A stretch of DNA of 64,000 nucleotides, taken from Guillardia theta CCMP2712 (taxonomy: Eukaryota; Protista; Cryptophyta). Where the stretch lies: assembly GCF_000315625.1 (NCBI RefSeq), contig NW_005434602.1, positions 367,848 to 431,847 on the forward strand, given 5' to 3'. Every line of letters begins with the position of its first letter. Position 1 is the stretch's first letter. Position numbers and translations under genes: made by a program. Shown here piece by piece: positions 1 to 64,000 of this stretch. A model generated the notes under the pieces. It ran no database searches and was not told the DNA's origin. It saw only the letters and a list, made by a program, of their open reading frames with translations.

Positions 1-3000
1 ATGACTTCAAGATGGAATACAAGCAAATCACTGGTTCAGCTTTTGCAAGGTTGACATGGGCATCGAAATCCACCCCGCGAGAAGTAATCCCTTCCAGTCA
101 ATTTTATTATGAAACTCAGGCCAAACAGTCTCCATTCTCACTGATTGTGATGCCAAACGTTGCAAACGGGTCTCAATCCACAGCTGTGGGATCAGGACTT
201 TTGGTTGCTACAGCTGGTACTGCAGCGCAATTTACACTTCAAGCGAACGATATGTACGATAACGAGCGTGGCGAAGGAGGGGATATTTTCAGTGTTCGTG
301 TATATCCACCGAATACAATATCCAATGGAAATCAAGGCCTTCCTGTTCATGCAGTTGTAGTCGATGATACTGATTCATCATACAGTGTTGAGTACACGAC
401 ATACACCAGTGGCATGAATACATTGCTTGCTGATTTGCTGATTCGAGGTGGTGTTTCTGCGACGTACTACGACAACAATGATTTCACAAATCCGGTCAAG
501 TTTGCAGAAGGAACATCAACATTGCAGAATGTACATTTCACCTCTTCAACGTACATTTCAAATGGAGTAAACTCAATTCCAACAGTGAACAGTTTTTCTG
601 TTCGTTATGTCGGCTTCGTGAAGCCCACAAAGGATAGCACGTATCAGTTTGTGTGGAATCGCAATGTTGGAGCTGCAAGTGATCGTGTACGTCTATGGAT
701 AGATAATACTCTCATTATCGACCAATGGACCTCTCTTGCAGCAAGTAATCCATCAGGTTCGATTGATCTCCGTTCAGCTTATTACTACGATACGCGACTG
801 GATTACATGTACTATGATGGCTGTGTGAGTGGGTCCTGTGAGGCCTCAGCCATTCTCCAATGGGGTCCGGCGGGATCACAGGTTGCTGACATCACATCCT
901 CTCAACTGTACATGGGATATCCTATCATGAATTCTCCATACATGGTTGATGTCCTCCCAGCTGGAACCTGTTCTGCGAAATCTTTTGCAACACCCAATCA
1001 AGCAGAACCAGGAAATAGTCTAGAACTGTCGACAGCAGGCGTTCAAGCAGAATTTAGCATCACAGCCAAAGATTTGTACGGAAACTTAAGAGGAATCGGT
1101 GGCGACAACTTCAAGGTCAGACTCACAGGTGTTGATAGCAGTGCTGGTATTGTTCAAGACTTCCTGAATGGTACATATCGTGTTACTTATACCACGACTG
1201 TTTCTGGAACTTATGACATCAGTGTTGTATTTGGAGCAAGTGGAATTTACCAAAGTCCATTCCGAATGGTTTGTCAACCTGCTACCCGTCATCTCCAGTC
1301 TTCATTGGCTGCTGGTCAAGCTCTCTCTCTTGCTACTGCCGGAATCAAGTCAACTGTCACGGTGACAGTACGAGATATCTTCGATAATTGGCAGCCAGAT
1401 CCATCTGTTGCCAATGCTGGGATCAAATTCCAGGTTGTGGATGTTGCTACCTTGCAACCTATCCCTTTGGTACAAGATGCGTTGACTCCTGCTGATATTC
1501 CAAGATTTGTCGATACGATAAGCTACATCGGACCGTCAACAAATGCAGGTCACCAAGTCAGTACTCCGACAAATCTTGACAACCCCAATTTAGTTCTGCG
1601 ATATACAATAACAAAGTCTGGAAATTACAGCCTTTTGATCGCTGGGAGCACCTTGAATGATGGTAAAGTATATGGTTCCCCTTTCAGCTTGTTGACAGAT
1701 CCAAACATTGTTTGTGCTTCAACCTCAACTGCTTCTGGACAAGGATTGTCGATTGCGACGGCCGGAATGTCGGGTTCTTTCATCATTACAGCACGAGATC
1801 AATATTTCAATTTCCGCAACTCCTATTTGTCAGATAATTTCGTTGCTAGGGTGCGCCAGTTTTACAGCTCCGGACTGCCATTAGCCAGTAACAACGGAGG
1901 GAGCATTATGGATGTGATTGAGTGTGGATGGCCTGGATCTAATTGCAAGTCATGGAATACTTACAGTTGGGGTTGGACGACCACTGGCGGACGTGACAAG
2001 CAGGCTAAGGTGTCTGCCAATGGAGACGGTACTTATACTGTGGCATATAATGCAACACGCAGTGCAGTGAATTACTTATGGGCTACTTTGGCAGTTCCAG
2101 GTGGTCTCCAGGCAACGTATTACCTGAACGATGACTCTTTCAGTGCCACTGGAAGCAATCGAGTAGTTCAACAAGATCAAACCATTGATTTTAGCATCAC
2201 TGCAAACACTCCAACGCAGCTTGCTGGGCAAACCATGTGGACAGCAAGATGGACTGGTCTGGTTCGTCCATCACTTTCTGACACATATACATTTTATCTG
2301 GGAGACTCAGGAACCCAAGTAGATCATGTGAAACTGTGGGTTGATAATAGTTTGATTATTCAACAATGGTATTCGCTCGGCTCTGAGACACCCTCTGGGA
2401 AGATCAACCTTGAACAAGATGCATACTATGAAGTACTGATGGCTGCAATGTCTAATGGTACTGCACTTAACTCTACATCCAAGTTTCAATTGCAATGGTC
2501 TGCAAACCAACATGCTAAGTCAATCATTTCAAGCTCAAGACTGTACATGTCTTACCATATTTCAGACTCTCCATTTTCCCTAAATGTTCTACCTGCTACA
2601 ACCTGTGCAGGAAATTCGAAAGTCTACAGGCCTGCTCTCACTCTGACGACTGCTGGTGTGATGGCATCGTTCACTATGCAATCGCGAGATGCGTTTGACA
2701 ACTTGCGTACTTTGCCAGTGGAAGAATTCACGGAGATCGATTTCAATATCCTGGCGAATGCTTCCCTTCCGATTGATGGTTCGATGATGAATAGAATTCA
2801 ACCTTCTTCTGATGATGGAGGAGTTCTATTGTATTCAGGAACAGTATTTTACATTGGAACAGGAGCGTACCAAGTAAATTACACAACGATGGTTCAGGGC
2901 ACTTACAATTTGGAAGGCAAAATGATGCAGCCTGGAGGTTTGTTTGGAATCTATTACGAGAATGAAGATCTCACTGATCGTCCGGTGAATACTCTCGGGC

Positions 3001-6000
3001 TCACTTCCTCGACCAAGCCCTATATGAGAGTAGATTCGACCATTGACTTCAACTGGATGCAAGGACGTCCTGTCCCACCGCCATCTCCTGATTTCCCCAA
3101 AGACATTGGACCAAGCTATTTCAGCGTGAGATGGATGGGGATGGTAAAGCCTATGTATTCCGAAGTTTATACTTTTAGCTTGGCTGTTGATGATGGTGCA
3201 AAACTTTGGATCAATGATCTCCTTGTAATGGATTTCTGGTATGCACGTTGCTCTGAAGTAGACGGAACAATCGCCCTTATGGCAGACACGTTGTATCCAA
3301 TCAAAATCGAGTACAAGCAAAGCGTTGGCAATGCATCAATTCAGATGTATTGGAGATCGAATTCTCAACAAAAAATGATAGTTCCTTCTACAAGTCTCTA
3401 CCGCAATACTACTTCTTTCAACTTATGCAACCAAAACCAATCCCTGATTGTTGAACCAGCGATTGTCTGTTCAACCACATCTACCGCAGGAGGATCTGGT
3501 CTGACTGTAGCAACAGCGGGACAGTCATCCTTTTTCACGATCCAATCTCGAGATGAGTATATGAATAACAGGAAGCTGTCCGACGCTGGTATCAGACCTG
3601 GAAATGTCCAATTTGCTTGTGACGACTGGTCTCAATCTGGTGTTCTGAACCCCAATTACATATCGTCTTTTACTGTCCATGAATTTCAGTTGGATACTCC
3701 TGCAAGCAGTGTGGATGGTTACTACGTCGGAAGAACAATTACCTTTACAGCGGGAACTGGTCAAGGACAGAGCCGAATTGTAGAATCATACACAGGATCT
3801 ACCAGAACCGTTGTGGTCTACCCTCCCCTGACAGTCACTCCCGATCAATCAACGAAATACATGATTGGAAACTATGGTGGTCAATGGAGCGAGCACTGTG
3901 ATGCGACGAAAACAGAGGCTTACCGTCTTGGATACCCTGAATTCCGCGTTGTTATCAATTCTGTCACTGATGTACAACCTCCGTACCATGCCCCTGGATT
4001 GGTCGATCGGCTATCAACAGATGAACCTGTCAATGATGGAGCTGCGATAGTGCGCCTGAGTTCCATCGAATTTCCTGGAGGGTTGACAGCAACGTATTAC
4101 GACAATCCAGGTGTTGATCCAGGAAATAGCCTTTACTATAATCCTGGTTTCCAGGATCCGAAGTTCTCAACCTGGTGTACATCAGCTCAGCCGTGCGATC
4201 AGACAATTGATTTTTCGCATGTTGGAACAGGATTGAGCAAAAGTTTGAAATTGACGTACGGGCAGTATCCAGAAGCAATTGGAAATCTTGGTTTTACATC
4301 AGGTCCTTTAGCTGCAACATACTATGATCATCCGTCGGAGGGGTGGGTTGTCGATGAAAGACTTAGTGATTCAAATTATGGAGTCCGATGGTCAGGATAC
4401 ATTTCTCCGACTCTTGCGGGACTCTATACATTTCAAGCTAACTTGTTGGGCTCATCATATGATAGGGTGAAATTATGGATTGACAATAGCTTGGTGATTC
4501 AGCAGTGGAATTCATTGTCATCATCGCATGTTGTCGAGGGCACTTTTCAATTTCCTTTATCCTACCCATCAGCATACCCCATTAGCATCCATTACAAAAG
4601 CGTTGATCCACAAGCAGCTAGTGCAAATGGCTTGACTATTCGGTGGAAGAATCTTGCAATTGGTAGTGTGCTCTCAGCACAAATTTTTGTTTCAACCTTG
4701 AGCAACGCATTTTGTGCCTCGGATTCACCCCTCTCAACAACTCAAGCACAATGGATATGCCTTGCAACATTAGATCCAGTTACGCATCAACTTTCGTTCA
4801 AGACTTCATTTGGAAGTCCAAGTGAACAGGATTCATCATACATTGGACAGATATTACAGTTGTCTACCCCGTACTTGGGTCAAGAGAATCATTTGATTCA
4901 AGATTATGAAGGAGTGTACACAGGGACGGTCCGTAAAGCAGGTAGCATTCGCTTTTTTTGTTTATTTAGTAGATTTTAAACTTGTTTTTTTCAGGAACAA
5001 CCAACATCACATATTTGGCTGCAGATGCTTCAACCACGGATGATTACTACACAGGACATTACATTGAAATAACGGGGGGCACAGGAGTCGGCAGCTTTGC
5101 ACTCATCTTGAGATCATACGGATGTGCTCAGTCGGGTTGCGATCATAGGCTGGGAACTCTTGCTTCTGCTACAACAAAGTATTGCGATTGCAGTGGTGTT
5201 GATGCACAAAGCATTGTGCACGAGCCATTCCCAGTTGCTACCGATACAACCAGCAAGTACAGCATATTCTTATATCGTGCCCGGCTCAACACTGAGATCA
5301 CGAACCATTCATACAAGTCCGATTTGGGCACTTTTGAGATTTCGTCGGGATACACTATGGTGACTTATGGTCAAGCTGAATGTGCCGAGTTCACTGGTCA
5401 GGCTGTAGGTGGAGGAAATTCGACTACCTCATCCCAAAGCTTATTTACCGTCAACAGTACTCTGTATGTACTCGATGCTTCTGCTCTTTTTGGTGGTGTG
5501 TGCTCAACTTCTTGCAACCTCTGGGCTAGTATTGGAGATCAGACTAACATTCAAGTTACAGCTATTTCTTCCAATACTCTGACTGTCGTGCAAGGAACTT
5601 TCTCTGCGGATGTTTCTTGCTCTGTATCGTCACCGTGCGCAGTCACTCCAAGAAATACTATGATTCTGAATGCAGAAGCCAACACAGTGCAAGACTTTTA
5701 CACTGGATACTACATCCAAATCTTATCTGGAGCGTGTGCTGGACAATGGAGAATGATTGAAAAGTCGAACTATAATGGCTACTATGTAACGATTTCTGTT
5801 TCCACTCCCTGGTCTCTAACAACCACGTCGAACTATCTTGGCTGCACTCAACCTGACCTTACGTCGGTGTATTACTTGTCTAAAGTATGCATCGGCTCAC
5901 AGATTTCTCTGCAATCAGTTGGACCCATAAGTTCTCTGACGATCAGGCCAGGGATTTACGGTAACGAGATCCTTGAAACTGCACAGAGCTCACTTGGATA

Positions 6001-9000
6001 CTCTCCAAACACTGTTTGGGGACCTGGGTACTATAATCAACTCAGCACTCAAGGAGATTCTTACCCGTATCCTTACGAACCGTACCAGCGCGCTTGCTGC
6101 AAAGCATATTCAGGTTCGGAAAATGACAATGTGTATCAAAATATGATAGTCGTCATTACAAGCGGAACAGGAAGAGGTCAAAGGAGGTTTATAACTGGCT
6201 ATGATGGTGCGAAGCTGCAGGCTACCATTACACCCGAATGGACCACGCTTCCAGATTCCACTTCGCGATATTCTATTTTCACTGCAAAGAGCTCGACTTC
6301 TTTCACGCAAAATCAATCTACAATCGCTCCATTCTCTGTTGCACCTGTCATTCCTTCAACAAGGTTGTATCCTCTGAGGTCTCGATATGAAATCATGTAT
6401 ACCCCTACAGTAAGTGGCGACTATCAAGTGCATGCAAGCATTGCTCAAGGTTCTGGCATTGAAGCAACGTATTATGACGATATGGACTTGATACAACCAG
6501 TTTCTTCTTGGAATGTCGATAACATCAACTTTGATATCAATCAGATTCAACAAGGTTTTGGAAATTCCAAGCCCAGGGGATTTGGGGATCTGGGACTTTC
6601 TGACAAGCAGAGTTTTTCTGTCCGATGGCTTGGACTACTTCAGATTTTCGATAGCGTTCAAGATACTACACCTCACACTTTCACATTCCAAGCAGGGATT
6701 GCTGAAACCGACGAGCGGGTCAAGCTGTGGGTAGACAACAGCTTGATTATTGACCGATGGGACACTTATGATTACCTGTCGTCAACATCGTTTTCTGCGA
6801 CAATTGGTTTAAAAAGCCCTTTTTACTATGAAGTGAAGATGGAATACAAGCAGTTTGCTGGGACTGACGCGAAAGCGTCACTTCAATGGCAATGTGGAAA
6901 TATCAGCAATCAATTTGAAAGCCCATGCCCTTATATGTCTCTGATTCCATCAAGTAATCTCTTCCAAATCAGAGAAATTAGTGGTTCACCCTTTCCCCCG
7001 TTTGAAATTCTGCCTGCATCAACCTGTGCTGCTAAATCTTCGGTACGTGGATCTGCGTTGTCGGTTGCAACAGCTGGTGTATCAGACTCTTTTACGATTC
7101 AGTCAAATGATGAATATGACAATGAAAGAGCTGTTGGAGGGGATCTATATGTCGTAAGAGCAATCCCTTATGACACATGGACGTCAATTGAAGGCATTTC
7201 ATCCAATCCATCCATGGATTGCATATATTGTCCACCTACTATACATGGCGCCGTGAATGACACCGGGGATTCCAGTTATGTCGCGAAATTCAACGGTACA
7301 AAGAAGGGCTCTTACAAAGTTCTGACTTCTTTGGCTTTGAGTGGTGGCATGTCAGCAACTTATTACTCAGACGATCAGCTTTCAGTCAGTCGATTCCATC
7401 GTACCAATCAGGTTGGAAATTCCGAAATGGATTTTGCAGTCCCATGTGTCTTTCGCAACAATTATGTTACTGCCAATGTTGCTGGGTATACTCAATTTGA
7501 CAGCACCACGGCTAAATGGAGAGGATTCGTTGGCGAAGCTTCCACGATGACAAATGTAGGAGTGTGGCGAGGTCAATATCAGTGCCAAAATTGGATCAGT
7601 GGAACAGCAATGTCTGGGTTCTGTGCAGTTGATAGCATGACGACGATGAATTCTCAGAATAACTTTGCGAATTGCGAGAAGGTGACCTCAACTGCAGAAA
7701 CCGCTCAAGGAAATGTTTCCCAAACTTCCATTCAGCTGGAAGCAACTGGAGTTTCCCAAGGAGTTGGCGACAATTATTTTGTGGGAATGATCATATATAT
7801 TGAATCTGCTTCCAGCAATGCTGGTGTCTGGTCAATTGTATCGTCGTATTCCAGTGTTTCTCATACAGCTACTGTCAATTTCCAGAAGTTACCCTCTGGA
7901 ACAGTGAAGTACTTCATTTTCAACTGTGGAGCAAATTTCCTTGCAACGACGATGACAAGTTGTATGCAACTGAGTACAATTTTGCAACCTCTTGCTTGGA
8001 TTCCTTCTTCTTCGTCAATCATTATCCTGGATCAGGCAAGCTCAAGTATTGATGGAGCTTACGACGGCTGGGATATCAAGATTGTGAATGGTGCCTGTAA
8101 GGGTCAAGTACGAAAAATCAACAATTTTGTTGGCAGGATGAGATTAGCAGTAGTCTCTCTTCCTTGGAGTACGTCGTCGGGCAAGGAAATCGGTTCCAAC
8201 GGTCAACTCGAGGAATATTATGGGTGTGTATATCCAGATTCCACCTCTGAGTACATTCTTTACTCTCAAAATCTTGCACCAGGGTCAATTGATGCATCAA
8301 GCCCTGCATTCGGTGTGCGTTGGGCTGGTTTTGTCAAACCATCAACTACCACTGAGTACACGTTTCAGGCCCTGTTATCTGCCTCACAAGGATATCCAAA
8401 TCAGGAGCGTGTTAAGCTTTGGGTGGACAACAATCTGATAATTGATCAATGGAGCAGTCTTGCAAGTACATCAGCTTCCGGGACCTTTGCATTTGCTGAT
8501 TTGGATGTACTTTATGATATTCAATTGGAGTATAAACGATCGAATGCTTCTTCTGTCACAAACACTCCAACTGAAGGAAGCCCTGCTGGGAATTTTGCAC
8601 CATACATTTCGCTGCGATGGCAAAATACTTTGTCTGGATCAGATGCAACACTCTCAGAAGCATATTCCTATCAGAACATTGTTCCGGTTCGACTTTTTTC
8701 GAACTTTCCAGTTCCAAATGACGAAACGCTGGAGGTAGTTGTGGCAGACACCTGTGCGACTACATGTATAGTCTCTGGCAACGGACTGACGGCCTCCACT
8801 GCTGGTGTACAGGCATCCTTTGTGATAAGGGCGCGTGATGCATTTGCAAATGATCGTCAACTTGATGAAGATTCTTTTGAAGTTCATGTTATAGGTCCAA
8901 GCAACTTTTCGATCAATGTCTTGCCGACTGCATCTGTTGAGCTGCCCGGTGATTACTCGGTTCTGTATACAGCGACTGTAAGCGGAATTTATGAGGTTTC

Positions 9001-12000
9001 AATCAGGCGATTCAATATTGGAGGCCTTCTGGGTGAATATTTCAACAATATGTGGCTCATTGGTGACCCGTCTGTAGCAAACATTGATCCTGACGTGAAT
9101 TTCAACTGGGAAACCTTTCAGATCGCACCCCTAGGTTTTAACAACACCACCTTTTTGGGCAGTGAATACATGTCAGTTAGATGGACAGGGGCTTTCAAAC
9201 CAGAGTTGTCTGAATTGTACACATTCTCTGTTTCAGCTGATAATGGAATTCGGTTTTATCTTGATTCTGCTTTAGTAGTTGATAACTGGGAAGCAAATGC
9301 AGCATCTGTCTATTCTGCAACGCTCTCTACAGTTGCAGGGCTGCTTTACGACATCAAGTTGGAGTACCGTCATAGCACTGGAAACGCAAACGTATCACTA
9401 ATGTACACCTCTCCATCTATTGCGCAAAGAACTATTCCCTCTTCAAGACTATTTAACAGCCCAGCACACGTGTTTGGATCACCTTTCACGAGCTACGTAA
9501 GCCCAGCAGATACTTGCGGCTCTACTTCATTTGCTTTTGGTTCTGGTCTCAGTTACACCACAGCAGGACAATTTTCAGCATTTACCATACAAGCTCTTGA
9601 CGAATACATGAATTACAGGACAAAGTGGGAAGATACATTTGTTGTCAAAACGATGTATCCTTCCAACACCATGTCTCGTGAGGTAGCTGGTACAGTTGGA
9701 GCAAATGTGATGAAAGGCAAATACAACGTAGCATACATGGTCACCAAAGCTGGCTCGATGAATATTTATGCTTCCCTCGTTGTACCTAATGGTCTTGTTG
9801 CTACATACTATGATGGCATTGCTTCTACTTTCTATGATGCAAGCATGGGAAATTACTATGGATCGTATAACAATCCTGTGAAGAGTCGAGTGGAGAATGA
9901 CATCAATCTAGAAAACTTTTATTCGGTTATCGGAGGTGGAACCTGTGCCTGTGATGCTGCAGGAGCCACTTCAGGAACTCCATCAAATGGAGCTTCATCC
10001 TGTCTGTGCAATGCAACCTCACTGACCGCGTTGAACGGTTTTGCTGTTCGTTATTCAGGATTTTTCAGGCCGAGCACAGCATCGACCTACACTTTCTCCG
10101 TACTGGATCAGTCGACATCGACAGTCGATAGGGTCAAACTATGGCTAGATGGTGTTCTTGTGATTGATCAATGGAACTCCCTAGATACAACGCAGCCAAC
10201 AGCGACTTTTTCGTTTCCAGTAACGATGGATTATTACGAAATTCTGATGGAATTTTCCAGCTACAATGGAACAGATTCAAGGCTCAGGTTGCAAACTGAA
10301 CAGGCTGATGTCCAAGTTTCTCAATCATTGAAATTGGTTCAGCCTAGCTACTTGGCTCAGTCAGTGCAGGTTGAAGGATCTCCGTTCAATCTGGTAGTGA
10401 GCACAGATGTAACTGATTTCAGCAATTCCATGATTTTTGGATCTGGATTGACAATCGCGACTGCCGGCTTCCAAGGATCCTTCCAAATTCAGTCTGTTGA
10501 CCAATGGGGAAATAATCGTACAGATGGTGGAGACGTGTTTTCGGTCCATGTCAGCAGCGCAGCTGGTATCAACCTTGAAGGCAATTACAGTGATAATCTG
10601 GATGGAACTTATACGGCAAATTATCTGCCCACCCTTCAAGGTGTATATTCTTTGTACACGGTTCTGGGTGCTATTCAGAAGACGTCAACTTTGCTGGTGG
10701 AGCCAGGAACAATTTGCGCAACCAATTGCTTGGTCAATGGAGTAGCTTTGACGATAGGCACAGCGGGTTATGCGGCCACTTTCACTATACAGGCAAAAGA
10801 TTCATTTTTGAACATTCGAACAGTTGGTGATAATGACTTTGTGATGCGATTGATTGGGTTGAACAATGAGTTACACAACAATCCATTCCATTACATCGGG
10901 GTGGAGCCAAATACGGATTTGGGGCGCTACATTACGTCTTACAGGACAACACAATCCGGAACATTTTCTTTGGATGTTCGTGTTGCTGGAAACAATGGAC
11001 TTCAGGGGAAATACTATCGCGATACTCAACTTAGCAACCTTGCTGTAGAGCAGAATGACACCTCAATCGATTTCAATTGGGGAATAGATGGTCCATACCC
11101 CAGCTCTGGAATCACTGATCATTTCAGCATTCAATGGACTGGTTACCTGAAGGCGAAGTACTCGGAAGAATTCACTTTTGAGACTTCCATGGGTGGAAAT
11201 GACGAAAGAGTCAAACTCTGGGTCGATAGCAGTTGGATTATCGACCAGTGGAATTCGCTCTCAGCTTCGTCTCCCTCTGGTACTGTTTGGTTGGTTAGCA
11301 ACACTCTGTACGACATCAAGTTGCAGTACGCTGACGGGGCCGATTCTGCTCAAGTGCAATTGCTCTGGAGCTCAGCATCACAAGGCCAAGAGGTGGTCAA
11401 TACATCAAATCTGTTCGTCGACGCATCACCTGTAGCTGGAAGTCCGTTCGCAACCACTGTGTATCCAGCACTTACGTCAGGCACTTTATCTACAGCTTCT
11501 GGACAAGGTTTGTCTCTTGCTACTGCTGGCGTTTCTGCAAGCCTTACTATTCAAGCGAAAGATAATCTCGGCAATCTTAAGACAACATCAGATGACGTTT
11601 TTGTTGTTCGTGTGAGACACAACACTGATTACACTCGATCCAACATTCTGGGGACAGTAACAGCTTTAGGCTCAGGAACATACGCTGCTTCATACACGGC
11701 AACGTGGAAGCGAAACGGATTGAGTTGCGTAACGAATAGCACAACTTATGCCTGTACGGAACCTGTTGACTTGATAGCCATTGGAAGTTCAACAAACACT
11801 GGAATCTACGATGTTTCGACTTGGATCAATGCTATCCGCCAGACTACGTCAAATGTCGTTGGCCCTTCTGCAAATCGTATCGGTGTGTTGCAAAAATATC
11901 ACGATATCTTGGTTTCTCAGGCTCTCCCTGGTGGTTTGTTTGCGACGTATTACACTGATATGTCTGCCACACCGTTGCCTTACTCTGGAGACTTTGACAG

Positions 12001-15000
12001 CAGTGTTTACCGCACAAAAATTGTACAGACTGTCAATCAAGATTTCCTGGTCAGTGATCCTTTGACTTCCGGATGTCTAGATGCAATCGATACAGCGTTT
12101 GGTGTAAGGTATGTGGGATTTTTCTCTCCACCCACTGCTGCAACATACACGTTTGCTATTCAGATGCACAATGAAAACGAGAGGGTGAAGCTCTGGATGA
12201 ACAACCTGCTAATTATTGATCAATGGAACTCCTTGAGCTATGCGTACACACCGAGTGGAACTATCAATTTCGCCCAAGACAATGCATATTACGACATGAA
12301 AATTGAATACAAACAATATGGAGGGAGCGCAGATGAAGCATCCATCTCTTTCCAATACGCCTATCCTGATGATACGACCCTGTCTGTGGTTCCCTCTACA
12401 AGGCTGTGGCAATCATATGATTTAGCGTTCCATATCTACGATGAAGGCGGTTTGACTGCAACGTACTACAACTCTCTACCAAGTGGAACGAATGAAGTTG
12501 TGGGGTTGTCGACTGCTGACAAAGCGGTGCAGGAATCAACTGTGGATTGGTCTGGAACATCTTCCACTGACCGTCCATACCCGAGTTCAATCACATCTGG
12601 GACATTTAGCGTTCGATGGATTGGTTTTGTCCAACCCAGCCGATCCGATCTGTACACTTTCTACACACCCATCCATGGCGGTACTCAAACTTCTACAGAC
12701 GAACGAGTGAGGCTTTGGATAGACAATTCCCTCGTGATCTCTCAATGGGAATCCTTGTCCTCCATTGATCCTTCAGGCACATATCAATTTGCACAGCCCA
12801 ATGAGTTTTATAATCTCATGATGGATTACAAAGTAAGTTCTAGTACAGCACCGCGAAGTATTGCCCTCCAATGGGAAAATGCTGGAGCTCAATACTTGTT
12901 GAGCGACAATTCTCCTGCTATCCCAGGCTCAACAGTCTCACGAGGTGTCATCCCCCCCAATAGGCTGTTCAGAATACGGACTTCATCCACCATCGAGAGA
13001 GATGACTTCAAGGCCTGGGATCTTGACTTCTTCCAGAGCGGTGTTTCAACATTAGAAGACCGTCAGCAGGAGACTCCAGGACAGTGGGCAAAGATAAGCG
13101 CGTGCCCTGAGTGGTCAGACACGGGAGATAACGTCCGATACAATAGATGTAGGGGCAAAGGACTTCGAACCAACGAGGTGCTTCGAGTTGATGTGAAGCC
13201 AGCCGTCGTATGCGCCAGCCAAACGACGATTTCCGATGTCGGTGGATCTCTTTCCCTCAGCACAGCAGGCGTAACAAGAACATTCACCCTGACAGCAAGA
13301 GACGCCTACGACAACCAGAGAGACTCTACTGACGATGCCTTCATAGCACGTGCAACATTGTCCGACAGCTCAGTCTACGGAAGCTCTGTGGCACCGTTCT
13401 ATGGCAGTCTTGTTCCTCAAGACTGGGCTACGCTTCAAGCAGAAGGACAAAACAATCCTGTTTGGAATCAGTACGGAAAATACGAAATCTCATACTTAAT
13501 CACTCAATCAGCTTCGTTTTTCATGACTGTGATGAGTGCAGATGTGCAGGGTAATGGTTTGTTGGGAACCTACTTCAGCACCACGAGTCTTTCGGGAATA
13601 ATTTACACTCAAGTTGATCCTAATATTGATTTCAATTGGGGGCAAACGAATCCAACAACCGACCCAAATATTCTTGTGGGATCATTTAGTGCAAGATGGA
13701 CAGGCTACATCAAGATGAACAACACGGAGACGTACACCTTCACCACTAATTGTGATTATGGTGTCTCACTTCAAGTGGGTAGCATCCAGGTTATTAGCCA
13801 GTGGGGTTCCAATGCTAGTTACTACTCTGGAGTTTTCACAGCAACCAGTGGGGTGTTATACGATTTCATCTTTGAATACAAGACTCAAGGACCGATTTCC
13901 TTTTGTACACTTTCGTACTCTTCACCATCCACACCGCAGCAAACTGTTCCTACTTCTCAATTCTTTGTTGAAGCCCAGACCGTGAACGGAGGAGAGGTAC
14001 CTCTCGACACTCTACCAACCCTGATCTCTGCCACGGCTTCCACAATCAATGGAACTGGACTGTCATTGGCCACTGCTGGAGTTACCGCTTCCTTCACGGT
14101 CATTGCAAAGGACATGTACGGGAATGTTAGAGATTCTTGCGCAGATATACTGTTTGCAAGAATGTATCCAGATCCTCCAACATGTTTGCAAGGGCAATAT
14201 CCTTACGATTGGGCGACATGGAGCATGGGGACCTTCTTTACATGCACCAGCATCGGAAAGATTAGCCTTGCAACAACTGACACGTCTCTGATGACCAACC
14301 AGATCAATACCAACACCAATGCGGGACCCATCGGTACCAATGGCTCATATGGATTCTACATGCCGGTACCATCGAACACTGGGTCGTCATGGTCGGATGT
14401 AAGCTCTGTTTGCACTTCCGACAGGTTCACAGGAAACAAGCATCCCTTCACTTATGTACAAACCAGGGCGGGCTCGAGCACCTTGTACGTGTCCGAGACG
14501 CCTGGAGGCATTGGTTCTAGTTATGCTGCAGCTGCTGGACGAGGTCTGATGGCAACCTACTACGAGACTCCAGACTTCGGAAATCCGCAGTTTGCGCAAG
14601 ACTGCATCACCCAGGATGGTACGCCTTATGAGAACGCTTATTGCAATGTTGGCACGATTAATATCTCTTACTCAAATATGATGACTCCCGGAAGTTTGAC
14701 TAACGATGGAGCCTTTTCTGTACGATGGTTGGGATTCATCCGGATGTCGACAACCAATCAAAACGGTCAAACATGGACTTTCAGTACGCCGTTGGGACAA
14801 GGAACGTACAACGACGAAAGAGTCAAGTTATGGATTGACAACAGTCTATTGATTGATGAATGGACATCCTTATCTACTACAAACCCAACTTCCACGGTGC
14901 CGTATGATTATTTTTCCGACAAACAATTGTATGATATCAAGGTTGAGTATAAGAATGTTTTTGGAGGTCCAACCGACGGATCATATTTGCAATTGAAGTT

Positions 15001-17416
15001 GGGCGATGTGCTTGTTCCCAGCGACAGCTTGTATGTCAATCATTTGATTGAGGGAATAGCCTCACGTATCACTGTGCTTCCTAATGTTGCCTTCCATCGA
15101 GAATGCGAAGTCTACGGTGATGGTCTTACGATTGCAACCGCTGGAGTTCAAGCTACTTTTGCGATCCAATCTAAGGATGCGTATAACAACCAGCGAGGGG
15201 TGGGAGGTGACCTGTTCATCGTTAGAGCCTTCTCGGATGGTTGTCAGACCATCGACAACACCATCGAGCAAAAGGCCACTTGCCAACCATACGGGCCTGC
15301 CATTAAGACTTGTGGAGGAACAAACGATCCTGTTTGCAGCCACCTGACAAACCCTGCCCCTCAGATGAACGACGGTGGTGATGGAGACGGAATGAATTGG
15401 GCAGGAGCTTTGTCAGTCAAAGATGGCGGAAAGTTCCGAACCGATGTTGAAGGAGTTTGTCCGACATGCCCACGTCTCATTCGAGCGAATGTCGTGGATA
15501 ACCAAGACAGCACTTACACGGCTTACTTCACCGGGACACAGAAGGGCAGATACACTGTGGTTACTTCTCTGGTCAATAGTGGAGGACTTCTTGCAACTTA
15601 CTACGATGGAGATCCAGTTCAAAGCACAACAGTTTACTCGTACTCTGACTACGGAATATCAGTAAGAGTAGATCCCCTCGTAGACTGGTCAGCAGCTCAG
15701 GCTGGTAACAAAGCGATTGCGTCTTTGACATCCAGCACCTGGGGAGTCAGATGGGTTGGATTTGTGCGTCCTAGCCTCGCCAACCAGTACACCTTCCAGG
15801 TCTCCATCGGAGAGAGCACCGAACGAGTCAAGTTGTGGGTGGACAACAGCATCATCATCCAGCAGTGGACGTCAATTGATGGTACAACCGTCTCTGGCAC
15901 GATGGGATTCGGTAATGGCAATGGTTACTACGACATCAGTCTGCTCTACAAGTGTGCAACATCCTCAGGCCAATGCGCGTACAACTTGAAGTGGGAGAGC
16001 ACTCCAACGGGCAATGCGAACAACGACGTTTCGCTGGGTACCATTCCTTCGGATAGACTGTTCCAGCGATATGATGTACCGAATACTGGCTTGACTTGCA
16101 CCGGAACTCCATGCATCACAAAGGACTGGTCCGACAACACCACACAGACGACTCTTGAGATCTTCCCCAGTGTTACTTGCGCTTCTTTGTCTGTTGCTCA
16201 TGGAAACGGATTGACATTAACAACTGTTGGCGTTCCAGCGACATTCACCATTCAGGCAAAGGATGCTTACTCCAACTCTCGCGAAGACACGGACGCTTCT
16301 TTCACTGTGGATCTGTTTGGAAGTGGAGGCTCAGTGATTTACAACGGAGCAGTCTACAACGGATGGTATGGCGCTGGAAACTACACAGCATCCTACACTG
16401 CTGTGGATGCAAACAATTACAACCTGTATGTCAGATACGGAGCATATAACATCTTGGGTTCACCCTTTTCAACCACTATCAAGCCAGGAAATGCTTGTGG
16501 AGCACAGTCGACCATCCAGGGCAGCGGGTTGACAGCAGCGACCATCTCACCGGCCAAATCTGTCTTCACGATTCAAGCTCGAGATCAGTACGGCAATGCT
16601 AAGACGCAGGCACTACCCACCGATCAAGACTTCATAGTCCGGGTAGTGCGAACCTCGGGGGCAGGCATGCAGGGCACCAACGGTCTGCCGCCATTCTATG
16701 ACGCGACGGCGATCAGCTCTAGTCCGACCCTCCACGCCACGTTCAACACCCCGACCGACGACGGGAGGTATGCAGGCTATTACCAGGTGCCTTCTACCCC
16801 CTCCCCCTCTGGGTACATCCATTACCTCTATGCCTCTTGGATCGCCCAGGGAGGAATCGCAGCCACATACTACGCAGGCACTCCATCGAGCAGCAACGGA
16901 TACAGCTCCCTTGCTCTATCTGCTCCCATCAACGTACTGACTAACGGCAATGCTGTCAACCAGAGGCTGACAGAGCTCGGAGGAACGGTGGAGGACTCGT
17001 CGCAAGCAGCATCAACGCTATGGGGCAGCAGTGCGCTGACTTCGTCGACTGAGGGGTACGTCATCCGATGGAGTGGCATGTACCAGACTTTGACAAGCCA
17101 ACGATACTTCCAATGGAAAGTGACGACTGACAATGGTGACCGCGTGAGGTTGTGGATCGACAACAAGCTCATCATCGATCAGTGGACATCTCTGGATAGC
17201 AACACGCCTTCAGGCGGTTACATCTTTGATTCTGTGGATGGAATCTATGATGTCACTGCAGAGTATTGGAGAGCGGATGGAAAACCTACTACCCCCGCTA
17301 ACATCGAGGTCTTGGACGGGTCGTCAACTGCAGCCTTCTCATCGATTCCCTCCACGAGACTCTACTTCACTCAAGACCTGTCGGGATCTCCCTATGCCGT
17401 CACTGTCACAGTTTAA
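1..17416 (+). CDS. Giant filamin-repeat/PA14-repeat protein (>5780 aa, 5'-partial); exons <1..4941 and 4995..17416
   Basis: ORFs 12..4979 and 4982..17416 are joined in frame by a 53-nt GT..AG intron (4942-4994). About 15 PA14 modules (GL.ATYY...FSVRW.G...ERVKLWID...YDIK.EY) and many filamin repeats (ATAG...FTIQARD.Y.N...G.Y.V.Y...GSPF). The frame is open to the window edge (DFKMEYKQ, mid-PA14). Confidence 0.9.
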
Positions 17417-17563
17417 TCACCCCCTCTTCTCTTCCTCTGTCTAGCGTGCATTCTAATGAATCACCTTGAATATACCACTATCGTGAGAAGAAGCCTCTCG
17501 TACCTGCCTGCCCCTTTCTCTTTGTCCTCCTCCTCTCCTCCTCATCACCCCTTCACATCTCCT

Positions 17564-17932
17564 TTATTCCAATCTGACCAGCTCAAGTTTTATCGTCCCT
17601 ATCACCGGGTTGCACTCCTTGACTTGCACGTTTACCTGCCAAGTCTATCAGGCCCCTCCCTCTAGTCTTCCTCCTGTCCTCTAGTCTTCTTCCACGTTAG
17701 AGGGCCCTCTTCCCTTCCTCCTCACCTTCGCCCCAACTTTCGGCGCCTTGTCGGCCACTCGCAGCTGCGCACAGTCAGCTGGACTCGCCGACCTCTGCCC
17801 CCTCCCCCTCTACCGTCTCGATGTGTCCCAGCTCGTCCAACAGGATGGACACTTGGCTGACGAGACCCGCAGGGTTGTAGGATCGGAGGACCGTGCCGGA
17901 GAGGATGATGTCGGGGCCCTGGGGCGAGTGAG

Positions 17933-17965
<33 letters not shown>

Positions 17966-20501
17966 TGGTCGGGCCTTCACCTTCCTTCGGAGGTACTCGA
18001 GGATCCAAAACCTCTCGGAGCTTCGCTGCAGGCGCGAGATGGCGGCGACCTTGCGATCGAGCTTTGTGATGAGGTGCTGCAGGCGATCCTGAAGAGAAAG
18101 TGACGGGAGGCGAGACAGGACAGTAGGTGCCGACCGTAGAGTATGCAGGAGCAGAGCCAAGCAGCGAAGCTCGGAGCTGACGATGAAGCAAGAGGTCCAT
18201 ATAGCGGCGGATGGGCGAAGTGATCTGAAGAGCAGGATATCAGCATGAAGAGGTCAGACATTCATGGTACACAACCTGAGAATAAAGAGAGAGTCCAAGT
18301 CCGTTATGACGAGCGGGCATGACAAGGTTGACAGCAGGTTTCATCATCAGAACTTGTTGAAAGTTCCTGCCATCGCCGTCATGGTCTTTCTGTTTCTCGT
18401 CACGCATCAACACCTGCAAGCCTCGTTTCGGAAGTGATCGAGGTCAGGAAAGTCGGGAACTTTGAGCACAGGAAGCTGCTCTGTGCCGTCAGTGACCTGC
18501 AGGTAGGAGACGGAGAGGAACCTGCGTGCGGTAGACGAAGGGTATCCCTCGCTCGTGTGCAAACCTCGCAGCTACTTCGCCCGCCAGAAGCATGAACTCT
18601 GAGGGGAGGGAGATCAGATAGACTCCTTCCCTCAAGCTTTTCTACGAACCTGCTATCATCATCCTCGACGGAGTCTGAGACGAAATCTCAACTTTGACTT
18701 CCTTTCTCTTCTCCCCGTTCACAATCTCGTCCCAGACAGTGACCTGAGCCTTGGGGATCTGTGTGGACAAGGCTCCTTGTAGCATGCGGAATGACATCCT
18801 ACGCTTTGCGAGCGTCATGAGCCTTTGAAGGATGAAACTGCTCTTCACTTGCTCAGCATCCCCTCGTCCTTCTCGCTCCTCTAGCGCCGCTTCCGGGTTC
18901 CACGTCAGCAGCTCGTCCACTTGCGAGTAGGTGGCCTTCTTCACATTGATGACGCGCGAAGGAACGATCCTGTACTCCTCGATGTCACCGGAGTGGCCCA
19001 GCCGCACAGCGAACGTCAGCCCGTCGTTGTCTCGCTGCTCAGCGAGCGATGCACTGCGCGTCAAGGTCTGGGGGAGCATGGGGATCCTGGTCTCGGGGAG
19101 GTAGACGGTAGAGGCTCTCTCTAGCGCGAGCTTGTCAAGATCCGTGTCCTGCAGGCACAGTCGAGCCGGGTCCGCCACATGAATCAGGACCCACTCGCCC
19201 TCGCCCTCGTACTGCAGCCCGACAGCATCGTCGATGTCCATGTTCTCTGTCGAATCATCCACCGCGAAGGCGATGGAGTCAACGCCCTCTCTGAGCCCTT
19301 GCAGAGCGTCAGCTGGGGGTTGTTCCGTCAGCTTCTGCGCCTGCTCCTCCGCCGCGCTGGGCACATCAAAGAGCTTGAGGTATCGCTTGACATGAATGTT
19401 CTCCCCGGGGATCCAATGCCTGGTGCTGAATAAGATGTTGGCAGCGACAAGGCGAGGATCGTTGCCGTCCTTAGACACGAGCGTGCGCTTGTAGATGAGC
19501 ACCTGCATCAGCTTCGGAAGGCCTTCCAGCGTTCGGAGGCCCATGGCGTACTGCTCGAGGTACAGCATCAGCTCCTCCTCGTCCTCCACTACTTCCATCG
19601 TTGGTGACTCGGGCGGGGCCATGCCGTCGAGATGTGCAACGATCTTCATGATGAGCTTCTCCAGGGATGGATGGGACTCCACTGCCTTCCCGGGGCTCAT
19701 GTTGGTCTCCTTCTCTTCAGGATGGACGAGGACGAGACCGTTGTTGAGAGGAGTGAACAAGGACCGAGACCGCGCTGCTGTTGTGTACGCCGCGAATAAT
19801 CCGCTGGCTGAGGTGTCCTGGAACAGATTCTCTGCCAGTTCACTCAGCTCGACCGCTCGCTCCTCATTGTCTGTTCGCAGGTCCTCCCACACTTGCCTTA
19901 GATGATCCTCCTGCAAGCTGCCGCACAAAGATTGCGCTGCTTCCTTCAACCCCTTCACGCTTTCAGCTTTCCACGATCCCTGGGGTGGGTCGGGCAGAGA
20001 GATCTTCACGTTTGACCTTCGGACAGCGATCTGAACTCCTTCCTCCTCGGTCTCCAGCAAGATGAATCTTCCTCCTCGAGCTGGACCCTTCACGACTGCG
20101 ACCTCTCGCTCCGCCTTGGACGAGTCCGTACGTGTAAAGATCACCATCGACCCTGGGTTCATTTGCGCGTTCCTCGGCCACGCGTGGCTGGACGTAGACA
20201 TTGAAGCATGTCTCTGTCTGTTGCACGCTACATTGGTACGCGCCATGTTGAGTGATACCGCATGGTTGCTCCTCGTGTAGGGCGTCATGGTTTTGCTCCG
20301 CATGTTGTGCATGCAGCTGATCTGCTTGCTCGTTGCGTTGGAGCTTGCCATGTAGCTCATCCTCGCCACGTTGAGCAGCATCCGGTGATCATCGCCTGGG
20401 CTCGTCCTCGTCCTCTTCCACCCCCACGCCCACTGCATCGTCCACCTCATCCTCCCTGCCATCCCGACTCCCCTCTTCATACCCTGTACTACCCACCCCA
20501 C
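17564..20501 (-). CDS. RNase II/RNase R (RNB) family 3'-5' exoribonuclease, multi-exon, probably organellar
   Basis: AFAVDD..DIDDAVG, IHVADP, ERASTVYLP..RIPMLP, EFMLLAG, SPLRRYMDLLLHRQL across exons; last exon read as VNVQVKECNPVIGTIKLELVRLE*. True start uncertain. Confidence 0.85.
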
Positions 20502-20679
20502 CCACTTCCAATTCCACCATCCACACCCCTAGCACTTAGCTCTAAAACCACCCCCTCATCCACCCCCTTGCTTACACCCACCCCTGTCATCAACAGAAAC
20601 TGGATCACATGCACATGTTCTGAGGGGGACTCGTTCCTTGCGTTTGGTCTCATCAATCCCTCCCTCCTCTCCTCCCTCC

Positions 20680-20779
20680 NNNNNNNNNNNNNNNNNNNNN
20701 NNNNNNNNNNNNNNNNNNNNNNNNNNNNNNNNNNNNNNNNNNNNNNNNNNNNNNNNNNNNNNNNNNNNNNNNNNNNNNN
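20680..20779. other. Assembly gap (100 N) in a C/T-rich low-complexity tract
   Basis: Run of n. Confidence 0.99.
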
Positions 20780-20920
20780 CCTCTCCTCCCTCCTCCCTCC
20801 TCCCTCCCCCTCCCCTCCTCGTCCCTCACCTTGTCCCTCCTCCCCTCCCTCCCTCCCTCCCTCTCTCCTCCCCCCTCGATCTCTGATTTTTTGCTTCCTC
20901 TTCTACTCTGACTGATCCCT

Positions 20921-22200
20921 ATGCCTCCCTCGCCCCCTTTCCTCACTCGTGCTCTCGTGAGATCTTCCCTTCCTATCGCGTCGCTTTCTCGCCATGTACA
21001 TCGATCTCGAGTCACGTTCACGCATCTTGACGGGACGCCCGGGCCTCTCCATCAGGCGCCAAGACATGTCCTGTCCTCTTTGTGGCACGTGCAAGGAGTG
21101 CTTGGATGCGGTGGCAGAAGGGCGCCGGGAGATAGGTGGGCGACTACGGGAGCGGAGGAAGGGGAGGAGGATGTAGTACAGTCGCTGCAGTCTGCAGGGG
21201 AAGCCAACACGAAGCGGGTGAAGGAGGGGGAAGGATGGTCCAAGGTGTTTGAGTGCCCTACTTGCGGTGAGCGATTCTCGAAATGGAAGAAGCTTCAGTT
21301 TCATCTCAAGACGCGTCAGGTCTGTTGCTCTTGTTCTCCCTGGACGTGTGACTTGTCTCAGCACATCAAGCGAGGCTCCTACCCCACTTGGAAGCTGGTA
21401 CATGACCTCCTGCGGCTCCCCAGCCATCTCGATGAGCTCGATCCGAACGTGCGAAACACTTTGAGCTGCATGGCAGGGGCTGACGCCTGCCGTTAGGTTG
21501 TCGTCATGTTCAGAAACGAAGCTCGAGCCCAGCCTGAAGTGCGGGGGAGGCCTGGGGTACCGCACAGTGACTGCTGAACTCCTTCAAGTCGTGACTGCCT
21601 CTCAACAGCCATTGACGTACTACTTGTGTCCTCTTTGCGCCTACTCGTCTCGCTCATGGGCTCGCATGTGGGAGCATGTTGGAAGGTCCTGACCCTCCTT
21701 TGCCTCACATCATTTCTTCCAATGCTCTGCTCTGCTCTGCTCTGCTCTGCTCTGCTCTGCTCTGCTCTGCTCTGCTCTGCTCTGCTCTGCTCTGCTCTGC
21801 CTCCACTTGTCGCATCACTTCACCTCTTTTGTTTCTTCCTTTCCTGCCATCGTTGGAAGTTTCCTCTTGTGCTATCCTAAGTATGCCTATCTTCAATCCG
21901 CCTTCTCACTCGGCGACAGGACGGGGCACATCTCCAGACACTCGTACCGCACGCAGAAAGAACTGCAGATTCTCCTCCGACAGGGTCCAGGTGAAGAAAT
22001 CACAGGTCGCCTTATTGACTCGGTGACAAGCCATCAGAGGAGAACAGGGCCGACTCCTACTCTCATGCTCAAGACGGTCCTTGAAGTCTTGTGATCGCTC
22101 GTCCTCACACTCCAGCAGCTGTCCTGCTGCGGCCTGCTGGCACTGTTCCTTTCACTATCACCTCTGAGGTGGAAGCGGAGATGGAGCATTCGAAGACTAA
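20921..22200 (+). CDS. C2H2 zinc-finger protein with Arg/Ser-rich presequence-like N-terminus, multi-exon (3' end approximate)
   Basis: [21 protein letters not shown]|QH and [20 protein letters not shown]; paralog at 41024. Confidence 0.6.
21724..21800 (+). repeat. (CTGCT)n microsatellite, probably intronic
   Basis: Direct reading. Confidence 0.95.
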
Positions 22201-23213
22201 GGAGCACAGAAAGTCGATAGGAGTAGGAGAAGCAGAGGAAGGGGATGAGGGTGACGGGTTGACAGGCTCTTGCCGTCATGTGGGAGTGCTGTAAGGGAAC
22301 GGCCCACCAGGTGACGCGAGGAGGGTCGGGCACAGTCGCTGTGCTCATTGATACCTGCAGGACTTGTGCGACACCGGGTGCTTGAAGGGGAGGGGGAGGT
22401 GGTTGGAAATCGATATGGAGCTTCACCAACGGCGGCTGGTGCGAGAGAGGAGTGAAGAGGGCGGGGCGAGGATGAGCTGTACTACAGTTCGCCGAGGATG
22501 AATACGTCATGCTAGCATGGGTGAAGCAGGTCAAATCAGGAGCCAAGGTCAGAGGTCGACAAGCAGCTGGGCTGTTGCTGATGCTGCCATGCAGCAAGGT
22601 TACTTCATCGTCAAGCGGAATCGAGCAAGAGTCCCAGGTAGCCCCGGGCTGGTCCAGGGCGAGGGATGACAGACGAGGCAGGACGAGGCGCTTCTCCGGG
22701 CTACGGCTGTCCTCACTGCGGACGCGCTTTCGACAAGGTGAGGGCGGAAGGAAAGCAGAGCAGCAGGAAGAGCTGAAGGTGGTGCTAGTTCACGCGCTTC
22801 TTGAAGCACTTCAAAGAGGAAGGATGCATGTCGGCAATGGGAAGGTCGAGCTTCATGACTCTGGAGGAAGTTCAGTACCGCGCCATGCTGGTCTCGCTGC
22901 TCCGCTGCTGCTCGCGTTCCTCACGCTCCCTCTAGGTGTCGCCGCTGAGCAAGCGAGCGCTTGTGCGACAAAATTCCATCGACGTCGCAGGATGGAACCC
23001 TGCATGGCTGGTGCTTGTGGTGTTTCAGTTGTGCTGCTGCTGAGCTACTGCAGGAGGACCTTCGCCCTCGCGTGCAGAAAGAGCAAGAGAAGCATGAGTT
23101 CGTGGAAGACCAGCCAGGCTTTCAGTTTGTCGTGTGACTTCAATGAGACTGCGAGCAGACCGTCTTGCGTCTGCTTTAAGGCTGAGAGGAGAAATGAAAA
23201 TCTTCTCAAAACT

Positions 23214-25439
23214 TCAGAGGAATGTGACGACGGCAGAGATGTCGTCGATGGTAGCTGCACTTGAATGAGGAGTGGGAAAGGAGGAAGAGGAAGGGAGGGA
23301 GAGAGGGTGGATGATAGGAGGAGGAAGACAAGATGTTTTGCTGCTCACCCTTGGATCCTGGTCGCTCCTCCCAGATCATTCGTGAAGCATCCACCAGTAC
23401 TGTCATGACCTTCACTTGCCCTCCTCGCCTTATCGCTGTAACTCCCTCGTCCATCCCCCTTCCCCTCCTCCTCCTCCTCCTTCCCAACCAACGGACCTTG
23501 AGCAGCAGTTGCAGCATCGCGATTGTTGTAGAATTGCAAGCACGTAGCGACCTGGTGGCGGTAAGTTAGTAGAGAGGCAAGAGGGCTGAGCTGGACTGGG
23601 AGCAAGGAGCAGCATCTGCGGAAAAAGAGAACCGAGTTTTGATTTCTCACCGCCGTCTGCTCATCGAGAACGTCCCACACTCCGTCAGTGGCTAAGATTA
23701 GAACCTGAAACAAGTCAGCAGCAACAAGTTCGCTGAACACCCCACCTTGTTCTTCCCAATCTTCACACACTTCAGGTCAGGCTCAGCAGTCACCCCAGCC
23801 TGTCCCCCGGTCATCCGCTAGTTTCCCATCCTCTTCGCTTGCTCTCCCCCCACTCTCCTCTCTCACTGTCTTTCTCTCTTCCTCTCTCTTGCTCCTCTGT
23901 GCTCTCTCTCACCTGCTTCGCCAAATAATCGCCGAAAGCTCTGAGAACAACAGTCGTCAATCTTCTTCAAGCTCGATTCGGCCCTGGACTTTACCTGGAT
24001 GTGGCTAATCCGGGATAGGACTGACCCTGCAGTCGACTTAGGAGGAGGGGACAGGGGTAAGGAAGACCTGAAGAAAAACTCGTCCCTTGCCACTTTCTTC
24101 CACGCTTGGTTCTCCCGGGAACACAGACACCTGAGCTTACGGTCAAAGAAACACTTCTAGCTCATCACAACCCACCATCCCACCGCTGGCCTCTATGCGA
24201 TTCCTGCAGGAATAGACGCTCAGCACATGCTTCAACACGATTGCAAGCTTGTGACTAGGCAGGCTCGAAGCAGACCTTTCAGTAGGATCCGCAGGGTTGT
24301 GATCGGTGGTTAGGGAGATGGAAGTGCCGTCAAGAGCTGCAGCCGCATCCTCAGGTGGAGGCGTCAAGTTCGAGATGCTCACCCGCTAGAATCGCCCGGG
24401 AGTCTCCCACTGAAGCCACAAGCAGCGAGTCCGCGTCCTGCAGGACTATCGTCGCGGTGGCTCCACTCTGACTGAGAGCTGCGACAAGTGTCAGCAGCTT
24501 GCAGCTCGAGAGGTTCATAACCTGTTGCTCCAAATGCCTCCGAGGCATCATAGTCAATCTGGTTGGTGAATGAGAACGAGACGGAGGGCTGGGGGGCATC
24601 AAGACAGCGGGAGGGGTTGGAGGAACGAGACGGAGGACGGCGATGCTGATGAGGCGAGTAGACGAGTGTGAGTCCTCACCTGAGAGAACGCGAACTTGAC
24701 CCACTCCGGCAGCTGCGACCCTTGGGACCTGTGGCAGGTCAACCCTGGGAGGGCAGGAGGGCGAAGCGACCTCGTCAGCGCCTCCTTCATGCTCCTCGGA
24801 AAATTTTCAGACAGAAACTCAGCGATGATGTGTCCACTTGGTCCATGCCCATCAAAGACGCTGTACATGTTTATCCCTTGTTGGAGCGGAACGAGAGCGA
24901 TAGCGGAGTCCTGCATGATGTTGGTTGCAGGCAAGGCTGGTGGTCATAACTCAACCTGATTGATCTTGGTCTTTCCCTCGCTCCTTCCTTCAGCTCTCTC
25001 TCACATCTCTACATCGCCAACAGAACCTTCTCACCTGCCACGGTTGTCCACGAGCTCGTTGCCGGCTGCCCCCTAGTGGCCTGGAGCTTGAAGCTCTCGG
25101 GAGGAAGGAAGATTTCACTCTTACGATCTCCGAGGAAGCTCCGACCAAAAGAATCTCATGCAAGAAGTCAGCGTAGCCCATGAGGAGGAGGAAATTACTG
25201 ATCGCATCCCCCAGCGGCGCATTCCCACCGAACAGTTGCATCGTCATGGCGTGACGAGGAGAATTTCCCTTTCTGGTTGGCAGCGGATGGGGCAGCAGAG
25301 CGAAGGTTGGCAACGGATGGAGGAGGAGAGCGAAGGCAGAGGAGGAGGGAGGGAGGAGGAGAGCGAGGAGAACGAGCAGCAGGAGAGGAGAGGAGAGGCG
25401 AGGCGACCATGACTCATGCCTCGATCCTCTACCTGCCAT
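23214..25439 (-). CDS. PP2C (PPM) protein phosphatase, multi-exon, likely plastid-targeted
   Basis: MQD, VFDGHG, SGATA, VGDSRAIL, LTTDHNP, LILATDGVWDVL and final exon TIDDISAVVTFL*. Hydrophobic signal peptide ending SSSA|FAL. Confidence 0.85.
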
Positions 25440-26160
25440 GGCAGTTACAGTCCGTTACTACTTGTGGGTTGTCCGAGAAAAGGCCGAATTTGAATTTGAA
25501 AGATCATCCTCGGATCGTACTGGGTCCGGGGCCCGCCGGGTTCAGTGTGTGCCGCGCCCGGAGGCCGCTCGGAGTCACGGACTCGAACTTCGGCCCGGGC
25601 CCGCGCCGCGAAGTCCCCGTGAACTTCCGGGCCCTAGCCGGCGACAGGCCGCAGAGGCCCGGATTGGGTTTGGTGGGTCAAGCCTCCTACTCGGACTCTC
25701 ATTATTGTCCTCGTACTGATTTTTAACTTAACTTTGAGTAAAGAAGACGGCCCGACCGGGCTGCTGAAACGGTTTGCGCTCTCCAGGCCGCTTTCCGAGT
25801 TCCGAAGTTCAATGAGTCCGAGGGCCGGCAGCCCGGCCGGCCCGGCCGGGGTCACCTGCCGGGCCGCCGCTGGGCTCAGTGCGGCCGCAAATGATCGGAT
25901 GTCGCGGCGCAGCGTTCCGGGTTGAAGGTTCACGGCGAAGTTCCGAGTTCAGTCACAGTTGGCCCACCACGGTGGCATTCAGGTGACCGTCCGATCGGCG
26001 GTCCGGGCCGCCAGTTAGCCCCCGGCCCCCCCCCGCCGCGGCGGCGCTCCGGGCGGCGCCGGGCGGGACCCGGCGGCCGGCCCGTCGACGACTCGCGAGT
26101 CGGGCACTCACCAGCCTGAGTGAATCCGATCTCATCAGCGGATTCACGGTCAAGTTCTTC
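25440..26160. promoter_or_regulatory. GC-rich intergenic island containing a conserved 40-nt AT-rich motif (25704-25743)
   Basis: ATTGTCCTCGTACTGATTTTTAACTTAACTTTGAGTAAAG is identical at 46642-46681, with a variant at 31922-31958. Lies between divergent genes. Function inferred. Confidence 0.45.
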
Positions 26161-26591
26161 GTATGTAGTACCGGTGGAGCCTACCCACCCATGCTCAAGA
26201 TGCCTCAAAGTACCGGTGATCGGCCCATAACGACATATTCTACCACCCCCCATGCCACATTCACCCCTCCAAACACTACTATGACCCCCCTCATTGAGAG
26301 TTATGGAGAGTGGGTACATGTTGGTACCCTCTATGTCAACTTACCCCACCCACCCCACTTACAGGAGGGCCATACACAACACATTTCTTTGGATGACCCA
26401 CCCCATCTTCATCCCCTGACAAGTACCACGTATTCAACTTTTGGTACCCTATCATGGAAGTCCCTACCCCCTCTTATTCCTACCCCTACCCCCTCTTATT
26501 CCTACCCCTACCCCCGAATGTTCACATCCAGAACCTGCACATTCTTCACGAAGGTGTTGTACACGACAGCACACTAGCGTCGCGAACTAGA

Positions 26592-26775
26592 ACAAGAAGC
26601 AAGGACAAGAAGCAAGGACAAGAAGCAAGGACAAGAAGCAAGGACAAGAAGCAAGGACAAGAAGCAAGGACAAGAAGCAAGGACAAGAAGCAAGGACAAG
26701 AAGCAAGGACAAGAAGCAAGGACAAGAAGCAAGGACAAGAAGCAAGGACAAGAAGCAAGGACAAGAAGCAAGGAC
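26592..26775 (+). repeat. 13-bp tandem repeat (ACAAGAAGCAAGG) x ~14
   Basis: Direct reading. Confidence 0.95.
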
Positions 26776-26850
26776 GAGCACGAGGTCAAGGGCAAGGATA
26801 TATAGATAGTCGCAGGACAAGTGCGCATGCGGCTGTCTACATAGCTGATA

Positions 26851-27642
26851 GTGAAAGAAAAGTTGGTGATGGTCCATTCTATTCTCAGCACTGGACATCG
26901 ATTGGTACCAGCATGGACAATCAGTCTAGACAAGCTTGACAATGAAAATGAAAAAGAAAACACGGAGGGAAATGGGATCTTAAGTGCGAGAGAAGGCAGA
27001 CAACAAATCTTGCTCAGAGCTCAAACAGCAAGAAGTTCAACGTCTCTTTATTCCCCCATCATGAAACATCGACGACTCTCAACGATTGAATCTTCTCCCA
27101 AACGCTCACCGCTGACTATTCGAGGAGCGATGAAGACAATGGTGACACCATCGCCCTTTAAACTGCAGGCTTGGAGGGGATCAAACACAGAAGGCATGCT
27201 CTTGAAACGTGAGCGACGAGTGTCTGTCAGAGCTATGGGCAGCCTGAGCGTTGAGGAGGAGGCGAAGACTCTCTTTCATCAGCTCGAAGATCAAAGCATG
27301 CGCAGGGAGAGTACCAGCGAGGACCCAACGGTCGAGCTCAAGAGCGTGACTGGCGATACTAGCGGTTTGCGGAGAAGAAAGAGCTCGACGAAAAGTCTTG
27401 TGAGGCTGCTGAGCAGAGGAAGTGGGAAGAATCGGATGGAGGAAGGGAACGTAGAGAAGGAGAGCACAAGAAGCTCTCTCAGCTCAAAGGAAGAGGACAT
27501 GCTGAGGAAGAGAACCCGAGAAAGCCGCGCAAAGCCTTGGCAGGTTGAAAAGCACAACATTCGCAACAAAGTCAAGAAGACTATGATCGTAGCATCGGTG
27601 ATACACCCTCGCCCTCCCCTTCTTCTCTCCCTTCTGACTTGA
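26851..27642 (+). CDS. Hypothetical Ser/Arg/Glu-rich protein exon
   Basis: 263-aa ORF ending in an intron-like pyrimidine tract; no recognisable domain. Confidence 0.4.
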   Translation: MKEKLVMVHSILSTGHRLVPAWTISLDKLDNENEKENTEGNGILSAREGRQQILLRAQTARSSTSLYSPIMKHRRLSTIESSPKRSPLTIRGAMKTMVTPSPFKLQAWRGSNTEGMLLKRERRVSVRAMGSLSVEEEAKTLFHQLEDQSMRRESTSEDPTVELKSVTGDTSGLRRRKSSTKSLVRLLSRGSGKNRMEEGNVEKESTRSSLSSKEEDMLRKRTRESRAKPWQVEKHNIRNKVKKTMIVASVIHPRPPLLLSLLT

Positions 27643-29261
27643 GTACGATGGGCTTCTCTCTCTTGTGCTGTCCTCACTTTGCATGTCCCTCTCTCCTCAC
27701 CTCCCTGCCAGGCGTGGAAGCTCACCAAGGACTTGGAGGGTCTCAGAAACGACATCGACGAATGTAGAAAGACTCTGCTAGACGCGGACGAGCTGCTGAG
27801 GGCAAAGACGGTGAAGAAGATGCCGTGGCTTGCTTCTGTTGACTAAGTGCAGGAGGAAAAGAGTGAAGGGGTTGGGGATTTCTCCACTCCCAAAGGAAGG
27901 AAGAGTCTGTGAGTGTGATGGAGGAGTTTGAAGGAGAGAGGGTCGGGATGCAAAGAGCATGACGAGAATTTGGGGGAATATGAGGATAGAGAGTGACTGA
28001 ACACATGAACAGCCCTTGCTTGACTTTCGATCGAGATCTTCATGGTAGCTCAGGCAAGAGGAGGTGGGCAGGCGTCAGAACGGTTCGTGCTTGTCAGGTC
28101 TTCTCTCAGCTCTTCTCACGTTTCCTACTCAGGTACTCCAGCTATCAAGAAGCCGCCGCCTCAAGACCAACTCTCCGCTCCTTAACTCTCCCAGCAACAA
28201 GAAGATCGTCAGGTCAGTCTCTCTCCTCCTTCCCCTCGTACTCAACTTTCTGCTCTCTCCTGCCTCAATCCTTTGCCCCTGTTTCCGTTCCCCATCATCC
28301 CCTCTTACTCTGCATGCTAGATCATCTGCATGGAGGCAGCGGCTTGACCTCTCCGCCTGTGATTCCCCCGCCGCTTCTCCCTCTCAATCTCACGGTCTCT
28401 TGCATTCTTATGCAGCGCTTGCACGTGACAATGACGCAGAGTCTTCATCCTCCCTCCTTCCCTCCTGCTCCTCCTCCTCTGTCGCCTCTTCCTGCTCTCT
28501 CCTCCTCCACAGCCCGGAACCCTCACGGCGCTACATCCCCGGGGTCGGAAAGATGTGGGTCTACACGCATCGGGGGAAGGTGGTGCAGGTGATTGGCAAG
28601 GAGTTGCCTCCGGAGCTGGTGAGAAGGACGAGCGACGAAGCTGCTGGTGACCTGCTGCCTCCTCCAGGTGATGGCGAGAGGCGAAGACAAGGGCGACAAC
28701 GAGATGGAGCAAACCTGCGATGCTGCGGGTGCGAGAAGGAGGGAAGAGGATCAGAGCTGAGAGAGGAACGTGAGATTGCTTGTACATGAAAGTTTGAGGA
28801 AGATCGACACAAGCACAAGCACTGATAGCTACAACTAGCACTATGACAATGATCGCTCCTGCAGATCATTCTGATCATCTGATCATGCCGCTCTGGATGA
28901 TGATCAAGATGAGGAGGGGGAGGGCGACACTGCTGCGAGTGGTGGTGATGATGGTGGTGGTGAAGATTATATAATCTCGCAGTTGAGCTGATGAGGAAAG
29001 GAGATGTTAGCGGTAACGCAGTGAGTGATGACGATACGTCGTCCTTTTTGCCAGGATAGTTTTATTTTTCAGAGGAACAAACAAGACCACTCACACAGTG
29101 ATTAGAACTCAACTCTCTAGATTATCATTAAAGCAAACGCCGTCAGACGATGTTTATATGTACACATGTAGCATACTTGTACGTCTCTGGTCCCTTCACT
29201 AAAGGCTTTTGGAAGAAGTAAACGAGGGAGAGGAAGGTCAGGGCAGAACCAGACAGGGCCA

Positions 29262-31079
29262 CTAGTCGTCGAAGGTGATCTTCTTGCCAGTGCTCTCTTG
29301 GATCGACCCCTTGTTCTTGTTTGGTGTCCCTCCAAACCCGCCTCGCCCACCTCCTCTGCCTCCGCCACGTCCTCCACCGCCACGTCCTCCTCCAAAACCT
29401 CCACGGCCACCGCCTCGTCCTCCACCTCCTCCACCGCCTGCACTGCCTGCACTGCCTGGAGGCTTGCGATCTTCCGCGAAGTCCACGCGGATTGCACGAC
29501 CCGCCACGAACTCCCCGCCCTTAGCCACAGCCAAGTCAGTCGCGCTGGACTCAGCGAACTGCACGTGGCCGAAGCCCTTAAAGTCTCCGGTCTCTCGGTC
29601 CGTCGCAAAGCGAACGTTGACAACTTCGCCGCAGTCCGCGAAGAAGCTGCGGATCGTGTCCTCATCCACGTCCCATGAGAGGTTTCCCATGAAGATGGTC
29701 GTGCAACCGTCCGGCTTTGGCTTTGGCTCGCGGTTTGGCGTGAATGGTTTCTTGCCTGCGCTTCCCTCCGTGCCGTCCGCCTCCTTGACTTTGACCCATC
29801 GGCCCATCAGCTCCTGCCCATCCATAGCAACAGCCTTGGCGACAGAGTCTGCGTCCTTGAAGGTAAGGAAGCCAAAGCCTGCCGGGCGACTATCGGCATT
29901 CATGGGGAGCTCAATGTTCTCGATGGCACCACAAGACTCAAACATTTTCTTGATGTCCTTCTCAGTAGCCTTGAAGGGGAGGCCGCCCAGGAACACTCTG
30001 CGCTTGTCTCCCGCGGCACCATCCTCCTTCTTGGCCTTTTCGGGTTCCTTTCTCTTCTTAGAAGCCTCTGCCATCTCCTCGTCTTCGTCTTCGTCAGAAT
30101 CCTCTTCTTTCGAGGCTTTCTTGGTTGCGACGGCACCCTTATCAGTCTTGGCTTTCTTTGCCGCAGGCTTCTCATCCTCACTCTCTTCGCTAGAGTCTGA
30201 GTCTGAAGACTCCTCTTTCTTTGCAGCTGCCTTCTTATCCGCAGGCTTCTTTTTCTTGTCAGAGTCGTCGTCGGACTCAGAGTCAGAGTCTTCCTCAGAC
30301 GAGCTCTCCTCCTTGGCTTTCTTCGATGCAGCAGCCTTCTTGGCATCGGGCTTGGCCTTCGCTGGTTTCTCATCTTCTTCCTCAGAGGAATCTTCATCCG
30401 AAGACTCCTCCTTCTTGGCGGCCTTCTTGGCATCGGGCTTGGCCGCTGCCTTCTTGGGCTTCTCCTCCTCGTCAGAATCATCTGACTCTGACTCGTCTGA
30501 GCTTTCCTTCTTGGCGGCCTTCTTGGCATCGGGCTTGGCCTTTGCTGGTTTCTCATCTTCTTCCTCAGAGGAATCTTCATCCGAAGACTCCTCCTTCTTG
30601 GCGGCCTTCTTGGCATCGGGCTTGGCCGCTGCCTTCTTGGGCTTCTTCTTCTCCTCCTCATCAGAATCTGAGTCAGAGTCTTCATCCGAAGACTCCTTCT
30701 TGGCGGCCTTCTTGGCATCGGGCTTGGCCGCTGCCTTCTTGGGCTTCTCCTCCTCGTCAGAATCATCTGACTCTGACTCGTCTGAGCTTTCCTTCTTGGC
30801 GGCCTTCTTTGCATTCTTCTTCACCGGAGCTTTCTTAGCTCCCTCATCTTCCGAACTGTCATCCTCCGAGCTGCTTTCCTTGGCTTCCTTCTTGGCTGGA
30901 GCTTTCTTGGCCGCAGTCTCCTTCTTCGAGGTCACTTTTTCCTCCTCCGAGTCGGATGAGGAGTCGGAAGATGACTCTTCTTCTGACTCTTCCTTCTTGC
31001 TCTTCACGGCTTTCAGCTCCTCCTTCTTCCCGACCAGCGATTTCGACTTCTTGGTCTGCGTGGTTCCGCCCATTGCCAT
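29262..31079 (-). CDS. Nucleolin/Nsr1/Gar2-like nucleolar protein
   Basis: Alternating acidic-Ser and Lys/Ala repeats, two RRMs (VFLGGL..GFGFLTF; IFMGNL..KGFGHVQF), RGG tail ending GKKITFDD. Confidence 0.92.
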   Translation of the reverse strand: MAMGGTTQTKKSKSLVGKKEELKAVKSKKEESEEESSSDSSSDSEEEKVTSKKETAAKKAPAKKEAKESSSEDDSSEDEGAKKAPVKKNAKKAAKKESSDESESDDSDEEEKPKKAAAKPDAKKAAKKESSDEDSDSDSDEEEKKKPKKAAAKPDAKKAAKKEESSDEDSSEEEDEKPAKAKPDAKKAAKKESSDESESDDSDEEEKPKKAAAKPDAKKAAKKEESSDEDSSEEEDEKPAKAKPDAKKAAASKKAKEESSSEEDSDSESDDDSDKKKKPADKKAAAKKEESSDSDSSEESEDEKPAAKKAKTDKGAVATKKASKEEDSDEDEDEEMAEASKKRKEPEKAKKEDGAAGDKRRVFLGGLPFKATEKDIKKMFESCGAIENIELPMNADSRPAGFGFLTFKDADSVAKAVAMDGQELMGRWVKVKEADGTEGSAGKKPFTPNREPKPKPDGCTTIFMGNLSWDVDEDTIRSFFADCGEVVNVRFATDRETGDFKGFGHVQFAESSATDLAVAKGGEFVAGRAIRVDFAEDRKPPGSAGSAGGGGGGGRGGGRGGFGGGRGGGGRGGGRGGGRGGFGGTPNKNKGSIQESTGKKITFDD

Positions 31080-31919
31080 TGCAGTCGTGGACAAGCTAGA
31101 TGCTTTGAGGTGTCTGAAACTCTATCGAGTGATCCTTAGAGTGGCGCAGGAGGCGAGCGGAAGACGCGTGGCAGGAGATGGAGGGGGAGCGATGAGAGAA
31201 GAGGAGAAGGAGCAAGGAAAGGTGAAGGGATCGGGGGACCGCACGTGCAATTCTTAGCAGTTACAACGTAACGGAGATCAAAAAGGGTGGGGGTGATTTA
31301 ATAAGGGGTGGGTTCTAGAATAGAGAAAAGCCAGGGGGTGAGGGTAATATGAAATGAAGCAAGACAAGGTCTCATTCAAAGGGTCCTAGGTCGGGTGATT
31401 GGGGGGTGGGTGTCGACATCCAGGAACATCCACGAGGGGTACTCGAGTCTCCCGGGGTGATGGGGGTGATACCCGTCCAATTCAGTAGTAGGTAGGGTAT
31501 GAGCTCTAGGATGCAGGGGCAGGCAAGGGAGGGGGTATGAACGAGGTGGGTAGGGGTTATTATGGGTCATTTCTAGGCCACAGGGGTCAGGGAATCAGTC
31601 AGGGAATAGAAGGGTATTTGTGTGAGAGGGTGGAAATCGAGGGGTAGTATGGGGTGGCCGGTGGTTGAATCATATTTCTAATATACCGGTGTTCAACGAA
31701 ATATGAGGGGTACGTATGGACTCTGAAATTGGGATACGAAGGGGTTGCAATACTCCATCAGTGAGGTAGGGTGGTAACCCCTATGTGACAATGGGTGTCT
31801 TGAATGAGGTTCACTGGGGGTGGGTGGCTCAGAGGACCAAAAAAAAAAAAAAAACTCTCGGAGAATGCCAGTGTTGCACATGCGGGACCACCCTACCCAT
31901 AGGTTGTTTCAAAACTACC

Positions 31920-32830
31920 CCTTGTCCAACTGATTTTTAACTTAACCGTTTGAGTAAACAAACTTGAAACCCTGCCAGCCACGGCGCTGCCTTTCTTGCC
32001 CCGGACTCCGGGAGCGGCCGGCGACCGTCGGACCCGGGGCCGGCGGCCGCACCCGCCGGGCCCGGGCCGGCATGCCATGATGCGTCACTCAGTAGTGATA
32101 CTACCGTTAACTTAGTAACGGTTCCTTGAAGTCCCCCCAGCGGCTTCACTTAAAACTCAGTGACTGCCATACCAAGTCATCATGATATGTGAAGTGCCAC
32201 TGTCTCCGCTCGGACTCCGGCGGAGTATACGGTCCGCTACGGTCCGGGCGGTTCGTCGGAGTCTATCCGGGCCGCTCCGGCCGCGGCCCCCGGGGCCCGG
32301 CCCGGCGGGGGGGGGGGCGCGACGCACGGACTCGGGACTCCCGAGCCTCGGAGTCCGCCACCGTACGGTACGGTCGGGAGTCGGAGTAGGCTCGCCGGAT
32401 TCGGCCCGGCCGCGGGGGCCGGCCGGCCCACTGTATGATCGAGTCATGCCCGGCCAGTGCCGGGCACTGCGGCAGTCACGTTGCCAGTAGTAAAGCCTTT
32501 TGCCAGGGTACTAATGATTTTTTTTGGCCTCTGTCCACTCGGAAGCCTTAGCCCGGCTCGGCGCCAGCCGGGAAGCCTACCGTACTGTGCCGTGTCACGG
32601 GATGACCGTTCAAAGCGGCCGCCGCTGGGCGGCCGACGGGGTGTCACCCGAGACCGTGACGCGGCACTGCGGCAGGGTCACTACTGAGTACCGTGTAGTG
32701 GTGGTCACTGATCGTCCCGAGGCTGGCCCCCGGCACCCCTGGACTAGCCCAGCGGGTGACGGTCACAGTACCCGGTAGTACAGTGCCTAGGGGTGAGTAC
32801 GGCACGGTCACCGTGGCACCCATGCCTTGA
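31920..32830. promoter_or_regulatory. GC-rich intergenic island with a variant of the conserved motif at its left edge
   Basis: TTGTCCAACTGATTTTTAACTTAACCGTTTGAGTAAA at 31922-31958; lies between the divergent nucleolin and membrane-protein genes. Confidence 0.4.
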
Positions 32831-32998
32831 AAGTTGAAGAAATTACTACCAGTAAAATCTGAACTTAGTGAGGCGGCTTGCTGGCGAATTGAATATGGTA
32901 ACTCAAATTTAAAAAACTTGCCTAGAAAACCATTTCGAGGAACGGATGAAGCGCCGTTCATAAAAGTGTCTAGGGGCCACGGGGAGGACGGTGACGAG

Positions 32999-34720
32999 AT
33001 GGCTGCATACGTGGAAGAAACGATCAAGGCACAAGCCAACGTGCAGACGTTTGTGGAGCAGACAAGAAATCATGCCAGAAAGGTGCTTGAAAAGATTTAC
33101 CCTGATCTTCCCAAGAAGATGGCGCAAGCCAAGAACTACGTGTCGCCCTCAACTGTCTTGCTCATTGTTCTCATCGCCGGCCTTCAACGAAACTTAGCCG
33201 CTTGGCTCATGGCCCTGCTGATTTCTGTTTGGTTGGAGTGGGGACAAACAGCAGTGATGGACAGGTCTGTGGAGCCTCTGGAGAGGAGTCTCCGTTTAAC
33301 CCGACTGTGCGTGTACCTTGCAGTGGTTGCAAGCTTTAACCTCTACATTTGGTACGCAATGTTGTATGAAAGGGCAGTCGTAGCTGTCGTCATCTATGTA
33401 GGACTTCTGCTTTTGCTGGCTATTCCATTCGTCTGCTTTTTTGTGGTGTTTCGCGGAGGTGATCAGACCAACAGGAGAAGAAAAGCTTCGCTCATTGTGC
33501 AGTCTCTCTTTGTTCTTGTCACGTACCCTCTTGGACTCTATTTCGTGTATTCTGATAAACTTCTGGGGGCAGTAGCCACAGGGGTGTTATCTGCCTACAC
33601 GACACTAGCATTCAGTCCTTTCTTTGATGCGCTAAGTGAACAGATCCTTGGCAAGATTGGTCCAGTTTCGATATCGATATTTGCCGCATTGCAGAAGTGC
33701 AATTTCCCAATTATAGCTCTGTTTGTACTGCATTCTATGGCAGATAACGTGGAAAAGGGCATCGTATACTTTGTTTGCCGAAAAGAGTATCCTGTTATTG
33801 TTCAGAAAGTGATGAATCGTCAAAATAACTTCACTTTCTTGCGCTCACCACGAACAATCCTGCGCGGGGGATACATTGCTTTATTCCGAGACAATGTGGA
33901 TCAATTCTATTTTGTGGAGAATATTGTGAATCCCTTTCAGAGACAGACATCAAATGACGTCTGCTCGGTTTTTGCTAGTACACAGTATAACTGCATACGC
34001 AAGGAAGTTACGGTTCCAACCATGGACGTGTCATACCTCAAACGATACGACGGAAGTTGCCAGTATGTTGACACGAGAGCCCCTGGTGTAAACTTTCCCT
34101 CACAAATCTCGGAATGGTTTGCTAAGAATGTTCCCATACCTGTCTCCAAATTGAACCAGTCTTGTAAAGTGAACACGTCACTCCTATTCGATACCGTGGA
34201 CAACAGGACTTGTGAAATCATTCAAGAAACTTTGACCGGGGATTGCAACCTTCTTTACGACTTCAATATACAGGCGGGTCTAGACAAAGCGACGCAGATG
34301 CTGGAATGCAATTACACTGGCGTGAGGAAATGCAGTATTCCCACCGGTCAATTCTACACCGAGTACACAAGCACTGTGGCGATATCAAATATGGCTGAGA
34401 ACAGAATCTATCAGGTTACTTTTAATGATGGTGATTTCGCCGTACAGATCGCTGGGAAGGACATCAAGATCTATGCAGAATCGGAATGTGCGACTTCCAT
34501 TGATCTCATGTTCATCACGTTGGCGCTCAAATTCATCCTGCCGATCTTGTTGACCTATGTTGCTTCCAAGTTGGGCCTGTCAGGCAACGAGGATGAAGCG
34601 GAGGATGCAAGCGACGCCAACCATACGGCTTCTATAGTCTTTGATAAGGGTGCCGTAGATCATCCGATTCATGACGGTGACGGAATTTTCCGTTCCTATG
34701 AGAACAAAATGTCGGTGTGA
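32999..34720 (+). CDS. Hypothetical multi-pass membrane protein with Cys-rich luminal loop
   Basis: Intronless ORF; about 6-7 hydrophobic helices, a ~250-aa Cys-rich region with N-x-S/T sites, then a final TM helix and an acidic tail. Confidence 0.75.
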   Translation: MAAYVEETIKAQANVQTFVEQTRNHARKVLEKIYPDLPKKMAQAKNYVSPSTVLLIVLIAGLQRNLAAWLMALLISVWLEWGQTAVMDRSVEPLERSLRLTRLCVYLAVVASFNLYIWYAMLYERAVVAVVIYVGLLLLLAIPFVCFFVVFRGGDQTNRRRKASLIVQSLFVLVTYPLGLYFVYSDKLLGAVATGVLSAYTTLAFSPFFDALSEQILGKIGPVSISIFAALQKCNFPIIALFVLHSMADNVEKGIVYFVCRKEYPVIVQKVMNRQNNFTFLRSPRTILRGGYIALFRDNVDQFYFVENIVNPFQRQTSNDVCSVFASTQYNCIRKEVTVPTMDVSYLKRYDGSCQYVDTRAPGVNFPSQISEWFAKNVPIPVSKLNQSCKVNTSLLFDTVDNRTCEIIQETLTGDCNLLYDFNIQAGLDKATQMLECNYTGVRKCSIPTGQFYTEYTSTVAISNMAENRIYQVTFNDGDFAVQIAGKDIKIYAESECATSIDLMFITLALKFILPILLTYVASKLGLSGNEDEAEDASDANHTASIVFDKGAVDHPIHDGDGIFRSYENKMSV

Positions 34721-34987
34721 ACAGGAGTAAAGTCAAAGTAATTGTTTAATTTGTTTTTCATTGATTCGCCATGTTGTTGTGGTTATCGTATGTTCGAGCG
34801 AAGATTGCGATGACGGTGGCATCCGCTGGCTAACAGCCCTGCAAAGCATCACGGTACCGCAACGGTAGGGTATTCTTGACCACAAGGATAAGTTGAGCTA
34901 CAATGAATTCATGCTACGAATCTCAAACATCATCCTCAATCCACTGTCTTATCTTGTCCATGCTAAGAATACAACATACAAGATCAT

Positions 34988-35080
34988 CCAGGCTCGTTCA
35001 TGCCGCTCCATAAGCATGTACCAGGCTCGTTCATGCCGCTCCATAAGCATGTACCAGGCTCGTTCATGCCGCTCCATAAG
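34988..35080 (+). repeat. 33-bp tandem repeat x ~2.8
   Basis: CCAGGCTCGTTCATGCCGCTCCATAAGCATGTA at 34988, 35021 and 35054. Confidence 0.9.
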
Positions 35081-35278
35081 ACGTCTGGAGCGCAAGATAA
35101 ACCAAGAGAAAAGTTTGAGAACTCTTGTCGGCGGAAACTACACGGACAAGTGTTGTCTAGAAAAAACAGTAAGAAGTCAAGCCAACCTCAGGCAAGATAC
35201 TACTTAGTAATGAAGTCTTCAATTACAAACATGTCAAGGGTTTTCACTGCCTCCTTCTCCACTGCCAGGAATGCGGAG

Positions 35279-37708
35279 ATGGCAGGGAGGCGTGAGAAAG
35301 ATGGTGGAGCCAAGCGACAGACAAGGACAGAAGAATCAAGAGGAAGAGGAGCTCCGACCAAGCAAGTAGCTCAAGAACCTAAAACATTCCATGAAGGCAA
35401 AGTCAGGGTTGTGGACTTGCTTCATGGACCATGGAGAAGTATTGGACAGGCTCTTCAGGACAGCTTGCCAGGAGATGTCATTGCAATCAATGCTGGAACA
35501 TACCATGAAAACGTTGATATCAAAATTGAGGACGTGAAGCTGGTGGGAAATCGCTGTACCGGCGAAGTGACTCTCACTTCAAGATGCAGGATATTCGCGA
35601 ATGTGATCAGTGTCCGCCTTGAAAATCTTTCGTTTAAACCCAAGTCTGCAAGAGTCGAAGGAGATGATGAAACGCGACAAGAGCATGCATTGACAAGAAG
35701 AAAGATGGGTATGATTGCGATGGCATCGGACCAAAACTACCAGAATCAAGATGATTTGAACAGGAATTCTGAATTTTGTGTGATAGTTGAAGGAGGTAGG
35801 GTGACTGTGTTGGACTGCGAGTTTCAAGATTGTCATGGTGGCATCAAAGTCTGTGGAAGGCAGGCAGAAGTTCTGGTCTATCACTGCAAGTTCTTGAAGA
35901 TCTCACATGCAGCCGCCATGCTGGTGAGCGGTGGAGCTCGGGCGAGGGCGCGGGGTTCTTCCTTTCGCGGGTGCGCGGATGTTGGCATTGACATCTGTGA
36001 CAGTGAGTGTACGGTAGATGAGAATGAATTTGTGGAGATGGAAAGCCATGCTGTTCTGGTTGAAATGAATGGGAGGGGAAAGATCAGAAGCAATCAGTTT
36101 TTGAATGGCCGAAAGGCGTCCATTGCTGTCTGCTCTCAGGGGGATCCTATTGTATTGGACAACAAGATCGAGAATAGTCTTGCAACGGGAATCTTTGTGT
36201 TCGAAGGTGGTAAAGGCACGTTTGAGCATAACACGATTTCTGCAAGTTCCCTCGCAGGTATAGAAGTGAGAGACCATGATAGCGACCCCATGATGACTGA
36301 GAATGAGATTCACCATGGGTTGAATGGTGGTATCGTGATACACAGCTATGCCAAGGGAACCGCAAAGAAGAATAGAATTCATCACAACAAGAATGCTGGG
36401 ATCACCATTTGTACGAATGCAAAATCATTCATAGTTGAGAACGAGATCTCGAATGGTCAGGGTGCCGGTGTCCTAGTACACTCCCAGGGATCTGGGGTAA
36501 TCCATTCAAACTTCATCTGTTGCACGGGAAAGGCAGGTATTGAAGTCAGGCAGCAAGCTATCCCGCAGGTCATTTCGAACAAGATAGAGGAAGCTGTTGC
36601 TCAAGGGATACACGTGCACTCTCAAGGAAGTGGATGTTTCGAAGAAAACGAGATAAGCAGGTGCCAAGGTCCTCTCATGGAAGCAAGTGACGTTGGTCAA
36701 GGCTTCATCTTCAAGAACAACGCCTTAAGAGAGGCCATTTCATACGGAATCAGACTGGAGAAGATGAAGTTTGGAGAAATAAGCTTCAACCACCTGCTCA
36801 AGCCTAGTAGATCTGGGATCATGATTGAGGCTTGTGAAAATATTCTTATATCCTCGAATAAGATCACAGACAGTTGTGAACATGGCATTCAGATCACTCA
36901 AAGTAGCAAGTGCCAAGTGGTGGATAACGTGATAGTAGCTTCAGCTTTGTCTGGAATTGACGTGATGTCCTCAAGTGATCCTCAAGTTGAAAGCAATACT
37001 TTCGACCGCGTGATAGGAGCGGGAATTTGCATTCATGACGAAGGAAAAGGCGTTTACAAGCTTAACACTATCAGAGGAAATGTGAAAGCAGGAATTGTAG
37101 TCAGGAAAATGGCTGAAGCTCGACTGATGGAAAACACTGTAATTGATGGAAAAGCCACCGGAATATATGGTAACATTTTGACATGAGTTGGAGAGAGTGG
37201 AAGGTTATGATTGATTCCAGTATATGATGGCGCCAAAGCATACCTTGATAAAAATTTTGTGGAAAGGAACGGCTTTCATGGTGTTGCAGTGCAACAGAGT
37301 GGATCTGTAGTGATGAAACACTGTAAAATTAGTAGATCCGGACAGAACGGTCTGTTTGTATACGCCAAGGTGAGTGGGAGCAAATGAATTCAACTTGTTG
37401 AAACAATTGATTGTAAACAGGGAAGTATTGAGATGGAGAGATGCGATGTTGGACAGAACGGGAATGTAGGGATCGTCGTGTGTGAGGGAAGTACCGCAAA
37501 GGTCTGCTGTCTTGTGTTGCTGTTGATCCTAAACCTTTGAAATACACAGGTAAGATCTTGCAAAATACATGGACACAACTTTGAGGGAGTCTGGATTTAT
37601 GACAGGGGTAATGGAATTCTGACTGACAACGATATTCGACAGAATTTAAAACCTATAAGAATAGAAGAAGTTTGTGAGGTAGAGTTGTCCGGAAACATAC
37701 TTGTTTAG
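35279..37708 (+). CDS. Right-handed parallel beta-helix (PbH1/CASH, FBXO11-like repeats) protein, multi-exon at 3' end
   Basis: SIGQAL...PGDVIAINAGTYHENV then ~23-aa repeats N.I....GI.V; short introns after ~37170. Start uncertain. Confidence 0.85.
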
Positions 37709-37748
37709 TTTGGTTCGGATCGCTTTGCCTCTAGTGTTGGTGTAAAAT

Positions 37749-40382
37749 TCAGTGTGGAATAAACGAAAAATGGAGTAGGATCTTTGAAAACTCACAACTA
37801 TGATGGGCCCATACTGAATCCTTCTGCTTCATTGGCCATCGCCCTGGCAATTTTAGTTTGATGGGTGGAAAGATGGTCCGAGGAGGCTCCTTGTGCTCCT
37901 TTTGCTTCGGGTCTTCAGAAATAATGAAAGAAGCTGGCGATTTGATGGAGAGATCGTCGTACTGTTCCAACAAGTCTCTTGATGACGTCACAGAATTCTG
38001 TCTTGGAGAACTACTGTGGGTTGAGTTCTGGTAGAAGCTTGAAAGGTTTGATCCTTTTGGCAAAACGTCAGCTCAATTCACACACAAAGCATAAATCATC
38101 ACTGGCGGTTGGAGGAGCACTTGTAAATCCAGTTGTGCCCTGATAGCTTGAAATTTCTGAAGGAGCATATTCTCCTGTGAAGATAGGAATAGTTCGCTTT
38201 GTGATTCGATTGAGAACATATTTTGCTCGTTTCCTTTGCTTTACAAATGCTGGATGCTGCCAGTAAGGAAGCAAAAAGTCTTTTATGGGTTTCATCTTTT
38301 CTTGAATCTGCGTATCATGAATTGCAATCATAACGAGAAGGCAAAAATGCATTGAAATCACCCGATAGCCGTAGTTATGCTTGAATTCCCACTTGAATCG
38401 TTCCCAAGCCTCTTCTTTTGGGGGTGGATGAGATTTCAAAGAGGCAATTGTAGACACTGTTCGAGCTGAGTCTGGAGGTTTCTCTGTCAAAAGTTGTAGA
38501 TTCGTCAGCTTTACATCGACAGCTTGTTTGCTAAAATACCTGTTGATCCATTAGCTTGATCGGATTCTACCTCATCTTGGACTTTCTTTTGTCGTTGAAA
38601 TGTCACTCGGTTTTTCAAGGTATCATCAGTAATGAACCTGTTTTTCGACTTTTCGAATTCGTTCAAGGGGCTTTACATCATCGCCGTCATCACTTCGAGG
38701 AGAGTTGTCTTCGATTTGCTTGGAATATTGCACAACCTTTGAAACATATTGGATTACATGATCGATTGTAAAGCTTTGCATGTCACCTGCTTTTCAATTT
38801 CTTGCATTTTCTTCTTCCTAGCCTCGATGAGCAATTTCTCTCTCTTGATTTGTTCGTTTTTTTCTCGTTGTAGGGTCTCTTTCATCAGCCCTTGCAGGGC
38901 TCGTTTTGTACGATCTCGAGTTGCGAGGTCCATTGCTGTCTGGGCCGCCTTATTGCGAAGGTTGGGATCTGCATGGTAATCGAGCAGCAGAACTATCACT
39001 CGAACACTATCATAAACTGCCGCGTAGTGCAAAGGTGTCCATCCTGCTTTTGTACGGACATTCGCTTGAGGGTATCGCAACAACTGCAAGGATGCAATTT
39101 CTTCATCATCATTCATAGCAGCAAAGTGCAAGCAAGATTGTCCACTTTCGTCAACATCAGAAGTGTCAACACCTTTGTGCACAAATGCCTTGAAAATATC
39201 GACGTGTCCTACTTCAGCGCAAATATGATATGGGGTTTTCCCTCCTCCAGCTATAATCATTTCAAGATCATTATCCATTTCCTGGTTTTCATTTTGCATT
39301 CCTTTTTTTTGGTTCTTTTTATGAGTACTTCTCTTTTTCGATTCCATCTTCTCTCGATTCTGTGTAAGAATAAAGTTATTTTTCACTGCCGGGTTGGCTC
39401 CCTGCCGGAGAAGAAACAATACGAGATCCGAAAATCCATAGGAGCTTGCAATATGCAGAGGCGAATCTCCACGACTGTTCTTGATGGACAGAACAGTTGC
39501 CACTTTTGCTTGATCAAGGGCATCAGAAATAGCTTCCAACTTGGCTTCAAGATCTTCTTTCTCTCGGTCTGGTCCATGCTTCTCTCCACCAGTGAGAGCC
39601 TGGCAAACAACTTCTAGAGTTTTCAAGTCCCCTTTTCTAGATAGAATATGCAAAGCTGTATCCCCATTGCTGTCTCTAATATGCACGTCTGCTTTGCTGA
39701 GAACAAGAAACCTGCAAATCTCAGTCATCTCTTCCTCTGCAGCTTTGTGCAATGCGGTTTTCCCAGTACTTGGCTCAGGCATGTCGATGTTTGCACCTAG
39801 TCGCATCAAAGATATGATTCCTGACACCGTTTTATCTCTTGTCGCATTCTGACAAGCCAAGTACAGTGGACTGTAGCCGTCTGTCGAGAATTTGTTGACG
39901 TCACATCCTAGATCTCTCAAGACCATTACAATCGCATTGCAATCGTTTTTGATGGCCACATGAATAGCCGTATATCCATCTGCAGTCTTCCTGTTCATTA
40001 CAGCTCTGAATTTTGCGAGTGCTCTTAGACAGCTTGAAGCTTTGTTCGGACCGATGAAATCGTTTCCAGAGGCTAGAGTAGCATGATGTATTGCAGCGTA
40101 TCCGTCTAAATCCTTCAAATCAGGGCATGCTCCAGCTCGTAAGAGGTATTCAACGACTTTTCCTTGCCCATGCATGCATGCGATCATGAGGGGAGTACGG
40201 CCAAACTCATCTCTTTCATCTACTGCAGCTTGCCCTTCAAGGTTTCGCAATAGCTTCGCCAGCTCTTTGGTATCACCTGTCTTGGAACATACAAATAAGT
40301 CTTTTGTCGGGACTTTTCCGTCATCATCTTCATCATAGATGTTGAAAGTTTTGTACCGATTGTCCTTAAAGAAGTTATCCAT
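37749..40382 (-). CDS. Ankyrin-repeat protein with coiled-coil C-terminal part, multi-exon
   Basis: About 10 ankyrin motifs (GRTPLMIAC, GKTALHKAA, GDSPLHIAS, GWTPLHYAA). Downstream minus-strand ORFs 38068-38490 and 37749-38063 are probable further exons. Confidence 0.85.
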
Positions 40383-41023
40383 TTGTCAAGCTCGTGTTGG
40401 GACCTAGGTTGCGAGCTTCAGCAGGTCTACCTCAGCTTGACGCGACCATTGATTCCATACCGTACAATACTTGCGGCTAACTGAAATGAATTCCTGGTCA
40501 TGTGAGTCCGACCCGCGCGTGCACAGCAGACTACCGTTGTGTTGACAGTTTGATTCGACTTCACGATTGTACTGGACTGAGAAGACTGCACGATTGGACT
40601 GAGAAGATCGGACTGCACGATTGTCTGAGAAGACTTGGGTCACCGTCTTCATCTGTGTTCATGTCTTCTTCTCATCTTGGGCATATCCGGCCGCCGGCTC
40701 ATAGCGGCTCATCATGCCGCCGCATGATGGTCCCAGCCATCGGTTTTTGTTGCTATCACCCTGGCTATCACCGGTACTACGGTAAACCAAACTGATAATG
40801 AGCCTAACTAAAACTAAACTGAGGAGTTTACTCAAGTGGAAAAGAAAAAGATGTACCGAAAAGGTTTAGTCAAGAGATTTCATTCTACTTTTGAAAGTCC
40901 GCCTCAATTTATGTAATAGAGAAATCATGGATTTCAGTCTTTGAGGACGTAGGTTCTAGATTGTTTCCTCGTGCTGTCAACTGCTGCTCCTTCACTCCTG
41001 CTCGCGTCCTTCTTCTCATCCCT

Positions 41024-42101
41024 ATGCCTCCCTCGCCCCCTTTCCTCACTCGTGCTCTCGTGAGATCTTCCCTTCCCATCGCGTCGCTTTCTCGCCATGT
41101 ACATCGATCTCGAGTCACGTTCACGCATCTTGACGGGACGCCCGGGCCTCTCCATCAGGCGCCAAGACATGTCCTGTCCTCTTTGTGGCACGTGCAAGGA
41201 GTGCTTGGATGCAGTGGCAGAAGGGCGACGGGAGATAGGTGGGCGACTACGGGAGCGGGAGCGGAGAAAGGGAAGGAGACAACTGTACAGGTAGTTATGT
41301 CGACCAAGACACCATCAGCAGGGGGGGTCGGGAGCGCAGCGGCGGAGGAAAGCAGCAACAAGGAAAGGGGAGAGGCAGGGGACGGAGCAGAGGCAGGGGC
41401 GGGAAAGACAGGAGTGGAGGCAGTATCGACAACGGCGTCTCCTTCAGCAGGCGGGAAGGGAGAGTCACCACGAAAGGAGGAAAAAGACAGAAAAAGCAAA
41501 ACAGGGGCGTCGACAGCGAATGTCCCAACATCGAAATCATCTCCGATGAACAGCAAGCGTTTGAACGAAGATGAATGGAAAAAAGTGTTCGAATGTCCCA
41601 CATGCAGAGCTCGCTTCCCCATGTGGAAGAAGCTGTCGGTTCATCTTAAAAGGCGCAAGGTTCTGGCAGCATTTCTCGATCCTTGTTCTGTCTGATGCAT
41701 TCATTGGCAGCATATCCTGCGCGGGGTCGTGAAAACTTGGAAAGAGGTCAAGGAGCTGCTTCAGGTGAAGAAGAACCAGGAAACTCTTGAACCGCAGGTT
41801 TTGTTTGTCGTTGTACTTCAGGTATCTGACTTAGAGCTTGCAGATCGTTGACATGCTCAGAAACATTTATCGGATGCATGACATTGACAAGCCACCGAAG
41901 TTGACTAGGATGGATAGGGACACACGGTTGCCAAAGAAAAAGGGAAAGGTCAAGGGCCAACCTAGCAAAATTCTGGTTAAGCAGAAGTCTAAAAGCTCGG
42001 TCCGTGCAAGTTCGAAGAAAACTACTTCTCGTGCTGCAAGAAAAAGTTCTGCACCTCCCGCCTCCTCTTCAGCTGTTTCGCAGGTTCAGCCAGGGGCATG
42101 A
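41024..42101 (+). CDS. C2H2 zinc-finger protein, paralog of the 20921 gene (3' end uncertain)
   Basis: Same N-terminus; [26 protein letters not shown]|H with the same intron position. Confidence 0.6.
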
Positions 42102-43329
42102 CGGAGGGTTGACAACAAGCCTTTCTTACGCTGATACTTAGTTTTGAGTGGTTTTGGGCATGCAGTCCAGTTCTTCAGCTATACAAAAAGGTTGAATCGG
42201 ACGATGAACGGTTCTGTTACCTTCTGATCATGTCAAAATGCGCCAGTCGCTTGGCTTGGGCATCAGCACATCCGAGCAGTCCTGACCATCTAAAGCCACA
42301 GTCAGCCTGAGAAGATGACATCCAGATGTTGCTGGCAGCTCCTGTCCGCTGTTGATGTCGGAAGGGGAGGGTTTTACGTGCACGATCTACTGACAAATGC
42401 TGGAACGTAGGTATAGTGCATGATTCTCGTATTTGAGTTCGCTGTCAAGGCTGTAAACATTTTTTCATGCGTGTTCCGCTTCGTGCATTACAGGATACAA
42501 GAGCTTGCAAGCTTGAAACAAACCCTGAAAGGCCTTCATTTGTGCATCATACAGATTAAGTTTTTGTGACACGTCAATGTATTTGAGTGACATCCATATC
42601 GAATGTGAGAATGATTTCCTCATTTTCTTTTATCATTGTTCGTTTCCACGATTGTGAAAAACTTATTTGTCCCGAGAGATGCTTTCTCAAAACCTTCCTT
42701 CTTGCTTCCGTAGGGGAGTACTCTAGGATAACTTAGGATATCACCTTCATGCTTGCCTGAATCCCAAGTACGAATTCCGCTTTAGACTAAGATATTTTGT
42801 GAAAGGAGCTTTATACGATGACACTAGAACCTTGTACGAGTACAGACCCACCTTCAAATCAAACTTACAGCATCATAATCAATAGTGAAATCCCTATTAC
42901 CACACATGAGGCTGAATAATTTCCTCAGTCAACATTCTGCATCACCTGATACTGATGATGATAAGGTTTGGTGTTTGCAGCGTTTCGATATTATCTTCGC
43001 TCCCCTGGGACTTGCTACCGCGCTCACTTGTTGTTGGCAGGTCGAAGCCGACTGCTTCGAGCTTAACTGCTGCATCTTCAACAAGGAAGAGCAATTCCTC
43101 AATTTTGATCACCGACCTGTAATTTCATTTGAAAGTAGCTGGATTGAGGAGATCGGGTGGGGAAGGCCATGGTGAACACAATTGTGATCGTCGCAAGTCA
43201 GAGGTTCAGGGTTTAGGGTTATTAAGGACAGCATCATGGTTTAGCGGCTCGTATCCGAGGACTCTGGAAACAAGATTCTCAAGAAATTTTTCCCAAAGGA
43301 TTCCCAAGAAATTTTGAGAGTAGTTGGTA

Positions 43330-43734
43330 TTATTCATTAAAGATACTTAATCTCCTCACTCTCACAATCATGCGCCTAGATAGGCTCCGTCTACCCCTCT
43401 CCATGGTTACAGCCCTGAAGATCTCAGCAAAAGGCTCCGCAACACCGTATCTCTCCGACAGCTTTCTCAGGATCTGGTGTACAGAAGTTATGTACCATAA
43501 TGTCAAACCATGGCAGAATAAGAGCTTGGGACAACCAGCATACTCAATCTGCAGGTCATACGCATGCATCTCAAAATACCTAGCATACAACTCTTTGGGT
43601 ACAATGATTTCATCGGGATCGAACCCGTTGCAAAGCTCCCACATTCTGTACACTGCAATGGGTGATACTTGTGGCTGTATAGGCCGTAGTCGCTGCATTG
43701 TATCGATGAACCGATGACACTGTTGTTCATACAT
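43330..43734 (-). CDS. Hypothetical protein (134 aa)
   Basis: ATG-started ORF of globular composition; no recognised family. Confidence 0.3.
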   Translation of the reverse strand: MYEQQCHRFIDTMQRLRPIQPQVSPIAVYRMWELCNGFDPDEIIVPKELYARYFEMHAYDLQIEYAGCPKLLFCHGLTLWYITSVHQILRKLSERYGVAEPFAEIFRAVTMERGRRSLSRRMIVRVRRLSIFNE

Positions 43735-44196
43735 GCTTATTTCCTCTGCTTTCCACGAAGTCTACGTTGAAATCCATCATCGGCCATTGGTTTTGCAGAG
43801 TAAAGCGATCATGTGGAAGGCTCCGTATAGATCCGAGATAAAGAGTGCTGATGAGATCCCGGTGACTGTTTCCTTCCTCCGCAATGCACAAGTGGAGAAG
43901 CTCTGGCAGGGAAGAGAGGACTTCAAGATCGATGGTCGAGCATTTGCTGCCGTACATGTAAGCATCGTGCATGATCGATCTTTCAAGATTCGAGCCAAGA
44001 GAGGACCGAGGGGCACAGGGGGCAGCTTTGCCGTCTATCGCTATCAGCTGCTGCGCCAGTCCCTGGCAGCGGTACAGCTCCAGCCGCTGGCAGGCATGCT
44101 GGTCGCTGGGCCAGGCCAGCAAGTCCACAAAGGCTTAGGTCAGAAAGGCTTCGTCGCTGTAGGGGCCAACGTCATCTGGAGACAGAGGGAGGTGGA

Positions 44197-45315
44197 GTGG
44201 ATCGGATGGAGGGAGTACACCTGACTCTGTTCAGCGAGGACCCGAAGATCAGAGAGGCGCTCGCAGTCGAGCTGACAGCTGACAGCTTCGTGTCTAGGAA
44301 CAAGCTCAAGAAGGCAGCAAGGATGCAGAAGAAGAAGGCAAGCCGCAGAGACGACAAGGAGATGAAGATCATCATCAAGTCGACGGCAGCATCTGGTCGC
44401 TTCACGAGGAAGGAGATGGAGGGGCTGTGCAACGGCGGCAACACGTCCATGGCAAGAGTCAAGAGAGTCTTGTTGGAGATCGCAAACAGGCTTGACATCA
44501 AAGTTGACGGAATTGACATGGAGGAGGATTTGAACACCAAGTCCTGGAACGGGTCGAAGCTATGCATCTTCCTCGGCTCCACGGACGATGCTCGACGCAT
44601 GATGAAGGAGCTGCCCTTCTATCTCGAAGGCGCAGCAACCAAGCTCGAAGCAGTCGGCTTCGACAGGGAGCCTGAGGCAGCTGGTCAGCGGGGCACCAGC
44701 GACGCAGCGCAGCGACAGGCGGAGAGCGAGGGAGAGTGGCTGGAGTTTACAGGCCTGGAGAGGATCACAATGGAGGCAGCATCTCCGTCAAGCCAAGAGG
44801 ACATGCAGCTCGTCAGCGAGCTGTCAGCAGTCATCGAAGATGCAGCTTCTCTGAACGAGACGGGGACGAGCGAGCCGATCAAGCTGGTCTTGGACAAGGC
44901 CGTTGGCAACCTCCACGACACCTTCTACTCTCCGGGGAGCCTGGAGTTCATGTCGCTGGGAGAGTGGGCGAAGACGCCAGAGGAGCAGGGAGTGGGACGC
45001 AACGTTCTCAAGGAGAAGCTAGCGGAGTGGTTGCACAGCAAGCGCTGGACTCGCGTGCAAGGACCACGGGCAACGGCAGCTGCTGAGCTTGAGCAGGAGG
45101 CGGAGAGCGACGACATAGAGCGTCGATCTCTTAGCTTCCTGTTCATAGCACTGAGTAAATTCGCAGAGATGCATGTGCTGGCCTGCTCGCTGAAGGTGGA
45201 CAAGAAGGACCGACTGCGGGTGGAGATGAGGGAAGATGACGAAGAAGAGGAAGACATGGAAGAAGAGCAAGGCGAGGGCGAGGAAGAAGACGGGGCGAGC
45301 CCGTACCGAGCTTGA
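44197..45315 (+). CDS. Hypothetical protein of a locally duplicated family (copy 1; frame open upstream to ~43975)
   Basis: STxRFxRKEME.LC.GGNTS and RITMEAASPS...LHDTF.SPG..EFM.LG.WA motifs shared with 53499..54908. Confidence 0.6.
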   Translation: MDRMEGVHLTLFSEDPKIREALAVELTADSFVSRNKLKKAARMQKKKASRRDDKEMKIIIKSTAASGRFTRKEMEGLCNGGNTSMARVKRVLLEIANRLDIKVDGIDMEEDLNTKSWNGSKLCIFLGSTDDARRMMKELPFYLEGAATKLEAVGFDREPEAAGQRGTSDAAQRQAESEGEWLEFTGLERITMEAASPSSQEDMQLVSELSAVIEDAASLNETGTSEPIKLVLDKAVGNLHDTFYSPGSLEFMSLGEWAKTPEEQGVGRNVLKEKLAEWLHSKRWTRVQGPRATAAAELEQEAESDDIERRSLSFLFIALSKFAEMHVLACSLKVDKKDRLRVEMREDDEEEEDMEEEQGEGEEEDGASPYRA

Positions 45316-45624
45316 GCTGAGCTCAAGGTAAGGAGAGAAGGTAGGAGGCGACCGAAGGCCAAGGTGAGGAGAGGCAACTCTCCTGACTGAGGCTGAGGAA
45401 GCTGAACGGAGGAGGAGTAGGTGGCGACCGAAGGCCAAGGTGAGGAGAGGCAACTCTCCTGACTGAGGCTGAGGAAGCCAAGAGAAGACAGCAGACGTAG
45501 AAAGTAGAAAGAGACCTCAGAAACAGGGTTCGCATTGTAGGCCGTGTACTCCCAGTGCTCGCGCGCCTCTTTAGACTAGGATCAAATTGCAAAAGCCCAC
45601 AAGGAGGCCGAGCAACACTAGCAT

Positions 45625-45700
45625 TCTAATAAACTCACATAATAATAATAATAATAGGGTTTAGGGTTTAGGGTTTAGGGTTTAGGGTTTAGGGTTTAGG
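45625..45700 (+). repeat. Non-LTR element-type 3' tail plus interstitial telomeric tract: TCTAATAAACTCA CAT(AAT)5 (AGGGTTT)6
   Basis: Matches the element terminus at 63593-63674. Confidence 0.85.
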
Positions 45701-46199
45701 CCAGAGGCATGCTGCTCTGCGGCGCGTAGGAAGAGCGCAAGGGGACCGGAGGAAGCTGCGAGGAAGAGGTTCGTATAGTTCAAAAAGCTTTCTTAGCATG
45801 GTTCTTCAGTATGATGAAAATGTTCGCAACCTGCTGTATCGGAGATCATGCCAATACACGCAGGGCGAGCGCTCTGGAGGCCACGTCGAGGAGGCCGCCG
45901 ACCTCGTCGAGAGGGTGAAGAACTTCGCGAAGCGGTATCCTGGTAGTAGGACAGCTCAGGCTCCTCTTCTTCTGCAAAAACTGTCAATCACTGACTTCCG
46001 TCAAACCACCGGACTTCGAACCCCCAGAGCAAATCAATCAACACCCGACCAGGGACGTAGAGATAGCTTACCCGCTGGAGCCGCCCCCAAAAAAGTAGAA
46101 AAAAAAAGACCAGATTTGCTAGGGGCTGCATATGGGTTTGTGAACGGCATGGAAGGCACGGGAGCCGCTGCTCCGACGGCTCAATCCCAGGCTTCCCAG

Positions 46200-46850
46200 T
46201 GGGCGGGGACTCGGAGTTTCCTACCGTCTGGGTTCCGGGCCGGCGGCCGGCGCCCGGGCCCGCGGCCCGGCCGGGACCGGCCGACTTAGACGGTGAGGCT
46301 CCAGTTTCCTTGCACCCGGGGCCGAGCCTGACTCACAGTAGTACGCTCAGTCTCTCTGACTCAGTGCGGCTTTCAAGTTCCGGGCAGTCACGTTCCTTCA
46401 AGTCCGACGGTCTGACCGTCGGACTCTGCCAGTGACGCGTTGCTCTCAGTTGGATCGAGTCCGAGGCTCAGCCTCGGACTTTGAACGTCGGCGGGCAGTC
46501 ACCAGCCGCTGACTCAGCGGCCCGGCTGAGCCTACTGCCAGGCTCAAACCTGGTCGCCGTCTCACCGTACGGTACGGTCAGTGCCTTCCGACTTCCTTGA
46601 AGTCCGGCGAACTTCGGAAGTTCTACCGTACGACTCTCCTGATTGTCCTCGTACTGATTTTTAACTTAACTTTGAGTAAAGTACACCGTACTACGGTACT
46701 AGTCGTACCGTAACGGTACCCAGAACGGTACCGGGCCGTAGCCTAGCATCCGGGGAGTCCGGCGCGGCGGCCCACTCAGTCCGATCATCCCGGGCCTTTT
46801 CCCCCTCCCCCACCCTGACCGGCTTACCTTCGCGGCGCACGATGCCGCGT
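46200..46850. promoter_or_regulatory. GC-rich island with the conserved 40-nt motif (46642-46681), upstream of the Roco gene
   Basis: Motif identical to 25704-25743. Confidence 0.45.
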
Positions 46851-47134
46851 TACTGTCCTTGCTGCCAGGCAAGGGAGCAACTGCGATGAGATGCTGTTAC
46901 CTTCACTTCCATACTTGATGGAGATGCTTGCGTTGCTCCCCCACATCTTCTTCTCTTGATCATCCACTTCCTCTATTGGCGGCTCCTCTCAGTTCACACT
47001 TGCGGCACAAAGATGACCTCCTGACTCGAATACTGCAGATCGAGATCGATCCTGGTACCGGCGACAGCACGAAATGCGTAATTTGAGTAGCTCCTTGATG
47101 CTGTTATCTGACTTTTTGTCTTGAATGTTATGCC

Positions 47135-50100
47135 ATGGGTTGCCATGTTCTTGTTCGGAAGGCGGTAAGCTTAGCTGGAGCCGATGGAGAGTGCAAGACC
47201 TGCTCGAAGCTTAAAAAAGATCATTATGGATCTTCCATGTACTGCTACGTAAGGAACCGTTCGCTCAGGGGATGATTTGACTGACATTTGATTTTGCGAT
47301 ATCTTTTGTTCTGCTCGCATGGACTGCTGGTGGATCGTATAGCGAGTAAGTATTTTGATCGAAATATGCGGTCACCAGGGGATATTTCGCTGACATTTGA
47401 TTTTGCGATTTCTTTTGGTTTCTGCTCGGATGGGCTGTGAATGGGGCTGCGGATAGTTTGTAAGTATCATGATCGAAATATGCGGTCAGTGGATGATTTG
47501 CTGACTATTTTATTTTGCGATATCTTTTGTTGCTGCTCGGATGGGATGTTGATGGGGCTGGATAGGGAGTAAGTATCTTGCTTGCCAAAAAAATGATGCG
47601 GTCAGGGGCTGATTTGACTGACATTTGATTTTGCGATTTCCTTTGTTTCTGCTCGGATGGACTTCTGGTGGATCGGATAGCGAGTAAGTATCTTGATCGA
47701 AATATGCGGTCCAATCAGGGGATGATTGGACTGACATGTATTTTGAAAATCTTATCGCTTTTTTGCTTGGATGGATGGAATGTTGCTGGACAGGTGGTAA
47801 GTGACGAATATTCAAGATGCACTCAGGGAACGATTGGCTGACATAATTTCGTGTATTGTTTTTCGATTTCTCATCGGATTGGTGGTTGGTTGGGCTGGCT
47901 AGGTGGTAAGTTAGAATCATGAAATATGCGGTCAGGGGACGATTTGCTGACATTTGATTTTGCGGTTTCTTTTGTTGCTGCTCGGATGGGATGTTGATGG
48001 GGCTGGATAGGAAGTAAGTATCTTGCTTGAAATGATGCGGTCAGGGGCTGATTTGACTGACATTTGATTTTGCGATATCTTTTGTTTCTGCTCGGATGGG
48101 TTTCGGGATCGGATAGTATGTAAGTATCTTACTTGCCAAAAAAATGATGCGGTCAGGGGACGATTTGCTGACATTTGATTTTGCGATTTCCTTTGTTTCT
48201 GCTCCGATGGGCTGCTGATGGGACTGGATAGGTGGTAAGTTTATTGTTGAACAATACGGTCAGGGGGTGATTTCGCTGACATTTGATTTTGCGATATCTT
48301 TTGTTTCTGCTCGGATGGGTTGCGGGATCGGATAGTATGTAAGTATCTTGTTTGAAATGATGCGGTCAGGGTATGATTTCGCTGACATTGGTTTTGTATT
48401 TCTCTGTGTTTGGTGTGGGATGGATGGGTTTTTCAATCGGATAGACGGTAAGTATCTTGATCAAAATATGCGGTCATGGAACGATTGGCTGACATGTTCT
48501 TGTGTTTTTATTGGTTTTTCATCGAATGCGCTGCTCGTGGGTCTGGATAGCCGGTAAGTGACGATTATGAACGATGCGCTCAGGGGATGTTTCGCTGACG
48601 TTGGTTTTGCGATTTCTTTTGTTCCTGCTCTGATTGGCTGTGAATGGGGCTGGATAGGATGTAAGTATCTTGATTGACATGATGCGGTCAGGGTATGATT
48701 TAGCTAACAATTAGTTTTGTTCATTTCAGTGCTGCATATGCTACTTGGACAATGAGTCTGAAGAGAGAAGGCAAGAACGCATGTGTAAGCACTGCAAGGA
48801 GCGCCGTTCTTGTATGCACCGTCTTGAGCAAGAGCTGGTATCCGCAAGGCTCAGCAGGCAGGACGCCATCGCCAAGATCGAGGAGGTCCGCAAGCACATC
48901 GACAACCTAGGGAAGCCTTTTGCCAAGAGGCTGGACCTTGTCAAGTGTCACTACATCTTCGGGAAGCAAGAGTTAGAGCCTTCTGCTGTGGATGAGATGA
49001 AGCAGCTACTGGTGGGCGGAGAGCTCGGGAGCTGCTACGACAGCAAGGAGGGCAAGCTCGACATGTCTTTGCGCACAGATAGGATGAAACGATATGTGAT
49101 ACGAGATCTGAGGATGAAGAGCCTCCCTGGCTGGATCTCCAAGCTCGGAATTGCATTTCAAGTCATTGACGTGTCTGGTAACCCCAGCCTCTCCCGCCTT
49201 CCCCTGGTTGAGCTGTGCAGCATGGAGTCTAGTCTGAAGAAGGTGAAGTGCGACAGCTGCGTTAGGCTGCAGCTGCCTCCGCCTGAGATCGCCAGTCAGG
49301 GAGGAGAAGCTTCGTTGACGTACCTGAAGAGCGTCAAGAAAGACAGCGAAGCAAACAAGCGGATCAATCTTATTTTGATCGGCAACGGGGAGGCGGGCAA
49401 GACGAGCGTGTTGGAAGCTCTGAGGTCCAAGGACGGAAGAGCTGGCAAGATCGATGTCGACAATAGAACGATCGGGATAGATCTGCATAGGTGGGAACCT
49501 GAAGATGCTGACGGGCTGACGTTCGACGTGATGGACTTTGGGGGGCAACAGATCTACGCCAAGACCAACCAGTACTTCATCGTGAGGCGGGCCTTGTACT
49601 TGCTGGTGTGGAGCGTGATGCCGTTATCAGACATTCAGACTGACACAGAAGTCGGGACATACGTGGACAAGCTGAAGGCGATGATCTCCACTTGGTTGCG
49701 AGCAATGCAGGCGAGAGTGCCGGGGGCGAGTGTCCTGCTGGTAGCGACGCACATTGACTTGGCCGAGCAGCTTGAGGTGAAAGATCAGTGTGAGGAGGTG
49801 AGGCGATGTGTGGAACAGGAGCTGAAGAAGATGTCGGAGGAGGAAGACGAGAACATCCTTCCGTTGCGCGTCATACGCGAAGGCGCGAGCTTCACGGTGG
49901 ACTGCTTGAAGGGGGACGGAATCAAGGGACTGCGAGATTCTGTGTGCATGGCGGCGAAGGGGATGCTGTGGTGGAATGAGACCATACCTCGACCTTATCT
50001 AACTTTGCGAAAGGATGTCGAGCAACTGGCAAAGACTAAACCTTACACCAATGCAAAGCATTTCTTGTGGATGGTGAACAAAGCAGGGGTGAGCACCAAC

Positions 50101-52704
50101 GAGGTGAAGGTGGTGACGAGCTTCCTACATGACATGGGAGTGATCAAGTACTTTGGTCATGACATGAAGGAAAATCAAGCCCAGCCAGACAAGGGCAAGT
50201 ACTCAATCGAAGACACCATCTTCATCGATCCCGTGTGGATGATCGACGTGTTCAAGGGCGTGATGCGACACGATTGGCAGCACCTCCTCAACTTCTTTCG
50301 ACAGGACCCGAGCAAGTCCAAGAAGACAAAGAAGCTGCTTCATCTCGGCATCGTAGACGAAGACATGTTTGAATACCTGTGGCCCCAAGAAGGCAGTGAT
50401 TTCTGGGAGAGTACTAACAACACGCTGCTATCGTCCGGATTTACAAGAACCCATCTGAATGTGCAGCAGGCCGTCGCTCTCCTGCGGGGCTGCGATCTTG
50501 CGCACTTTCTTGCAGCAAGTGAAACTTCTGATGGTGAAACTTCTGAAGGCAAGCATAAAGAGTGGGAGCTTCTTTGTCCCGGCATCATCCCTCCTTTCGC
50601 ACATCAGCACAGGCTAGCAGTGAAGGAGTCCCATTCTTTGTGTGTGCATGTCGAGTGCCAGTACAACATCTTCCCCGCAGGCTTCACCGACAGGCTGGTC
50701 GTGCTCTGTGCCGCTCGGCATTTCGAGGTAGACTGCAGCGGTACGATGGCGGTGATGAAGGGCTGGGGGCGAACGCTCCTGGTAAGCTGGAGTGAAGATG
50801 AAGACAAGCATACGTTGATAGCTCATGCGTCGACGAAGAAACAGATCGAAAACTTTGAAGAGGACTTGAAGCAACTGGAGGCGTTCTTCCCGGGAATGAT
50901 TCGCAGGAGACGAGAAGAGAAAACCTCAGGCGAGGAGGTAGTGCAGGTTGGGATCTTCGCATATGGCGAAAAGTCAAGTAAATGTGCTAGGGATATCCAA
51001 GAGAAGATCAAATGCATCTACCGAAAAAATAGCATTCCTCTGGAACACTCTTCTGTCGTCTATGTCAGTGATGATAGCAACGCACAGCGTCCTCCTAATT
51101 GCCTTGTGAATATCTTGTGCATCTCGAATGAGAGCGAAGGGAGCAAGACTACAGAAAACAAATTCTTTCAGTTGTGGAACGAGCTGACCGCCAGCAGAGC
51201 TATGATCATTCCTGTTGTTCTCGCGGACTATCAGATCAGGAACTATGACAAGTGGTGGCCTGAGGGCATCGCTGGAATGGAGCGGTACAAGATCTTCCAC
51301 AAGTACGAGGCGAATGACAAATCAATGCAGTTGCTGTACAACACGATTATTCAGAAGTTGCATCAAGGGCAAGAAAGCGACGATGACATATCGTCTGTCA
51401 CTAGTCAGAATAGGCTCCTGTGCGAAGATTGCTTGCATGAAATCTCTGTATCAGGAGACGTTGGTGAGTACAACCTTCCGCAAGCTAATCAGGGAATTGA
51501 CAAACAAGACGTCATGACACGTCAACAAAGATTCTTGACGTGCACAAAGGATCGTCATCACAGAGAGCTGAAGGATGTGCTAAAGTTCAACAGCTCTTGC
51601 TCCCCCTGTCCTTCCTGCTTGAAGCAAAAGAAGGTGCCACATTTCTTCCCCCGACCCACGTGCTTGACCAAGCTTGCTCGCGAGCTGACGGCTAAGATCT
51701 TCTGCCCTGGTTGTTCCAAGGACGTGAACGTCCTCGATGTCACTCCTCCGCAAGTGTTCTTGAGCTACAATTGGGGAACAAACAACTCGACGCAGGAGAT
51801 GGTGAGGCAAGTGAAACGGATGATCGAAGAGGAGACAAGCTTGCAGTGTTGGTTCGATGTGGAGGGAGGGATCAATGCGGGAGAGGACCACGTAAAAAAC
51901 ATGGAGCTCGGAGTATCTCGTTGCGAGCTGTTCATCCTCTTCATGAGCCACAAGTACGTCAAGAGTGCAAACTGCAGGAGAGAGTACGTGCGCGCATGTG
52001 AAGCAGGGAAGTACATCATCCCGGTGTTTGTTCCGGTCCTCTTCAAAGAAGCATCAGATTCGGAGTCAGGCTGGAGGGGCGACAAGGGCAAAGAATGGTG
52101 GAAGTCGATTGCTGATGTTGAAGGCAAAGCCGCTGAAGGAAATAAGGTTGATTGGAATCATCTCAAGCACTTTCCCAAGACTTTCAACCTCTCAGCTGGA
52201 GGAGGAACAGATGAGATTCAAGTTTTAGGCGTCGAGGAGCTCGTCGCTGCTGTGCAAGCAAGAGTTTACAGGGGAGACACTGTCTTCCATGAGGTGATTC
52301 ATGCTATTCTCTCTTGATGCGAATATTGCTAACGCGGATGACAGGAGGCGCAGGAGGAAGGAGAGAAACGGAGACCGAAGAAGGTGCTGGACAGAGCAGA
52401 CCATTTCCTGTATGAGTTTAGACGTCTGGATCTGAATGGTAAGGACTTGTGGAAAAGTGGTTTTAGTTGACGATGGAGAAGGTGATGGAGAATTGAGTGC
52501 CGATGAACTGTTTGAGGGTCTCAGGTTTAGGATGTCACAGGATGAGGTGTCGAGGCTCTTCGATTGCATGGTAGGAAGTTTGTTCGTCCGCGTTGTGATG
52601 TTGACACGTACTGACTATGAAAGGACGCAAATGGTGATGGGAGAATTTCCATGGAAGAGTTTATTGATGCTAGAAAGAAGATGATCGAAGATACAATTTT
52701 GTGA
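47135..52704 (+). CDS. Roco-family protein: MGC N-terminus, Cys/His region with microexon-encoded segment, short LRR, ROC GTPase, COR, TIR-like, Cys-rich, TIR, 2 EF-hands
   Basis: Exons 47135-47248, 13 x 3-nt, 48730-52293, 52345-52438, 52482-52570 and 52624-52704. ROC motifs GNGEAGKTS, TIGID, DFGGQ, THID; TIR VFLSYNW..CWFD..SANCRRE; EF loops DLNGDGELSADE and DANGDGRISMEE are each formed by splicing. Confidence 0.85.
47249..48729 (+). repeat. Tandem array of ~105-115-bp units = homologous introns flanking 13 three-nucleotide microexons
   Basis: Each unit reads GTAAG(T)...CTGAC...T-rich...YAG|NNN|GTAAGT. Confidence 0.8.
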
Positions 52705-52754
52705 GGTACTTAAAGTCGAACGTCAAGTCCCTTTTTCGTTTTCACAAAGCAATT

Positions 52755-53490
52755 CTAGTCTAAAGAGGCGCGCGAGCACTGGGAGTACACGGCCTACAAT
52801 GCGAACCCTGTTTCTGAGGTCTCTTTCTACTTTCTACTTCTGCTGTCTTCTCTTGGCTTCCTCAGCCTCAGTCAGGAGAGTTGCCTCTCCTCCCCTTGGC
52901 CTTCAGTCGCCACCTACTCCTCCTCCGTTCAGCTTCCTCAGCCTCAGTCAGGAGAGTTGCCTCTCCTCACCTTGGCCTTCGGTTGCCTCCTACATCCCCT
53001 CCTTACCTTGCTTACCTTGCTGACTCGTCGGTCGCTCTCCGAGTCCCCCTCTTGTCCACCTCTTCTTCGCCGTGATTTCTTGCTTCAAGCTCCGCTCAGC
53101 TCAAGCTCGGTACGGGCTTCTTCATCATCCTCTCCATGCATCTCTGCGAATTTACTCCTTGCCTTCCTGCTGTCTCCTTCAAGCGGCACGCGAGTCCAGT
53201 GCTTGCTGTGCAACCACTCCGCTAGCTTCTCCTTGAGCGCATTGCGTCCCACTCCCTGCTCCTCTGGCGTCTTCGCCCACTCTCCCAGCGACATGAACTC
53301 CAGGCTCCCTGGAGAGTAGAAGGTGTCGTAGAGGTTGCTCGTTCGTCCCTCGGTCACGAGCTGCATGTCCTCTTGGCTTGACGGAGATGCTGCCTCCATT
53401 GTGATCCTCTCCAGGTCTGTAAACTCCAGCCATTCTCCCTCGCTCTCCTCCTGCCGCTGAGCGTCGCCAGCGCCCCGCTGACCAGCCTGA
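52755..53490 (-). pseudogene. Inverted, internally deleted copy of 44680-45579
   Basis: Reverse complement of the 3' part and 3' flank of the 44197 gene, ending at ...CTCTTTAGACTAG. Confidence 0.8.
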
Positions 53491-53498
53491 GGTCAAGC

Positions 53499-54908
53499 AT
53501 GAGCACAGGCCGCTTCTCGAGGAAGGAGATGGAAGCGCTGTGCGGAGGAGGTAACACATCGATCACGAGAGTCAAGCGAGCCATGTTGGAGTTAGCAAGA
53601 AGAATGAACCTCAAGCTGGTCAGCGTCGAGGTCGAGGAGGATCGTGACACGCTCAGCTGGGATGGGAGCCTGATAGCTCTCTCCCTGGCGACCAAGGCAG
53701 AGGCTCGACGCATGATGGAAGGCATCCCCTTCTACTTGGAAGGGATCCTGGAAGTCAAGCTCGAAGCTGTAGGTTTCAAGCTCAGCTCTCAGCATGAGGA
53801 GGAGAGCGAGGAGCAAGCCCAAGAGTCCCAAGGGCAGCAGCAAGGCGCTGGATGGCTGGAGCTCAGCGACATCGACAGGATCACCATGGAAGCAGCGTCG
53901 CCGTCAGGGCCAGTCGATCAACAGGTCTTGCTCGACCTCTCGACGATGCTCTTGGAGACATCAGAGGAGGAGCTGCTAGCTGGCAAGCCGATCTCTCTGG
54001 AGCTAGACAAGAGTGTTGGCAAGCTGCATGACACCTTCTGCTCGCCGGGCAACGTGGAGTTCATGACGCTCGGAGCTTGGGCAGCCACGCCGACGTTGGG
54101 ATCGAAGCGAAACATGTTGAAGGAAAAGCTCAGAGCTTACCTCGGCGAGCAGCGCTGGACACGGGTGCAAGGGAATAAGGCAGCGAGGAGGGGCAGCGCC
54201 TTCTCTCCAAGGGCAGCAGCGACTGATGCGCTCGAGCAGGAGGCTGAGAGCGATGACATCGAGAGTCGATCTGTAAGCCTCTTGTTTCTTGCGATCAGTA
54301 AATTTGCTGAGCACCATGGGTTGAGCTGCACGGGCAAGGTCGACAAGCTCGTCAGCGAGCTGCAGCTCGTCAGCGAGCTGTCAGCAGTCATCGAAGATGC
54401 AACTTCTTTGAACGAGGCGGGGACGAGCGAGCCGATCAAGCTGGTCTTGGACAAGGCCGTTGGCAACCTCCACGACACCTTCTACTCTCCGGGGAGCCTG
54501 GAGTTCATGTCGCTGGGAGAGTGGGCGAAGACGCCAGAGGAGCAGGGAGTGGGACGCAACGTTCTCAAGGAGAAGCTAGCGGAGTGGTTGCACAGCAAGC
54601 GCTGGACTCGCGTGCAAGGAGACAGCAAGAAGGCAAGGAGGGGCAGCGCGTTCTCGCCACGGGCAACGGCAGCTGCTGAGCTTGAGCAGGAGGCGGAGAG
54701 CGACGACATAGAGCGTCGATCTCTTAGCTTCCTGTTCATAGCACTGAGTAAATTCGCAGAGATGCATGTGCTGGCCTGCTCGCTGAAGGTGGACAAGAAG
54801 GACCGACTGCGGGTGGAGATGAGGGAAGATGACGAAGAAGAGGAAGACATGGAGGAAGAGCAAGGCGAGGGCGAGGAAGGAGACGGGACGAGCCCGTACC
54901 GAGCTTGA
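53499..54908 (+). CDS. Chimeric/5'-truncated copy of the 44197 family with two tandem domain units
   Basis: First unit is a diverged paralog; second unit (54363-54908) is near-identical to 44804-45315. Confidence 0.6.
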   Translation: MSTGRFSRKEMEALCGGGNTSITRVKRAMLELARRMNLKLVSVEVEEDRDTLSWDGSLIALSLATKAEARRMMEGIPFYLEGILEVKLEAVGFKLSSQHEEESEEQAQESQGQQQGAGWLELSDIDRITMEAASPSGPVDQQVLLDLSTMLLETSEEELLAGKPISLELDKSVGKLHDTFCSPGNVEFMTLGAWAATPTLGSKRNMLKEKLRAYLGEQRWTRVQGNKAARRGSAFSPRAAATDALEQEAESDDIESRSVSLLFLAISKFAEHHGLSCTGKVDKLVSELQLVSELSAVIEDATSLNEAGTSEPIKLVLDKAVGNLHDTFYSPGSLEFMSLGEWAKTPEEQGVGRNVLKEKLAEWLHSKRWTRVQGDSKKARRGSAFSPRATAAAELEQEAESDDIERRSLSFLFIALSKFAEMHVLACSLKVDKKDRLRVEMREDDEEEEDMEEEQGEGEEGDGTSPYRA

Positions 54909-55028
54909 GCTGAGCTCAAGGCAAGGAGGGAAGGTAGGAGGCAACCGAAGGCCAAGGTTGCGACTGAAGGCCAAGGTGAGGAGAGGCAACTCTAACATTA
55001 AGCTCAGCATCGTCGGAGGCGACTTCTC

Positions 55029-55424
55029 ATCCTACATCAGGGATTGACCGCTTGAAGAAATGGGACTACATTATCAGACAACAGACAATGGTGGCAAGGA
55101 TTCGAGCGGGAGACCTCACCTTGACAGAGAAATTCATGCTCGAAATGCATGTGGGAAGAGATCTCTTAGGCAAAGCGCTTAGGCAAAGCCAAGGTTCAGT
55201 TACGCGAACAGCTATCCAAGCGATCACCTTCTCAGCACCGATCCAGACCGCGAAGAAACCTGGGGTCATGTTCAGCTTGCGTGTCGGCAGTTCCAAGATA
55301 TGACTCAAAAAGCGCACAATGAAGTCATGAAGAAGATCAAGGTAAGATTGCAGCAAAGTTGGAGGAAACAAAGGTTACAGGTCAATTCATGGTGGGAAAC
55401 TCCAATGCGCATCGTGATGGAAGC
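55029..55424 (+). mobile_element. Fragment of the RLE non-LTR element (equivalent to 62319-62769) with a 55-nt internal deletion
   Basis: Near-identical sequence (LKKWDYIIRQQ...); cut exactly at the gypsy LTR start. Confidence 0.9.
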
Positions 55425-55671
55425 TGTTGTATCCATGAGGATCCGGAACCTCGGATACTCGTCGGATACTCTGCCGGATATTCCCTATATAGGCGGACGC
55501 ATCTCGTGCGGACGGCCTCCTGAATTTCCCCCACTTGCATGCACAGTGAGTGTGGTGGTTGTGCGTAGTTTACCTCCTAGTAAACTTAGAGACTTCTATT
55601 TCCTGCTTCCCAATCTTCTTCATCCTTACTTTACTCGTGTCGTTGACAATCTCTGTGTTGTGTATACAACA
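55425..55671 (+). repeat. 5' LTR of a Ty3/gypsy element (247 bp)
   Basis: TGTTGTAT...ATACAACA 8-bp terminal inverted repeats, TATA-like CTATATA, followed by TTC-TGG (PBS-like) and the gag ATG. Confidence 0.75.
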
Positions 55672-57230
55672 TTCTGGAAGCGAAGTGGTTGATTCATGAC
55701 CTCGAAACAAGGAAGAGGAGGAAAGAAACCTCAGCCGGAAAGGAGCCCTCAACCTCGATCTAAGCAATCAGGAGCATTTCAAACAGAAATTGCTGAAGAG
55801 AGTTCTGAGGAAGAAGTCGAATGGAGCGAGCGGCTGCAGCTGCAGCAGCAGCAGCTTTCTCCGAGTCAGACCAGTGGATCTTTGACTCAAACTTATAGGG
55901 ATGGAGATGTACAACGTGAAGCGCTGTCTAGCGCGGATCAACGGGCCCGAAACAAGAGGGATACTCCCTTGCGAAGTATTCTGCGATCAGAGGAGGCAAC
56001 TCAGCGAGCAGCCTCCCCTGCAACATCGGTACGTCTGCCAAGCTCGGAAAATTTTTCATCCGACCCCGTCATGTCCTCGCCAGTGGCGCAGGACCGAGCT
56101 CTTCTCCTTCTTCGTCGAATGTGTGCCCTTCTGGCTGACACCATGCAGGACGAGCGTTTCCACATGCTCGCCAATGCTGCCGACGAATTTGCGACAGCCG
56201 ACGCTGCTGCAACACCCGAGCTCCAGCATCTCGCACGGAACGTTACCCTGCTGTAAGATGCTAATGCTGATATCTATTCAGCTGAGGAATCAGCTAGCGC
56301 TGAATCCTCTGATCAGGAACCAGTCCTCTCCAATCGGACTCTCGTGAATGTGCTAACGAACTCCAAGAGTTTCAATGCCAGCCGCATTCCGATGTACAAA
56401 GGTTTTGCTGATCCCCGCTCTGTCGAAGAATTCCTTCGTCAGTGCAACCGCGAATTAATCGCTCAAGAGATCCCAACTCGCAAATGGGTGAAGAGCATCA
56501 CGCCGTTGTTCACCAACGAAGTGATGGTGGTGGTAGAACGTAAGTACGGAAAGAGTCTCGAGGCCATCAACAAGCTTAAATGGGATGAATTTTCAACTCA
56601 TCTAAGTTCGTGTCTAGCCCCGATGCGGCAAGCCAAGAATTATCAGACTCAGCTTGATCAGCTCAAGCAGCAGCCCAACGAATCCGCCTGGGCGTACTTG
56701 ACTCGCGCCACGACACTCTTCGCAACGCTCGAATCGCAGGTAGGGTCAGCCATCCTGTACTTCAACGATCAGCCACTCCGGAAATTCATCAAGGGATTTT
56801 CGCATACGCCGACGCGCACGTCTATCCACACATGGTTTACGATTTATCGCAGTCAGTACGGACACGGAGAAGACATGTTCTCTCGCCTAGTCACTTTCAT
56901 CACAGCTCTTCTGGACGATGGTGAACCGCTAACAGTGTCTAAGCAGCCTAACAATTCAGCTGCTGCTAACGCTGCGCAGACCTCTTCGCACACTAAGGCC
57001 AAAGCTAACGGTGGGCAGAACAAGAAGAAGTCCAACGGTAAAGAAAACCAGCGCAAGCAGAAGTCCATCCGTTGTTTTTACTGTCAAGAACCGGGTCATA
57101 TCAAGCCCGACTGCGAGCAGTACAAGCGCGAAGTCGCCCTCCAGCAGGAGCGCCATGAGAAACTCATGGCAACCCAGCATGAACAGCATGTTCAGCTTTT
57201 AGCTGCTCTTCAACCGCTCGCGACGCGTGC

Positions 57231-57291
57231 GGGAAACGAGTAGCAGCGGTAGGCAACGAGAGGGGAGCATCACTTGCTCCTCCTGCCGCTG
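57231..57291 (+). promoter_or_regulatory. -1 programmed ribosomal frameshift signal (gag-pol)
   Basis: G GGA AAC heptamer in the gag frame just before TAG; -1 frame is open into the protease; downstream hairpin CAGCGGTAGG..GGGGAGCA/TGCTCCTC..CCTGCCGCTG. Confidence 0.8.
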
Positions 57292-59653
57292 GTCTTTTCC
57301 CCAGCCCTCTCTTACCAGGTAGCAGCGCTTTACCTCCTCATCGGAGCTCGCTAAGCCATTTCGTGCTGCCGCCTGATCGGAACGCGTCGTGCTCAACGGC
57401 CGCGTCCCTTCCTTCGGGTCAACTACATGTTTGCCCCTGCTTAGCCCTCAGCCGTGGCGACGCCTCCGCGCCGCTTCAGCTCGCCTTACCCGATCTTATT
57501 CGGCTCCCCGTTAGCGTCAGCTCTTCCCGAGTTCATGCTCACCAGACCGTTGCCCTGCTCGATCACGGCGCGACGATCAATATCATGTCTCAGCAGCTTT
57601 TTCAGCAGCTGGGCCTCTCCGAGACTCTGCTACAGCGTGATACTCAGTTCACCGTGCAAGTTGCGGACGACCGCGAAGTGCAAACCCTCGGCGCCGTCTC
57701 GCTCGCCTATCGCATCGGCCGCTTTTCAAGCAAAGATACGTTTCATATCTTGCCACGTTGTTCTCAACCCTTGATCTTGTCCCTCCAGTGGATACATCGT
57801 CACAACGCTGTATACGTTCCGCGGACCCGAGAAGTGTTCGTCGATTCCCCCAAAGCTCGACGAGCCCCTCCGATTAGCTTGCCAGTTCAGCATCAAGTGC
57901 CCTACAAGGACTCGGTCTTAGCTGTGACAACCGTCTCGCTCACCGATGCTCACGCTCTGCGTGTCGCCAATCCTAACGAGGAATGGTTCTTGTTGCACCT
58001 GCATGTCCCAACGACAGCTTCCGCCTCGGCCTCTTCCGCCGACCCGCCAGTGGGCGCCCCCGCTCACCTTGCTCAAGCCCTCTCTGAGGAATTCGCCGAC
58101 GTCCTCGTCGACGACCTGCCGCAAGGACTTCAGATCAACCGTCCCCCCCAGTTTGACGCTCACATTCAGCTCAAGCCAGGGACCTTGCCCATTAACTGCA
58201 GGCCATATCGCATCCCCCTTCATCTTGAAGGAGAACTCCAGGCTACCATCGCGTACATGCTCGAACACGACATCATCGAACCATCCAATAGTGAGTTTGC
58301 CTTTCCTGTGCTTTTCAGTCGACGCCCCAACGATCCACGCTCCCCAACTGATCCCAAAAGCTACCGCTTTTGCTGCGACCTTCGCCGCTTGAACCAAGTC
58401 GTCTTGAATCAGCCGACCGCCGCAACTCCTACCGTCGATGAGATGTTGGAAAAGATCGCCGACACCGTCCGTCAAGGCAAAGCCCGTCGCAAAACCGATG
58501 AGCAGCTATGCATCACTACGCTTGACAAGGGAAATCTTATCGCCAACGACCCATGGGTACTCCTCATTCCCACGCCGTTCCCTCGACACGCTTCGAAGTC
58601 GTCAGTCTCGACTTGCTGACCGGACTCCCACGAACTCGAGATAAGAACGATGCAATTCTTCTCTTCATTGACGAGTTCACAGGGCGAGTTTATCTCACCC
58701 CTTGCCGTAAATCGATTACTTCTGAACAAGCTGCTCAAAAATTCATCGAAACCGTGTTTCGATCCCAAGGCCTTCCTCAAGTCCTTATCAGCGACAACGC
58801 TGCCATCTTTTCGTCCAGATTCTGGAACGCGCTCTTCAAGATGCTCAACGTTCACGTGAAGCATTCGTCGCCTTTTATGCCTCAAAGCAACGGTCGACCC
58901 GAGCGTATGAACTCCGTCGTCCTCGAAGCTCTGCGTATCTACACCACGCAGTATCCTCGAGCCGATTGGGATAGGTACCTCCCCATCCTGGAGACTCACC
59001 TAAACTCAGCTGTTCGCCGTCCCATCGGTGCCAGCCCTTTCGAAGTCATGTTCGGCAAACCTATCAGGACACAACTCTCTCTGCCCTCACCTGACGATCA
59101 TCAGGACGAGACCCTCGACTCCATTCGTGAAGCAACCGAAGTCAGCGCCGAAGCTGCCCGAGCTGCTCTCGAAGCTGCAGCACGAGCCACCGAAGCTCGC
59201 CTTGCGCAGGCCCGTCGTCCCTGCCGCTATCAAGTTGGAGATCTGGTTTGGCTCTCTACCGCCAACCTCAACATCCCCGACGCCGCCTCGAAGCTCAACC
59301 CTCGCTTCGTTGGTCCCTTCCGCATCCTGGAATTTGTTTCAGACAACACCGTTCGTCTCGACGTCTCTCCTCGCTTCGCATCGATCAGAAACACCGTCAT
59401 CAACATCAAGTGGCTTCGTCCGCATACAGAGCGTGACCCTGCCTATCAAGATCCCCAGCGACCACCCGAACCTCTGGCCACCAGAGACGGCCTGGAATAC
59501 GAGATCGAGAGCATCCTCAGCAAACGTCGTCGCGGTCGAGGTATTCAGTACCTTGTTAAGTGGACAGGCTATGATCACGTCAGTGAGAACAATTGGCTCC
59601 CTGCTCGTGAGTTGCAGAAGAAATCAGGTCTTCGCGAACTCATCCGAGCACAT

Positions 59654-62600
59654 TCCGTGAGAGAGATGAAAACGCTTGTTCAAGTGGTAGAACGATTCTG
59701 TCGATGGAGTGGATTAGAACTGAACACGAAGAAATCTGAAATCACCAGCTTTGATTATCGGCTAAGGAGGGAGATCCCAGGAACACAAAACATCAAGTTC
59801 TTTGACAAGGAGTTTGTGAACCTACCACCGACAAAATGGTTCAAATATCTAGGGATCCGGATCAGCTTGTGGAGACCAGGAGGAAGAGGCAACAAGGCGC
59901 ACACCTGCCCCTTCACGTGGGGAGAGAAAGAACACATCTTGGAGAAGACAAAAGAACTGACAAAGCTGATTGAATCATCTGCTTACTCTGCAGCCCAAAA
60001 ATATTACCTGGTGAAGGTAGGCATCGTCAATATCTTTAGATACTCGGCGGTACTGGCGAGCTGGTCTTGGTCAGACTTACAAACCTTAGATACCCTCTGG
60101 ACCAGAGCATTCAAAAGAGCTATGGGATTGAGCAAGAGTACAAGCAACGCTATCTTTCACCTACCTTGGGACAGAGGAGGCCTCCAACTCCCCCATCCAG
60201 CACCCATCTTGGGAAGGGCGGCGATTCGGTATCTAGAGAAAGAAACGAATAAGAAATGCAGGGTGGATGATGATATCAAAAGCAGTCTGATACACAAACT
60301 AACATCATGGTGCAACCAATGGGGGTGTCAAACAATAAACCAGTTACAACGAGAAATCAGATCGGGCAGACTCAAAGAGAACAAAGAGATAAGAGGACCG
60401 GAAAGACTCGCAATCTGGATAGCGGAAAAGATGCAGACCACCATCAGTTGGGAAATGATTGAAAGCAAGATGAAACCGGGGACAATAGCCATCTTACACG
60501 ACCTGGAGGACAAGCTGCTCTCAGAAGAAAACTCCCTGCTGTCCGGAGAAAACTCCCTACCTACATCTCCTGCTCGGCAAGGCTGGGAGAGTTTTGCAAA
60601 GGCATGGAGACTACTGCCCCAAGTAGGCTTCCACTCCATGACAAGTGTCTTACCCGTCCCAGATACCGAGGGCATCTCCCTGCACCTGCCCATCCGACTC
60701 TGGCCATTCCCAAAGCAAAGGGAACAAGCAGAAGAAATCCTTGCACAATATCTGCAAGCGAATGTCATCTGGGCAAAACTCGGACATGAGCAGGCAGGAA
60801 CAGGGAAGAGAAGAAGGCCAGCCAGGGAGGAGGGGAAGCCTCTAAACAAGAGAAGGAAAGGAAAAAGGGAGGCTAGCCCACATGAACTTCAGCCACACAA
60901 GAAACTAGCCAGACCGGACCAAGGGAGAGAGGAAACGAATACGAAGGCTTGTACCCGGGTAATTTTGAGGCGGTGGCTCCAACATGACCCCACCTGTTAT
61001 GATGAAGGAGGGAATCAGCAAGAAAGATTCTGTTACACTACAAGCAACATACCTTTCAAAGTTCAAGGGAACATAGCCATCTTTGAGCGATCTCAAATTG
61101 AAGAAAGCAAGACCGTGGATTCACCAATAGAATGGTTGGAAGCGTCGCTGGACTCGGCTCCCTTCGCATCTGCAACAAGGGAAGAGGACGGTAATAACCG
61201 AAGAGACTGCAATCAAAGCATCCATCTGCTGCTGGAAATAGTTAATGCATTGGACGACGGCGAAACAGAAGCTACAGCATGGTGGCAACAACTCGAGGAG
61301 GTAGTATCAGAGGTTCGCCAAGAAACAACACAACCATTGGCATACGAGTTTTTACAACATCTAGCAGAGATTACAGAATGCGACATCAGTACATTTCGTA
61401 ACTGGCCTACCCTACACACACATCCCCAGGCTCTGGGCAAAAAGAGAGCAAGGGAACTGCACAGAGTGGTGGTTTGGATGGACAAACAAAAGAGATTTCG
61501 TGAACAAATCCTGGATACAATACATGTCATTCTGATAGGATGGAAGAATAACATTGGTGAGATACCAGAAGGTTTTGAAATTATCAGCCGGGTCCCGAAA
61601 GGCGTTCAAATAGCTTATGCAGCAAAGTTCTGGAGGACAGGAAACCGATGCCTGACGAAAACTGTAGAGGAGTTATGGATACTAGTTAGGCACACACTCC
61701 CAACACACTTACGAGACCAGCTTCAGGACAACATCCTCCCAACGTATGAGGAGCTGTGTAACAGACGAAGGGATCAGATCCAGCCGCGCAGCAATCATCA
61801 AGGCGGAAGGCATTTCACAGCAGCTATTGAAGGAGACATCACGCAGGGCAGAAAAAACAGATCCATGCGAATAGGATATGTTCTCCAACAAAAAGAGATG
61901 ACGTCAGGAGGAGGGATGAAAATCAATGGGAAGTGCAGCATCATCCGAGCGAACACAATCGCAATTGGCTTACTTCTGCAACATGTCCTTGAGGAAGGAA
62001 TACAGATCAAAAGGGGAAATCAAGTCACAATAATGTACCAGTCCACACGTTTCCACCGCTTTATGACAAATACGTTGCGAATGGATACCATGCGATACGA
62101 AGACGAACTGCTGGAGGACTTACATGATCGGTTACTCACTTGCATGAAGAAACTCGAAGGGAGGGGAATCAGGATCCGACTCCAACTAGCAAAAGAATCT
62201 CAGAGACACATTCAAGAGGCCAAAGAATTGGCCAAGCAAGGAAAACAAACAGTTGCCTCGGGATGGGAGAAAGCAATCTACGATAGCCCAATGGAGTTCA
62301 TCATTGCAGGAGAAGAAAATCCTACATCAGGATTCGATCGCTTGAAGAAATGGGACTACATTATCAGACAACAGACAATGGTGGCAAGGATTCGAGCGGG
62401 AGACCTCACCTTGACAGAGAAATTCATGCTCGAAATGCATGTGGGAAGAGATCTCTTAGGCAAAGCGCTAAGACAAAGCCAAGGTTCAGTTACGCGAACA
62501 GCTATCCAAGCGATAACCTTCTCAGCACCGACGAGGAAGAAGCTCTTTCAATGGGGGAAGACCAACTCACCATGCTGTCCCCACTGTCCAGACCGAGAAG

Positions 62601-63674
62601 AAACCTGGGGTCATGTTCAGCTTGCGTGTCGGCAGTTCCAAGATATGACTCAAAAAGCGCACAATGAAGTCATGAAGAAGATCAAGGTAAGACTGCAGCA
62701 GAGTTGGAGGAAACAAAGGTTACAGGTCAACACATGGTGGGAATCCCCAATGCACATCGTGATGGAAGCGATGGGGACATCAATGCACCGAGAAGGGCAA
62801 TGGATACCAGACGGTTGCTGCTACTTTGCAAGCATCAAACGCATTGTCCTCATCGAATTTGCAAGGACATCGGAATATGACGGAGTCGAACAAACAAGTC
62901 TGGAATGCCTGAAGAAGAAATTTCAGGAAAAGGAAGAGAAATATGCCCCCCTGCGAGCAGAAATCACAGCTTTGCTACCTGACCATGAAGTGGAACAAGC
63001 GACATTCATAGCAGGAGTGAAAGGATCGATCATGGAGAGGGAATGGCATGAGAATTTCAGGATGCTAAGGATGGAGGACACGGAATGGGAAGGCATCAAG
63101 ACAGCAGCAATCAAGCAACTGCTGGAGGTACAACACATGCTATGGAAGACAAGGAGGGGAAACGAGTGCACCTAGGTAGGCGCGGCTCAGGGGCAAGCCA
63201 CCCACGGAGCACACGAAGGGAAGGAAAACAAGCCTGGCAGCAAGGAGGCAGGAGCGGCTCAAGGTCATGGGCCGCATGAAGGGAAACAGAGAAGGGCTAG
63301 CCAGCCCAGGAGAAGGTACAGCCTGGCCACAGCGGGCGACGGCATGTGGGGGGGGGGAGGGGCAGGAAAGGCAACGGTACTTGGCGAAACAAGAAGGGGG
63401 ACCGGGACCGGAAATTGGAACGGGCCCGGAGGACATCGTTACTGAAAACAGCTAATACGGAAGCAACCAGGCCTAAGGGGCCTATAGGAAAATGGGCCAA
63501 CCTCCCAAGGTTGGGAACCCCTTTAGACGGATCATTAGGCGAGAGATGAGCGAAGAGCAATAGTTCTTAGCTATGAAACTCTTGACTAAGAGTCTAATAA
63601 ACTCAAATAATAATAATAATAATAGGGTTTAGGGTTTAGGGTTTAGGGTTTAGGGTTTAGGGTTTAGGGTTTAG
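59654..63674 (+). mobile_element. 5'-truncated non-LTR retrotransposon with restriction-like endonuclease, ending in (AAT)6(AGGGTTT)7
   Basis: RT C-terminus (GLELNTKKS, FKYLGI), degenerate RNase H-like region, CPHC..ETWGHVQLAC knuckle, HNEV, PDG..LIEF..KEEKY RLE motif, stop at 63175, 3' UTR and tail. Confidence 0.88.
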
Positions 63675-64000
63675 CTGAGCTAGCAAATGGCTGAGCTAGC
63701 AATTGGAGTGGTCCAACACATCTTTGACGATCAAACCAACACATCTTTGACGTTCAAACCAATGCCACATGGCAGATGCAATGGTGCTCAGCCTTCCAAC
63801 AAGAAGACAACTTCAACTGTGGAGTATTTGTTATGCTACACGCCTTATTGCTCTGCGAGACAAATCAAGAATGGCTGGCAACGATTGACACAAGGAAAAG
63901 GCTAAGACTCCCGCAAGAATGGCTGATGCAAACTAGAGCTCAACTGCTCGAAGCTCTCACCCATCTGGAACAGATGGAGGAAACTGCACAGGTAATTTTG

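Follow-up and report, generated by a model that had tools for sequence, protein, structure and literature searches.

The window, a 64,000-nt stretch of the genome of Guillardia theta CCMP2712, holds on its + strand a gene whose spliced model is a continuous ORF of 1259 aa. The last exon (48730..52317; 1195 codons and the stop) is defined by its ORF, by Pfam and by RNA coverage, and starts with CCICY..MCKHCKERRSC. Pfam finds no match in the first 200 residues of this exon; further on, also on the + strand, are Roc (~49369-49758; 4.2e-12) and COR-A (~49987-50394; 7.4e-09), both above the Pfam cut-off, and TIR_2 (~51754-52035; 1.7e-14; residues 1009-1102 of the last exon). COR-B is weak and lies below the cut-off. 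The initial annotation had called this an immune-type Roco-TIR receptor gene, and the succession of Roc and COR, together with the TIR domain, bears out the Roco-TIR identity. The term "immune-type" is suggested by domain content and family behaviour: the expansion of the paralogues, the hypervariability of the N-terminus and the presence of effector-type TIR or PARP domains are indirect signs of such a role.

The exon structure upstream of the large exon was read from assembled transcript contigs of runs from two independent studies (here X1 and X2), the RNA status of the runs being a guess in the record. The coding part of exon 1 (46842..46868, +, with its ATG at 46842) encodes MPRYCPCCQ, of which MP..C..CQ is kept in six paralogues, and its end at 46868 agrees with joint 46865>47036 of an X2 contig, at which 3 bases are ambiguous. 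The same joint defines intron 1 (46869..47038, +; 170 nt, GC..AG, GCAAGG...TGCAG), for which support is thin, coming from a single contig with a 20-nt side. Exon 2 (47039..47077, +; IEIDPGTGDSTKC) is conserved in paralogues and has RNA-contig joints at its bounds, and intron 2 (47078..47161, +; 84 nt, GT..AG) is removed at joint 47077>47162 in both X1 (depth 22.7) and X2. Exon 3 (47162..47248, +; 87 nt) has contiguous contig coverage. Comparison with paralogues shows that it has three parts: GCG at the start, which in the paralogous genes is the conserved first microexon; GTAAGCTTAG, 10 nt left over from an intron and now coding; and the conserved Cys exon (..ECKTCSKLKKDHYGSSMYCY). The upstream exon had originally been drawn from an ATG at 47135 (MGCHV...), which lies inside intron 2 and is spliced out in the contigs of both studies; its end at 47248 is confirmed and its true start is 47162. 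Homologues in the Hanusia phi transcriptome and the annotated G. theta models begin at an internal Met and are uninformative on the N-terminus.

Between exon 3 and the last exon lies an array (47249..48729, +) of 14 homologous introns (69-112 nt) and 13 microexons of 3 nt each. The 13 AG-NNN-GTAAGT sites are present on the + strand at the positions and with the triplets first listed for them, in the order CGA TTT GGA CGA GTG GTG GAA TAT GTG TAT ACG CCG GAT, and none of the triplets is a stop codon. Over both strands of the 64-kb window there is a single further site of this kind, at 56535, so chance does not account for the cluster. Tandem Repeats Finder describes the region as 13.2 copies of a 109-bp unit with 70% match, with a higher-order period of 329 bp on top of it. 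When aligned, the units agree fully or almost fully at GTAAG, at the branch-like motif CTGAC and at GATAG, and their three exonic columns are devoid of any consensus; AG and GTAAG(T) are invariant around the triplet in 13/13 units. Each array intron, of about 105 nt, carries strong signals of its own: a GTAAGT donor, the CTGAC branch site ~59 nt 5' of the acceptor, a tract free of AG and a (G)ATAG acceptor. Across the introns, AG is depleted 13-fold over the final 53 nt and a branch-like CTRAY motif is present, intron lengths are free of mod-3 bias, and in-frame read-through is possible for only 3/164 introns. Rfam returned no match for the array introns at E up to 1.

The proposal that the triplets are in-frame, expressed microexons holds, as the X1 and X2 contigs join all 13 in genomic order between the flanking exons. 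All lie on the + strand. Microexons 1 (CGA, R; 47343..47345) and 2 (TTT, F; 47457..47459) appear in an X1 loose end that runs past 47248 as CGATTTGGACGAGT, and an X2 joint, 47460>47681, adds to the evidence for the second. Microexon 3 (GGA, G; 47566..47568) is seen in X1 loose ends and as "GA" inside the same X2 joint, and X1 and X2 matches begin at microexon 4 (CGA, R; 47681..47683) after exon 3 and microexons 1-3. Joint 47798>48117, with "GGAA" between its sides in both X1 and X2, covers microexons 5 (GTG, V; 47794..47796) and 6 (GTG, V; 47903..47905), the latter also reached by X1 joint 47906>48550. The inner letters of these two joints include microexon 7 (GAA, E; 48011..48013), and microexon 8 (TAT, Y; 48117..48119) is placed by joint 47798>48117 and by the X1 letters AATATGTGTATAC. 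Microexon 9 (GTG, V; 48232..48234) is marked by joints 48233>48335 (X1, X2) and 48234>48550 (X2), microexon 10 (TAT, Y; 48336..48338) by joint 48233>48335 and by "TATAC" between the sides in X2, microexon 11 (ACG, T; 48445..48447) by joint 48446>48550 in X1 and X2, and microexon 12 (CCG, P; 48551..48553) by the joints ending at 48550. The junction of microexons 12 and 13 is indirect, in that contigs of the last exon begin with 4 additional letters at the 5' end, which a GGAT branch point predicts; microexon 13 (GAT, D; 48658..48660) is joined to the last exon at 48660>48730 (GT..AG) in X1 and X2. Read as spliced pieces, the contigs comprise exon 3 followed by CGA TTT GGA CGA GT.., then ..GTG GTG GAA TAT.., ..GTG GAA TAT GTG TAT ACG CCG.. 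and GAT with the last exon. The array introns are removed individually, and contig coverage is zero over several of them and over intergenic DNA. A processed pseudogene as the source of the contigs is ruled out, because a search of the 87-Mb genome for a 30-nt spliced junction string, with up to 2 mismatches allowed, gave no match. In one raw-read RNA run, all 30 placed reads fell on a repeated ~40-nt element near 46640-46680 and 0 on the gene. In the predicted protein the microexons keep the frame and would contribute a segment, RFGRVVEYVYTPD, inserted between the Cys-rich motifs ..MYCY and CCICY...

The same single-codon-exon architecture, unannotated, is found at >20 loci in the G. theta genome. 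A two-unit motif with a spacer of exactly 3 nt occurs 119 and 112 times genome-wide, against 0 in reversed controls, and with spacers of 1, 2, 4, 5 or 6 nt it occurs 0 times. The array counts are lower bounds, the full length of several arrays and the genes downstream of many + strand arrays lying outside coverage. The arrays precede paralogous Roco genes that start with CC[VI]CY..MCQHCKDRRSC, and one precedes a gene for a coiled-coil, kinase and PARP protein. Upstream exons are kept across paralogues, and the number of microexons varies from 9 to 19 per paralogue, and up to 19-24 elsewhere. Both the length and the sequence of the encoded peptides vary freely from one paralogue to another. At the loci examined, 200 family triplets include 0 stops where 6.6% would be expected (P ~1e-6), and the splice signals are likewise maintained across ~200 units. 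Nucleotide diversity, taken over 18 units of 8 loci, reaches 0.64 in the triplet and stands at 0.08-0.095 across 52 flanking positions, the low flank value being partly ascertainment as the unit class was picked by flank similarity. Within this one class, the triplet is ~7 times more diverse than the flanking intron sequence; the low diversity of the flanks could stem from concerted intron evolution rather than from positive selection on the codons.

The region is best explained, with good though not full confidence, as the 5' coding region of a G. theta Roc-COR-TIR gene in which tandem intron-plus-codon cassettes build a linker that is hypervariable among paralogues. As judged from the sequences, the arrays would specify linkers or loops that differ in length and sequence and sit inside a Cys-rich, probably metal-binding N-terminal module. 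This module appears to head a family of proteins of signalling or conflict type that has expanded and comprises Roc-COR-TIR proteins and one kinase-PARP gene. A founder cassette of one intron plus 3 nt may have been amplified through tandem duplication and unequal recombination, each unit gained or lost adding or removing one residue. The original suggestion of unequal recombination is in keeping with the variable arrays of the paralogues, which fit gain and loss of units by this route. The spacer would be exactly 3 nt throughout the family because only spacers of a multiple of three keep the frame. Diversity would then arise in the germline among paralogues, with codons replaced at a far higher rate than the intron sequence around them, and combinatorial splicing would not be its source. 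With splice sites only 3 nt apart, adjacent introns are probably not engaged simultaneously, which implies stepwise splicing; stepwise removal would in turn account for the abundance of partly spliced RNAs with one intron between spliced neighbors.

A further reading, tentative and somewhat short of an even chance, takes the cassettes to be a dedicated evolvability device, in which residues are shuffled in a frame-safe manner under diversifying selection, convergently in cryptophytes and Glomeromycotina, perhaps with stochastic isoforms added by skipping or retention. With each residue of a recognition loop enclosed in an intron of its own, unequal recombination between homologous introns could here insert, delete or shuffle single residues, and the convergence would span cryptophyte Roco-TIR and kinase-PARP genes and Glomeromycotina kinase genes. 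Analogous, AT-rich arrays do occur in soil metagenomes, upstream of Glomeromycotina-like TKL kinase genes, and arose independently of those in G. theta.

Could the arrays instead be a neutral by-product? Runaway amplification of an intron-plus-codon unit might be tolerated in a disordered, unconstrained linker, the introns staying similar by concerted evolution and the codons free to be anything except stops. The freedom of the paralogue peptides would fit such a history, as would an N-terminal module that lacks a recognised domain and the complete loss of the first sub-array by the Roco-TIR gene in the window, which is apparently still expressed. However, gene conversion or unequal exchange across both flanks should homogenise the triplet as well, yet unrelated triplets are found in units that share 90-95% identity along 120 nt. 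The independent appearance of the architecture upstream of fungal kinase genes, and the upholding of splice signals and stop avoidance in ~200 units, also speak against a by-product, which is considered rather unlikely.

The array might alternatively act as a regulatory gate, in which slow removal of closely packed introns yields detained-intron transcripts whose premature stops throttle output, the residues themselves being secondary. Contigs retaining a single intron were found for introns 47684-47793, 48120-48231, 48339-48444 and 48554-48657, with depths of ~9-12 against 16-23 for neighboring exon contigs, although contig depth is a poor measure of isoform abundance. Since these depths are comparable, much of the RNA may be unproductive: every single-intron retention introduces a premature stop. 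The longest stem adjacent to a branch site lies in the most retained intron, but six array introns fold no better than their shuffles (z +0.4 to -1.8, not significant). A gate would also leave the hypervariability of the codons and the avoidance of stops in ~200 triplets unexplained, and as the main explanation it is improbable.

Rated a little lower again is the idea, put forward in the initial annotation, that the 13 microexons are cassette exons included combinatorially, so that alternative splicing of one gene could yield as many as 2^13 variants of the loop. Its premise is sound in that any subset of the microexons preserves the frame, as follows directly from the sequence, and the visibly inefficient splicing of the array, evident in the retention contigs, makes some skipping mechanistically plausible. 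The contigs of X1 and X2 nevertheless cross 4-7 successive microexons unbranched, and their joints and loose ends show consecutive triplets only. They break where a retained-intron path diverges, for instance after ..CGAGT and 4 nt before 48730, and neither a skipping joint nor a direct 47248>48730 joint is among the joints of the two studies. Combinatorial splicing is thus unsupported, because the sole branches are intron retention. Assembled contigs drop rare variants and give no isoform frequencies, and low-level skipping is compatible with them.

Repeated insertion of a mobile, introner-like element into an ancestral exon, which left the triplets as remnants of the original coding sequence, would predict the near-identical introns beside unrelated triplets. 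Since intron insertion is frame-neutral, spacers of 1, 2, 4 and 5 nt would be predicted as well, but these are absent genome-wide, and 57/59 matches to the intron unit lie inside array loci of these gene families, the other two being short strays elsewhere. Neither terminal repeats nor target duplications were noticed, and the introner hypothesis, now very improbable, is rejected on the spacers and the confinement of the copies. That 47249-48729 is a single long intron with a minisatellite and idle internal AG and GT dinucleotides is rejected with near certainty, because spliced contigs of two studies carry the ordered triplets, and because the triplets avoid stops and the splice signals have been conserved, even though annotated gene models pass over the region.

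The preferred reading of intron-plus-codon cassettes sets the arrays beside several known systems. In recursive splicing, ratchet points leave zero nucleotides. They share with the arrays an AG closely followed by GTAAGT and the stepwise removal of a long region, but in G. theta the spacer is always 3 nt and the codon is retained in the RNA, so that the sites are not recursive sites. Introners, known from Micromonas, Aureococcus and fungi, are near-identical introns dispersed over unrelated genes; G. theta likewise has many near-identical introns in one genome, but its unit is confined to tandem arrays of a few gene families with a strict 3-nt spacer, and lacks such dispersal. The LRR cassettes of brown-algal Roco and NB-ARC genes and the exon clusters of Dscam encode whole repeats or domains (~72 nt or more), those of Dscam being mutually exclusive. 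As in G. theta, tandemly duplicated exon cassettes diversify the putative recognition region of receptor-like proteins, but the G. theta cassette is a single codon and all cassettes are included. Schistosome MEGs have exons of 3-81 bp in mixed sizes, separated by unrelated introns of up to 5 kb; a small secreted protein is built mostly from the microexons and is varied by exon skipping (PMC10526429). Both systems have runs of very short, frame-symmetric exons that give variable segments in lineage-specific, fast-evolving families. In contrast to MEGs, the G. theta array has exons of exactly 3 nt throughout and short introns that are tandem copies of a single unit; the contigs show no skipping joint, and the array takes up a small stretch near the N-terminus of a 1259-aa protein of intracellular type. 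With 39 of 3777 coding nt in microexons, and its domains in one 3588-nt exon, the Roco-TIR gene lacks the mostly microexonic coding sequence of a MEG. Single 3-nt microexons are known in animals and plants, as in Drosophila hth (PMC7392893) and in plant genes (PMC8831610), where they are isolated, conserved, often placed within long introns and in need of special regulators. There too, 3-nt exons are recognised by the spliceosome and usually missed in annotation, but G. theta has 13 in a row, with the exon variable and the introns conserved. Searchable literature on microexons or introners in Guillardia and Rhizophagus, and on single-codon, tandem or consecutive microexons, in which few subscription journals were covered, yielded no account of arrays of this kind.

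Exons of 3 nt are commonly viewed as rare, hard-to-splice curiosities. Thirteen spliced in a row mean that the spliceosome of an intron-defining organism repeatedly handles sites 3 nt apart, and the array lends itself naturally to work on the order in which introns are spliced and on the steric limits of the process. The usual pattern of conservation is inverted, with conserved introns and a hypervariable exon, which offers a frame-safe route to altering a protein residue by residue. Annotated G. theta gene models omit such arrays, and because current models miss them entirely, the N-termini of these families are mis-annotated; other genomes probably harbor similar arrays that have gone unnoticed. 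In G. theta they head expanded Roc-COR-TIR and kinase-PARP families, and the fungal form lies upstream of massively expanded kinase genes of arbuscular mycorrhizal type. Their presence in both cryptophyte and fungal families points to a general, overlooked way of diversifying receptor-like proteins.

Positions 47249-48729 hold a tandem array in which Tandem Repeats Finder recognizes 13.2 copies of a 109-bp unit (70% match) together with a second, higher-order period of 329 bp; it has no match to any Rfam family. A script scan found all 13 AG-NNN-GTAAGT sites of the initial annotation on the + strand exactly where they had been placed, with the 3-nt microexons starting at 47343, 47457, 47566, 47681, 47794, 47903, 48011, 48117, 48232, 48336, 48445, 48551, and 48658 and reading CGA TTT GGA CGA GTG GTG GAA TAT GTG TAT ACG CCG GAT. 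Only one such site lies outside the array on either strand of the 64-kb window. Aligned with one another, the units share three elements with little or no variation, namely the donor GTAAG(T), the acceptor GATAG and a CTGAC motif, and the sole columns without consensus are the 3 nt separating acceptor from donor. The Roco-TIR gene assigned downstream was likewise recovered, as the ORF at 48730-52317 contains Roc, COR-A and TIR_2 domains, each above its Pfam cut-off.

Are these triplets exons? Nineteen public runs were surveyed, of which the presumed-RNA ones contain ~0.2-0.36 of the words of 47100-49100, a stretch with an exonic share of ~0.26 by calculation, and four runs were mapped onto 46300-49800. 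Run X11 is DNA-like, with low-depth contigs collinear with the array; X1 and X2, runs from separate studies, are RNA-like, with GT..AG joints and zero coverage on several array introns and on intergenic DNA; a raw-read RNA run yielded no coverage of the gene. An X1 contig continuing past 47248 reads CGATTTGGACGAGT, corresponding to microexons 1-4 and the first bases of microexon 5, and in a contig starting at 47681 the end of exon 3 and CGA TTT GGA stand before the match. Further joints carry the intervening codons between their two sides (GA at 47460>47681, GGAA at 47798>48117, AATATGTGTATAC at 47906>48550 and TATAC at 48234>48550), and GT..AG sequence is excised cleanly at 48233>48335, 48446>48550, and 48660>48730. 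Contigs of the last exon begin 4 letters 5′ of 48730, which fits a divergence there between spliced CCG-GAT and retained ..TAG-GAT paths. Taken together, the X1 and X2 contig joints show 13 of 13 triplets spliced into RNA in genomic order, although for the junction between microexons 12 and 13 we only infer this. A processed genomic copy as the source of the contigs is ruled out, since the 87-Mb assembly nowhere matches a 30-nt string joining exon 3 to microexons 1-7, with up to two mismatches allowed. The search for triplets between the flanking exons proposed in the initial annotation therefore found them in order in assembled contigs of two studies, which upholds the microexons as spliced exons.

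The same annotation also envisaged combinatorial inclusion. This is not supported, as the X1 and X2 assembled contigs contain neither microexon-skipping joints nor a direct joint 47248>48730, and their breakpoints are intron-retention branches only. Contigs retaining a single array intron have depths of ~9-12 vs. 16-23 in adjoining exon contigs; they cover + strand introns 47684-47793 (the most strongly retained), 48120-48231, 48339-48444, 48554-48657 and, at low depth, 47797-47902. The introns adjoining a retained one are already spliced out in the same contigs, and every single-intron retention introduces a premature stop. The 14 short introns are removed individually and all 13 codons are included in order. 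Intron 47684-47793 has an extended stem, GGTCCAATCA / TGATTGGAC, directly 5′ of its CTGAC branch motif, the longest among the units, the others having only a 5-bp GTCAG/CTGAC stem. This stem may slow removal of the intron; the fold statistics (z = -1.8) do not reach significance.

The 5′ end of the gene differs from that first drawn. The ATG at 47135, taken previously as the start, lies inside an 84-nt intron (47078-47161, +) whose joint 47077>47162 is present in both X1 and X2. Two small 5′ exons emerged as conserved when seven paralogous loci were aligned over their upstream DNA. The + strand model comprises exon 1 (46842-46868, MPRYCPCCQ), intron 1 (46869-47038), exon 2 (47039-47077), exon 3 (47162-47248), the 13 microexons and a last exon from 48730, with a spliced frame open over 1259 residues. 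Intron 1, seen in one X2 contig with three ambiguous bases at the joint, is apparently GC-AG (GCAAGG...TGCAG), and paralogues likewise show GCAAGG after their conserved exon 1. In those paralogues the GCG equivalent to 47162 is the first microexon and a normal intron comes next. In the window gene, GCG is followed by a 10-nt intron remnant, GTAAGCTTAG (GCG and remnant together at 47162-47174), which is too short for splicing, is coding in the RNA contigs and runs on into a conserved cysteine exon (..ECK.CSKL.KDH....YCY) that lies mid-array in several paralogues. The window gene has lost the first sub-array, which in the paralogues lies between GCG and this cysteine exon. The closest proteins to its product are hypothetical proteins of G. 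theta CCMP2712, with further homologs in Hanusia phi transcriptomes. Annotated G. theta models start at internal methionines (MCQHCK.., or just 5′ of CCVCY), and hence lack the arrays and 5′ exons.

Just 5′ of the gene start, 46638-46681 is a short, highly repeated element: each of the four runs, whether RNA-like or DNA, covers this ~40-nt stretch (..GTACTGATTTTTAACTTAACTTTGAGTAAAG..) to very high depth, with different sequence beyond both edges. Near-identical open frames (..SEPIKLVLDKAVGNLHDTFYSPGSLEFMSLGEWAKTPEEQG..) lie on both sides of the Roco gene (44197-45315 and 53499-54908, +; 53085-53399, -), one of them internally duplicated, and form a repeated family, of genes or of an element.

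Across the G. theta genome, two forms of a two-unit pattern with a 3-nt spacer matched 119 and 112 times, spread over more than 20 contigs, with no matches in reversed controls or with spacers of 1-2, 4-5, or 6 nt. As to the association with Roco/TIR genes that the initial annotation proposed to check, most arrays lie upstream of Roc-COR-TIR paralogues, whose large exon opens with CC[VI]CY..MCQHCKDRRSC. Two precede other genes, which open with C.HCK and a charged coiled-coil repeat. One of these two, domain-scanned, has a kinase domain along with a PARP catalytic domain; its array reads GYGSL.., includes a 6-nt TGCTGC exon and lies at G000 contig C234:35000-44999 (locus L050). The array module is therefore combined with different effector domains. 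A kinase-RING frame is next after this gene.

Within the loci retrieved, and with GTGAG donors allowed, 200 triplets came from ~23 arrays, each with 3 to 19 units, and none is a stop codon (6.6% expected from positional composition, P ~1e-6); G, Y, R, L, A, N, and W are the most frequent residues. Mean length of the 164 array introns is 104 nt, and their lengths are unbiased modulo 3. A minisatellite is argued against by their CTRAY motif (median 59 nt upstream of the acceptor), by a 13-fold depletion of AG over their last 53 nt and by in-frame read-through being possible in only 3 of the 164; by these features they are, to all appearance, working introns. A dispersed introner is ruled out, since BLAST matches of a single unit are nearly confined to array loci.

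The codons vary far more than the introns around them. Among unit pairs with both 60-nt flanks 85-95% identical, per-site triplet identity is ~36%, rising to 57-61% in the best-matching pairs, and matching is bimodal, with three of three bases shared or none to one. One class of 18 units from eight loci holds ten different triplets within nearly identical flanks, with a nucleotide diversity of 0.64 in the triplet vs. 0.08-0.095 over 52 flanking positions (somewhat lowered by ascertainment on flank similarity) and at most 0.31 in any flanking 3-column window. Even allowing for ascertainment, simple neutral divergence of duplicated units does not account for a contrast of this size, which requires diversifying codon selection, intron-limited homogenization with selection holding codons apart, or an unknown targeted process.

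When metagenome contigs were scanned for runs of three units, at least 120 stretches matched, some of them plain tandem repeats with invariant TAA. Among the matches listed, 39 AT-rich soil contigs (GC 15-26%) carry predicted arrays with variable triplets, reaching 24 units (loci L051-L126, e.g., L105:40-2356, L065:394-3298 (-), L073, and L054). In these listed matches stops are absent from 336 triplets (9% expected from intron composition, P ~1e-14), GC is 36% in triplets vs. 16% in introns, diversity is 0.43 in triplets vs. 0.11 in flanks, and the spacer is 3 nt in 295 cases, each other length from 0 to 9 occurring at most three times; codons are mostly I/L/M/G/T and the homologous predicted introns ~94 nt. 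On contigs long enough, the arrays lie 5′ of TKL-type protein kinase genes, except at L115 (a TPR-repeat frame), and the kinases' named relatives are Glomeromycotina (Funneliformis, 65% identity; Rhizophagus, 54-58%). The AT-rich and G. theta intron units are unrelated, so the same architecture appears to have arisen independently in these putative Glomeromycotina-type arrays. Further loci with 3-nt-spaced AG/GTAAGT arrays, whose intron units are again unrelated and richer in GC (L110, encoding LFPGIGSGR; L127, with long GCT runs; L053, L080, and L067) could be other lineages with this feature or plain tandem repeats.

How do these genes relate to known systems? Recursive splice sites juxtapose acceptor and donor, whereas the G. 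theta array leaves one codon per exon; introners are repeated introns, but the G. theta unit is not dispersed. Single 3-nt microexons are already known (PMC7392893, PMC8831610), but in G. theta a single unit copied in tandem supplies the introns, and the variation sits in the exon. Schistosome micro-exon genes are built from series of short symmetric exons (PMC10526429), whereas every G. theta array exon is one codon and all are included. A full-text literature search found no such arrays described for Guillardia, Rhizophagus or in general. We rate the G. theta genes as belonging with microexon-bearing genes, as a variant differing from each known system.

The arrays probably originated from a founder cassette of an intron plus 3 nt, amplified through tandem duplication and unequal exchange. 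Origin by intron insertion would be frame-neutral and hence does not predict the spacer rule; under amplification from a founder the strict 3-nt spacer would follow, because all units descend from one founder and only multiples of three survive, and duplication with unequal exchange would also explain the higher-order repeat and the differences in unit number among paralogues. Splice sites 3 nt apart are probably not occupied together, which would make splicing stepwise and fits the partly spliced contigs, in which one intron is kept and its neighbors are spliced. The N-terminal module, of unassigned fold, has cysteine motifs in the order CxxC .. KC .. CxxC..H..C .. CCxC .. CxHC..C.H, and the microexons would provide linkers between them that vary in both length and sequence.
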